Made by a program: the position numbers and the translations under genes
NCBI GenBank assembly: GCA_016748015.1
Contig: JAAOMT010000557.1
Span: forward strand, 295,548-359,547
Length of the DNA: 64,000 bases
Direction of reading: 5' to 3'
Source: Geosiphon pyriformis uo1
Taxonomy: Eukaryota > Fungi > Glomeromycota
Shown: piece after piece, positions 1 to 64,000 of the stretch
Position numbering within the stretch: the first letter of the stretch is position 1
Layout: the number at the start of each line of letters is the position of its first letter
Notes under the pieces: generated by a model
The model's database searches: none
Told to the model about the DNA's origin: nothing
What the model saw: the letters and a program-made list of their open reading frames with translations, nothing else

Positions 1-3000
1 TCTGAGTTTGTTTGATTCTTTATATGGTTTTTTTTTGTACAAACTTCCCATATGGTCCAATTTGAGGGGTGTTCAAAAGTGCATAGATTTTATATTAGTT
101 AATGATAGTCTTCACAGTTCTTTTTTTAACCAAAAAGTTTACTGTTCAGGTGAATTTTTTGATTCTGACCACTTGGTCATGTTAATAGATATTGGTTTGG
201 GGGGCTTTCTCAATTCTTAGCTTAATTTGATATGCAGACAGGCCACAAAAAAAAAATGGAAATACAAAGTCAATAATGTCAATAGAGAGGTTTGGAAAAA
301 GTTTGGGAATGCATCATTGGTTGCTGTTTTAAAAACTGCTGGTGATTTTGAATACCATAACACTAAAGATGATATCAATAGAATGTGAACACTTCTTTGT
401 CAAATAGTGCACTCTGCAGTGGAAGCTACTTTTGTGAAAACATGGTCCTGGAATAGTGGGTTGGTCAAGACTGCTGCATTTTCTAGATTTCACAAGTTAG
501 AACTTTTGGTGGCAAAAATTTTGAATACATACAAATCAAGAAATTTGGAAAGACTTCAGACTTTAGTTGATAAATAGGTTAACTTGGACTTTGACCAAGC
601 TATAAAGTTCAAGAGTTCCTTGGACAATGGTTAAGACAGAGTATTGGTTGAATAATTATTGGCACATTTTAGGAAATTGTATAGGTTCTGCAAGTTTTTG
701 GACTCTAAGGCTACTAAAGACTCATGGATCTGGGTGGCCATCAATAAGTACATGGAAGTTTTTGTGGACAACAAAGGTCAAATGATCAGAAGTGTGTTAG
801 AGAAGTCTTTTAGGAAAGTTACATTGGATCATCTGGTTAATAATAAAGATTTGGTTTTAGAGCCTGATTTGGTCAAAGGCAGAGTGGATTCAATTATGGA
901 GAATTCGACCAGGAAATGCACAGTCAAATCTTTAGTGTCTTCCTGTTGGCAAGTACAATTTTTTCCTCTCAATCATGTCAGTGATAATGCATTCTGTGGT
1001 GTAATAAAGCAAATTGATCTTGATGAGTTTTTATTGGTGGTCAAAAATCTTCCTGACGGCAAAGCTACTGGTTTGTCTGGTATCTTAATGAAATGTAGAA
1101 GCACTATGATGAGTCTGTTCTGGTTTTTCTTTTGCATTTGCTCAACTTGTGCTTGGTATGTGAATCTGTTTCAGATATCTGGAGAGAAGCCTAGGTATCT
1201 ATGATTCTAAAATCATATAAGTGAGAAGGAGTTCTAATGAACACCAGACCTATTGCTCTCATTGAAACCTCTAAGAAAATTTTTTCAAAAATTCTATTTG
1301 ATCACATTTCAAGAGTCTGCAGCACACACAATGTTCTGTGTGGAGATAATTTTTTGGTATTGAAAGACATTTCTACTTAGTCCCCTATCTTTGTTGTAGG
1401 ATTTGTTGTAGAAAATGCTTTGAAAAAGGGCAGAAAACTCTGGTTGGTATATTAGGACATGTGCAAAGCTTACAATTTAGTAGGCTGATTGCACTTGAAA
1501 AGTAGTCTAGAGAAAATCAAAATATGTAAGAGATTTGTCAGGTTTTTTGGTAATATTCACAATGGTTGTATAAATAGAGTTATAATAGACTTTGGTTTGT
1601 CTGAAGGTTACAAAATTCATGATGGTCTGGACCAGAGAGAAGTTTTTTCTCCTTTTTTATGGAGAATTTTTTATGATTCTCTGTTGTGCAAAGTGAAGAA
1701 ACATAAGTCATTTTTTGAGTATTGGATTGATTCTAAATTTGTGGCCAGAATGAGCAGAATTGAGTCAAATGCTGGTTTGATTTTTTATTTGGCTGCTGGT
1801 GTTTTCATAAATGACACCATTTGGGTTGACAATTGTCATACAATGACACAGAATATTTTGAACATTGCTAATGAGTTCTTTGAATTAATGGATATATTGA
1901 TTAACATGGAGAAAACAATTGCCATTTCTATTAACCCAAGGACCAGTAACATCTTCTTAAAAGTGAGTGGGTCTCCAATTTCAATCACAAAAACTGGTGA
2001 GGCTCATTGGTATCTAGGTATTTTTCTGTCAACTAAAAGTTTTTCTGGTCTAAGTTTAAAGAAAGTGAATTCAGATGTCAAGTTTTTTTCATTCATGGTT
2101 TTGCACAAAGCTATTACAGACAAACAGTTTTCTTATTTGGTATTAGCCATTTTACAGCCCATAGTAGAATATAGAACTCAATTTAGCTTTGTCAATAGAG
2201 GCACGTGCAAGAAATAGGACCATATGATTAGAAAGGGGTTGAAGTCTAAAGCCAGTTTGCCTAAAGACTTTCTTAATGAGGCAGTACACCATCCTTCTTT
2301 TTACAATTTGAAGCCCTTTGAACAAGTTCAGGCAGAAGCAAAAGTCTTATCGGTGTTATAGTTTGCTAATAATAGTGAGTTAATGGGTTGACTATTTGGG
2401 CATAGGTCAATAGACTTGCAGGTTTTGGGCTGGGTTCCTCAGAACCCTCTTCAATTTCCTGTTAAGTTGATGGTCAATTCAATGAACAATTTTCTGGTTG
2501 GTGTTACTAAAATTTTTTTGTGTAATAAAATTTTCTTAGCTAATAGCTTGCCCAATGCTTTTTGTCTTAAACAAAGTTTTCCTGTTCTGGATGTTTTGGA
2601 CCAGGCAATATATCTCTGGGTTTGCAAACCACTAAAGTGTTTTGGGATCATTTTTGCAGACCAGTTGTTGAACAGTCATGGAAAATGTTTCAATTGGAAG
2701 AATTTTCACTGTTGGAAATGATTGGATCCCAAAGGCCCAGTTCCCTTATAGTTCATAATGGTTTTAGATTTTGTCAAGAGTGGTGATTTGGCTAAAGGTT
2801 CCTCTTCTGTTTTTGAGTCTCCTTCTAAGTTAGATGTTTCTAATACAGACCACTTTGGTTTCATCCATTCTAGTTTAAAAGATGCTTCTTTGCTAGTGAT
2901 CTCAGTTTATACTAATGGTTTTGTTAAAGACTTTGATACTTCTGATACTGTCGGAGGGGCTGTCACTTATTTTTCTGATCTAGGTTTGTATATAGGTGTG

Positions 3001-4315
3001 GAGATTTATAATTTGCTATCATCTACCTTAACTAAAATACAGGCTGTTGCACTGGCTCTTGAGTGCATTCTGGCTTCCTTAAATGTTACAGTTTTCTTTG
3101 ACAGTCAGGCTTCTTTGGATGCTTGTCAGGCTGAGTTGAAGTTGGTGGCTCCAGATTTTCACAACAGGTACTGGATGGAGCACTGTCATATTAGCAATTT
3201 GGTCAAATATAAAAACATTTCTGTTACCTGGACAAAGGTGAAAGATCACTCTGGTGTGTTGGGCAATGAATGTACTGATTGGTTGGCTGATCTAGCCATA
3301 TTATCAGTGCTTGTTTTTTTAGCAAATATCAAAAAAAAATTTTTAATGACAGATGATAAAGTGATTTCTGGCAATGCATGCTGTTTTATTAGAATAACAA
3401 ATGATATTGTTAGACGTTTTTAATAAAAATTTGGACCTGGTTTAAGCATTGTGGATCCTTTATGAGTTGGGGACATAAATTGGGTTTGTACTGCTTTAGT
3501 CTGGCACTCTGATTCCCATATGTCTGCAGGATATACAAGCAGAATCACCACTGGTTTGCACACTTATTTGATAAAAGCTTTACACAAAAGGCTGCCTGTT
3601 GCTATTAGAAAGCATTTATATAATTAAAGTTATCTTAATGTATTATGTGTATATTGTAGAGAGATAGAATTTTCAGATCATAGTTTTGTTTGTTGCTTAG
3701 ACTTTTTAATGTATTAGAGCTTGTTAAATAAACATTCCTCTTTTTGAAAATCTCTTACTGGGACAATCTTGTCATCATCTGTAGTTTTGCAGTCTCTGGC
3801 TTCTTCTGTTTCTAATGATAGTTTTTACACAATTTTGTGTAAGGGTCTCATATTTGAAGATTGGTTGGCAGATACTAAAGCATCTTTTGTGGATACTAAG
3901 CTTACAATGTCTAATCTGGTTGAGTTTGTTTGGGATATGGTTGTTGGCCATAGAGAGCAAATTTGGGTGCCTAATTCAAAAATTTGAGCTGAAATAAAGT
4001 GTCATGGGTCATTATATGCAGATGGGTCTTTATATAATATTATTCGGAGTCTTCTTGCTAAGATTTCAGATGTTGCTTATTTACTAGGGATTGAAAGGAA
4101 TCATGTGACCAACTTTGGCCTGAGTATTGGCCATTTGTTTTTTGCTGGTACTACTGGTGAAGTTACAGTAAATATAGTTGCATAGTATAGCCTTGATTGG
4201 CCGAGTGATTAGTTACATATAGCAATAGTATAAATCATATTTAATTTAGAACTTTAGATAATTGTATTGTATTAGATAATAATTGGGCTTCATTCGTTAA
4301 ATTAATAAAAAAAAA
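1..4315 (+). mobile_element. Degenerate non-LTR retrotransposon (LINE), ORF2 region and 3' UTR; 5' part lies outside the window
   Basis: Broken ORFs give, in order: APE endonuclease end (IDFILV...FFDSDH), RT motifs (KATGLSGI, TRPIALIET, QREVFSPFLWRIFYD, VFINDTIW for AFVDDTIW, YLGIFLS), RNase H (VYTNG, FDSQA, KVKDHSGVLGNECTD for KVKGHSG..GNERAD) and a CCHC knuckle (CVYC..IEFSDHSFVC, ~3645-3693). ORF stop at ~4185, A-run at 4307-4315. Many stops and frameshifts. Confidence 0.93.
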
Positions 4316-5640
4316 TATTAATGTTAATTATAATTTTAAAATTGTTTTACTTTTAAAATTTATTAATTTTAATTGAATTTATTGTTAAAAAAACAATTTT
4401 TTTAATAAATTTAATTGTTTTTTTGTGTTAATTTAAATAAATTTTACTATAAATATTAAAACCAAATTTATTTTATTAAAATTTTCAATTAAAAACATAT
4501 TTAAAATAGTTATATATTTGTTTAAAAATTTTTAATTAGTTAAAAAAACAAAAAAACCACTTATTTTTTTAATATATATAATTTTAAAAATTTGTTTACA
4601 ATTATAGTTAATTAAAATAAACTTTATAATATATCATATATAATTAAAAATAAATAATATATTATAAAAAAAACCAATAATAAATACAAAAACATTATTT
4701 ATAATAAAAAAATATTTGCACATTATTTTTAAAAAATAAAAACATATATATTTGTTTTAAAAAAACAATTAAGTATTTATTTTAGATTTAAATAATTAAT
4801 TACATATAATTAATATGTAAATTAAATTTATAATTTAATTTTTTAGAAATAAAATAACATAAAAATTAGTAAAATTATATTTAGTTAAAATAAATAAATA
4901 AATTTTTCTTTTTTGCATTTTAAATTATATTTAAAATAAAAATTTTATTATTTAAAAAATTTTCAATAATAAAAGTAATTAAAATAATACATAAAAATAT
5001 TATTAAAGTTATTATTATTAATTATAAAAATTTTAAAAATTATTGTTTTTTAATCTTTTTATTATTATTGCTTATATAACTAAAAAAAACAAAATAATAA
5101 AAAAATAATTTTTTTAAACAAATTTAAAGTTTTTTTTTAAAATATTAAAAACAATATTTTTTGTGGTTTTTAAAGTCTTTTTTTAACAAATAAAATGTTG
5201 GCTTTTTTTAGTTTTCTTAATGTTTTTGCTAATTCTATAATATTAATACCAATAATAGCACTTAATAAATAATAACTTTTTTTTATTTTAAAAAATAATA
5301 ACAACAACATATTTGCTAAATTTAATTTAAATTAAAATTTAATTAATTGTTTAATATAATTAATTAGAAGTAATTAATTTTATATTTTTCATATATAATT
5401 TTATTTAATTATATTGTTGTTTTATTTAATTATAAAATTTGGATTAATAAAATAAAAATTAAAGCTGTTTGTTATTTTAATGTTTAATATTATTGCTAAA
5501 ATTAAAATAGCTTATATAAAAACTGTTTTCTAATTTTTATATAATTTTATTAATATTAAATTAATTACCAAAAACAGTATTAAGCTTTTTTATAATTCAG
5601 ATTTGTTATTAAAATTAAGTCTATTAAGATTACAATTTTA
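4316..5640. other. Extremely AT-rich tract, probably hypermutated repeat relic
   Basis: Almost no G/C, no ORFs, abuts the LINE poly(A). Origin not recognisable. Confidence 0.45.
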
Positions 5641-6438
5641 TTTAATGTGTGCAGTTCGACCACTACCTATTACAATATATTCACTGTGGACCTTTTAACA
5701 TTTTAAATATAATTGTTATTTTGATTAATAATTATAAGATTTAATTGAAAATAGAAATATTGCGAATAATTTGTTTTCAATTTAAATTAATATATTAATA
5801 TAGATTATTATTAATAATGTAAAACGGTGATCCAAAGAATATATCACATGACTTCAAATTTCATATATAAAGAGAATTTTTTCAATCCGAAGAATGTAAA
5901 ATAAATCTCAGTTGAAAGGAATTTTTGCGGAGGTAAATTTTATGTTTAATAAAATTCGATATTAAGTTGTTGATGATTAAAAAATAGCACGTATTATCTT
6001 AGTTTTCTACAAAGATAACTTTGATGAGAATATACTTCTTTCTTTTCTGAGACTTTATTTAAGAGCTTTCAAGCGTTACATGCTTTCCAATCCATGTAAA
6101 ACAATCTAATTAAGTTTACTCATTCCTTTTTTGCTTTTATCCTCTTACAACAGAAACTTTAAAACAATATATCTGAAAATGCCAGAACTCTCTCAATAAA
6201 ACTTAATCAAAAAAAAAGTTGACCAAAAGATTTTTTCATAATTAGACTGTTGAAAAATATCAAAATAATATGCTTACACAATAGACTATTTTTTACCACA
6301 GCTAATTTGTGAAAATTAAAAGCTTCTAGTATCTTAAACAATTTAGCAACCAACCTTTAGACTCAACTGAAGAATGAAATAAAAATGCCAAAAAGCCCAA
6401 AATTGACAACAAAATTAAAGTAAAGCAAGTATAAAAAT

Positions 6439-6451
6439 TACGGAGGGAGTA
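6439..6451. mobile_element. Possible orphan Stowaway/mariner-like terminus
   Basis: TACGGAGGGAGTA matches the reverse complement of the TA+CTCCCTCCGT terminus. No convincing partner end found. Confidence 0.25.
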
Positions 6452-6595
6452 ATTAATGATGTTACCAACCCTGAAATGCTTTGTCGCACATTCAATCAGG
6501 TACTATAGTTTGATTATCGATCATTATTAAAGAGGTTTTTGGTAGTTTGTCCATTTAATTTTTTTTTTTTTACCACGGAAAAATAAGTTCTCAAG

Positions 6596-7887
6596 ATGTC
6601 TCAAATAAGTGCTCTGAACGATGACGAAGTTCGCGCTGAAATGAATAAAATGGTTTGTTTTTTGTAAAAGTCAAAAGAGATATATTCTAGCTATCTTGTT
6701 CTTTTTCGTTGATAATTTTATCGTTGCGATGTATATATGAAAACTTATAGGTGGAATTTATCAAGCAAGAAGCCAGAGAAAAGGCTCGCGAGATAACAGT
6801 TAAGGTATTTATTTGTTCAAAGGTCAACTGCTTTATCAATGTTCTTCGGATTAAACTCATTTTGAATCAAAAGGCGAATGAAGAGTTTAACATTGAAAAG
6901 GTATTTTCACGTTTTTTACAAATAATTTGAATTTTTCGAATGTCTGACGCACCTTGATTTTCGTTGACCTTGTAGGCCAAGCTCGTACGTCAGGAATCGA
7001 TAAATATTGAGGCCGCCTTTCAACGAAAAATCAAACAAGCTCAAATCCAAAAAAAAATGTTGGCATATTTTATACAAAATAAATCATATAAATTGTGTAA
7101 CAGTTGAAAAATTTTAAGTTTTTTGTTTCTCCTCTCTCCTTTATCAGTGCACAATCAAATTATATAAACAAGTCACGTCTCAAAGTTCTTCAGGCGCGCC
7201 ATCAAAAATTGGAAGACTTATTCGCAGAGGCTAGAAGCAAACTTCATGATGTTGGGAATGATCAAGAACGCTATCGAAAATTATTGAGTGGCTTGATATT
7301 ACAGGTTTAATTAGTTCTTTTGTTTATATTTCAAAAAAAGATACAAAATTCAATCTATTTTTCCCATTTTTAGGGACTTTTTCAAGTTATGGATGAAAAC
7401 GTTTCGTTAATTGTCAAGAAATCGGAAGTACATCTTGTAGAATCAGTCCTCGCTGAAGTGGTTGAGGAGTATAAAAAATCCACACATCTGCCCGTTAAGA
7501 TAGTAGTTGATCCAAAGGAACATTTACCCGAGTCGAAGTATGAATGTTTACAAGATTACTTAATTTAGTTTTCGGTACTTTGACTTTTTTAACTGTAACT
7601 TTCTTTTCAATATAAAATTGAGAATAGTGCTGGGGGTGTTATTCTTACGTCACATTTTGGCCGCATAATAGTCAATAATACGCTCGAGGAAAGGTTGAGC
7701 ATAGCAGAGGAAGAGGTAAGCCAAGAATGAGAGTTTCCATGAGCATTTTGTTTCAGTTATCTCTGCCTTTCTTGAAATATTAAATTGTCTTAAATTATCA
7801 AATGTCAATTCTTAAATCCAACAGATGCTTCCTGAAATTCGTGTATTGCTCTTTGGTCATTCTCCCAATCGAAATTTCTTTAATTAA
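6596..7887 (+). CDS. VMA4: V-type proton ATPase subunit E (multi-exon)
   Basis: Spliced reading: MSQISALNDDEVRAEMNKM / VEFIKQEAREKAREITVK / ANEEFNIEK / AKLVRQES... SNYINKSRLKVLQAR ... AGGVIL..GRIIVNNTLEERL ... MLPEIRVLLFGHSPNRNFFN*. Short GT-AG introns. Confidence 0.96.
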
Positions 7888-8111
7888 AGTTAGCTTATTC
7901 TAATTTTATTACAGCTAAATGTATGTATACACATTTATGCTCTCATTGAAACTCTGAACATCAATTCATTGATTATTTTTGCTATGTATATTAATTAATT
8001 TTAACGTATCAATATATTTAAATAAACATTTGGTAAGCATTTATTCATAAAGACCAGTTCTTATCAATGATTTTATCTAATGAAGGATCAGCGAATCCCT
8101 TGTCTCAACCC

Positions 8112-9704
8112 TTATAAATTCTCGATTAGTAGATTGGAGATATCAACCACTTGTTCGATGCCGGGATAAGCTGGGATATGAAGCCCAAACTTTTTCTCCA
8201 ATTCTCTGTCGATTTCCAAATACCAAGATCAATGTCCGTAAATACCAGGATACCGAGTTTCAAAGCGAAGAAAACATCGAAAGAAATAAAATATCGCACA
8301 AAAATACAAAGCAATAAAGAAAAAAAAAAGTTGACGTACGGTGTTACGAATCTTCCCCCAAGGTAGTGGATTCCTTTGAAATGTTGTGCACAAAGCTTTG
8401 GAGCTGTCAATGAAATCAGCATTACCGGAGTAAAGCTACGATTGTTGATGTTGCCTTCAAAAAAAAAAGGTTTAAAATGATCATTTGTATAGTGCGGTCA
8501 GAATCAACCCCACTTCTGATCAATAAAATGGTTTATGGAAAATACCTTTCTCTAAATCCCAGCCCGAAGGTATATCGACTATTGTTGAATAGTTTAATAC
8601 CACTTATTGTAATAAATTCTATAATCACACAAATGTATTGAGGAATTAGTTGAAACCTGATACTATCGGCACTTTGGTTTCTTTTAAAACCTTTGATCAG
8701 GAGATATTGTAAGTGGATGATTGAGATCTTTTTTTAGTTTAAACATCATCGGTTTTAATATTTACCTGAATCACTTCCCCAAACGGAGGACGTATTTCTC
8801 CTGAAAAACTAAATCCTTTTGGAAGGACATATTAACCAACTAGACTTAAATATCAAATTATCATAAACATACTAAGGAGACATACCAAAAATCGCATCCA
8901 AAATCAGATTTGTCTGACTCAATACTGGAGTCAATTCGTTAACGAAGGGGATATTCAAGTTATTGCATTGCGTAACTAGACGCTTTTTTTTTCGAAAAAA
9001 TATTTATATGAAATCTCAATCATCAATTTCGATTTTTAATTCTGAAACCGAAGAAGATTTACCGAACCTCGTAAAGATCCTTTTTGGCTTGCTTTGGATA
9101 AAAAATACTGGGATTGTATCCGAAGTGAGAGAGATGTCTTGCGGCTACTAGACCTATATCAAATCAAATCAAATCAAATTACTTTGTTAGCGAATTTAAG
9201 ACTCAAGAAACTAGCATGAAGTCTAGAAATTATGCATAGATGATCGGGTGAAATCACAAAGATACCAACCATCACCACCATTATTTCCAGGTCCACAACA
9301 CACAAGAATCTGTGAATGTGTTTGCTTGCTATATACTTTTGCCACAGCTTGTGCAACACTTAGGCCAGCAAGCTCCATTAGCTGTTTTCCAAAATCGGAT
9401 TACAAAAATGGAAAAGCCTAATTCGCAAAATTAATAAGTGGTCAAATATAACGGGCCTGATCTATAGAAAATCCACCAGCTTGCGACATCAATTCCTCAT
9501 CAATTTTTTGGGCGACACGTTGAGTGAGATACTTTAATCCCAAAAAGAATGGTAATAAATGAAAGATATTAGAATCATGTTTATTAAATGCAACTTAGGA
9601 AACTCCGATATTCTCATGATAAATGAAAAAGATAGCTGATAAACATAAATGAATAGGCAGTTTTTTTTTTGAAACCTTGATTTGAACTTTACCTTCAAAG
9701 CCAT
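8112..9704 (-). CDS. NNR1: NAD(P)H-hydrate epimerase (YjeF_N / AIBP family, multi-exon)
   Basis: Spliced minus-strand reading: MALK / [23 protein letters not shown] / [12 protein letters not shown]...[10 protein letters not shown] / LVAARHL...LDAIFG / [11 protein letters not shown]...DIPSGWD...[11 protein letters not shown]...HYLGGRFV...[10 protein letters not shown]. All are family motifs. Confidence 0.95.
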
Positions 9705-9990
9705 TCTTACGAGGTTTCAAAGTTGCAAGTTGGGAGAAAATTCAAAATGACATTTGATGATCCCTTTTTTTGATAATCTCAGTTTTCTTCAAATGATGTT
9801 CTACAAAATATTTTGTACTAGTTACAAACCTGTCCCACTGCGCAAACCAGCAAACGCATATAAATTCCCATCTTAATTTCTATTTTACTTTTCCCTCCAC
9901 ACATTTTCTTTTACGTATGGAACTTTTGACAATACAAGGAATTTCGGGTAATACTTGAACCAACTTACAAACTTTGCAACACTTTCAAAA

Positions 9991-10930
9991 ATGACCCTAA
10001 TGCATACAGCTGGAGAAAAAAAGCATTACGTTGCAGGCATTCAACAAAAAAGGCCAAGCAACCTTAATCATTCGTTGCTTTTTCTGATCTTAATGGTGGC
10101 ATTACTCTTTTATAATTTGTCAAATTCAACAACAATGACGGCGGCGCCGAGTGTGAACGAGACGAAGCCACGCAAAACGCTTGTTGTCTGGGTAAAACAC
10201 CCACAGCACTCTGACGCCGTGAAACTTCACGTTCCACCCGACGCCGACGTGCACGATGTAAAAAAATATATTCGTCTTGAACTCACTCCTGCTCTTGATC
10301 AAGAAAGTTTGGGCAAGGTTTTGTTGTTAAGTCCCACACGTGGCAAGTTGAGTCCTGACACCCCTATCAAAAAAGTAATTGATAGAAGAGAGCCATTAAT
10401 AGTTTTTGTCGATAATACTGGTAAGTGGATATTGTTTCATGAAGTCATTAGAATTTTCCTCGGCCTCTTTAATTTTTTGCTTTCTTCCAATTACCTGTTT
10501 CAATAACATTTTAGATTCCCGACTTTATCTTAAAAAACTCACTACTGAGCAAGTTCCTTTGCAAGTTAATGCACCATTGTGTGTAAAATCAGAAGAAGCT
10601 TACATTGTTATCGCCAAAATACTCTTAAGACGAAATTCACCTAAAGATCTCACAGTGTTGAAAAATAACTTATGTGATGCAAGTGTTGAAAGTTGGAGCT
10701 CACGACACTCTTATACACATAGGGATGGGCGGTAAGTAAAGGCTAAGTTTCATATAATACTTCCATTCAATGCTTTGTTTTCGTCTTGGAATAAAGCTGT
10801 TAGAGCAGGTACAGAAAAGTTAAGAGAGAAAGAAATCGACTACAAAAAAAGAAGAGGCAGGACAGCCAGCACCAATATAGGAGCAAATATTGGAAGAAAT
10901 GGTTTTAAATTTATTCATTTACAAGGTTAA
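9991..10930 (+). CDS. Hypothetical signal-anchored protein with ubiquitin-like/Crinkler-header-like domain
   Basis: Three exons (9991-10420, 10515-10731, 10804-10930) join in frame across two GTAAGT..TAG introns. Hydrophobic segment LLFLILMVALLFY, then VWVK..DADVHDVKKYI..EPLIVFV, and basic KKRRGR near the C-terminus. The domain call is by pattern only. Confidence 0.65.
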
Positions 10931-11602
10931 TTTACGAACGGTAATACTGCTGCTCGTTAGAATTACATAGAAAAAATGCTAGAAATATTGGACCAGATTT
11001 TTTCGTAAGTGAGAAAATGGAGTTTTGAGAATGGGAGTGATTTTCCAATCCATTTTCTGCTTAATATCTATCCAATTTTCATGGTTGTTCTCACTTGTAT
11101 TATCATTACTGAGAAGGTGAAACCTCAAAATTTGGTGATCTATTTTATATCAATAAAATATTGGAAATTATAAAATCTTTATTCATGAAGATTAATTACT
11201 TCCGTTCGATTCTTAATGCTAATTCAAAACTTAAGGCTTTATTTTTAAATTTTCATTCTGTTTGAGAAAGTTAGGAAATCAGATAAATAAAAAATCCTTC
11301 ATTAGCTTCTCAATCTATTAGATGATTTTGCTTTTTATAATAAATTTGCAGTGGCAAGCAAGCATTTGAAAATAAATCTCTATAAATTAGGATCGAGCAA
11401 TTAACCAGATCCATTCTATTTCTGAATTAGAATTTTTTAAAATAGAAATATAACAATGAAAGTATCATTCGAAAATTTATAGTTTCTCACCCTTATTAAA
11501 AATAATTTGACATATTATAAGCTCTTGGCCAGCATTTGCTAAACAATCAAATACCTCATGGATAACCCCAAATATAAATTTATAAAGATAGAGAGCATTT
11601 CC

Positions 11603-12450
11603 CTAACGTTCTGCTAGGAATTTTTGTAAATCTTGTTCTGTTAATCAAGGAGATGACGTCAGATATTTGCATAATTCAAAACTTGAAAATAAGAATTGAA
11701 CTCACCAATACTCCAAACATGGGCTTTCAATTCAAGATGTTGTATATTCAAAGAATCCTTCAAATGTCAACATATAAAATGAATCAATTTCTTTATAAAA
11801 CTTAACAAAAAAGCAGAATCAAGGTTGAAAATATTCGAACAACTTACATATATTTTTTTTCCCTCATTCCTTAATTCCAACAATTGATCTTCGCTTGCAG
11901 CATAACTCTGCAACAATTTTAAATCTTCTTCAATCTTTTCAATCTTCTTAGCATAATCCCTCACCTTAAAATATCGGTCCAGCTTAACTGATCAATCACT
12001 CAATCACTCTTTTTAAAATGAAATGCGGAAGAGAAAGGTTTGATCTAAAATACCTTATTGGTAGATTGTTGTAGCTCTTCAACAGAACCCAGCAAAAGGT
12101 TGGATGCTGCATGATACTCGTCTAAAAGATAAATGTACCCGGCACCACTTGCAACTGTAAAACCGAGAAGAAATCCAATGATACTGTGTCAAAAAAAGAT
12201 AAATTTTAGCACGAAATGAACCCAGTTCCCATACAAGAGAGACAAGAGTTATTGGAGTGCTTCAACGGAGTTACTCCAAGGCTCCCAACACTCACCCTCC
12301 TCGAAACCCACCTACTGGCTTTTTCGGAGTGGGTACTTGGTTTTCAGAGGTAATAGCTTGTGAGCGGTACGGCGTATTCGAGAATAGTCGTAAATTGCTT
12401 CGTGCGAGAATTCCAAGTTGACGAAACAAAGGACGAGGGAGGTTTTGCAT
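11603..12450 (-). CDS. Conserved fungal mitochondrial single-pass membrane/coiled-coil protein of unknown function
   Basis: Five exons: MQNLPRPLFRQLGILARSNLRLFS (presequence-like)...PKKPVGGFRG / IIGFLLGFTVASGAGYIYLLDEY..VEELQQSTNK / VRDYAKKIEKIEEDL.. / DSLNIQHLELKAHVWSI / EQDLQKFLAER*. GT-AG introns. Confidence 0.8.
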
Positions 12451-12672
12451 AGCGGCCAAGGTGAAATTTTTGTTGACATCAGAAGCTCGGAGATCCTGAC
12501 TGCCATCTGTAACTTAGTCTAACATAACAACAATGGATTTGGGTACCCAATCATATTTTGTACAATAACTGATGTACTTTCTTAACACATGCAACGTCTA
12601 TCACCATAATAAATCTTAACTTTTTAAGGGTTAAGCATTCTAATTTCATACCTTTCAAACGAAGATTGCACA

Positions 12673-14135
12673 ATGAGCGACAAACCTTCCACCTCCAAAC
12701 CACCAGAGGATGTATTACAGTTTCTTGACAGCCTTGACACATATAATCAAAAGAATAATTCTGCTGCTAATTTAACAGTTGGAAAAACAGCGAGCGGAAA
12801 CGAAGCGCCAAAGACAGTAGACGATCGAGCGACGGACACTCAATCTGTACTCGACTTTCTTGACCAATTTACACAAACTACTTCGTCCTCCACCGCAGAC
12901 CCAACTACTATTACAACTTCTCAAGTTTCCCCAGTGACCAACAAAATCATAAACGATGGTGGGCTAGTAAACGAGTCTTTAGAGAGCAAAGATCAAGCAA
13001 CTACTGGGGACCACGCAACAGAGCAACCTTCTCAGTCGCAGCAGCGATCTGGTTCTTGGTCCTGGGGTGGACTTCTTGCAACCGCCTCTACTGCTTATAA
13101 AACTGCTACGACAGTCGTTGATACCTCTGTTAAAGGAGCGTTAGCCACTGTCGAAACAGTTCGAGTTAATGAGAGCACCAAAAAATTTGAGGAAAGAGTT
13201 CGTGGATACGTAAATAAAGAAACAATTGGCAAAATTGGTAGATTTATCTTTTTTTTTTCTCAAGAAATGCTGCTTAGCAAAAAGCCTTCACTTCGAGTAA
13301 TATAAATTGAAACACACAAAATAGGTGCTGATCTGAAAACGCTCAGTTTAAGCACTATAAATACAGTAGTTAATGCTGTAGCTCCACCAATTGCTGAGCA
13401 TGAGGTGGTGGAAGTATGGTTGGCCCATGATATGGTTGGTTATATTGGCGTGGAATCTCTTGTATATCGTGCATTTATGAAAGTCATGGAACAAGTGGAA
13501 GGTGGGGATATTGTCATGCGAAAAGGCAATGAATCGAAAAGAAGAGACTCAGATGCTGGTACCTATCGAGACCTAAATTTTTGTGAAGGCTTTGTTGAGG
13601 CAGTAGGACTTGCGACGGTAAATCGATGAAATTTAATAATGTATAAAGAAATATTTGCTTATACAACTTCTCATTTTAGGCTACAATAGAACAAATTATC
13701 AAAGAAAATTATACTCCATCACAAAAAGAAAAAGAAAAGAGAAATGACTCAGAAGCGTCCTCTTTGGATAATGTGGTGACCACATGTCCTGTGTTTATGT
13801 CAATTCAACCAACCAAAGCAAATCCATATAATTTACCGTCTATATCCGATGAGCCAGGGACTGCTAATCATAATCTTGATCCCGACAAATATTTGTTCTA
13901 TGTGATTGTTCTCGCTGATCCAACTCACAAACTTAATTTTAAAACGTTCTCACAATCACTTCCGATTAGTTGGCTAGATATTCCATATGAGGAGAATGAA
14001 TGGGTTGAAGAAAAAATGGTGGAATCATTAAAACTAGCGGTGCAAGCAATCGCCCAGGATTATGTTTGGGCTCGGATGACTGGGGACGGAAAACATCCTC
14101 CACCACGAGTTGAAGTACCCATTATTCATGTATGA
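12673..14135 (+). CDS. MTC1: Maintenance of telomere capping protein 1 homologue (3 exons)
   Basis: EDVLQFLDSL N-terminus, WSWGGLLATAS motif, VWLAHDMVGY..VESLVYRAFMKVMEQVEGG, and C-terminal TFSQSLP..W...EWVEE..SLKLAVQAIAQDYV..RM. Confidence 0.85.
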
Positions 14136-14689
14136 AGAAAGAACGGCTTGCGCATAAGAATTTGCAGAAACTGTTTTTTTTTCGATTTGACAAAATTTAC
14201 ATTATATATTAGTTTTATATTAAAATAATTTAAGTATTTTCATTAAATAAATATTTTATATTACAGAAATTTTAATAGAAAAAGTACAAGACTATATATC
14301 TATCTATTCACTTTTTATAAATACACGGGCAGATTCAAAGAATTGGTGAAGTGACAAAATGAAAATCATGACCGTTCAAGTTTTTATCTAATCAATTCTG
14401 GTGTGAAGGGAAGTTTTTGATGAATTTGATTTCTTCACAGTTTGACGCTTGGGTTCATCTTAATTACTGGATTTAGTGCGAAAGAACAGGGTTCGTTTCG
14501 ATTTTGATAAAAATGCTAAATTAGTTGCAATTTTGTTTTATGATTGTGACTAAGCGGGGATGACGACCAACTTTGGCGTGTAGTTGAATTATTTTAAAAC
14601 AAAGTTCTTATATCCATCGTTTGCGTTGAAACATGTTCACATTTTAGGAAGCAAAATTCGACCTTGGGTTTGAGCTTGATATCAACCAG

Positions 14690-16569
14690 CTATTGATTCT
14701 TTTTCCCTTCCCGTCTTTGAAGATCTTCGTAAGCTGCTAAAGCGACAGCCTTCTCATATTCATCAACACATAACAAATCTTTTGCACTATAAGTCAACCC
14801 GTATCCAGTTTCCGGAGGACAATCAGAAACTCGAAATTGTAATTCTTGACCACGTTCAACTAATATCTCGCCAGTTACCAATTTGCCCCACAAGTCGAGC
14901 ACTGGCAAATCATTATAATCTGCCAATCTTTCATTAGGTAACTCTTTAACAATAATATAACTGTCAATAAGTGGTATTTCGAAAGGGTGAGGTGATTTTT
15001 GTCTTTGCTGATGAATATGCATTCCGTATTCTGCATGATTTGTTGACAGACTTGCAAAATTATTAAAATTCGGATATAGCATGACGTATCCACGGAGGTA
15101 AACAAGTTCGATAAAAAATCGTTTCCATGAATTCTTCCAACGATTTGATCGACTATCGGGAACAGTGATATTTTGTAACTTGATAGTTTTTATGTCTTGC
15201 ATACGTCCTGTCAAGTATTCATGAAATTCGCGCCAGATCTCCGGAAAATAAACAGCACCCCAACTGCACGGCACTTGGGTGAGATATGGAGAATGTTCGT
15301 GAATTTGGGCCATTTTAAGTATCGATGACGGATCAAATTTTTTGCGACCAGTAATATTTAGTTCCAAATGATTAGGACTATATAAGCTTACGCCAAACAT
15401 TCGTTTGCTTGATGAACGATCGGAGCCGTATCGATATTTCAATACGTTATATTTTATCCAAATATAAAAAAATGGTGAAACCTCGACATCATCCTCTAAA
15501 AGGACGGCATATTCATCTTCATTAGCAGGATAAAAAGATTCTACAATAGCAGGTAACAGACCACCCTGTTGTACCCGATGTCGAAGAGTCACTGGGCCAA
15601 AACGCCATTTAAATTTCTGAGCGTAGTCAATCGTGATAGGATCAGCACCTTGATCCATATTTATCGTGAGTGGTATTTCATCACCAAGAGAATAGGAAGA
15701 TTCAAGCGACCGTAGTAAACGTGAAAAAGAATCAGGTCGATCCTGGGTGATAATTTGGATATAGATTTTTGGTGTATTCCAGTCTATAAATATTGAAGAT
15801 AATGTTAAAAAATTAGCCAAAGTAGACTAATTTTCATTAAAAAAAAAAAAAAAAAGAGCCTACATTTCAACGTGTCTATTGTAAGATTTGGTAACCAATC
15901 TAAATATTCAATTTCGTTCAAATGCACTCCTATTCCAGTTACATCTACAGAATCAGATATTGCAGCAACTAAACCACGTGTTGCAGAATTTCGAAAATCT
16001 TTGACGTAAAAGACAATTTCTGGTTTTAATCGACCTAATATTAGGAGCATTTCCTGGAAAACTTTTGATAAAGTATTCACGTAATCTTCGGATGACCAAG
16101 TAAATCTGCTAGAATGACCGACGTCCAAGTCAAAAATAGTAAGAGAACAATTATGAAATTGACTTTGATTAATCAATTCTGTCATTTCTGTTCCACTCAT
16201 TCCTCGTTGACTGCCAGTAACGACAACATTAAGGGAAAGAGAACGGTCCGACTGTTTTGCAAATTTGCAAAAAATTGGGTGCAAAAGTTTTGCTTGTTGA
16301 CTTCCGTCAACAAACACTAGAAATTTTTGTGTAGTGCTAGATGCGTCGAATTCGTGACTGGCTCGAGATTTTAAGGGTTGAAGGGTACTTTGACCTCCAA
16401 ATATATAAAAAGTTGTCGAGAAGATGAGGAAAATAGTGAGCAGTGCCGAAAGGTTGCGCAATAGTCTTGAAAAAGGAGCAGAACGCATTGCTGAAAACTT
16501 TTTTCCAACACGTTTGTGTATAGGAATGTGAGGGGAGAATAAACTTTGTCCTTCTTCGTAATGAAGCAT
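14690..16569 (-). CDS. Type II membrane GT-A fold glycosyltransferase (GT2-like), 2 exons
   Basis: Exon 16569-15864 carries an N-terminal TM anchor. Exon 15783-14690 carries IITQDRPDSFSRLLRSL, LLEDDVEVSPFFY (DXD-like) and QVPCSWGAVYFP. Confidence 0.88.
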
Positions 16570-18052
16570 TACAGCTTGTGCGTTCCAACCGGTGGTGCAG
16601 ATTTTTCTAGGAGGTTCAAAGTATTATGAGAAATAGAAGAGCCAACTGTTTTATTAAATGGCTTCAGACAAAGTTGCGGAAAAGAAGGGTAGTGGTTTAG
16701 GGGATGGATGGATGAGTGGATGAGTGAATGGGTGAGTGGGTGGGTAGGAGGAGAGGAGGTAAAAAGAAAGGGAATGAAACCCAAAGTTGGCTAGGGTTTA
16801 GTGATAAACAGTTTACAGAAATGATGAAGTTAAATACCCGGTTCCCATTTTCCAATTTAGCATCTCAGGGCATACTCTTGATTTTTGTCCTACAGTCTGG
16901 TGAATTAGGTGTATATTATTGAGATTTCGTTTCGAAATATTTTATAATGGTAAAATATCAAAAATTAATTTCTTTTCATCAGGTCAGAATTATACCCGGT
17001 TTATTTGAATTTTAAATGTTCTTATTCTTGTTTGGATCGTGAATCTGATCTTTTGTTGACAAAACAGAACGTCAGTTTTTCCAAATTATGGTTTGTCGAA
17101 AAATTGCATAATCTTTTTAGTGGGAAGCCAAATTGGTAAGCGAGGGATGGAAAAGAAATTTCCATTATTGTGATACCATTAAATAAATAATAATTATTTT
17201 CTTGAAAAAGAATCTTCCATCACGGAATATTCTTTTTACTTTATCATCTCGCTACAGTATCAAATTTTCAAACAAAAAATACTATACAATCGAGGCTCCT
17301 CGAAATGAATAAAGCGTATTTTTTTTATAATGAGGTAGGTGATTGAGAAAGCTTAATGACGCCAAAAAAAAATTGATATCGTCTCTTATTTGAAATTTCA
17401 AACTTTTTAGTTATTAGGGAAGGATTACAAAAATCAAAAAGATTCTCAAGTTTTGTAAATTGAAAGAGTCGGTCAGACCTTCTCATTCGAACCTTCTAAT
17501 TCGATCCCTATTGGGTCGTTTCTGCAAAAGGATAATGAAATGACGAAAGATGCTTCATGCAAAAAATTTAATAATTAAGAAACTTTAAAATTTCATTTTA
17601 CAATGCATCTACACATCAACAATTTCCTTTTGTATGATGCCTGTTTTTTGTGGGGAAAGAGGATATATTTTGAAGAAATGAATTTGTGTGACAATTGATA
17701 AATTTTTTTTATCGGGTACTCGGAACTGCATGAGAATATGTAGAAATGAACCTATAAAATGCTATGGTAGGAGGAATTTTACTTATAGGTTGATAATTAC
17801 GCTGAAACAGTAAAGGACCCTTTAAAAAATGTTTATTAGTGTGTGAAAATGATACGTTATCATTGATGATCTTGATCTTGTGTAAAGAAAAAATTATTTG
17901 TTTGGCAACCGATTAGCGAGAGATAAAACTCAAGATTTTGATTGGAGTATATTTTAATATATTTAAAGAGTAAAATAAAAAAATATTATAAATATTGCTA
18001 ATAATTAAAAATAAAAATAGTTTTTGAATTGATTTATTACATATTTTTTAAA

Positions 18053-18082
18053 TAATAATAATAAATAATAATAATTATAATA

Positions 18083-18130
<48 letters not shown>
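18053..18130. repeat. (AAT)n microsatellite
   Basis: Directly visible, slightly imperfect at its 5' side. Confidence 0.95.
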
Positions 18131-18699
18131 CATAATAAACTGAACAAAATTTAATAAATTTTATTTGATAGTAAACTATGTGAATTTATTTCATATCTTG
18201 CTTGTAAGAATTTACGTAAATTGCTCATGAATAAATATATTGGTCTCAATTTTACATTTAGGAAGCTCATTATTAACCATTTGAAACTTCATTGTGTGTT
18301 GTTCACATGTATAAAATAAACGCGAAATTTTATCTTTAATCATCTCTACAGTGTATACTATGGCTTGTGTTTTGAAAAACAGAAATAAATTTTAATTATG
18401 GTAATAAATCTCTCAATTAATTTTTTGTAATAGCTAGTTTCTTTTAAACCCTTCGTTTATGAAAATCTATAAATATAAATAATAATATTCCCATTATCCA
18501 AATTGTTTTATCGTCTAAATATTTATTGGTTGTTGATAATATTAAAACCATTGATTTTCATTTATATTAATCTCGTCAGACTTCCATTTTAATTTATTAA
18601 AAACAAAATGTGAGGCTTGCAATCTGAAATCTGACTAAAAGTTTTATTTTAAATTAATCGAATTTTTTACTCGATCTTTCAATTTCCTGAAATCACTTA

Positions 18700-18955
18700 A
18701 TCAAGTTACTATTTCTTACCCTAAATGAAGAAATTCTTTATCAAAATCAAGCTCTCAAAGAAATAGCTAAAACGCTCAAAGAAAAAATCTCCCAAGATTC
18801 CTGGACTCGTCTCCTAGGCCCCCTTTTTTAGGGGTTATGAAGCGTGTTGTCTAAAAGATTAATTTTGAAGTTTGTTACACCATCTCTCTAATCAATTTTA
18901 TCTAAATCTTGAGAGATAAATTATGTCAGTGATAAAAAGGGAAAAGTAATTAATC
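18700..18955 (+). pseudogene. Possible decayed ClpA/B/C AAA+ ATPase (second ATPase domain) fragment
   Basis: Frame-broken readings in order: LNEEILYQNQALKEIAKTLK, RLLGPLF(L)G, D*F-E-VC-H, *IL, YVSDKKGKVIN. They parallel Clp L..RVIGQ..A...VA, RPLGSFLFLG, DEIEKAHP, QIL, RLTD.KG..VDF. No introns. Confidence 0.35.
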
Positions 18956-19151
18956 AAAGTCTTTCAAACTCTATGAAACAATTTCAAAAAAAAAGTGGTA
19001 CATTTCAAAATGTTAAATGAACATAATTCTTATAAATATTTGGTTTCTGGTAAAACTAAAATGATAATATACTATTCCAATTTATTTTGAACCCTGATGA
19101 TCTGCAGATAAATCTCCGTTAACTCTTCGCTGATCACGCTCGAATTTGACA

Positions 19152-19160
19152 ATGAGTCAT
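19152..19160. promoter_or_regulatory. Perfect Gcn4/AP-1-type bZIP site
   Basis: ATGAGTCAT about 75 bp upstream of the Pol X start. Confidence 0.4.
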
Positions 19161-19233
19161 TGTTTCACTAAAAGGACAAGTCAGTGAACCCACAAAGTTT
19201 AGAACGGATGCTTTGAATTTTTCAAATCTCGTG

Positions 19234-21499
19234 ATGATGCGTCAACCGAAACAAGTCGTTTTGAGCTTCAAGCACCAAAACCAAAGTCACTTCTCAACCT
19301 TGACTTTGCGTCCCTATTCCCCCTCTCTCAAAAAAACACTGTACAGCCACTCACACAAGCGAGCTAGCTTTTCAAGTTTCATTGTAACTATAGAAAGTCC
19401 CAAGTTGTTTTTACTTGCGCCGACCATTCAAGGGCCTTTACGCAAGAACACACGACTTTCCCGCGTTAAACCCACTTTTTCAACAAACACTGCTAACTTG
19501 CGTTTCAGCGTGAAGGATGCAAGCGCTCCAGTCCCTAAATTGTTGGAAAAGAAAAAAAACAAAACAGAAAAAATAGTGCTTTCAAAGTCTGAGGCACCCC
19601 CTCAAAATTTGAACTCCAACATAACAAAAATACTTGAAGGTTTAAGGAAGACTCTCTTGCTTGAGGATTCTTATCTTCAATTTATTATAATTATAATTTT
19701 ATGTTACAGTATTGGCTCGTAAAGAAAGAGATAACGTATACAAGGAACGAGTATATTTCAACGCGATTCGTTCAATATCATTATATCCTCAGAAACTCGC
19801 ATCGGGAGAAGAAGCAAAACGAATAAAAGGAATAGGAGACAGTATTGCTCAAACCATTGATGAAATCTTGAAAACAGTATGTAGTTGAAATGAATTTATA
19901 ACTCTATAATTGAAAAGATCAAAAGTATGTGATCTTTGGGGCAATTAATAGTCAAAATTTTCATTTTTACCATTTCATTAAGGGTACATGCAAAAAATTA
20001 ACAGAGGAAATCGGTCCAGAAGATGAGTTGCAGAATTTGGTCACTCAAGTTCATGGAATTGGGTGCGCCGCTTCCTCCTTTAAAATTTGGAATCCGTATT
20101 ATGGAAATTATTGAGATTAAAGCAATTTCTTGGAGATGTCTCATTTATTATGTTTAATATTTTACTTTGAAAGGCCAGTATCCGCCCAGAGATTGATTGA
20201 AAAAGGATGCAAATCAATTGATGATGTTGCTAAAGATCCTGATTTAACGTCCAAGCAGCGAATAGGAATCAAGTATTTTAACGATTTGGCAACCGAAATT
20301 CCTCGTCAAGAGATGGTCGCACTGGAAGTAATAAATGGTTTTTTGTGCAATTTGTTTTTATTTCGTGATTATTTTTCCTGATTTCAGATTATTTGCTAAT
20401 TATGGCATATTACAAAAGGGATACATAATCGGAGCGTTACAAAAATTAGACGAAAAATATATTGCGACCATTTGTGGAAACTTGTAGGTATTTTTTTTAT
20501 AAATTGGGTCAAAATTATCATGATATATTTAATTTTTTCTTTTTTCCCGTTTTAATTAGTCGGCTAGGCTTTCAAATGTCCCGTGATATAGATCTCTTAG
20601 TCTCCCACTATGACTATATAAGTTCGCTCCAACCTAAACCAGGAGAACTACTTCAGAAAATTGCCAATAATCTTGAAGAAAAACAATTTATCAAAGATCA
20701 TATTAGTATAGGACCGCTTAAATACATGGTAAATTTTTATTCTCGAATTCATAAATAATAATTAAACTCGGGAACTTACCCAATATACCTAGGGAATATG
20801 CCGACTTTCAAACGACACGAGTTATTTGCACCGACGAATTAACATGCGGTATTTTATAACAGTTTACCCATTTCCAATTACTTGAAAATGTATAGGTCAA
20901 TTGAGTGATATTTCAACATGTCTCTCGATTTCAGATTAGTACCTTACGATCGCTACTGGCTTGCTGTGTTCACCCTCACAGGTGATGATGAGTTCATCAG
21001 ATATACTCGATCTCGTGCCATTAAAAACGGCCTTAATATGAATGAATACATCCTGGCACCTAAAGATCCCGCGACTGGCGAATTAGGAGAACCTCTCGAG
21101 ATAAAGAATGAGGAAGATATATTCAAAATGATTGGAATGAAATATTTACCACCCGAAGATCGGTGTTGGAACCCGGTAAAAAGGGAATTAAAGAAGGGAC
21201 AACCATTAAGCGTAGATTGGTGGAGAAATCTATCCAGCCAAACTTCAGATCGATCTCGATGGGCTGAAAAGACCACGGATACAAGTCGGCAAAAGCAGTC
21301 ATTCATTTCAAGATCTTTGTTTGGAAAAGAATTAACGAGTCAAACCCAAACAGGAACGGTAGTGAATAACAGTAACATGATACTAAAGGAAGAAATTAAG
21401 CAAGAAATTAAGCAAGATGTTCCAAAAAGTAGACCACTATTATTTGAAGTTACAAAGCGCATATTCAAATGGCCTTGGCCGACAGAAAAAAGGGCTTGA
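19234..21499 (+). CDS. Family X DNA polymerase (Pol beta-like, no BRCT), predicted catalytically impaired, with presequence-like N-terminus
   Basis: Eight exons join in frame: NLNSNITKILE/VLARKE..KERVYFNAIRSI..EEAKRIKGIGDSIAQTIDEILKT/G..VHGIG/PVSAQRL..QRIGIKYFNDL..IPRQEM../ATICGNF/RLGFQMSRDIDLLVSH..KYM/GICRL..HRRINMR/LVPYDRYWLAVFTLTGDDEFIRYTRSRA..MNEY..EEDIFKMIGMKYLPPEDR. Colinear with Pol beta. Start ATG at 19234 or 19237. Confidence 0.9.
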
Positions 21500-21773
21500 A
21501 GGTGAACCAATGCGATAACTAGATATTGCAAGAAATACAGAATGCACTGCTTCGATCAGAGGGCTGGATGTCTAAAAGTTCCAACGAGGGGGATTTTGAG
21601 AGATTGTTTATACCAATTTATTTAACTTTTCGTCCAACCTTTGGCATTTCATTAGCGAGTAGATTATTTTCTAGACTGATATGATAGTTTTAATACTGAT
21701 TGGCCTTTATCATTTCAACTCGTCTGTGTAAAATTATAAAACAAAAGAGTTTAGCCCACAAAGCAAAGCTCAG

Positions 21774-22130
21774 TCATATGGTGTGTTTCACTTCAGCCTT
21801 TAATTTTGTCACCTCCTGCTCCAGCCGAAGCAGTTCGCTTTCTTTTTGTTCTACATATTCTTTATAGTCCAATTTATACCACAAGAAATGCAGAGCAACA
21901 TAAGTACTCGAACTCCATAAGAAAAAATTTGTAATTGGTGTTCCAAAGGTTTGCCAAAAAGTGAGCCTCTTTTGGTTGGAACTGAAGGGGGGTGAAGTTG
22001 GCGGAGTGGTTGTTGAACTTCGTCTTAAAGTAAGCATAATTGGCCCTGGTTCAGCACCCAAGGAAAAAGACGTGTTTATGCTCGACCCAAGGTCAAGTTT
22101 TGCCTTGAAGAGTCGAGAGACCCGAAACAT
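21774..22130 (-). CDS. Small mitochondrial inner-membrane protein, Ina17-like
   Basis: 118 aa single exon: basic presequence, FGTPITNFFLWSSSTYVALHFLWYKL TM segment, then coiled coil EQKESELLRLEQEV. Resembles INAC subunit Ina17 as recalled, not searched. Confidence 0.7.
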   Translation of the reverse strand: MFRVSRLFKAKLDLGSSINTSFSLGAEPGPIMLTLRRSSTTTPPTSPPFSSNQKRLTFWQTFGTPITNFFLWSSSTYVALHFLWYKLDYKEYVEQKESELLRLEQEVTKLKAEVKHTI

Positions 22131-22189
22131 ATTTTTTCGTTGGTGCTGTATGATAATCCGTTGATAAATTATAAATATCTAATGGCAGA

Positions 22190-22198
22190 ATGACTCAT
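22190..22198. promoter_or_regulatory. Perfect Gcn4/AP-1 site in a 111 bp divergent promoter
   Basis: ATGACTCAT between the ATGs at 22130 (-) and 22242 (+), with a reverse CCAAT (ATTGG) at 22203. Confidence 0.45.
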
Positions 22199-22241
22199 AA
22201 TTATTGGCTTAAATATTTTGGGTTCCACTTGCCGATATATC

Positions 22242-23617
22242 ATGGCACGTAAAAAGAAAAGGTCACTTACTATCTTTGCATTTGAGAAAGAGAGGGACAA
22301 AAACTCGAAAAAACGACAGAAAGGCTTTCCTATTGAGATTCCTGAGGCTCAAGAGTTAAAAAGCTTAACACAGGAATCGGATATCGTGGAAGAGGCCCGA
22401 GAAGAGCAACAACTTGACCCTATTAATATATCGGAGGGTGTTGATGAAGAACAGGTTCTTAAAAATGAGCCAGAACCGGTAGAGCTCGTCTCAGAAGGTG
22501 TTGATGAAGAACAGGTTCTTAAAAATGAGCCAGAACCGGTAGAGCTATCTCTTATTCCGAAAAATGTCAACACCTATCTCGTCCTGGAAGGTATTGATGA
22601 AGAAGAGGTTCTTGAAAATGACCCAGAACTTTTAGAGCTCTCTCTCATTCCGAAAAATGTCAACGCTTACCTCGTCCCCCAAACACCACGAATACCAAAA
22701 ACTCCCACGGAGAAAGAATCTACGCGTCGGTTGATTGTGGTTCTAGAGGCGGCTTGTTTGATGACCTACAAATTCGACAAAAAGAAAACAGTTGAATTAC
22801 TGAACTGCGACGACCATCGTGGCATTTTACAAAAGCTTGGTAGAAACCCTTCTGATTCTAGACCAGATATCACTCATCAGGTAAAGATATTTCAACTAGA
22901 TCTAATTGATTTAATTTCGCTCGCCTCAAAAATTCATCGCTTAATTAATCTAGCCTTTTATTTGAATGAAGTGTTTGATGCAGTTGCTAGATACTCCATT
23001 AAATAAAGCTGGTTTATTACAAATTTATGTACACACTGCAAAAGGCGTGCTGATCGAAGTGAATCCGCATGTGAGAATACCAAGAACTTTCAAAAGATTT
23101 TCTGGCTTAATGGGTAGGATGGCAGAATTTTTATTAGGAATGTATATTCATTTAATTGTTTTACAATTGACTTTTTGGCTTTTATGCTGTTTCTCAAACA
23201 CAACCCAGTACAATTGCTACATAAACTCAGTGTCTCCTCAATTAGAGGTTCAGAAAAGCTCTTAAGGGTAATCAAGAATCCAGTCACACAATATCTACCG
23301 ACCAAGTGTAAAAAATTAAGTATGTTCAAGATTTTGCCACTGTTAAATTTCAGTATTTTTTGCTGATCGATAACACTTCTTATTTTGCAAAAGCCTTATC
23401 ATTCGACGCAAAGACTGTAAGACTTAGAGATTATCTTCCCACCATCCCCTCCGATCATTCTATATGTGTTGCGATTGGAGCAATGGCTCATGGCCCTGAT
23501 ACTTTTGCCGATGATTGGGTGGACGAAAAGATTGGAATTTCCGAATATTCATTATCAGCTGCTGTGACATGCGCAAAATTCTGCTGTACTTTAGAAGATT
23601 TATGGAATATAGTATGA
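22242..23617 (+). CDS. EMG1: 18S rRNA pseudouridine N1-methyltransferase Nep1/Emg1 with repetitive acidic N-terminal extension
   Basis: [96 protein letters not shown]. Three GT-AG introns. Confidence 0.96.
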
Positions 23618-24226
23618 TGCCCGAAAATAGGTGGACAGGTTGTGTTTAGGTTGGTTAATTGGATCTTTTTAATTCCAAATCCATTTGAATAGCTCCTTAA
23701 TGAACTAAAGATTGGGTTAAAAATTTTGTTTACCGATATTTAATCGGAAAAGGGAGAATACAGTCATACCTCTCAGATGATTAACAAAATCCTTGAATTT
23801 TATAAATTGTTTGATACACAGATATCCTATGGTGTTAAGCTTTATGCCTTGATAATGTCCAAATGACCGAGGATTCGGGAGTGTGTATGGCTGGGGACAT
23901 ATTCTGGCTTTTTAGACAAACATTACTTGTGCTTTAATATCAATCAAATAACGCAAGGCTCGGGCAGGTGCTTTTGTTTCGGTAAATTAAGGTCACACTT
24001 TAAAAGATTAATATTGAGATAAAATTTTATAAAGTCACAATTAATTTTTGTTTTTGAGATAATTGTAAGTTTTTCATTTTTTGATGTTCAATTGTAAACT
24101 TGACAAAAATTAAAATCAAGTTTTAATATAATTGTTTTAACATTAATAAAAAAAATAATGTTGAATAATCAAATAATCAAAAAAAAATTTTTTGGGGGTT
24201 ATTCATTCAAAAAGGAAGTACTGGTG

Positions 24227-24322
24227 AATACGCGTCTTGACGCGTATTTATATTTTAGTCTGATCACTACACGTATGCACGAACTCAACTATTTTATCCG
24301 AGACCACAAGTAAACGCGTTTA
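24227..24322. promoter_or_regulatory. Cluster of three MCB-type ACGCGT boxes, two of them in a perfect inverted repeat
   Basis: AATACGCGTC-TT-GACGCGTATT (24227-24248) and TAAACGCGTTTA (24311-24322). Confidence 0.5.
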
Positions 24323-25180
24323 TTTACTTAACCATCGAAAATCTCCACGATCAACTATTCTTGTTGGCTTCCAATCATTAGAAAGAGTGAATTTTCGCTG
24401 GGAAATGGAATTAGCGGATTGCTTTCTTTGCTTGAAAAAGGATATAAGTTGAATGAGGAGATACAACAGAGCCCTGTTATTTGTTAAGTATGTCGCTTCT
24501 AAGCATCTCTTGTTCCCTGATTTTAAATTTTTCTTTGCAGGAATTTAATTCTTCTCTAACAAGAAGACTTTCCACTCATTTACAACCGATTTCACAACCT
24601 TCATCACCCCATTGTGTTGGACGCATTTCCTCATTTGACGGCGAAGACTTCGACTCGATCACTGGATATGGCCGGATGACTGCCCAGTCATCATTAATGA
24701 TGTTGTGGGGATCTTTGCCTCGGAAGAATCCAGGTAGATCGTAAACGACATTGACTTTGTTGCCTTACAGAAATTAGTTAATTAATTACAATCATAAAAA
24801 TATCTACAAGAATGACGATCATTCTGCTATGACGCGAAATACTCTTCAAGAAGTAGGAAAGACTTTTTTCTGTATTATACAAAATAATTATATATAAATA
24901 CAGTAGTTTCTAGCTTTAGAAAAAGATAGAATTTATTCAAGTAATAAAATGTTTAATAGTTTTTTCACATTGAGAAAAACTTCTTTTTCAAAATAACCAA
25001 CTCCAAAATAAATAAATAAATATTTTAACATGAAAACAAAAATCAAATTTTGAATATATTTCGGCCAAAAATTCTTAATTGACTTTTAAAATCTGAAAAT
25101 CTGTTTTGGATGAATAATTTCATCATCAAGATTATTTATTATTTATTAATAGTATTTATTATTAAAATTAATTTTATTAT

Positions 25181-25248
25181 TAGAAAATAGAAAATAGAAA
25201 ATAGAAAATAGAAAATAGAAAATAGAAAATAGAAAATAGAAAAAATAG
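25181..25248. repeat. (AAAATAG)n heptanucleotide repeat
   Basis: About 9 visible tandem units. Confidence 0.9.
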
Positions 25249-26673
25249 AGAGATTGAAAAAGCAAAGACCAGTTTTATATTTTTTTAACTTTGTTTACCT
25301 CTAATTATATTATGCGGATATCGAATCATAAAATAGTAACGAGAAAGTAACGGTAAAAATAAAGAAAAAAAAGTTTTTTTTTTTATCATAATTAGTTCAT
25401 TTTAAATAAAATAAAAGCTCTGTTAATAAGTTTGGATTTTCCAAAGAAAAGCTTTGATAATGATGAAAAATTTCAACATTCGCAATTTCAAGTAATTTTG
25501 ATTAAGATTCTATAACCAACATATTTAGGATCTTTTACTCAAAAAAAAAAAAAGAAACATAGTTACACAAAAAAGAACTTTACAATAATATCCTTCAACT
25601 TCTTTTTTTTTAACGTTTCATCTTCATAAACCCCGAATCAGTTTTAACGCCAAGAAACCACACAGATATTTTAATTCTCAAACATTTATTCCTTTTGAGG
25701 GATTTTGTGTGTGTAAAATATTAAATTTTGTTCGATATAAAGCGTTTGGAGCATAGATGTATATTTTTATATAGATATATTACAAAAATGAGGTTTGTTC
25801 ACGAAAAGCTTCCAACTTTTGGATAAGTTTTTTTTTATATTAAGCCAGGTTGAAAATTTCTTTAAGTGAAATAGAACGGATTTTTAAAATTTCAAAAATC
25901 GTAGAATAATAAATGTAATTTGTGTGAAAATCATCAACATCAAAATAAATACATGTACATGTAAACAAAAAAAAACATTTAATTAAAATATATAATCATC
26001 AATTTCAAAAACCCCAATTTTTTTAAACGAGAGAATTTCCGCGGAAGAATTTTTAATCAAAAGTTATTTTTAATTTATATATATATATATAATTTATGAT
26101 AAACCGTACGCCTTGATACTGCATAATAGTTTTGCTTCAAAATGAAATCAAATTAATTTATCAAATAAATTATTGTAACACATTTTAATTGTCTAGAATT
26201 TCAATTAAATCCCGGTAGATTAAAAATCTAGCGAAACTGGTCTTTGTTTTCATAAAATTCTTCAAAGATTTAAGTGGGAGAATGAAAGTTTAATAAAATA
26301 AACTTGATGAATCTATTTTGGAATTTTAACAAAGGATATATGCATAAAAGGCTTTCTTGTTGTCTAAATCTGAAATCTGAAATCTGAAAATTCAAAATAA
26401 ATAATTTTCTTCAAAGAACGGCACGCGCACACACACACACACTCTTAATTCATTAAGGGAAGGGAAATGAAGAGAAGAATCTTTAGGAAGCGGGAGAAAG
26501 GAGAGTGCATTCTAATAAAAAAAACAGAGAATATCTGCCTAAAATTACAAAAATTATATAAATAAAATTGTTATACATTATATTCACTCACAGAGTTTTA
26601 TGAAAACTTTCCTTTTCGTACAAAAAAATTATAAATATAAAAATATAAAAGTATGTTGTAGTGCACAAGATTT

Positions 26674-27464
26674 TCAAAAAAGATATGATAGGGCCAAACT
26701 AAAAGCACCAAAAACTAATCCAGCAAAAGCTGACGAAGAGATCTTTTGAATGGATGCAGCTGAAACTATAGGCGCTTTAGTAGTAGGTGAGCTGGAAGGC
26801 GAAGTTGAAGAGGTTGAGGATGCTGAATTTTCTGTTTTTGAACCAGAAGGATCACTACTCTTAGATGATGTACTATTATCAGATGAGGGTGATGACAGAG
26901 AGGAGGGTGAGTTGGTAGTATCCGCTGAGGTTGTGGAGTCAGGGTCGCTTTGGGGTTTGCTAGGATCGAATCCTTTCACAGTACCAGAAATTCCTTGGAT
27001 GCTAAAACGACCAGAATAGTAGCTTGATTTTCCATCAGAGTATCTGAGGAAGCTAAAAGAAGATTGTTTAAAATTTTTTGTTAAATTCAGCTCATATGTT
27101 CAATTAGGAAAATTTATGACGCATTTCAATATGACCATCTCTGAATAGCAAAGACTTACTAGAATTTTCCTGGAGGTCCCAAATTCTTTTTCACCTTATA
27201 TTCCTGTTTTCCGGCGGTAGCTTTAACGCTTTTTACAATTGTATCAACAATAACTTGTTGGGTATTTCCAGTCATTAAAAAAATGGAAACATCACCCATA
27301 TCTTTAAGTGATGGTTTTTTTCCATTATCATTCCAAGTTATAATTACAGTAGTATCTGCTTGCCAAGTGATACTATCATAAGGAGAGGTAGTGAAAATAG
27401 ACGCGTTTATTGTATTGCTAGCAATGAAGCTAGCTGCAAGAAGGAAAGAAGTTGTGAATTTCAT
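26674..27464 (-). CDS. Ser/Thr-rich GPI-anchored cell wall protein (Kre9/Knh1-like N-terminal domain), 2 exons
   Basis: Signal peptide MKFTTSFLLAASFIAS, TSP....W......ITW.D, YKVKKNLGPPGK/..FLRYSDGKSSYYSGRFSI, Ser/Thr stalk, SAA omega-like site and hydrophobic tail. Confidence 0.9.
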
Positions 27465-30400
27465 TTTTTGGAAATTTGACTTTCAAAGCAAATTTTAAGG
27501 GTCGAGATTTATGATTTTAAATAAAAGTAAAGGTAAAATGTTTGTGATTTTTAGGTAAAAATATAGGGTAGAGAGAGTGAAGAAAAGAATTTAAAATTAG
27601 TGGCTTTCCTAATCAAAGGAAGTTGGAAATAAGGAGTTAGTGGTTGGTTTTAATGTTAAAAGAAAGGGAAAAAGAAATAAAGAAATAAAGAAGGAAAGAA
27701 GAAGATAATTCATTTTTCGAATAAAGGTTTCGGGGCATATTTATATCATGTATTAAATTGGGAACGAATTTTCATTATCTGCCAATTAATGATCCCACTC
27801 GTGACATTTCGTGTTAGAAAATCTTTCACATTTGTGGTCATTTAGGAGGTTTGGCAATTATCCTTATTCCCTTCTCGGGCGTACCATGCATGATTGATAT
27901 GATAAATGAGAGAGTACGGTACTAATCTTTATAATTACTCAACATTTTTTTTCGTCATTTTATCTCAACTTTTTGTTATTTCATTGTACAATATAAATAA
28001 AAATATTTTTTAATTCATAATAAAATATTAAGTTTATTATTTTTATAAAGAAATTTTGTATATATATATGTATTCATTGGTATAAAAACTTCAAAAAAGT
28101 TTTGTAGATATACAAAAGAGAAAAGAAAGCGAAAGAGGAAAAAGATTTCCATCCCTCATCCTTATGAATCTTGTTAAATGATGTAATATTCCCTCATCAG
28201 AATTTAAGAAATAATTTAAAGTGCATTAAAAAGCTTGAAAATTAATTGATCAAAGTAATCTACAGTTGGAGAAACGTTGAATTAAAAAGATTTGTGTTTT
28301 GATTATATTATTTGCATAATACTCATTAACATCCTATTATTTGCATAATACTTATTGAAATCCTATTAATTAGTGCAATGGGTTGATGCGCATAGTAAAC
28401 ACCCATCCTAAAAACCTTCCTCATTAAATGATTGGCATCGCGGCCGATATTATGGAAAAATCCCCGAAACATTAGTATAACAGGGGTACTGGAAAAAGAA
28501 AAATAGGTAATTACGGATCAACCAATGTTGACAAACAAGATAGACAGGTGGTGTTTTGTGCACTTTTTCTAAACTTGAGTTTATGTAATTTATCACCTAA
28601 ATGTAGATTAAAGGAATGTTCTTGGCATTTATAATTGCAACATAAGATGTGACGTTTTACTTTTAAATTTTATTTCAATTGTTATATTTATCAGTTATAG
28701 GTTCATTTTCAGGCATGTTCCTCAGATAACCTTTTTTGGCAAAGAAAAATTTGTTGTCAATTTTCGTTTAACCCACATGATTTCATGTGATTTAAACATT
28801 TAATCTTGAAAAAATAATTGAATTTTAAGAATTTTTTATTGTTTAATTCAAATTGATTCTTTAATTCATTGGAAATTATTTTATAAAAGCTTAGTTTGTT
28901 TATAATATAGTTACTCTTTTTTATTACTTAAAAAATTATTTTTTTTGGATATTAAAAAATAACATGATTATTTTTAAAAACAGAAATACTTTCAATTAAA
29001 TACAATAAGACAAAAATTTATTAATGAAAAACATGGATATTTAGGTTTCAAGATTTATTTTTTATAAATAACACACAAATAAATTTATTTGCAGCAAATA
29101 TTTTTCTTGTAACTTCATAGTTTTGTTATTATTAAATTAAATTTGTACTCTTGTAAAATTTTGATTTGTTATGATAAATATTTTTTGGGTCAATATTTTA
29201 ATGTATAAAAACTTTAACTATTTAGTTTAAAAGGTGACATCTTTTTTATGATCAAAAGATTAATAAAAAGACATAATTGTATTTAGATTATTTATTTTTC
29301 TTAATTATTAAAAAGGATAACAATTAATCTTTTTTAATTAGAAAAAGCCATCATATTTTTCTAGAAATTTCTTTAAAAATTTTTCTTAATTTTACTTGAA
29401 CAAATAAACATCAAATTGTAATTTGGTTTTCATTTTCAAAGAATATAGTAATCAAGTATTTCTCGATTATTTTCAATTTTTCAAGTTAATAAGGAAAATT
29501 TTGTATCAAAAATATTTATTCTATATTTTTAACAATAAATACTAATTAATAAAACAATGATCAAATATAATTTTTCATGTAAAAAAAAGAAACTATTTAA
29601 AATTATTGTTATTTATCAAAAAAAAAAAAAAAACTGCAAAATTTTTTATTTATTATCACTTATTATTATTATTATTCAAACCTAGTTTAATGAATTAACA
29701 TAAATTTACATTTATAAAAATTTTAAAATAAATTGATAAAATTCAAGAATTCATAATTTTATATTGCTTCTTTTATATATATGTATAAATGGTTTTAGTT
29801 CTTGAAAATAATATCTTGATTACAAAATTTATTTTTTTAATCTTTTTTTTAAATAAACATATAATCATTTTAGTATTTAAATAATTTTAAAATAATTTCA
29901 TTACCAAAACTATTAAACCAATTTTATATTAAAAATTTATTTTCATTTAACCAAAAAAATTTTTTTTTTTTTTGAAATATTAAATTGTATTAATTGCAAC
30001 AATTATATTTTGATTAAAAAATTATTATTATTATTTGTTAAATTTGGATTTTATTAAAATATTTAATTCAATTTGATAATCTGTACAAATATATTTTTTT
30101 TTTCATTATACCAATTTCACGACTAGAATATCTTTTCTTTAAAAAAAACATAAATGTGAGCTCTTTGATCAAGTAAAATTGTTTCATAATTGAATATAAA
30201 ACAGACAACAAAAAATTGGAAACACTACACTTATTTATTTACATATTTGTTTTGATCATTGTGTATTTAAATATGTTGCGTAATTATGGTGCAAAATTTT
30301 TCATTTATGAATGTTAAAAATATTGTACCACAAAAACAAAAAACATTAATAAAAATTTCTTAAAAAGTTACAAATAAACTGTAACAAGCTTGTATATTAA

Positions 30401-31324
30401 GTGATAAATTTTTAATCAAGTGGTAATAATTATGAAAGTCACTTTAAATACGGTGTAAATTTTAATAATATTTAATTTCTTTTTTACCTTTAAAGAAAAT
30501 TATGTATAAACGTCACAAATAAGCATATTAGCATCACCAAATGAGTACATAGTTGTATAAAATATACCGACCGTCGAGCGATTATTATTTAACTCATCAA
30601 ATATGTGAAACCTCTACGTTCTATTGAAATCTTATTATATAATATATAGAAAAATTTTAATAATTCTTTATGCTCATTTCTCAAATATTGGGAAAATTTT
30701 CTTTCACTCCTTTTTTTGATAATGATTAAGTACAGATAAAATCATGTATTTTATACATATGTTAAGATTCTATAAAGGAACGTCTCATTATGAATTAAAT
30801 GTTCTTGGAAATGAAGCATTTGGACTGAATATAAATCAATTAATAAAAAAGTTACCATCAAAAAAGTAAATAAATTTCATATTTCCCAATAAATGTCGTG
30901 TCTATGCTTTCATTAGATAGGTAAGATTTTTAACAGGATTTAATTTTTATTTTTAAAAACTGATAAATTTATAATATATCTCCTATCTAGACTCTATTAA
31001 TATGTATTACTATTGATAGTTGAAACTATTTTTAAGAATTGAAATTCATAAACGAATCATTAGATTCTATGGCATTAGCGAGCTATATTTTATATTAATC
31101 AAGAATAACTATTTAAAAGTAAAGCTTTAAAAATTCCTCAAGTATATATAAAAGATCTTACCTTTTGGTGATGCAATTAGTAAGCAATGGAACTTTGCAT
31201 GATTTCTTGGAAAAGAAACATAAAAGTAAAGAGTCTTTTTAAATGGAATAAAAAAGTTCTCTAGCAATAGAATTACTAAAATGGGTTAAATATTTCGATA
31301 AAAAAAATTGTATATGTACATGTA

Positions 31325-31610
31325 CAGTACCTCAAAAAGTAATTCCAATCAAAATCAGACTCAAAAATTCTGATACTTTTCCCGATTTTACACAATTTAT
31401 ATACTAAATAAAAATTGTATCTAATTAATACATTGTCAACCCTCTATTTGACTCTAATACCACTTCAATCATCCTTAGCATTGAGGCAATAAATCATTTG
31501 AAAATAGAGGTATCGAATTTCTTCCATTCCTCCTTTAGTGTAATTTTAAGTTCGGTCAGAGACTTCGAAAAGACTCTATGTTTTTGGATATTGTCCTTCT
31601 GGCGAATTTG
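31325..31610 (-). mobile_element. Tc1/mariner relic: transposase C-terminus plus terminal repeat
   Basis: Minus strand reads KDNIQKH..LTELKITLKEEWKKFDTSIFK*FIASMLRMIEVVLESNRGLTMY* (Tc1 consensus SMPRRI.AVI...GG.TKY*). Terminus TA|CAGTACCTCAAAAAGT at 31323-31340. Truncated at a (TAA)n run. Confidence 0.7.
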
Positions 31611-31615
31611 CTAAC

Positions 31616-31616
<1 letters not shown>

Positions 31617-31689
<73 letters not shown>
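31617..31689. repeat. (TAA)n microsatellite
   Basis: Perfect run, directly visible. Confidence 0.95.
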
Positions 31690-31692
<3 letters not shown>

Positions 31693-33237
31693 TTTTTTAT
31701 TTGAAAAAATAAATATTAATATTTAAATTTTCTATGTTATTTTATTTAAAACAAAATTTTTAATTGATTAAAAAACTGAAAATTACCCAAATTACCAAAT
31801 ACCATATTTAAATAATTTAATTAATATATATAAAAAAGTATTATTATAAAATTTCAAATTATATTATTATATTAATTATATTTTAATTTAGTAATTTATA
31901 ATAATTGATTTTATACATTTATTTTAATTATTAACTAAAGATTTAATAAATATTGATTAACAAATATATGGTATTTTTAAGATGTTTATTAAAAACTATA
32001 CTTTGCAATAAAAATTTAGTATATTTATTAAATTAAATAAAACAAGCGGTTCTCTTGAATATGTTTGAGAATGATTGGAAATTTTACGATAGATAAATAA
32101 AACGAGTGGCAGCGGGAATAAATAAATATTTACACCTCAGCCTTTTTATAGAATTTGGAAACGCTATTAATTTTGATAATTTTGTTGCCCACCATTATTT
32201 TCTGTTGGAACGAATTAATTTAGATTTTTGAGAAAATAATCAAGTTATTAGAAAGTTTAAAGAGAATAAAAACATTTTAAATTCAATAAATTACTTTTAT
32301 ATAATTTAATTGGGAAAAATAAAAAATTATCTGAATATTATATTTATTTTTTTTAAAATATTGTTTAATTTTTGATAAAATTTAAAGAAACTAATTTTAT
32401 AATAATTTAATTTTAAAAATATTTTATTAGGTTTTAAAATTTATTAAGTAATCATAGAATAAGAATTTCACAATTTGGATGTTGTAAGATATTATTTTTA
32501 TTTAAAAAAAATTTTATTTTATATTTTGATAATTTTCGATTAATGATAAATAAATAGGATGACAATGTTAATATGGTAAGATATTGGCCATTTTGAATTT
32601 AACTAAAATTCATTTTAGCCTAATCAATTTGATATTCTCTAATTCATTGGTTTTATAATAATTAATATGAGAGAGAACTGAGACCTAATAATAAAAATAG
32701 TGAAAGAATTTTATTACTAATGCATAATGTTAAAGACTTTTTGATATATATAGAAATTCTAAATAAAAATATCCAAAAAACAACAATCTTAATTATAAAA
32801 GCCATAGTTAGTGCACACTCTTAATATTTATGCACTTAGAAAGAGAGTGTATTTAAAGAAATAGCCAATACTAAAATAGATATTGTTTCACAAATGAATT
32901 TTTTTTAATGCCAAATGCACCTTTTACACGTGACTAGTCACCAAAACTATCTAAATTAGACTAACACATTATGTTATCATTATCTAACAAACAATCGGAA
33001 ACTTCTGATTGATGATTATTATACTAGAGAGTATTCAGAATCATTTGCACATGCAGAATATAAAGGGTATGTACTTAGCTTTAAAAGTCCCAAACTTGGA
33101 ACCAGGCTACAGTGTGCATATAGAGAGAGTGTGCGCTTATGGAGGTGTTAGGTTATTTAATAAATGTAAATGCTGAAAAGTTAATAGTGATACTAGTGAT
33201 ACGGATATTTTTCATACTTCACACGATGCCTAAACCG

Positions 33238-33238
<1 letters not shown>

Positions 33239-33295
<57 letters not shown>
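33239..33295. repeat. (TTA)n microsatellite
   Basis: Directly visible; produces the spurious poly-Tyr ORF. Confidence 0.95.
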
Positions 33296-33700
33296 GTTGC
33301 TGTTATTATTGTTCTATAAAGAAATTGAACTACTTGTTTAGGCAACGACAATAAGATAATAGGAAGCTTGTTTGACGTTTTTCTCAGGCAACGATATGAG
33401 ATAAAGGACGGCTTTCTTAGGCAACGACAATGAGATAATGGGAAAATTTGTTTAGCGTCTTTCTTTGTGTATTATAGCTACTTAAACTTATTTAGTATGA
33501 TTTGTAGTAACGACATTTTTCAAAATAATTCTATTAATTGATATGTTAAACTATGTTAATATAGAAAAACAACATAAATACATTTGCTAACTCGGTCTTT
33601 AAAAAAATTACTTTCTAAACGTACTATCAAATAAAGCTTTCAAAATTCGAATAATAAATATTCCCATTTTATCCTTTGGTTTTTATCCTTTGTTCATACC

Positions 33701-35027
33701 ATGGAAAACAAAGAAATTAAAAGAACTCTTCCAGAGACACATGATTGCAACCTGTGCTCACTCTGTCAAGAGAGTATTAAAAACAATAGTAATAATAATT
33801 GTGCGGCATGCCAGTTCATATTTTTTGAAAAACTTTACTGCGACTTTTCAAGTGGCAATAAAGTAGTTAATGAAATAATTAAGAATCCAATCTATATTCC
33901 ACCTAATGATGTATATAGTAGAGATGAAAATGGTAGATTGAATTGCTATGAATGGATTCCATGGGAGCGTTTATCGAATATCAACGAAATTGATAGAGGA
34001 GGGTTCAGTATAATTTATAAAGCAACCGTAATCGATGTATTAATTGATAAGTGGAGTATAAAACATCATGGTTCAACGGAATATAAAACAGAAAGAACAG
34101 AGGAAGTAGCAATAAAAATTATCCCAACGAACAGTGAAGAACTGTTTAAAGAGGTAAAAAAACTATTATTATTTATCTTTATATTTAACTCATTTCTGCC
34201 TTTTATTTATTTACTATTTACTATTTAATTTACTATTTAATTTATCATTTTTTACACTGTGTTGATAGTTAAATATTCAAAGAGCTATTGCAATTCATCA
34301 GCGTGGGCCTTTAAGTTATATATCTTCAATATGGGGGATTACGCAAAACGTTGAAACACTCGAATATGGAGTTGTAATGGATTTTGCTAAACATGGAAAC
34401 ATGCGAAACTATTTATCAAAAAATTTTCATTCTACGAGTTGGGACGGTAAATTAAGGATCGCATGGAATATAGCTTCTGGACTTTCACAAATTCATTCTT
34501 CTGGTATGGTTCATAGTAACCTAAATGTGTTCAAAATCCTACAATTTAGTCAAACTAGAATACAAATTGGAGGCCTCGGATTATGTCAACCAGTAAACCA
34601 GGAAGAAACAACAACAACAACAACAACAACAGAGGAAAAAAAGATATATGGAGTGATTCCATACATTCCACCAGAAGTTTTAAGAGGAGAAAAGTTTACA
34701 ACAGCTGGTGATATTTATAGTTTTTCCATGTTATTATGGGAATTAGCAACAGGAAAGCCTCCTTTTCATGATTATCCTCATGATCATATTCTTATAATGG
34801 CTATTTTAAATGGTCAAAGACCTAAGATTACCTTCCCACTTATTCCACCTTCAATTGCTAAACTTATTGAAAAGTGTTGGGATCCTAATCCTAAGAATCG
34901 TCCTACTGCCAGAGAAGTTGTGGATAAGTTGGCGGAAAATACGTACCCGAATTCCGAGTTTAGAGTATCAGATAAATACGTAAGAGAAAGTTTAAAGAAC
35001 GATTCGACACAAATTATTCAACAATGA
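33701..35027 (+). CDS. TKL-type protein kinase paralogue with dead catalytic motifs (pseudokinase or young pseudogene)
   Basis: Cys-rich N-terminus, EWIPW, DRGGFS, VAIK, intron 34153-34268. HRD loop reads HSNLNVFKIL and DLG reads GLG. YGVIPYIPPE, DIYSF, CWD..P..RP retained. The conserved tail (IHPEAVYTNRFL) is out of frame after 35027. Confidence 0.85.
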
Positions 35028-38000
35028 TAACGAGCATTCATCCAGAAGCAGTTTATACAAATCGTTTTTTAACTTTGCAAATAATTAATTTTTTTAATGG
35101 TTAGTTTATCATATTTATAAGTTATAAACACTTTAGTTAACTATTTTATTATACAGAGTATTTTTTAATAAAATTTATTCAAGAACTGTGTTATTAAACT
35201 TTAATATTCAGAAATATAAAATACTTCAAATTAAATTTTCTTCTAATAAAATACTTAAATTTATTGTTTGAAAGCTAAAGTAAAATTATCTAATATATCA
35301 AAATTATACTTATATTGAATCATTTCACTTTAACCTTGACTATTAAACTTCAATTAGCTAAATTATCATTTAATGTTAACATTGTGATTTTATTATATTT
35401 TTATATTTTAAATTCAACAATGAATGTGCTAAAATATCAATCACCTAAATTTATAACTATTATTCAATAACAATAGAAATATGAATATAATAAATTTAAA
35501 TAGACTTATTAAAATAACCAATTTTTTATTCTCAATGTTTTTGTTATCATTTTTGATAAAAAATTAAATTTATAAGTTTTTAATAGAAATTCATTTAATA
35601 ACAGTTAGAGATATATTATCAAAATGCAAAAATTAAAATATATATGCTACTAATAAATAATAAATAGGTTATTTTTAAAAATTAAATTTTTTAGATTTGT
35701 AATTAACTTTCACTTATCACAATTAGTTAGTTTTTTTAAAAAAAAGATTTTTACATTAGTTTTAAAAACGTTAAAAACTGCCTTATTAATTAAATTTTTA
35801 AAAATTAAAATAATTATTTTAAAACGTATCAATCTAATTAAATTGAAAATAGGCTAATTAATGAAATTTTCAAAATTTTGATTTTTAGAAAAAGTAACGA
35901 TTGTCATTTATATTTTTAAAAATCTTAATAAAAATATTTTAAATAATATATTTGATTTGTGCAACAAAAAAATTAAAAATATCGGCCAAATTATATCGTT
36001 TTGTTTCATAAAAATGTTAAAAAATTTGATTTTTATAATTAAAAACTAATTAGTTGAAAAATATATTATGAGTTGTTTTTTGTTAAACAAATCCTTTTTT
36101 ATTTACAAATATTCAAGTATTATTTTAATATATATATTGTTTTGTTTTGCTTCTTAATTTTTTACAGTTTTTAAAACTTCAAATTAGTTAATGACTTTAT
36201 AAACCTTTGCATCTTTCATTTTTCTTACTTGAAAAGAAATTTCATTATGAAAATTGACAATTACTTAACGGGAAACAGAACGCCCCAAAAAAACGTAAAC
36301 TTAAGCAACTGTTCATAAAACCAATAAATCTCGGTAATTACAGTCCTAGCAGAAAGTAAAGGCTGACAATTTTTTAATATCATTATTATAATTTATCTAA
36401 AAATTAAAATTTAGTATGTATTTATACGAGCTTGAAAATTTATAAAAATGATACAAATATTAGTCAATTCTACCACCCCTCTGTAAGGTTTGCTCATTCT
36501 TTCTTTTACTAGCTCAATAAAAATCTCCTAAAACATACTCTTTTGCCACTATTGCTTTTAAAACGGCCTGAAAATTCTTCAGAATAACACTTACACGTCG
36601 GCTTTTTTTTGGAAGGAGGTAAGGAACACGGCAAATTTTCCCAAGAACGTTGGTACCATTAATTTCCGCCATGACTGTAACAAGCTTAATCACTGAACCT
36701 TAAAATTTGATTGAAATATAGCTTCCATTGTTCATAATTTTAGAAGAAACCCAATCTTTAAAACTATAATTTTTGAATTTTACAACAAAATCTTAATCCA
36801 ATGCTAGAAATGGTGTGCGATAAGCCTCGCAGCTTTACCATGACAGTTTCATAAAAATACATTAGTAAGCTATAATTATGGAAACAGTAATAAGTAAGTA
36901 ACAAAATGTGGGTATTTTAAATCTTATTTATTAACTCTTGGAAACCGAAAGCTAGAATAAGCTTAAGAATTTATGAAAAATAATAATTAAATTTTAACTG
37001 GTTTTTTTACCAACCTTATATCTAACTATGAAAACAAATCAAAATTTTGAAAACAAATTATATTCAGATTTTAATAATTGAGCAACAAATTACAGGAATT
37101 ATAACCAGTAAACCAATTTTTTTCAAGAAAGCTTGTTGAGTTATATTTAAATTATTAATTGATAAAATACAATATGAGAAATCGCTTATTAAAAAAATGG
37201 TATAATGTATAACTTTTCCAAACTTCTTAGTGGAGAATTCTAATATTCCACGTCAATTAACCAGAATTCGTGAAAATAAAATCAGGTTTGAAATTTGAAA
37301 TCCGAGAAAGTTCAAAAATATTCATTGAAATTTATGTCATCTATCAATTCAAAATGTAACCATTCCAATAATATAAAATTATCTGAGTGGAATTATTATT
37401 ATTGAATGTGTTGTCAATTTCAATAAACTAGTAAATTTTTGGCAACAAAACACTCGATGTTATTCTTTATAATAAGAATAACATGGTTGCGTTTCTTGTA
37501 CAATCAAATTATAATAATATTTCTAACGAGAGAAACTAGTTTTATAATAATTTAATTTGAAAATATTTTTTAAAGAATTTCACAATTTGGATGTTTGTCA
37601 GTTATTATTTTTATTTAAAAAAAGATAATTATTTTATATTTTGACAGTTGTAAATATTAAAATGGGTAGTTTTTAATAAATAGAATCACAATGTTGACAT
37701 TGTAGCAGTTGTGGTAATAATCTTCCTTTGAGTGTTATGAGAGAAGAGAACTGAGACCTAATAATAAAGAAATAATAAAAATAATAAAAAAGAATATAAT
37801 TCTAATATATAAGTGATAAGTTATAGCGACAATTTTTTAAACATATAAACACAGAGAAACAATATACCGTAATTTGCCGCGTAAAAGACCTGGGTCTGTT
37901 ACATTTCAACCCTTGATTTTTTTGATCTAGACCTCCTCCCATTGTTCAAAAGAGGGTATTATATTTGGGGGGTATAGTGTTAATGGCATTATATTTGGAG

Positions 38001-38204
38001 GGTATTAATCACGACTTTGTCTATCATTACTTTTTTTATAAATCACATGGCAGTTTATAGCATCTAATTAATATTATAGAGCCGGGGTGCTAACCTCGCT
38101 TTAAAAAAATCAGTTTCCAAACGTAATATTAAATAAAGCTTTTCAAAAACAAAACCCTCTTTGAATAATAATCTATTCACATTTTATCCGCACTTATTCA
38201 CATC

Positions 38205-39857
38205 ATGGAAAACAAAGAAATTAAAAGAAGTCTTCTGAGGGCTCATGATTGCAACGAGTGTGAAGTGTGTCAGAGAAACAAAAATAAAAATGTGTGTCCT
38301 GAATGCCAGTTCATATTTTTTGAAAAACTTTATTGCGACTTTTCAAGCGGCAACAAAGAATTTGATAAAATAATTAAAAATCCAGTTTATAGTAAATATC
38401 GTTTGAGTTACTATGAATGGATTCCATGGGGGCGTTTGTCGAATATCAAGGAAATTGGTAGAGGAGGATTCAGTATAATTTATAAAGCAACATGGGTTGA
38501 TGGATTAATTGCAACCTGGACAATAAAACATCATGGTAAATTGGAATATGAAAGAGAAGGAATAGATAAAGAGGTAGCAATAAAAATTATCCCAGCGAAC
38601 AGTTCCGAAGCGTTTAAAGAGGTAAACAAAGTATCATCATTTATATTTATATTAATTCATATTTACCCATTATTTATTTTACTCGATATTATTGTTTATT
38701 TATTTATATTATCTATTATTTATTCTATTTATTACATCATCTATTTAACATTTTTTACACTGTTGATAGTTTGCTGAGAAGGGTAGATACTTGGAAAATA
38801 TCTCTAGAATATTGGGGATTACGCAAAACACTGAAACACTCGAGTATGGAATTGTGATGGAGTTTACCGAACTTGGAGATATGCGAAAATATTTATCAAC
38901 AAATTTTTATTTGAAGAGTTGGTATGAAAAATTAGAAATCGTATGGGATATAGCTCATGGGCTTGCTACTATTCATTCTTCTGATATGGTTCATCGTGAC
39001 CTACACTCGGGCAACATCCTACAATTATGTACCAGTTATGTAACTATTGGAGACCTCGGATTATGTCAACCAGTAAACAATGAAGCAACAACAACAGAGG
39101 AAAAAAAGATATATGGAGTGATTCCATACATTCCACCAGAAGTTTTAAGAGGAGAAAAGTTTACTTCGGCTGGTGATATTTATAGTTTTTCCATGTTATT
39201 ATGGGAATTAGCAACAGGAAAGCCTCCTTTTCATGATCGTTCTCATGATCACTCTCTCGTGATGGATATCCTTTATAATGGTATTAGACCTGAGATTACC
39301 TCTCCACTTATTCCACCTTGTTACGCTGAACTCATTGAAAAGTGTTGGGATGTTAATCCTGAGAATCGTCCTACTGCGGAAGAACTTGAAGACAAGTTTT
39401 GGGAATTTTCGAACATTTATAGCCAGTATTTCGGCAAGGATACTACAGATGAAGATGAGTCTACAGATGAAAAGTCAACGATAGAAGAGTTTACATATCA
39501 AGAGGCTAAAACTGTGGCTCTCCAGTTTTCAAAATCTAATGGTCACTTAGAAGCAATGGCAGAAGGCAGTAACGTGAGAAGAAATTACTTAATGACAACT
39601 CCCATTCATCCAGGAGCGGTTTATATAAGTCGTCTTTTAACTTTGCAAATGATTAAAGAAACAAAAGGTTAGTTTATCAATTTTTATATTGATTATTTCT
39701 TTGATTTAATTTACATTAAATTACTTTACTATTTTAAAAGAATTCGTGTTTCTCCCTAAAGGTAAGAAGTTAAAAAAAGATTAAATATGAATTTATGGAT
39801 ATGCTATTTTTTAACAGTTATTTATTTTGTTATATAACATATTTAGACAAGTCTTAA
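38205..39857 (+). CDS. TKL-type Ser/Thr/Tyr protein kinase, intact motifs
   Basis: IGRGGFS, VAIK, intron 38622-38769, HRDLHSGNIL, IGDLGL, YGVIPYIPPE, IHPGAVYISRLL tail. Ends at 39672 if unspliced, or at 39857 via two tiny exons (39741-39761, 39847-39857). Confidence 0.92.
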
Positions 39858-41358
39858 TAAACCTAATCGTGATTGGTTATCTTAATTTCCCATTTGTAAT
39901 AATCATGTTAAAACTCTAATAATATTAATTTTATCACAGTGGATTTTTTCATAAATGGTATGTTCTAAATAATGTAAGGTGCGATTTATAATTTATCGAA
40001 CCAATGGGTAGAATGCTAAATGTTTTTTTGCATGTCTCCATATAAATAAATTTAAATATACCTCTTTAAAGAGTTTATTACTATTCTGCAAAGATGTCTT
40101 AATAAATTTTATTAGTACTTTGAATTAATTTTGTTTCTTTATATTTCATTTTACTATGATGTTTCATGCTATCTAAATTAATTAATCCATCAATGTGTGT
40201 TGCTTTATTAAATGTACCGGATCCTTCTCTAGCTATTTTATTAATATTCTTCATGGAATCCAAAAATAATAAAAACCTTTAATATAATAGTTATTATTTT
40301 ATTATTAATCATTCAATAATTTCATATTATTTATTATAATCCTAGTGATTAAAAAATATTCATAAATTTTTTAAATTTTATTTTCATAGTATATCTTTTA
40401 TTGACATGCATTATCTTAATATAAAAAAAATACCATTATTAAATTTTTTTTAAACGAAGTTGGTTTTGGATTTCCTGTTTAAAATCCTATTATTAGTATT
40501 TTAAAAATATATTTTATTGTAAATCAAATCAAATAAAGTTTTTAAATAAAATATTTATAAAATATGATTTTTTAAAAAAAAAACCTATTTAAAAACCTTA
40601 TTTTAACCTACATTTAAATTGTTATATAACTTTTTAATAAATATAATAAAAATATTCTTTAAATACCTAAAGTAGTTTTTAAAATTTTATAATGTATTAT
40701 ACACTACTCAGAAAAAAGTCATGAAATACTTTACATTTTTATTATTTTATGTCACAAAAATAATAAAAATAGTTTTGAAATTTTATTTATAGATATATAT
40801 AATAAGTATTTATTAATATTATGAAATTTATTAAAAATTATAATTAATAATCAAAACAAAAAAGATAATTTAATTATATTTATTTTGTACTTTTTGAGAT
40901 CAATGAAAAAATTTATAAAAATTTTTATTAATTATAATAGATTTTCAAATACTTAAAGTTAAAAGAAATATTTATATGTAAAATATCAACACAACTCAAT
41001 TATTCTAAATTAATTATTCAAAATATATTTTCTTATTATAAAAAAATTAATAATATTTAAAGTAATAAAACTTTTTTTCTTAAAAAATAGTACTCTTCAA
41101 GAAATTCAGATTTTTTATTAAGACTAAAGTTTCAACCAAAAAAATTAGCATTTTCTTATACAAGCTTGCATTAATTTAAACACAATAAGAAAACTAACTT
41201 AATAAAAAATTCAAGATTAAAAAAACTTATTTAGAGTAATAAATCAAGATTTTGTCTTTTTTTAATAATAAAGCTTAAAGAGTATAAAAAGAAGATAGAA
41301 CGCAATTTAATCAGAAAAATTTAGTACCTTCTGTAAAACATAGTGAAAAAAAATTATA

Positions 41359-41625
41359 ATATAGCGATGTTTTTGTAAAACTGAATTGGGTCTCTTAATT
41401 TTAATAAAAAGAACATTATATTAATTTGAATATATTAAATTATCAAAAAACTATTTATTGCCATGAATTCAATACAAATTTAATTATTACCATTTTTTTT
41501 TAATCAGATAATGTTTCTGCTCATATTCCTCAAGATTTTAAAACTTGAATAAATCAAAAACATTTCAATTTACTTTTCAAAAGACTAGCACAATCTTTTT
41601 GATCTTGATCTTATTGAATATTGAC
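41359..41625 (+). mobile_element. Highly decayed Tc1-family DDE transposase fragment
   Basis: I*RCF (for IWGCF), GSL (GPL), SDNVSAH (QDNAPAH) and LAQSF-DLDLIE (PAQSPDLNPIE) in the right order, with about 35 codons from D to E. Changes are mostly C>T/G>A. Confidence 0.55.
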
Positions 41626-43121
41626 TAATCATGCAATATTTTACCAATAAAATGGGATTGACAGAAAAAACTGCTGATAACTTATATTGTTTAATTTGCA
41701 TTTAATTCAGCACATAATAAATTTCACTTTTAATCAATATGTTAAATAATGGTATTAATAAATCATTTTAAAAAAAATACTACATAATTAAAAATAGATC
41801 AATCAATATCGTAAGCGAAGAATTTAAAGCTTAGTATAAAATATTTATAATTACAAAAAAATAAAATTTAAGTTATAATATGTTTTTTTTGGCTAGTTAA
41901 TTATAAATAATAGATTTATTTTTTAGATTTATAATTAATAATGTTATTAAAAAACAAATTTTTAAAATAAATATTTTAAAGAGATTGATTTGCAAATTTT
42001 ATAATCAGAAACAGAAAGTTTTTATCATAAATAATTTTTAAGTTTGATTAAACAATATAATTAAAATATATATTTTTCAAAAATCTTAACAATAATTTCT
42101 TTTGTGGTGTAATTATGAAAAAATATATTAATATATAAAAATTAGCCTCAACAAAAAAAAATTGATACATAAATATTTTTCAAATCAAAATTGTCAAAAA
42201 TCACTATATTTAGATGCATTTATTATTATAGACCGGATATTTATAGTACAGATGTGCTGTTTTGGAAGATTAAACAATATATCTTGTTTAACTTGTAAAA
42301 ATTATTTTCAACAGAATTTGATTGGATTAATATACCAAATAGAAGAGAAGTGTATTAAAATCTTAACGAATTTTAATTTTTTTTAAGATGCAATCGGTTT
42401 TGGTTTCAATAACAAATGAATAGGCAAAAAAAAACAATCTTAACAAATTTTAAAATTTTTTAAGATGCAATTGGTTTTGGCTTCAATAACAAATAACTAA
42501 GCAAAAAAAAACAATAAGTAATAAATCAATTCAAAAATTAGTTAAAAATTGAGCAATAAATTAACAGATAAAAAAAACATTAGATTTATTATTTTTTTTA
42601 GCAAGAATTATAAAACTAGATAAGAAAAAATTTAAATAAACAAATTTATAATTAAGAACATATTTTTTAAATATCTTACTAAAAATACTAAAACAAAAAT
42701 AAACAAAAAATTAATAAAATTTATTTATAATACTTTTAAACCAATAAATACAAATGAACACAATATAAACCAATAATTTAATTAAAAAAAGCATCGAAAA
42801 AGTTACAATAACCATCCATTAGAAATGAAAAAAGACAAAAACTCTATAATCTAATATTAAAATAAATTTGTTAAGAAAATAATATAGATTCTTATATTAA
42901 ATGATTGTAATGAAATTTTTAAGATAAAAGTTGGATATTTCAAGTTTAATTAATTTACTGCTTAACAATTAATAATTTGACTTTTTATTAAATGCCACCT
43001 TGTGGTATTTCAAAAGAGCTGATAATTTCGAATTATTTAAAGAATACATTCAAATTTAAGATAAATTATTGTTCGATTATTTGAAAATAAAAACCAATAA
43101 TTTGATTACAGAAAAGAATTA

Positions 43122-43240
43122 AAATTACGGCACCCAGTATTCCCGCGTGGTCCCCCACCGCAGTACTGACAGGGCCATTAGTGGCTTAACTTCGGAGATC
43201 GGACGGGTTCCGGTGCTTTTCACTGTGTATGGCCGTAATT
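43122..43240 (-). rRNA. 5S rRNA gene, single dispersed copy
   Basis: 119 nt: AATTACGGCCATAC...GCACCGGAACCCGTCCGATCTCCGAAGTTAAGC...AGTACTGCGGTGGGGGACCACGCGGGAATAC..GTGCCGTAATT. Perfect helix I pairing, box A/box C-like motifs, followed by T-runs. Confidence 0.97.
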
Positions 43241-44234
43241 AAAATTCCCTCAATTATTAGCTATTTGTTTTGGACTGATCGAAAACCTCCTAATATTTGC
43301 AAAAGATTAGAAAAAAACTACTTATTTAAAGATATTATATCAGTTAAATAATTTATCTTTTCAATATATTATTATTTTGCTAAACATAATTATTTGATAA
43401 GCTTCGTTCTGCTTTTTTCAAGATTATTCAACACACTCGAGTTTTGGTTTATTTTTCTGGTGACACTTAAAATTGTATTAAATTGCAATAGTGAGAGCAT
43501 TGATATTATATTGCTGTATGTTTACTCACTACTAATTTTTAGATAGTTTAAATATTGATAATTATTCTGTATATTATATAGCATACTATTTATATTCGTT
43601 CTCTAGTATACATCTTTCCCCTACTTTTAAATTCATCTATTGTTTTCTCTCTTATTCAATCGTATTAACTTTTCGAATACTCTTTGCTCTCTTTTTTGTA
43701 TCAAAACTTATCCGGTAGTTATTAATGTTATTAAAATATTATTGTAACCAGAGTAGAATTGTTTAAAATTATTTTTCCTAAACTGTGACATAGTTAGTTA
43801 CCAAGTCCTTTTTGTATTGGATTATCAATGTAAAATAGTGAGAAAAAAATCGCCGTAAAAATAAAGATTTTACTAAAGGTCAGACGCAACACCTATATCA
43901 ATCGAGCAAAATCAAACAAAAATAATGACCTTTAACAAATTCCATTTGTAAAATTGGCAATACTTTCGTCATAGGCATAGTGATATATAGTAAGTTGAAG
44001 AAAGAATAATGCGAGGCGTGGAGATTTGAGATGATAAATAATAAAAATAAAATTTTTGTGTCACACAATGTTATATAAATACTCAAAACGAAACACGAAT
44101 TCAAACACCACATCCTATTTACCACAATCTCAAATGTTAACAACACCAAATAAAAGAATGATAGAACATGAAAATGTCAAGCAGTAAGTTAAAATCAATT
44201 ATTATTTTTATATTAATTTTGGATATATTGAATC

Positions 44235-44952
44235 AATCCAATTGATATGCGCATTTGAAAAAAATCCATCTGAATTAGTGAAATTAATAGGAAAAAATTT
44301 TACTAATGAAATTTTTTCCTATCGAAGACGGGTACCCAGTATGTGAACAAAGTTTTTAGAAAAATACTTTAGAAATACATTAAGTGAAAGTTAATATATT
44401 TTTTAATTGAATAATTTTATTAAAATTATAGTAAAAACGGAAAAGATTTTAAGTTCACAATTCTAGAAGAAATAAAAGGAGTAAACAAAAGTAAATTTAG
44501 ATTAAACTGTGAAAAAATATTGATGAATTTGTTAGTTTTAAATTATATTTAAGCATAAAAAAAACATATTTTTAACAAATATTTAACGTTTCTAAAGTTA
44601 TAATTCAGTTGATTTATTTCCCAGACCTTCAAGAAGGATTGGAGAAAAAAAATTTACCATAAATCATATAGTTTCTTTCAATTTTTATGAAACAACATTT
44701 AGAACCTTGAAATTTGACTGGATAAAAGTGCATATACAGTTAGCTGATTTTGAAATTGTATCAGTTGATATTAAAGGTATTCATTAAATTAAAAATTGTA
44801 ATTATTTTTATAATTGGCTATTAATTTTAATTTTATTTTAATAAAAAAATGGAGTTTGGCATAGAGATAACAAGGAAATATGGCATCTGGAGGTTTTAGG
44901 ACCACCAAGTAATCCTACAACTTGTCATATGGTGAATGATGGTTCTTTATAG
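44235..44952 (+). pseudogene. Decayed gene, possibly Crinkler-type REase-fold C-terminal domain, cut off by the inverted-repeat arm
   Basis: Coding-like fragments with stops, ending GVWHRDNKEIWHLEVLGPPSNPTTCHMVND (similar to the LEV.GPP...H...D motif of glomeromycete nuclease-fold families, from memory) directly before the repeat. Confidence 0.35.
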
Positions 44953-44957
44953 CTTTC

Positions 44958-47130
44958 AAGGACTTTTGCTGTAAATAAGTCATCTATAAAAAAAAGACAT
45001 TTATATATGAGTATTGTCACATGATCAAGTTTGTATTTGCGATCATTTGAGAAGAAAAATGTGCACGCGACAAATCCAAGATAATTATAGAGGTAATCCA
45101 CAATTATTTTAAAGAATCGCCACAAATTCCTTCCGAAAAAATCTTTTTTTTTATTTTTATTTTTTAACGTTTTAACTTTTAAACAAGTACAATACCCAGT
45201 GAAACCCACCTTGTTAAAGTTACATAAAACGAAGAATGAGAGCGAGAGGATGGACAGGAAGGAAGAACGAAGGACTTTTGTTGTAAATAAGTCATCTATA
45301 AAAAAAGACATTTATATATGAGTATTGTCACATGATCAAGTTTGTATTTGCGATTATTTAAGAAGAAAAATGTGCACGCGACAAATTCAAAATAATTATA
45401 GAGGTAATCACCAATTATCTTAAAGAATCGCCACAAATTCCTTCAGAAAAAATCTTTTTTTTTAATTTTTAATTTTTTTAATTTTTTAATTTTTTAACGT
45501 TTTAACTTTTAAACAACAATACCCAGTGAAACCCACCTTGTAAAAGTTACATAGTAACGACAAGAGAGCGAGAGGAAAGACTGGAAGGAAAGACAGGAAG
45601 GAAAAACGAAAGACTTTTGTTGTTAATAAGTCATCTATAAATAAAAGACATTTATATATGAGTATTGTCACATGATCAAGTTTGTATTTGCGATCATTTA
45701 AGAAGAAAAATGTGCACGCGACAAGTTTAAGATGCTCATGGAGGTAATCCACAAATATCTCAAAAAATCGCCACAAACTCCTTCAGAAAAAAATTTTTTT
45801 TTTATTTTTTACTTTTTTTTACTTTTTTTTATTTTTTATTTTTTTTATATTTTAACGTTTTAACTTTTAAACAAGTACAATACCCAGTGTAACCCACCTT
45901 GTAAAAGTTACATAGGAACGAAGAGAGAGAGCGAGAGGAAGGACAGAAAGGAAAGACAGGAAGGAAGAACGAAGGACTTTTGTTGCTAATAAGTCATCTA
46001 TAAAAAAAGACATTTATTTATGAGTATTGTCACATGATCAAGTTTGTATTTGCGATCATTTAAGAAGAAAAATGTGCACGCGACAAGTTTAAGATGCTCA
46101 TGGAGGTAATCCACAAATATCTCAAAAAATCGCCACAAACTCCTTCCGAAAAATTTTTTTTTATTTTTTTACTTTTTTATATTTTTTAACGTTTTAACTT
46201 TTAAACAAGTACAATATCCAGCGAAACACACCTTATATAGGAACGAAGAAAGAGAGAATGATAGGAAGAGAGAAGGACAGGAAAAAAGAAAAGAAGAGAG
46301 AAAGGGAGAAAGAGGGAACGAAAAAAAGGAAGTGAAAGAATGAAGAAAGGGAAGCGATACAGGAAGGGACGCAATAATGGAAAGGAAGGGAAGTGATAAA
46401 GGAAGGAAAAGAAGTGATAAAGAAAGGAAGGGAAACGAAGTGATTAAAAAATGAAGAGAAGCAATAAATGGAAGTAATGGAAGCGATAAAGAAATAAAGG
46501 CTGTTTTTATATAAAAATCTTTTTCAAATTATTAGGTTATTTTTTATAAACATAGTCCTCTATTGGGAATTATGTAATTTTAGAGCAGCAGCTCATCTTT
46601 ACCCAAAAAGGATTTATAAAATCGTGTTTTTTTGATCTGATTAATTATAGGAACTTTAATTATTATTATTAATCACTAATTTTTTTTAAGAGCAAAGATA
46701 AAGTGGAAGATAGAAAATGTCAATCAAGATCTATCTCACGCTAGCGGCGCTAAGTTCACAAATCTAGCTGCGCGTAAAGCACAAACTCGGAGCCCTTGAA
46801 ATTTTTCTGGGTGAGGAATCTTTTTAGACATTTCCCTGCCATATCCCTGTTATCATCATTATTGTTCTGAATCTTAATAACAGAACTCATGTGTTAATGT
46901 TTGTAAGTATGGAGGGTATTATAGTAGGGAAATACTATAGGCAGTACTTCTAAAAGTGGTTGGTGTTATGGTTCTTTTTTTTCTTCGAAACGAAATAGAA
47001 ACTGATAATATCTGAAAATTCTGGTAATTTTATTGTATGATAAAGAGGACTGGGTTTTAAGAATAAGTTCGATCAAGCCTTTTAAAAAAAAGAATACGAT
47101 ATAATTTACCGAAATAATTTAGGTTTTTTG
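44958..47130 (+). repeat. Repeat arm 1: four tandem subrepeats, purine tract and non-repetitive inner domain
   Basis: Anchor AATAAGTCATCTATA at 44974, 45286, 45625, 45988 (periods 312, 339, 363 bp). GGAA/GAA tract ~46240-46500. Inner domain to ~47130. Confidence 0.92.
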
Positions 47131-49437
47131 TCACCAAAATATTTCAAGTATACATAAGAGAGCAATTATAATTGTCTTAAAATTAAATAAAATGATAATT
47201 ATAATATGTTAAAATATAATGTTAAGCTCTTTGTTGATGTTTTTAAAAAAAGCTAAAAAATTTCAATTTAATTCGATAATAATTTATATTGACAACTCAT
47301 ATTAACCAAAAACAAGCAGAATCTGTTTTGGTACATAAATATTTTTCAAGTATTCAATGCAAATTTTAAACCAAAAATGCTCAAAACTTTCAGATTCTAA
47401 TTTTTTTTATTTCCTAAACATAATCAAACCTTTTTTGGTTAAAACTAGTCTGTATATATATATTAAAATTTTAAAATAGACAAATAAATCTGTTAAAAAA
47501 CAGTTTTTTAACAGCTTTGAAATTGGCATATAATCAAATATTGTGAATAAAATCTAGAAATAGATCATATTTTAATAACAGATTACTTATTTTAGCCAAT
47601 TAACTTAAAATAAAATTTGTGTTCAATTTTACTAAGATTATTAGTAAATTGTTAAATATAAATTTATTTGTAATTTTATAGTTTTATTCAAAAAAATTGT
47701 TTATTATATTTAAACTATTAATTTAAGTTAACACATTAATAAACGACAGTAATAAAAACTTTTTAGCAAATTAAACTTGTTTTTAATCAAGTATTTTATT
47801 ATTATATCTTAATTTCTTTCTAGTTTTTAACATTAAAATTAATTATTAACTTAATTATTCACTTAATTATTAACCAAATTATTGACTTATTTATTAATTT
47901 GTTTTATTTGTTTTTTGATTAAAACTGTAAAAATATTCATTTACATTAAAAAACTAATTTACATTTTAATATTTCTATTAAATACTTTTTTTTGGATCAA
48001 AACATTTAAAAATTTAAAATTAAAAACTTTTTTTTATAATTTATATTGAATTATTAAATAAGCTTTATTAAAAAGAATTAATAACTGTTATTAAAATTTA
48101 ATAACGTTATATAAAACATGAAATTATAATCGCTATATTATTTTTTTTATAAATAATTATAATTTATTCTTCTATTTTCAGATTTTTTATAAAAATTAAT
48201 AATTGTTATTTTGAGATTTTTATATTTTAATCAAATTTTTTATTTATTTGAATTGCTTCTTTGTCAAAATCTTCCTTGTTATTTCTATTATTATTATTAT
48301 TAACTATTTACTTTGCTATTTATTAATGTATTATTTTAATCTGTCTTGATATAAAGCTAATTTGCGTTTTTGTATTTTACAATAAGCAACAAAATAGCCA
48401 AAATTTAATAATATACTTGTTTATTTAATATTATTTTTTGCTTAATTTATTTATAAAAAACTGCATACATTCTCAGTTGAAGGCATAATTTCCATGCAAT
48501 TAGAAGTTTAGCAATCTCAATTTATATATAAAACAGATATAAATTTTTTGGCATTAATAAATAGCACTTTTTTTTATTATTGATAACTATAGTATTAATA
48601 TTAAAATATTTTACCTATTAAGTTCAAGAATATTATTGTACAAAACTCATACTGTGTTGTTCACAAAGCACTAATAATTAAAACCATTAATATTTGTCAA
48701 TTTTGTTTTTATTCTTTTTAAAATCTTCAAAAGGTTTATTAATTACTTTATAATTCAAAGTATTTTCATTTTTTTTAATATTACGAAACTAAAATTATAA
48801 AGTATTTGTCAAAATTTACATGAATAAAATTTATTGTACACTACATAATTATTTATAAAGCCAAAATCAGTCAAAATATTTAGTTTTTTTCATTGTACAC
48901 ACTTTTATTTTTTAACTAAAACTAACCCATAAAACCAGATATTTTTTTTTATATTTATAAAATCAACCAAACTTTTATGGTTTTTTTCAATTTCTCAACA
49001 TTTGGTACTTTACACAAACTAAAAAATTCGAATAATTAAAATTCTTAACAGTTTTAATCAAAAAAATTAGTTTTATATTGGGAAAATTACTGTACTAATT
49101 TGAAAGTTAAAAAATCATTGAAAGTAATGTTTTTTTTTAAGCATCTGCATGTTTTTTAGTAACAAACGATCATTTTTTAAAAGTTAATTTATTTAATCAC
49201 TTGTTTTGGTTTCGAGAAATGGTTGAAATTTGCATGATAATGAATAAATTTAAATTGATTATAATAGAATGAGTAAATAAAAAAAAAGGCATAATATAAT
49301 TTTCAAGTCAATCAACGATGACAAAAATTACGAGTTATAAATTCTTTTCCCAGAAATATTTTTAGAGAATCTCACTTTTGATCATTTTAGTAAAGATTTT
49401 AAAGTAAATGTCACAAAAAATATTTCTATATATTTTT

Positions 49438-51295
49438 ACAAAGAAACTAAATTATTTCGGTAAATTATGCCGTAATCTTTTATAAAAAATGCTTGATCTA
49501 ACTTATCAGTTTCTATTTCGTTTCGAGAAAAAAAAGAACCATAACACCAGCCACTTTAAGCAGCACTGTTTATAGTATCTTCCTACTATAATACCCTCCA
49601 TACTTACAAACATTGACACATGAGTTCTGTAATTAAGATTCAGAACAATATTGATGATAACAGGGATATGGCAGGGAGATAACAAAAAATATTCCTCGCC
49701 AAGGAAAATTTTAGGGGCTCCGAGTTTGTGCTTTACGCCCAGGTAGTTTTGTGAAATTAGCGCCGCTAGCGTGAGATAGATCTTGATAGACATTTTCTAT
49801 CTTCAACTTTATCTTTGTTCTTAAAAAAATTAGTGATTAATAATAATAATTAAAGATCCTGTAATCAATCAGAAACATTTTTAATCAAAACAACACGATA
49901 TTATAAATCCTTTTTTGGTAAAGATGAGCTGCTGTTCTAAAATCACATAATTTTAAATGGAGGGCTATGTTTATAAAAAAAAAACTAATAATTTAAAAAG
50001 ATTTTGATATAAAAACAGCCTTTATTTCATTATCGCTTCCATTACCTCCCTTTATTGCTTCTCTTCATTTTTAATCGCTTCGTTTCCCTTCCTTTATCAC
50101 TTCCTTTCGCTTCCTTTATCACTTGCTTTATTACTTCCCTTCTTCTCCTTTATTGCGTCCCTTCCTGTATCGCTTCCTTTTCTTCATTCTTTCCCTTCCT
50201 TTTTTCGTTCCCTTTTTCTGCCTTTCTCTCTTTTCTTTTTTTCTGTACTTCTCTCTTCCTATTATTCTCTCTTTATTCGTTCCTATATAAAGTGAGTTTC
50301 GCTGGGTATTGTACTTGTTTAAAAGTTCAAACGTTAAAAAATAAAAAAAATAAAAAAAAAGATTTTTCCGGAAGGAGTTTGTGGCGATTTTTTGAGATAT
50401 TTGTGGATTACCTCTATAATAATCTTGGATTTGTCGCGTGCACATTTTTCTTCTTAAATGATCACAAATACAAACTTGATCATGTGACAATACTCATAAA
50501 TAAATGTCTTTTTTTAATAGATGACTTATTTACAACAAAAGTCCTTCGTTCTTCCTTCCTGTCTTTCCTTCCTGTCCTTCCTCTCGCGCTCTCTCTTCGT
50601 TTCTATGTAACTTTTACAAGGTGAGTTTCGCTGGGTATTGTGCTTGTTTAAAAGTTTAAACGTTAAAATATAATACAAATAAAAATATAAAAAATAAAAA
50701 AAAATAAAAAAAAGTAAAAAAATAAAAAAAAAAGATTTTTTCGGAAGGAATTTGTGGCGATTCTTTAAGATAATTTTGGATTACCTCTATAATTATCTTG
50801 GACTTGTCGCGTGCACATTTTTCTTCTCAAATAATCGCAAATACAAACTTGATCATGTGACAATACTCATAAATAAATGTCTTTTTTTAATAGATGACTT
50901 ATTTACAACAAAAGTCCTTCGTTCTTTCTTCCTGTCTTTCCTTCCTGTCCTTCCTCTCGCTCTCTCTCTTCGTTTCTATGTAACTTTTACAAGGTGGGTT
51001 TCGCTGGGTATTGTACTTGTTTAAAAGTTAAAACGTTAAAATATAAAAAAAATAAAAAAATAAAAAATCTTTTTTGAAGGAATTTGTGGCGATTCTTTAC
51101 GATAATTGTGGATCACCTCTATAATTATCTTTGATTTGTCGCGTGCACATTTTTCTTCTTAAATGATCACAAATACAAACTTGATCATGTGACAATACTC
51201 ATATATAAATGTCTTTTTTTTACATGACTTATTTACAACAAAAGTCCTTCGTTTTTCCTGTCCTTTCCCTCTCTCTCCGTTCTTATGTAAAATTT
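49438..51295 (-). repeat. Repeat arm 2: inverted copy of arm 1 with three subrepeats
   Basis: Reverse-complement match throughout. Anchors ATGACTTATT at 50521, 50894, 51224; pyrimidine tract ~50020-50280. Confidence 0.92.
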
Positions 51296-52816
51296 TGTGA
51301 AGATTTACAATATTTACACCAAAGTGACTCTTCGAATATGTAATAATATTCTGAACATTTCAACAATCCAGTTTTCTATCTCTTTTGCCAATATCTTAAT
51401 AGTAATAAATTGTTTAATTAAAATGATATATTTTTTTTTTAAATTTTTTAACATTTAAATTTTTTTATTTTTTGTATTTTACTTTTAAACCAATGATTAA
51501 TTTAAATTTTAAAACAATACTTATTTTTTAAAAACCAATAAAAAACTGTAAAAAATATAAAAAATATCTACAAATTAGTTTAAATGTTTTATGTTTAGAA
51601 CTTAAACAAACTCAATTTTTTGAAAAATATTATTTAAAGAAGATAATATTATAAAAAAATAGTTAATTAAGAAAATTCTCAATTATTTTAAAATATTTAT
51701 AAATTAACTTACAAATTTTATTATATTATTTTTAAATACAAATAAAAAAATAATTTAATTTTATACCAGTTATAGTTTTGTTTTTACACTTAACTTGTTA
51801 TAATTTACAATAGTAATTATATTAATACCTAATATTAAAAATAAAATAATTAATATAAATAATATTAATATAATTAAATATTTAATAAAACTAAAAATTA
51901 AAAGATTTAATTTTAAAAATAGTATAAAATTAATAGTCATATTAATTATAACATTAATAATTTTATTATTTAAAATATTTAAGTGTTTTTTAACTTTAAT
52001 TTTATTTATCAAATTTTTATTACAATAGAATATTATTTCATTTAGCATTTTTTATATAAATTTGATTTATAACAGTTTATTTTAATTTTTAATATTAATA
52101 TTAATCTAATTATATATTATAATATTTATAAAAAAAATTTTTAACATAATATTCAAAGCTAATATAATAATATAAGACTTAATAAATACTAAAAATATTA
52201 TATTTTATACTTTGGTTTATAAATTCAAAATAATATTATTGAAATAACTATTAATATTTTCTTTAATGAAATTAAATTCAAAATTTTTAATCAAATTATT
52301 AGTAAAAAAAAGTTAAATTAAATATTAGCTAAAATAGCAACTATTTTTGAATAGCTATTAATAAATAAATATATTACTTAAATAGTTTTAAAAACACTAA
52401 ATTATAGTTTAATACAAACTATTATAATTTTTTATATAATTTGTAAAAATAATAAACTATCATTTAATAAAAAACCAAATAATATATTTTATTTAATTTT
52501 ATAATTAATTTAATAACTTAATAAAGACCACAATTTTTATTTAATCCAATTTATATATAGGTAAATCAAAATTAATTGTTTATTGTAAAAATTATTATAG
52601 TTAAAAAAAATTTTTTATAATATTTATTTTTAATTAGATTAATAATATTAATAATTAATTTAATATCTTATATTTAAAATTGTTAATTTAATTGAATTAT
52701 TATTTTAAAATTAATAATAATAATTTTTTAATTTATTTGTATTTATTAATTTAGAAAAAAATTTATAGAATAAATAATTATTAAAAAACAAATAACATTT
52801 TTTATTAAATATTAAA

Positions 52817-55800
52817 TTTTTTTTTATTAATACAATTTAATAAACAAAGTCTAATTACTATCTAGTACAAAATTAAACTAAATAATCTAGACTAGATATA
52901 ATTCACATATTTACTACATATGGCTAGCTAATTAGGCCAAATAAGGCAACAATATGCATTTATAAAAATTCTTACATCATTGTCTAAACCAGAAAAAAAG
53001 AAACATAGTTTACACCTACTAAAATTAACTGTAAAAGACTCAATAATGCCAAGAAATTAGACCATACTATTTAATAGTCTTATTACAATACTACCAGCTA
53101 GATCAAATATTACATTACTATCTTTAATTAAACTTGTTTTTTTTATTTTAGCCCTAAATTTAGATTTACCAAGCCAAATTATAAAATAATGTTTTTTTAT
53201 TAACTGACTTATAAATACAACAATTTTTGACAAAACTTTTTTCTTGATCTTAAAAACTAATAACACTTTAGTATACCAATTTCTTAACACAAAACTCTTG
53301 CAAATTACAGCATACAGACTCATATCTAACAAACATTTAAATAGAATTTTCAGTACAGAAGAAGAAAAAACAGAAGTATCAATCAGTAATTTTCAGAGAT
53401 TAGAGAGCTTTAACAATATCTTATTGCAAATACTAACATTTTTGATATAAGTAAAAACATAATCTAAAAGCTCTATTTTACTACATAGTAAACATAATAT
53501 GTTTGGATATCTTCTATTATACAATTTTTTTTGAACTACTACTGGCAATTATTTATGTACAGCTTTCATTAAATATGTGCATAAATTGGTTAAACTCTTA
53601 CTGGTAAATCTAAACAATTTGTATTAGTTAAAATACTATATTTTTACAGTAGACAACCAGTCTATGTTTTTAATTAAAGCATTTAACACTACTTTGTGGC
53701 CAAGACCAGCTTTTTAATAAGCATAACAAACAAAACAGTATATTATAAATAAAGTAATGAACATTATTAAAGACAGTCATGTTCTCAGCCATAACATAAC
53801 ACTCATTTATTTTATTTAGCAAAAACAAAGAAAAATTAGTAGTTACTTTTATTATTTAATCTATCTTTATATTGTCCAAGATTTTTGAATAACTTTTAAC
53901 TTTTATTCACTTGACTAAAAAATTTTTATTTCTTATTAAATTCACAATATGTCTCTTTTCCATCCAACAGCAATTGCAAAAATCTGGCACAACAAAACTT
54001 TTTTCAACAATGCATACATCAATAACTACTTGGCTATCTAGATACACAATCACATTACAAAAAAAAACCACATTCTAATGATAATATTACAGCTTGTAGT
54101 TTAATCAAAATTAATAACAAAAGATTTTTTACTCTAATGTTAATGTCCAAATTCACAGCTAAAAAATAAACAGCAACCCTACAAATAATCTCAACAAAGC
54201 CCAAGTTTTTTAAAAAACTATTTGTATAAACTTTAAGAGTACCAAACCAAATCTTATCTAAATAGTTTTATATATCAAAAAAATTGTCGAACTTCAGAAT
54301 ACTTGTATAATATGATGTATAAGCATTAGCAAATCTAGTTAATAATAACCTATTATGTTGAAAAAATTTTGATATCAGCTTAAACCAATATAAAACAGAA
54401 CTCTTGGAGTTCAATTTTTTCTATAATAAAATGTTTTTTAATTATTATACCACTCTTTTTGCCCAAGAGTTTATTATTAAAAGCCATTTAAAATTTTTTT
54501 AAAAAGCAAATTAAATTAAAGTACAAGGACTTTTTCAAAATATTAAACATCAAATATTTTCTAAAAACATGAAAAGTGCTAGGCAAATTATTATCTAAAG
54601 ACACATTATTAACCAAAAAAATTTTTTTTATTTTAGCCAAAAAATTATTAACAAAACTAATACACAACTTTATAAGATATCTTAAAAGATTTAAAAAAGC
54701 TCAATCCAATATCTGTAAATTCAAGAGTCTGTAGTTAAACAACCATTCAAAAATTTCAGGTGCATTAAAAAAATTTACCACAGCTGCCAATTTACTTTCA
54801 GCTTGTATTTGTTCAAAAAATTTCAGATTATAAATAAAAAAGTGGTGTAGTGCTTTACTAAGAAAATTTTGTAACAAGTTGGCTTTGAATTTAAAACTTT
54901 ATCTGACTATAATATTCTATTTATAACACATATTTGACAAAACAAAACTAAACTAAAACTTATAACTGACAATAAGCTGTAAAATAGCTAATATTAAATA
55001 AAAAAATTGTTTATCTGTAATAGCTTTTTTAAGTATTATATTAACAAAAAATTAAACATCAAAATAAGCCTTGGCCAAACTTAACTTAGACAACCCCTTA
55101 ATAAACAGAAAAATATTCAGGTATCTATGCACTTTATTTTTTGGCAATTGAAATTGGCAAACTGCTAATTTTTAAAAAAGCAATTTTGACATCTTGATTG
55201 ATAAAAATATTATTTATTATAAAAAATTCACTAGTAATATTCAAAGTATATTGTATAGAAGCTTGACAATTTTTAACCCAAATTGTATTATTCACAAATG
55301 TATTAGCAGTAAAAAAAGAAAACATTCTCTCCCTATTTTTTATTCTGTCTGTTTTGGCAACAAACTTAGTATCAATTTAGTAACTACACAAATATTTATG
55401 TCTTTTAATTTACATAAAAGCAGATCATAAAAAAATTTTTAAAGAAAAAATAAAAAGATTTTGTCTTAATCCAATCTATTGTGTATCTTGTAGCCCTCTA
55501 AAAAGCCAAAATCAGTTATCATTTTATTGATTTTATCATTATGTATACTACAAAAAACTTAATAAAACAATCTTATATTTTAATTTAATGCAAATTAGCT
55601 CTTAAATAATGTTATTTAACTGAGTTATAAGCTTTACACATATTTTGTAGAACCAATCACAGTTTTTTATTTTTTTCTAAAGTATCTTTTACCACAGATC
55701 TAATGGCAAATACTAAAGATTAGATTGAAGTATCTTTTAATACTGAAAAATTATTACTTTAGAAAATGCCAATTTGTTATATGCAAATAAAATCTAATTA

Positions 55801-58800
55801 AAAAGAACTTTAAAAAAAATTTTCTTAGTAGTCTTAATCAATGCAATAGACTAGGTGTTTGTTAAGACTTTATTTCAGTCATAAGACTTGGAAATTATTA
55901 AAACTTATGTTCTTTTTTATAAACCAAAAACATTATTAAGAAACAAATACTTATTTAGCAATTTCAAAAGAGATCTTACTACAGTATTACTACTATGTTT
56001 TTAAAGTTTATTAAAAATACCAGACAAACCAGCAGCCTTGTTGCTAAGCAAGTTATTAATAATTACAAGCAGTTTTTCTATATTAATTACTTCTATTATC
56101 TTGAAAAAGACATTATTATTTATATAGTTTAATGGTATGTATTAATAAGCCCAAATATAAAACAGCATCTAAAACACAGCATGCTTTTTTGTCTAATCTC
56201 TCATAATTTTATTAACATTAAACTTTACCTTTTCTGGCTCCAAAACCAACTTGCTATTAATTAAGTGATCAAAAACCATCTTGTGAAAAGACTATTCCAA
56301 AATACTATTTATTATTTTCCCTTTATTAAAACAAAAACTTTCTATGTGTCTCTCAATTGCTTTCTTAATAGATGCTTTTTTAGCTAATTTCAATTCACAA
56401 AGCTTAGACTTTCTGTACTTTTTTCAAACTATTAATAAATATCTCAGAATATCTATTATTTTCTTACTATCTTGAATCATATTCATGATCTTAAAAGTCT
56501 TCATATTATCTAAAGTTAACTATATCTTAGCAAGGCAATCAAATTTAAGCATATTATCTAAGCTTAACTTCTTAACAATTTTAGTAATTAGCACTTTTAA
56601 TCCAAAAAACTTAGAAGATCATCTGTTTTTTAAGCACTAAAACTTACTAAACCAATATTTAAAAAATGTTTTATCAGTTAATTTTACCAACACTTTTTTT
56701 AATAGCTTTCATATAGCATCTATGTTTCTACCAATCTTAACTTTTGAAAACTCATCCACCATATTCAAAACTTGGCAAAAGAGCATTTTTTAAATTGTTT
56801 CTATTTGGTTTTATCTGCATCTTTGATTTTAAACTTCTAGTAATTTTTATTAGTCTGTTTATATATGTTATTCAAATAGATATTTAAAAAGCCACCCAAA
56901 TCAACTGAAACCAAAACAGTCTTGTAATTAGTATTAAAAAAATTAGATGTAGATTTAATTTTATAATTAACAACTGCAGACAACAAAGCTTCACTTATAT
57001 AATCTATGACTTTTTTGACATCTTTTGAGTTGCTTTAAGTAAAAGTCTTAACTAATAAATGTCTACTAAATAAGTTAACTAAACCTAAATTTAAACAAAA
57101 CTTGAAACTCACACTTTTTTAGATCTATTTTTATTAAAATCACTATTTAAAACCACATATGTGCTGAAGTTAACTATTTTAGCAATAAAAAAATTAATTT
57201 TTACAGCTTGATCAAACTTAGTTTTAGCAAAAGTACCAGTATACAGATCCAAAATAGCAACTGAAATTCTGTCTTTGAAAAAAAGTCACACCAAAATAAC
57301 ATGACTGGAAATTTTTTTTATCTTAGAAACATATCAAGCCAAAGAAATATTTATAATAATAGTTACTTTAACATCAAAAAAACTTCTATTTAAACCAAAT
57401 ATAAAAATTTGTACTCTATTAAATCTGTTTATAATTCATTACTTAATACTAGATCTTAATTTTGTTTTAATAATAATTAAAACCATATTACCTAAATTTA
57501 TATGCTAATAAATAATATCTTTCTGCTTTGTAAAAACATTGATACTTCAAATATTACATATAGCAAACTTTTACATTAAACTGGTCATTGGTGAAAAAGT
57601 GTGTTTAAATCTAAACCAATATTATTTACTCTGGCTAATAGACTCATAACCAAATCTGACAACTTGTTTAGGTATTTTCTAATTTGAAAACAACCAAAAA
57701 ATCAAAAACTATTGCTTTTACAACAGTTTTACTACTAGTAATCACACTTAAATTCTCACTCATTACTGTATTTACTTTTTAATTCTGTAATAAAAAAATT
57801 ATTAATGGCTGACATCTAGAGCTAAGCTAAGAAATTATTGGCCCAAGTGTTTTTAATCTTTTAGCCAGCTTATCAACTTGTTTTACAAGACTGATAAGAT
57901 TGTGTTCAAGAGTAATAAACCTATTATTAACTTTTATTAACACCAGCAAAAGAGATTTAACATCTAAAGATAAACTATTACCAAAGAAAACCAAAGGCAT
58001 TACTTGAAAAAAAGAGCTACCAGCAATCTGAATTCAAGATTTTTACCAAAAAAAACAGGATAAACAATTAAAGTCTGCTTTTTTTTATATATATTTGCTA
58101 AATAAACACAATTTTAAAAGCTAACCACCTGTTTATTATGACTATCTAAATTTTTATCTACTGAATACATACCAAAAACATGATCAAATTGTTTATATTG
58201 AAAACAACAGACCAAAAAAAATCCAGTTCAGTGCAAACTCATATTTTTGAAAACTAGAGTAAAACTAATAACATTATTTTTAGATATTCTATTAGCAAAA
58301 CAAATCACAGCACATCTGTCATGCACATAAGAGTTCAGATTATAACCAATAAAACAAATCTTTTCATTATATAAAGCCAATAAATCAGAAAGATTATAAG
58401 CACTTGCCTTAATTAGAAAAATATACAACAAAACTTAATAACAATTCTTACATATTTATATTTGTTTATCATTAATAGCCAAAGCCACATGCACAGAATT
58501 TTTTCTCATGAGAACAGACTATTTAAAAACAATTAGACTAGCAATATCTAATAATTCAAACTTTATTAAGATCTTTTGTTAAAGACTAATTAGCTGTATT
58601 TTAATTGAAACTATTTTATCAAATTTAGAAAAGATTGATTTTACTGCCAATTTGGGAAGATTTACTAGAATTTCTTTGATATTTATTTTCTAATTTGAGT
58701 GACTGTTTGTTCTTATAACATTATTATTTACTAAAAAATTTTTACTAATAGTCAATTTTTTAGCTTTTTTTAAGCTTAGTTTAGAAATAAAAATTGAAAC

Positions 58801-59450
58801 TCCAGTTTTCTAAAACATGTAACCCAATCAATAGAAGTTATTTAAAGCCATTAAATTTAGGTGATAAAAACATTAAAATGTTTTCATTATCATTTAAATC
58901 CACAAATAAAGAAGTTTTTAGCAATTAATCCAACACATATGTTCAAGTGCAAGTTTTTTGCAACATAATATTATTTATATTATTATTGACTATCGAATTA
59001 TCTGAATCCACATACCTAATTTTTTTGGCAACCACATTTTTTATATTTTTTATGTCTAAAAAACTATTAATACTACTGGTTTTGCTATCAACTTTGCTTC
59101 TCCAGAACACTATAGGCTTCCTATTAGAGACACCAATATCTTTAAAACTTAAAGAGTCAACAGATAAGTTGACTATACTAATATTCACATTAGGCTTTTT
59201 TATTTTTTTATAAGATGCATTGTGAAAGTAAACATTCTTTACACACTTTTTCTTGGCATTTGAACAGATCTTCAAACCAGCTGAACCCAAACCAAAACCA
59301 CTAACAAAAAAACTTACTGGTTTTATCACAACAAAAAGAGATAAGTTGGAAGAAATAACTAAAGAAACACAAAAAAAAAAAGAAAAAAAACAAATTAATT
59401 TTACAATAATTCTTTACTCTTATTATGATCAGAGAATTGATAAGAGAAAG
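52817..59450 (-). mobile_element. Near full-length, heavily decayed LINE (ORF1 + ORF2), related to the element at 1-4315
   Basis: ORF1 remnants (58943-59329; 58228-58431 DRCAVICF; degenerate knuckle ~58165-58210). ORF2 start at 57588 reads MTSLM*KFAICNI*SIN (APE N-terminus). RT TFVNNTIWV (~55280), RNase H VYTNS (~54225). The 3' UTR aligns with 4180-4315 and ends in an A-run at ~52817-52825. Confidence 0.88.
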
Positions 59451-62234
59451 TATTTAATAGTTTTTTTTGAGAATATAAATTTTTATTAAAAATATTAATT
59501 AAAACATTTATTTTATTAGCAAATATTCAGATTTTTTAAAAAAAATTAATAATTTTAATTTTAAAAACATTTTCAATAACAATAAGTTTAACAGATTTAA
59601 AAATTTAAAATTAAAATTATAAACCTATAATAAAATAGTATGTATACATATAATTTTAACTTTTATTATAATACAATAAAAATAAATAATAACTTTATTA
59701 TCATAAAATAATTTTTTGAAAAATAAATACATAATATTCTAACTTTATATATAAGTTTAGTCTAAAAAACTTTAATTAAAATTTTTTTTATAGCTATTAT
59801 AAAAAATTATAAAAGAATAAAATCCAATATTATCTATTCTGTGTTATTAATATATAATTTAAACTTAAAAATTATAAAAAATCAAACACAATCTTATTAC
59901 AATATTTTATTTAACTTTTATATACTAAACGTTTTATTTTGTTCTTATTTATTGTTTTATTAAGTATTTTTCTACAAATTCAATTGTTTTATAATAGATT
60001 AAAATTTTTATAGAAGTGTAAAAAGATGTTTGAATGTATTTTAAAAGCTTTTACCATATAAATAAGCAGACTTTGATAATTTTTTTATCGAAATATACAT
60101 AATTTAAACACTATAAATATGTAATTAATATTTTTTTATGTTTTTTATAAAGAATTTTACTTAAAACAGAAATAATTCGAAATTATATTAATTCTAAGAT
60201 AGATAAAACATTCTGAATTAGACTAATAGTCCACAATTAAAATATTCTTGAGTTTTCAATATAAAAATATTTTTAAATAAGAAAATATAATTTAGTACAT
60301 TAAAAAACAAAGTCAATAAAAAGACAATTAATGGTTTTTAGTAAAAACAATTATTCACAACACTTTTTTTTTACTTTATGAATTGTTAACTGATAATAGT
60401 TTAGCAATATTAGTGATATATTAATACTGTCTACAATTTAAAAAATTTTAAAACAAATAAAATTGTTTACATTCATAAATTTATAGAATATTACTTACAT
60501 TATATCTTTAAGATCTGTCTTTTTTATGCCTAGTTTAACTTATAATCCATATTAAAACTTGTTTTTTAATCCACTCAAAGTTATCTGAATTATTAAAATC
60601 TTCTAAATTTTTAAATATTTAGGCTTTAAGTGGTAAGATTGGTCACTTAAGTTAGACAAAATCTGAAATATTTGACTTAATGCTTTTTTTAAAATATGAA
60701 AACTAGCAATCTATTTATATTATATAATTAGCATATTTGTTAATGTGAATGAATAAAAAATAATATCTAAAAAAATTATGAGCTAAATGGTTTTTTATAA
60801 TTAGAAGTAATATTAATATTAGTAGTTTTTATGTGTTTCTTTTTACAAGACTTGACTATATAACACATTGATCTAAATTTTGTTTTGAATTAACTTTTTA
60901 TTTTCTATTGATAATATTAAAATGCCAAACTACTACTTTACTTTTACACAGTTGAATAAAAAACTTTTATTATTTATATTTTTTTTTAATAAATTCATTG
61001 TTATCTAAATAGAAAAATTGATTGAAAAAACGTAATTAACATATAATAATATAAAATAACACAAAATAATGTAAAATAACACATAATAATATGAAATAAT
61101 ATATGATATCACAAAATAATTAATTATAATATAAAAAAACAAAGCAATAACTAGTATAATTAGCAATAATTAATAATAATAAGCAATTAAAAACAATCTT
61201 GTAAAACTAAAAATATGTATAAAAATAAGTAATTGTAGTAAACAAATAAAACAAAATTGAATTCATTTCAAATAATATCTTTAATCTCTAAAACAACCTA
61301 TTTATTTCATTATTTTTTAATTTTTTTACAAATTAAAATAAAAATATCATTATTTTAACTTTTAAATATATAGTTTAAATTCTATTATTAAAATTTAATT
61401 GCTTGTTTTTTTTGTTTTTTTTCAGACTAAATGCAAATATTATTATGTTTTTAAAATTCTAACAACAAATTAGATTAATTACTTTTAATTAAAGTAATTA
61501 ATAAAATACTAATTTATTTTTTATTTTTTATTTTTTTTTGTTTTTATTTTTTTTGAAAAACAGCAATATTAAAAATTGACTGTTTTGGAATTAAACTTTA
61601 TAATAGTTTGGTAAAAAAAAAGCTCTTTCTAATTGTAAATATTAACTTTATCTTATTAGCTTATTAAAAAGATAAAAAGACAATATTAAACTTTAGTAAT
61701 TATTATTAACTAGTATAAAATAAACATTTTTATATTAACATAAGTGCTAATAGAATATTTTTGTGTCTTATAACCAAAGAATTTAATAAATAAAACTTTA
61801 AATAATAAAAATTTTCAGAACTATTAGATTGATTTACAATAGAAAGCTATTCATTAGAAAACCTTTAAGTTTACTATTATTGAATCAACAATAGCTCATA
61901 TTTTTAAATTATAAGTGCCAAACATTATGACACTATTAAGTTTATTTATAGCATTATTTATAGATTATTACAAAATAGCAAAATAATATAAATATTTTTT
62001 TATTTTTAATAATTACAAGCTTTTTATTCTTTTTTTTTGCAAAAAAACCAGATTTTGCTTTTTGTAATTTAACTTGTACATTGAAATAATTAATTTTGTT
62101 TTTGTTACCTTTTTATTTTTATAATTATAAGACCAAAAAAAAATAAGTTTTAGTAATACATAAAAAAGCAAAAATTAAAATCATGATAAATTTTTTATTT
62201 AATATTGTTTAGATTTTTGCTACTTGATATATTG

Positions 62235-63085
62235 TAAAGATTGTTTAGCAATATTTTTTTTTATTAATAAGAAGAATACAGCCAACTTTTATTGAATACT
62301 TAATAAATCTTCTATTATCTGATATGTCATAAAAGATTTGATGAAAACATTTCTCTTCTATTATTAAGAAAACCATGACCAACTTTTTGTTAAATATCTA
62401 ATAAACTTTTTATTATTTAATATATTACAAAGAATTTGATGAAAACATTTTTCTTTTATTATTAAAAAAACTACATTTAATTTTTTATTAAATATCTGAT
62501 AGATTTTTTATTATTAATATGCTACAAAAAATTTGTTAAAAACATTTTTTTTTTAATATTTAAAAGATCACAGCTAACTTTTATTGAATACTTAATAGAT
62601 TTTTAATTGTTTAGTATGCTATAAAAAATGTGTTAAAACATTTTTTATTATTATTTAGAAAATTATAACCAACTTTTGTTGAACATTTAATAGATTTTTT
62701 ATTATTTAATATGCTGTAAAAAGTTTGTTGAAAATATTTTATTATTATTATTTAGAGGACTATAGCCAACTTTTGTTGAATATCTGATTGATTTTTTGTT
62801 ATTTAATATGTTGGAAAGAGTTTGTTGGAAACATTTTTCTTTTGTTCTTTAGAAAACTACAGCCAATTTTTATTAAGCACCTGATAGACATTTAATTATC
62901 TGGTGTACAGCAAGAGATTTGTTAGAAACATTTTTTTCTATTGTTTAAAAGACCATGGCCAACTTTTATTGAACATCTGATAAATCTTTAATCATTTGAT
63001 GTGCTGTAAGAAGTTTGTTAAAAACATTTTTTTTCTATGGTTAAGAAGACCACAGCCAATTTTTGTTAAATATCTAATAAACTTT
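62235..63085. repeat. Degenerate ~97 bp minisatellite, about 9 units
   Basis: Anchor AAACATTT-like motif near 62343, 62441, 62537, 62634, 62730, 62827, 62924 and 63020, each followed by GCCAACTTTT-like and ATCTGATA-like motifs. Confidence 0.85.
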
Positions 63086-63086
63086 T

Positions 63087-64000
63087 CAGCAAAACTTATT
63101 TTGAAAAAGTTATATAAGAACAAAGAGCGAGAAAAGAAGGACAGAAAAAAAGGATGAAAGCCTTTTATTCGAAATAAGTCATCTATAAAAAAGATGAATA
63201 TATGATTGTCATATAATCAAGTTTGTATTTGTGATAAATTAAGAAAAAAAATGTGCATGGAATAAGTCCAAGATAATTATAGAAGTAATCCACAATTATC
63301 TTAAAGAATCGCTACAAATTCCTTCAGAAAAAATTTTTTTTTCTTATTTTTTATTTTTTTTAACGTTTTAACTTTTAAACAAGTACAATACCCAGCGAAA
63401 CCCACCTTGAAAATGTTTCATAAGAACGAAAAGAGAGAATGATAGGAAGAGAGAAGGACATGAAAAAAGAAAAGAAGAGAGAAAGGGAGAAAGAGGGAAC
63501 AAAAAAAAGGAAGGGAAAGAATGAAGAAAGGGAAGCGATACAGGAAGGGACGCAATAAAGGAAAGGAAGGGAAGTGATAAATGAAGGGAAAGGAAGTTAT
63601 AAAGAAAGGAAGGGAAACGAAGTTATTAAAAAATGAAGAGAAGCAATAAAGGGAAGTAATGGAAGCGATAATGAAATAAAGGCTGTTTTTAAAAAAAAAC
63701 TTTTCGAAATTATGTGATTTTAGAGCAGCAGCTCATCTTTACCAAAAAAGGATTTATAATATCGTGTTGTTTTGATTAAAAATGTTTCTGATTGATTACA
63801 GGATCTTTAATTATTATTATTAATCACTAATTTTTTTAAGAACAAAGATAAAGTTGAAGATAGAAAATGTCTATCAAGATCTATCTCACGCTAGCGGCGC
63901 TAATTTCACAAAACTACCTGGGCGTAAAGCACAAACTCGGAGCCCCTAAAATTTTCCTTGGCGAGGAATATTTTTTGTTATCTCCCTGCCATATCCCTGT
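63087..64000 (+). repeat. Repeat arm 3 (one subrepeat, purine tract, inner domain), truncated by the window end
   Basis: Same modules as arm 1. 63840-64000 is identical by eye to the reverse complement of 49660-49820. Confidence 0.92.

What the first reader, a model, noticed from the sequence alone, without database searches (positions are those of the whole stretch)
19234..21499. Intact Pol beta-like gene with both catalytic sites disabled: candidate pseudo-polymerase X
Seen: the exons splice into one clean frame that aligns locally without gaps to Pol beta motifs, but key residues differ (human Pol beta numbering). Third catalytic Asp256 is Asn (HRRINMR for HRRIDIR; AAC at 20841-20843). Triphosphate-binding GSFRRG reads GNFRLG (S180N, R183L) and G189 is Arg. 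The YFTGS motif reads TLTGD and N279 is Ile. The dRP-lyase Schiff-base Lys72 is Thr (ACC at 19853-19855) and K68 is Ser. Both HhH GIG motifs, D190/D192, R283 and the thumb (NEY, EEDIF, PEDR) are kept. Established: D256 and K72 are each required for the respective Pol beta activity. Inference: losses concentrate on chemistry residues while DNA-binding elements, splice sites and CpGs are preserved, which suggests a selected non-catalytic gap/nick-binding or scaffold protein rather than random decay.
Basis: partly seen in the sequence, partly recalled or inferred. Interest (0 to 1): 0.85.

Follow-up and report, generated by a model that had tools for sequence, protein, structure and literature searches.

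The report
Catalytically dead Pol beta in Geosiphon
The fungus Geosiphon pyriformis keeps an intact, transcribed copy of the DNA-repair polymerase beta gene whose polymerase and lyase active-site residues are replaced while the rest of the protein is preserved, and its relatives in the arbuscular mycorrhizal fungi disabled the same gene independently and have kept it under selection, so this looks like a repair enzyme turned into a non-catalytic DNA-binding protein.

Summary
Window 19234-21499 (+) is an eight-exon gene of Geosiphon pyriformis. It is identical to public protein KAG9292245.1 (553 aa, "hypothetical"). Residues 116-442 align end to end with Pol beta (E 1.5e-76).

It carries D256N, S180N, R183L, N279I, G189R and K72T. 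Contigs from another sequencing run show the same codons with no differences and confirm introns 2-5.

New context:
- The sister genus Ambispora has the orthologue at the syntenic locus with every catalytic residue intact, so the loss is specific to Geosiphon.
- Diversispora, Funneliformis and Rhizophagus orthologues lost D190, D192 and D256 independently. They still evolve under purifying selection (core dN/dS 0.24-0.54, upper bounds below 1).
- In Geosiphon, 4 of the 5 losses among 43 near-invariant columns hit the 11 chemistry columns (P = 0.011).
- Drift long enough to explain that would have broken the reading frame (P < 1/4000).
- The genome holds only one other Pol X, a canonical BRCT-bearing enzyme.

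Best reading (about 0.6): a maintained non-catalytic Pol beta, probably organelle-targeted. Its function, its localisation and the selection on the Geosiphon branch itself are untested. I found no description of eukaryotic dead Pol X proteins in the literature searched.

The parts
19234..21499 (+). Whole gene (ATG to TGA), 8 exons and 7 GT..AG introns. It encodes the 553-aa protein KAG9292245.1.
   Evidence: exact spliced mapping to P0001. (identity and name).
19234..19578 (+). N-terminal extension, residues 1-115. There is no BRCT domain. The first 53 residues have no Asp or Glu, the first 40 hold 6 Arg/Lys, and the stretch is Ser/Thr-rich. This is presequence-like.
   Evidence: composition. 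The N-terminus MxRQPxQxVLxFK is conserved with Ambispora. The run X1 contig covers 19263-19625.
19579..21169 (+). Pol beta core, residues 116-444: 8-kDa/HhH domain, fingers, palm and thumb, interrupted by introns 1-7.
   Evidence: E 1.5e-76 to Pol beta 1-333. (four Pfam domains). (AlphaFold2 pLDDT 92.7). (Foldseek TM 0.78-0.89 to human and rat Pol beta).
19853..19855 (+). ACC = Thr184 at the position of the dRP-lyase nucleophile Lys72.
   Evidence: Lys is present in Ambispora and in Diversispora epigaea, Funneliformis and Rhizophagus (the partial D. eburnea model has a gap there).
20479..20481 (+). AAC = Asn290 at Ser180 (triphosphate contact).
20564..20566 (+). CTA = Leu293 at Arg183 (triphosphate contact).
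20582..20593 (+). CGT GAT ATA GAT = Arg299-Asp300-Ile301-Asp302. This is G189R followed by the retained metal ligands D190 and D192.
20841..20843 (+). AAC = Asn364 at the third catalytic Asp256.
   Evidence: The run X1 contig piece 20780-21057 shows no differences.
20996..20998 (+). ATC = Ile387 at Asn279 (minor-groove contact to the incoming nucleotide).
21170..21496 (+). C-terminal extension, residues 445-553. It diverges fast, but the frame is kept through to the conserved end motif.
21452..21478 (+). C-terminal motif TKRIFKWPW, identical in both Ambispora orthologues and absent from the orthologues of the other arbuscular mycorrhizal fungi.

Best explanation
The gene encodes a Pol beta-type family X protein. 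It keeps the whole fold and the DNA-binding elements but can no longer bind dNTP, catalyse nucleotidyl transfer or form the dRP-lyase Schiff base.

Shown:
- Intact frame, canonical splice sites, transcription, and coding-type base composition.
- Replacement of D256, S180, R183, G189, N279 and K72.
- Retention of both helix-hairpin-helix motifs, of K35, K60 and K84 in the 5'-phosphate pocket, and of R254, R258, R283, E295 and Y296.
- Orthology with a catalytically intact Ambispora gene.
- An independent and older inactivation of the same gene in the Diversisporales and Glomerales, where it stays under purifying selection.

Inferred:
- The Geosiphon protein is also maintained by selection.
- It binds gapped or nicked DNA ends without processing them, acting as a sensor, protector or assembly platform.
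- It works in mitochondria, because every fungal orthologue carries a presequence-like N-terminal extension instead of a BRCT domain.
- It recruits a partner through the conserved C-terminal motif TKRIFKWPW.
For: 1. Identity and substitutions. An independent run's contigs show the same codons, and introns 2-5 are spliced.

2. Losses are concentrated. 38 of 43 columns that are at least 90% conserved in active enzymes are kept. Four of the five losses lie in the 11 polymerase-chemistry columns (hypergeometric P = 0.011; Fisher 0.036 if D256 is set aside as the first hit). The fifth is a conservative L125V.

3. Neutral drift cannot give both patterns.
- Replacing about 36% of free residues needs a divergence of about 0.2 per nucleotide. 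At that level no simulated copy of 4000 kept the 553-codon frame, and the 14 splice dinucleotides survive with P = 0.002.
- At 0.013 per nucleotide, which fits the 1 of 32 other columns, only about 0.3 hits are expected in the 11 chemistry columns, against 4 seen (Poisson about 4e-4).

4. Composition. Exon GC is 39.8% and CpG observed/expected is 1.0. Introns and the window have 26-27% GC and CpG o/e 0.77-0.78. The Ambispora coding sequence has the same GC.

5. The N- and C-terminal motifs are conserved with Ambispora across fast-evolving linkers.

6. The fold is predicted with confidence (pLDDT 92.7; TM 0.78-0.89 to Pol beta).

7. Precedent in the same orthologous group. Diversispora, Funneliformis and Rhizophagus proteins have D190E/S, D192N/Q and D256E. 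Their core dN/dS is 0.34 [0.22-0.51], 0.54 [0.35-0.87], 0.38 [0.27-0.54] and 0.24 [0.16-0.33].

8. Published non-catalytic roles. Dead Pol beta mutants are still recruited to damage and still restore XRCC1 turnover (PMC8607749). Pol lambda can act as a scaffold (PMC7898466).
Against: - The sister genus Ambispora is fully intact, so the loss is specific to one lineage and could be young.
- The Geosiphon branch is about twice as long as the Ambispora branch (0.54 against 0.26). By Tajima-type counts it is 36 against 19 (chi-square 5.25, P about 0.02). That fits relaxation as well as a change of function. I had no control genes to show that the speed-up is specific to this gene.
- dN/dS on the Geosiphon branch cannot be measured (dS about 3).
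- RNA evidence comes from contigs only. In exons 6-8 the contig follows an antisense transcript, so sense splicing of introns 6 and 7 and the level of sense mRNA are unknown.
- The chemistry set was defined after seeing the data, and the samples are small.
- DNA binding, localisation and partners are untested.
Confidence: 0.6

Rival explanations
1. A dying gene. The polymerase was disabled recently in the Geosiphon lineage. The gene no longer has a function and has simply not yet picked up a stop or frameshift.
For: The Ambispora orthologues are intact. The Geosiphon branch is about two-fold longer. An abundant antisense transcript covers exons 6-8, and sense splicing is unproven there. There is no measurable dN/dS.
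Against: Six separate hits on residues invariant in active enzymes, against one conservative change in 32 other invariant columns, do not fit uniform relaxation. A drift time long enough for the former destroys the frame and the splice sites. Exon GC and CpG have not decayed towards the 27% background. The terminal motifs are kept.
Confidence: 0.22
2. Still an enzyme. The protein keeps weak or altered chemistry. Examples are nucleotidyl transfer with D190 and D192 plus another ligand, lyase activity through K35 or K84, or a different substrate.
For: D190, D192, R254, R258, E295 and Y296 are kept, as are three of the five lysines of the 5'-phosphate pocket. K72A Pol beta keeps about 1% of its lyase activity (PMC8607749).
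Against: D256A eliminates polymerase activity (PMC8607749, citing Menge 1995). Here S180, R183, G189 and N279 are lost as well, so the triphosphate site is dismantled. Both K68 and K72 are missing.
Confidence: 0.12
3. Artefact. An assembly or base-calling error, a wrong gene model, or an alternative exon or allele that restores Asp256 and Lys72.
For: Introns 1, 6 and 7 lack direct RNA junctions.
Against: Contigs of a separate run match all key codons with no differences. The model reproduces the public protein exactly. The intron positions and the lengths of exons 4-6 are the same in all seven genes mapped, and exon 7 is also the same length in Geosiphon and both Ambispora. No other frame in introns 6 and 7 encodes an RRxD exon. 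The genome holds no second Pol beta-type locus.
Confidence: 0.03

Closest known systems
Mammalian DNA polymerase beta (family X; PDB 1bpd, 1bpx and others)
   Same: The domain order is the same: 8-kDa HhH domain, fingers, palm, thumb. There is no BRCT domain. The alignment runs end to end with about 39-40% identity. Both GIG hairpins, D190, D192, R254, R258, R283, E295 and Y296 are kept.
   Different: D256N, S180N, R183L, G189R, N279I, K72T and K68S. There is a 115-aa N-terminal presequence-like extension and a 109-aa C-terminal extension with its own conserved motif.
Ambispora gerdemannii and A. leptoticha orthologues (CAG8468729.1, CAG8449536.1)
   Same: Sister position in the tree (support 100/98). 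Same exon-intron structure. Syntenic neighbours. Same N-terminal and C-terminal motifs. K68S is shared by both, and Y271T/F272L with A. gerdemannii.
   Different: Ambispora keeps K72, S180, R183, D190, D192, D256, N279 and R283, so it is predicted to be active. Core dN/dS between the two species is 0.21.
Orthologues in Diversisporales and Glomerales (Rhizophagus irregularis 'Nucleotidyltransferase', R. clarus, Funneliformis spp., Diversispora spp.)
   Same: Same orthologous group with the same tail-to-tail INA17 neighbour. They have a presequence-like N-terminus and no BRCT domain. Their polymerase site is disabled, including D256 and N279, and they are under purifying selection.
   Different: The event was independent and hit different residues: D190S/E, D192N/Q, D256E, R283Q/V and G105R/D. 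S180 (except R in R. clarus), R183 and the lyase Lys72 are kept. They have no C-terminal motif and are much more diverged (29-31 of 43 conserved columns kept).
Noncanonical prokaryotic PolX (Prostova et al. 2022, PMC9226535)
   Same: Family X polymerases with substituted catalytic triads and degraded dNTP sites that are still conserved. That study showed biochemically that the polymerase activity is gone.
   Different: Those proteins keep an active PHP exonuclease domain and a conserved lyase domain, which explains why they are retained. Many also have deletions in the palm or fingers. The Geosiphon protein has no second catalytic domain, no deletions, and has lost the lyase lysine too.
Trypanosomatid mitochondrial Pol beta and Pol beta-PAK (PMC8375306)
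   Same: Pol beta-type enzymes that work in an organelle rather than in the nucleus.
   Different: Those are active polymerases. Organelle targeting of the fungal proteins is only inferred here.

Membership tests
DNA polymerase family X, Pol beta subfamily (by descent) | Four-domain architecture: HHH_8 8-kDa domain, fingers, palm and thumb. | tested here: met
   Pfam PF14716 at 68.7 bits, PF10391 at 57.3, PF14792 at 84.7 and PF14791 at 56.7. All are above their cut-offs. Each exon also hits on its own.
DNA polymerase family X, Pol beta subfamily (by descent) | Closer to Pol beta than to Pol lambda, Pol mu or TdT, and no BRCT domain. | tested here: met
   E 1.5e-76 to Pol beta against 2e-44 to Pol lambda. 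The thumb alone scores 4e-12 against 3e-5. The N-terminus has no BRCT hit.
DNA polymerase family X, Pol beta subfamily (by descent) | Pol beta fold. | tested here: met
   AlphaFold2 pLDDT 92.7 and pTM 0.79. Top Foldseek hits are human and rat Pol beta with TM 0.78-0.89. This is a prediction only.
Active Pol beta enzyme | Catalytic carboxylate triad D190, D192 and D256. | tested here: not met
   The triad reads D, D, N, with AAC at 20841-20843.
Active Pol beta enzyme | dNTP-binding residues S180, R183, G189 and N279. | tested here: not met
   They read N, L, R and I. S180, R183 and N279 are at least 90% conserved in the 15 active homologues compared; G189 is not in that set of conserved columns (Ser in Ambispora).
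Active Pol beta enzyme | dRP-lyase nucleophile Lys72. | tested here: not met
   Thr, encoded by ACC at 19853-19855. K68 is Ser as well.
Active Pol beta enzyme | Gap-filling and lyase activity in vitro. | not testable with these tools
   This needs recombinant protein.
Pseudoenzyme (maintained non-catalytic homologue) | Catalytic residues lost while the fold is kept. | tested here: met
Pseudoenzyme (maintained non-catalytic homologue) | Purifying selection after the loss. | tested here: inconclusive
   Indirect support in Geosiphon comes from the pattern test at P = 0.011, the intact frame against simulation, and exon composition. Direct dN/dS is saturated. The feature is met in the Diversisporales and Glomerales orthologues, with omega 0.24-0.54 and upper bounds below 1.
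Pseudoenzyme (maintained non-catalytic homologue) | Expression. | tested here: inconclusive
   Spliced contigs cover exons 1-6 in the sense orientation (introns 2-5). The 3' exons are covered by an antisense isoform. The data are contigs only, and there is no protein evidence.
Noncanonical PolX in the sense of PMC9226535 | A PHP exonuclease domain that supplies the retained activity. | tested here: not met
   No PHP hit. The protein ends 109 residues after the thumb.

The most novel reading that the evidence does not exclude
Early-diverging fungi carry a vertically inherited Pol beta lineage with a presequence, and this lineage became a non-catalytic DNA-binding protein at least twice within the Glomeromycotina. 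One event lies in the common ancestor of the Diversisporales and Glomerales, where the dead form has been kept under selection ever since. The other occurred independently in Geosiphon. These would be the first natural eukaryotic pseudo-polymerases of family X. They would show that the Pol beta fold has a selectable role that needs neither of its two activities, for example sensing nicks or gaps or assembling repair complexes on organelle DNA.
Probability: 0.45. Interest if true: 0.75.

Novelty: new variant of a known kind. Interest (0 to 1): 0.62.

Why it matters
- Pol beta is the textbook base-excision-repair polymerase. Its two activities are normally treated as its whole purpose. A natural, maintained version without either activity would give a clean system for studying the non-catalytic roles of Pol beta that mutant studies in human cells only hint at (PMC8607749).

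- Multicellular fungi are usually said to lack Pol beta (PMC12828229). This work shows a Pol beta-type gene in chytrids, Endogonales and Glomeromycotina.

- Ambispora (intact), Geosiphon (recently disabled) and Rhizophagus, Funneliformis and Diversispora (long disabled) form a natural series. It allows direct biochemical comparison.

- If the proteins are mitochondrial, they bear on how these multinucleate symbionts maintain their organelle DNA.

Tried and rejected
- **A second, active Pol beta copy in the genome.** Searches with PF14792, PF14791 and the intact Ambispora protein found only the window gene and a BRCT-bearing Pol X on contig C702.
- **An alternative exon restoring HRRID.** None exists in any frame of introns 6 and 7.
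- **dN/dS between Geosiphon and Ambispora.** dS is about 3, so it is saturated. The YN00 method failed.
- **Closer relatives in soil metagenomes.** Two scans returned only one 1-kb contig, the one behind P0005. It has the same INA17 neighbour but no exon 7.
- **Control genes for the relative-rate test.** Whether the acceleration is gene-specific is therefore untested.
- **INA17 Pfam hit for the neighbouring ORF.** It failed at E <= 0.01. Homology was shown instead by BLASTP against the Rhizophagus neighbour.
- **Literature.** No paper was found on Pol beta in arbuscular mycorrhizal fungi or on eukaryotic dead Pol X proteins. This is only a negative result from the library held here.
- **Handling of the spliced model.** Exons were searched by reference. 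The full protein was used only through its database id P0001, or built inside local scripts from the stored files.
Full report
**What is there**

Window 19234-21499 on the + strand holds an eight-exon gene. I located the exons from three-frame translations. I then confirmed them with an exact spliced mapping.

- The exons are 19234-19639, 19710-19876, 19983-20062, 20174-20327, 20419-20483, 20560-20728, 20793-20848 and 20935-21499.
- All seven introns are GT..AG.
- A search with the last exon alone returned a 553-aa protein, P0001, that is 100% identical over that exon.
- P0001 is KAG9292245.1, "hypothetical protein G9A89_023965" of Geosiphon pyriformis.
- The spliced translation equals P0001 residue for residue.

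**Family**

All four Pol beta domains score above their Pfam cut-offs. Residues 116-442 align to rat Pol beta 1-333 with E 1.5e-76, against 2e-44 for Pol lambda. There is no BRCT domain. An AlphaFold2 model of residues 110-450 has mean pLDDT 92.7. Its best Foldseek matches are human and rat Pol beta, with TM 0.78-0.89.

**The substitutions**

Reading the codons directly and using the alignment for numbering (table), the protein has:

| Pol beta residue | Geosiphon | Codon and position |
|---|---|---|
| K72 | Thr | ACC 19853-55 |
| S180 | Asn | AAC 20479-81 |
| R183 | Leu | CTA 20564-66 |
| G189 | Arg | CGT 20582-84 |
| D256 | Asn | AAC 20841-43 |
| N279 | Ile | ATC 20996-98 |

Retained are D190, D192, both GIG hairpins, K35, K60, K84, R254, R258, R283, E295 and Y296.

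K68S is present in both catalytically intact Ambispora orthologues and in other fungi. S275D is present in both Ambispora species. Y271T/F272L (the TLTGD motif) is shared with A. gerdemannii, while A. leptoticha reads L/F. They are therefore ancestral to this group.

D256A is the standard polymerase-dead mutant. K72A leaves about 1% of lyase activity (PMC8607749).

**Is the sequence right?**

One public run, X1, holds the region as contigs. Laid on 19000-21800, its contigs match with zero differences over every key codon. They skip 19877-19982, 20063-20173, 20328-20418 and 20484-20559 with GT..AG ends, which are + strand introns 2-5. A second contig covers 19263-19625 inside exon 1.

From 20560 rightwards the same contig instead carries CT..AC joints at 20671/20780, 21057/21148, 21518/21614 and 21725/21815. 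These are introns of a minus-strand transcript. So the RNA evidence for exons 6-8 comes from an antisense isoform, and sense splicing of introns 1, 6 and 7 is not shown.

Those three introns are supported by comparison. All six orthologues that I mapped have introns at the same positions, and exons 4-6 have identical or near-identical lengths in all of them. No other frame within introns 6 and 7 encodes an alternative RRxD exon.

**Other Pol X genes**

Whole-genome searches with the palm and thumb families and with the intact Ambispora protein find only two loci. One is the window gene. The other is on contig C702. It has an N-terminal BRCT domain and intact GGYRRG...GDVDV and RQLDII motifs, so it is a canonical Pol4/lambda/mu-type enzyme. 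There is no second Pol beta-type copy.

**Relatives**

The representative and homologue searches recovered orthologues from these species (names):

- Ambispora gerdemannii and A. leptoticha
- Diversispora epigaea and D. eburnea
- Funneliformis mosseae, F. geosporum and F. caledonium
- Rhizophagus irregularis and R. clarus
- Jimgerdemannia (Endogonales)
- Spizellomyces (a chytrid)

A maximum-likelihood tree reproduces the species tree: (Spizellomyces,(Jimgerdemannia,((Geosiphon,(Ambispora x2)),(Diversispora,(Funneliformis,Rhizophagus))))). The Archaeosporales node has support 100/98 and the Diversisporales + Glomerales node 100/99.

Orthology of the Geosiphon and Ambispora genes is further supported by three things:

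- shared N-terminal (MxRQPxQxVLxFK) and C-terminal (TKRIFKWPW) motifs;
- identical exon structure;
- syntenic neighbours.

Multicellular fungi are usually said to lack Pol beta (PMC12828229). These early-diverging lineages do have a Pol beta-type gene.

**The key comparison**

- Both Ambispora proteins keep K72, S180, R183, D190, D192, D256, N279 and R283. The Geosiphon loss therefore happened after the split from Ambispora.
- All Diversispora, Funneliformis and Rhizophagus proteins have D190E/S, D192N/Q, D256E, N279Y and R283Q/V.
- All of them except the partial D. eburnea model, which lacks that stretch, also have a broken second hairpin (G105R/D) and keep K72.
- Geosiphon and that clade share only the loss of D256 and N279, with different replacement residues. 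Given the tree, these are two independent inactivations.
- The Diversisporales and Glomerales version is old and is maintained.

| Species pair | Core dN/dS | 95% bootstrap interval |
|---|---|---|
| R. irregularis / R. clarus | 0.34 | 0.22-0.51 |
| F. mosseae / F. geosporum | 0.54 | 0.35-0.87 |
| R. irregularis / F. geosporum | 0.38 | 0.27-0.54 |
| R. clarus / F. geosporum | 0.24 | 0.16-0.33 |
| Ambispora pair (active) | 0.21 | 0.14-0.31 |

So within this orthologous group a catalytically dead Pol beta is demonstrably kept by selection.

**Selection or decay in Geosiphon?**

Direct dN/dS against Ambispora is useless, because dS is about 3. Indirect tests are these.

- *Where the losses fall.* Forty-three columns are at least 90% conserved in 15 homologues with intact sites. 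Geosiphon keeps 38 of them. In a leave-one-out test most active proteins keep 89-100% (two distant outliers, P0026 and P0047, 78%), and the Diversisporales and Glomerales proteins keep 67-72%. Four of the five Geosiphon losses lie in the 11 polymerase-chemistry columns (P = 0.011). The fifth is L125V. Leaving D256 out as the presumed first hit still gives 3 of 10 against 1 of 32 (Fisher P = 0.036).
- *Simulated neutral mutation of the coding sequence.* A divergence that replaces about a third of free residues (about 0.2 per nucleotide) left no copy of 4000 without a stop, and leaves all 14 splice dinucleotides intact with P = 0.002. A divergence compatible with 1 of 32 (0.013) predicts about 0.3 hits in the chemistry columns where 4 are seen (Poisson about 4e-4).
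- *Base composition.* Exons have 39.8% GC and CpG observed/expected 1.0, like the Ambispora coding sequence. Introns and the whole window have 26-27% GC.
- *Reading frame.* The C-terminal motif is kept in frame behind a fast-evolving 100-residue linker.

Against this stand three points.

- The Geosiphon branch is twice as long as the Ambispora branch (0.54 against 0.26). Lineage-specific departures number 36 against 19, giving chi-square 5.25 and P about 0.02.
- I could not show that this acceleration is gene-specific.
- The chemistry set was defined after the fact, and the numbers are small.

**Mechanism proposed**

- *Shown:* an intact Pol beta scaffold without the catalytic-metal ligand and general base (D256), without the triphosphate contacts (S180, R183, G189), without the minor-groove check (N279) and without the lyase lysines (K68, K72).
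- *Inferred:* it still binds gapped or nicked DNA through the two hairpins, the remaining lysines of the 5'-phosphate pocket and R283, and it acts as a non-catalytic sensor or platform.
- *Localisation:* the N-terminal 115 residues are presequence-like. There is no acidic residue before position 54, and the first 40 residues hold 6 Arg/Lys and 10 Ser/Thr. Four of the six other fungal orthologues examined look similar; D. epigaea and Spizellomyces have an acidic residue early, at positions 4 and 16. It suggests a mitochondrial location but was not tested with a dedicated predictor.

Published precedents:

- prokaryotic noncanonical PolX proteins that lack polymerase activity but keep a PHP nuclease (PMC9226535);
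- enzymatically dead Pol beta that is still recruited to damage and still restores XRCC1 turnover (PMC8607749);
- a scaffold role for Pol lambda (PMC7898466).

**Novelty and verdict**

I found nothing on Pol beta in arbuscular mycorrhizal fungi, nor on eukaryotic dead Pol X proteins, in the library. I rate the finding a new variant of a known kind: a pseudo-polymerase of family X, but eukaryotic, stand-alone and lacking both activities.

Confidence in each reading:

| Reading | Confidence |
|---|---|
| Maintained non-catalytic protein | about 0.6 |
| Young dying gene | about 0.22 |
| Residual or altered enzyme | about 0.12 |
| Artefact | about 0.03 |

Noticed in passing
window 20560-21815, minus strand: A spliced antisense transcript runs through exons 6-8 of the Pol beta-like gene. 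The run X1 contig carries minus-strand introns at 20672-20779, 21058-21147, 21519-21613 and 21726-21814 (CT..AC on the + strand). It looks like a read-through isoform of the convergent downstream gene. Its last three introns lie behind the stop codon of that isoform. It may regulate the sense gene or may be noise.
   Followed up: partly
window 21774-22130, minus strand; L011 7940-8293; L012 8180-8524; L014 4562-4915; L015 506-799: The downstream convergent gene is a homologue of INA17, a mitochondrial inner-membrane assembly factor. It is 36% identical to the R. irregularis neighbour that carries PF28274 (E 1e-14). The tail-to-tail pair of Pol beta-like gene and INA17 is conserved from Geosiphon to Rhizophagus and Funneliformis and in a soil metagenome contig. 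The two stop codons lie only 95-275 nt apart.
   Followed up: partly
L011 6001-7845, L012 6001-8039, L013 890-2630, L014 2423-4460 (Rhizophagus and Funneliformis orthologues); proteins P0172 and P0009 (Diversispora): Every Diversisporales and Glomerales orthologue has two or three catalytic aspartates replaced (D190S/E, D192N/Q, D256E), and all but the partial P0009 model, which lacks that stretch, keep the lyase Lys72. Core dN/dS is 0.24-0.54. This is an old, conserved dead polymerase that might still be a dRP lyase. R. irregularis annotates it only as 'Nucleotidyltransferase'.
   Followed up: yes
G000:C702:1188380-1190700 (L001 53-2370): The only other Pol X gene of the genome has a BRCT domain and intact GGYRRG..GDVDV, RQLDII and GWTGS motifs. 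It is a canonical Pol4/lambda/mu-type enzyme.
   Followed up: partly
window 11810-16525 against L009 2290-7050: A three-gene block upstream of the Pol beta-like gene is inverted relative to Ambispora gerdemannii. The block holds a 163-aa protein, a DUF5427 gene and an SPBC1E8_03c_N-like gene. The Kre9/KNH gene downstream (window 26680-27470) is collinear.
   Followed up: no
proteins P0003, P0009 and P0166 (L010 10001-15125; L014 4156-4460): Three public gene models of orthologues contain artefacts. The A. leptoticha model is fused to an mRNA-capping enzyme. The D. eburnea model lacks part of the 8-kDa and fingers region and is fused to an EMG1-like tail. The F. mosseae model has a probably spurious last intron that replaces the end of the thumb.
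   Followed up: no
L015 60-371 (soil or rhizosphere metagenome contig Ga0157379_10633917): An unidentified relative has the same INA17 neighbour and Val at the N279 position. Exon 7, which holds the D256 position, is off the contig.
   Followed up: partly
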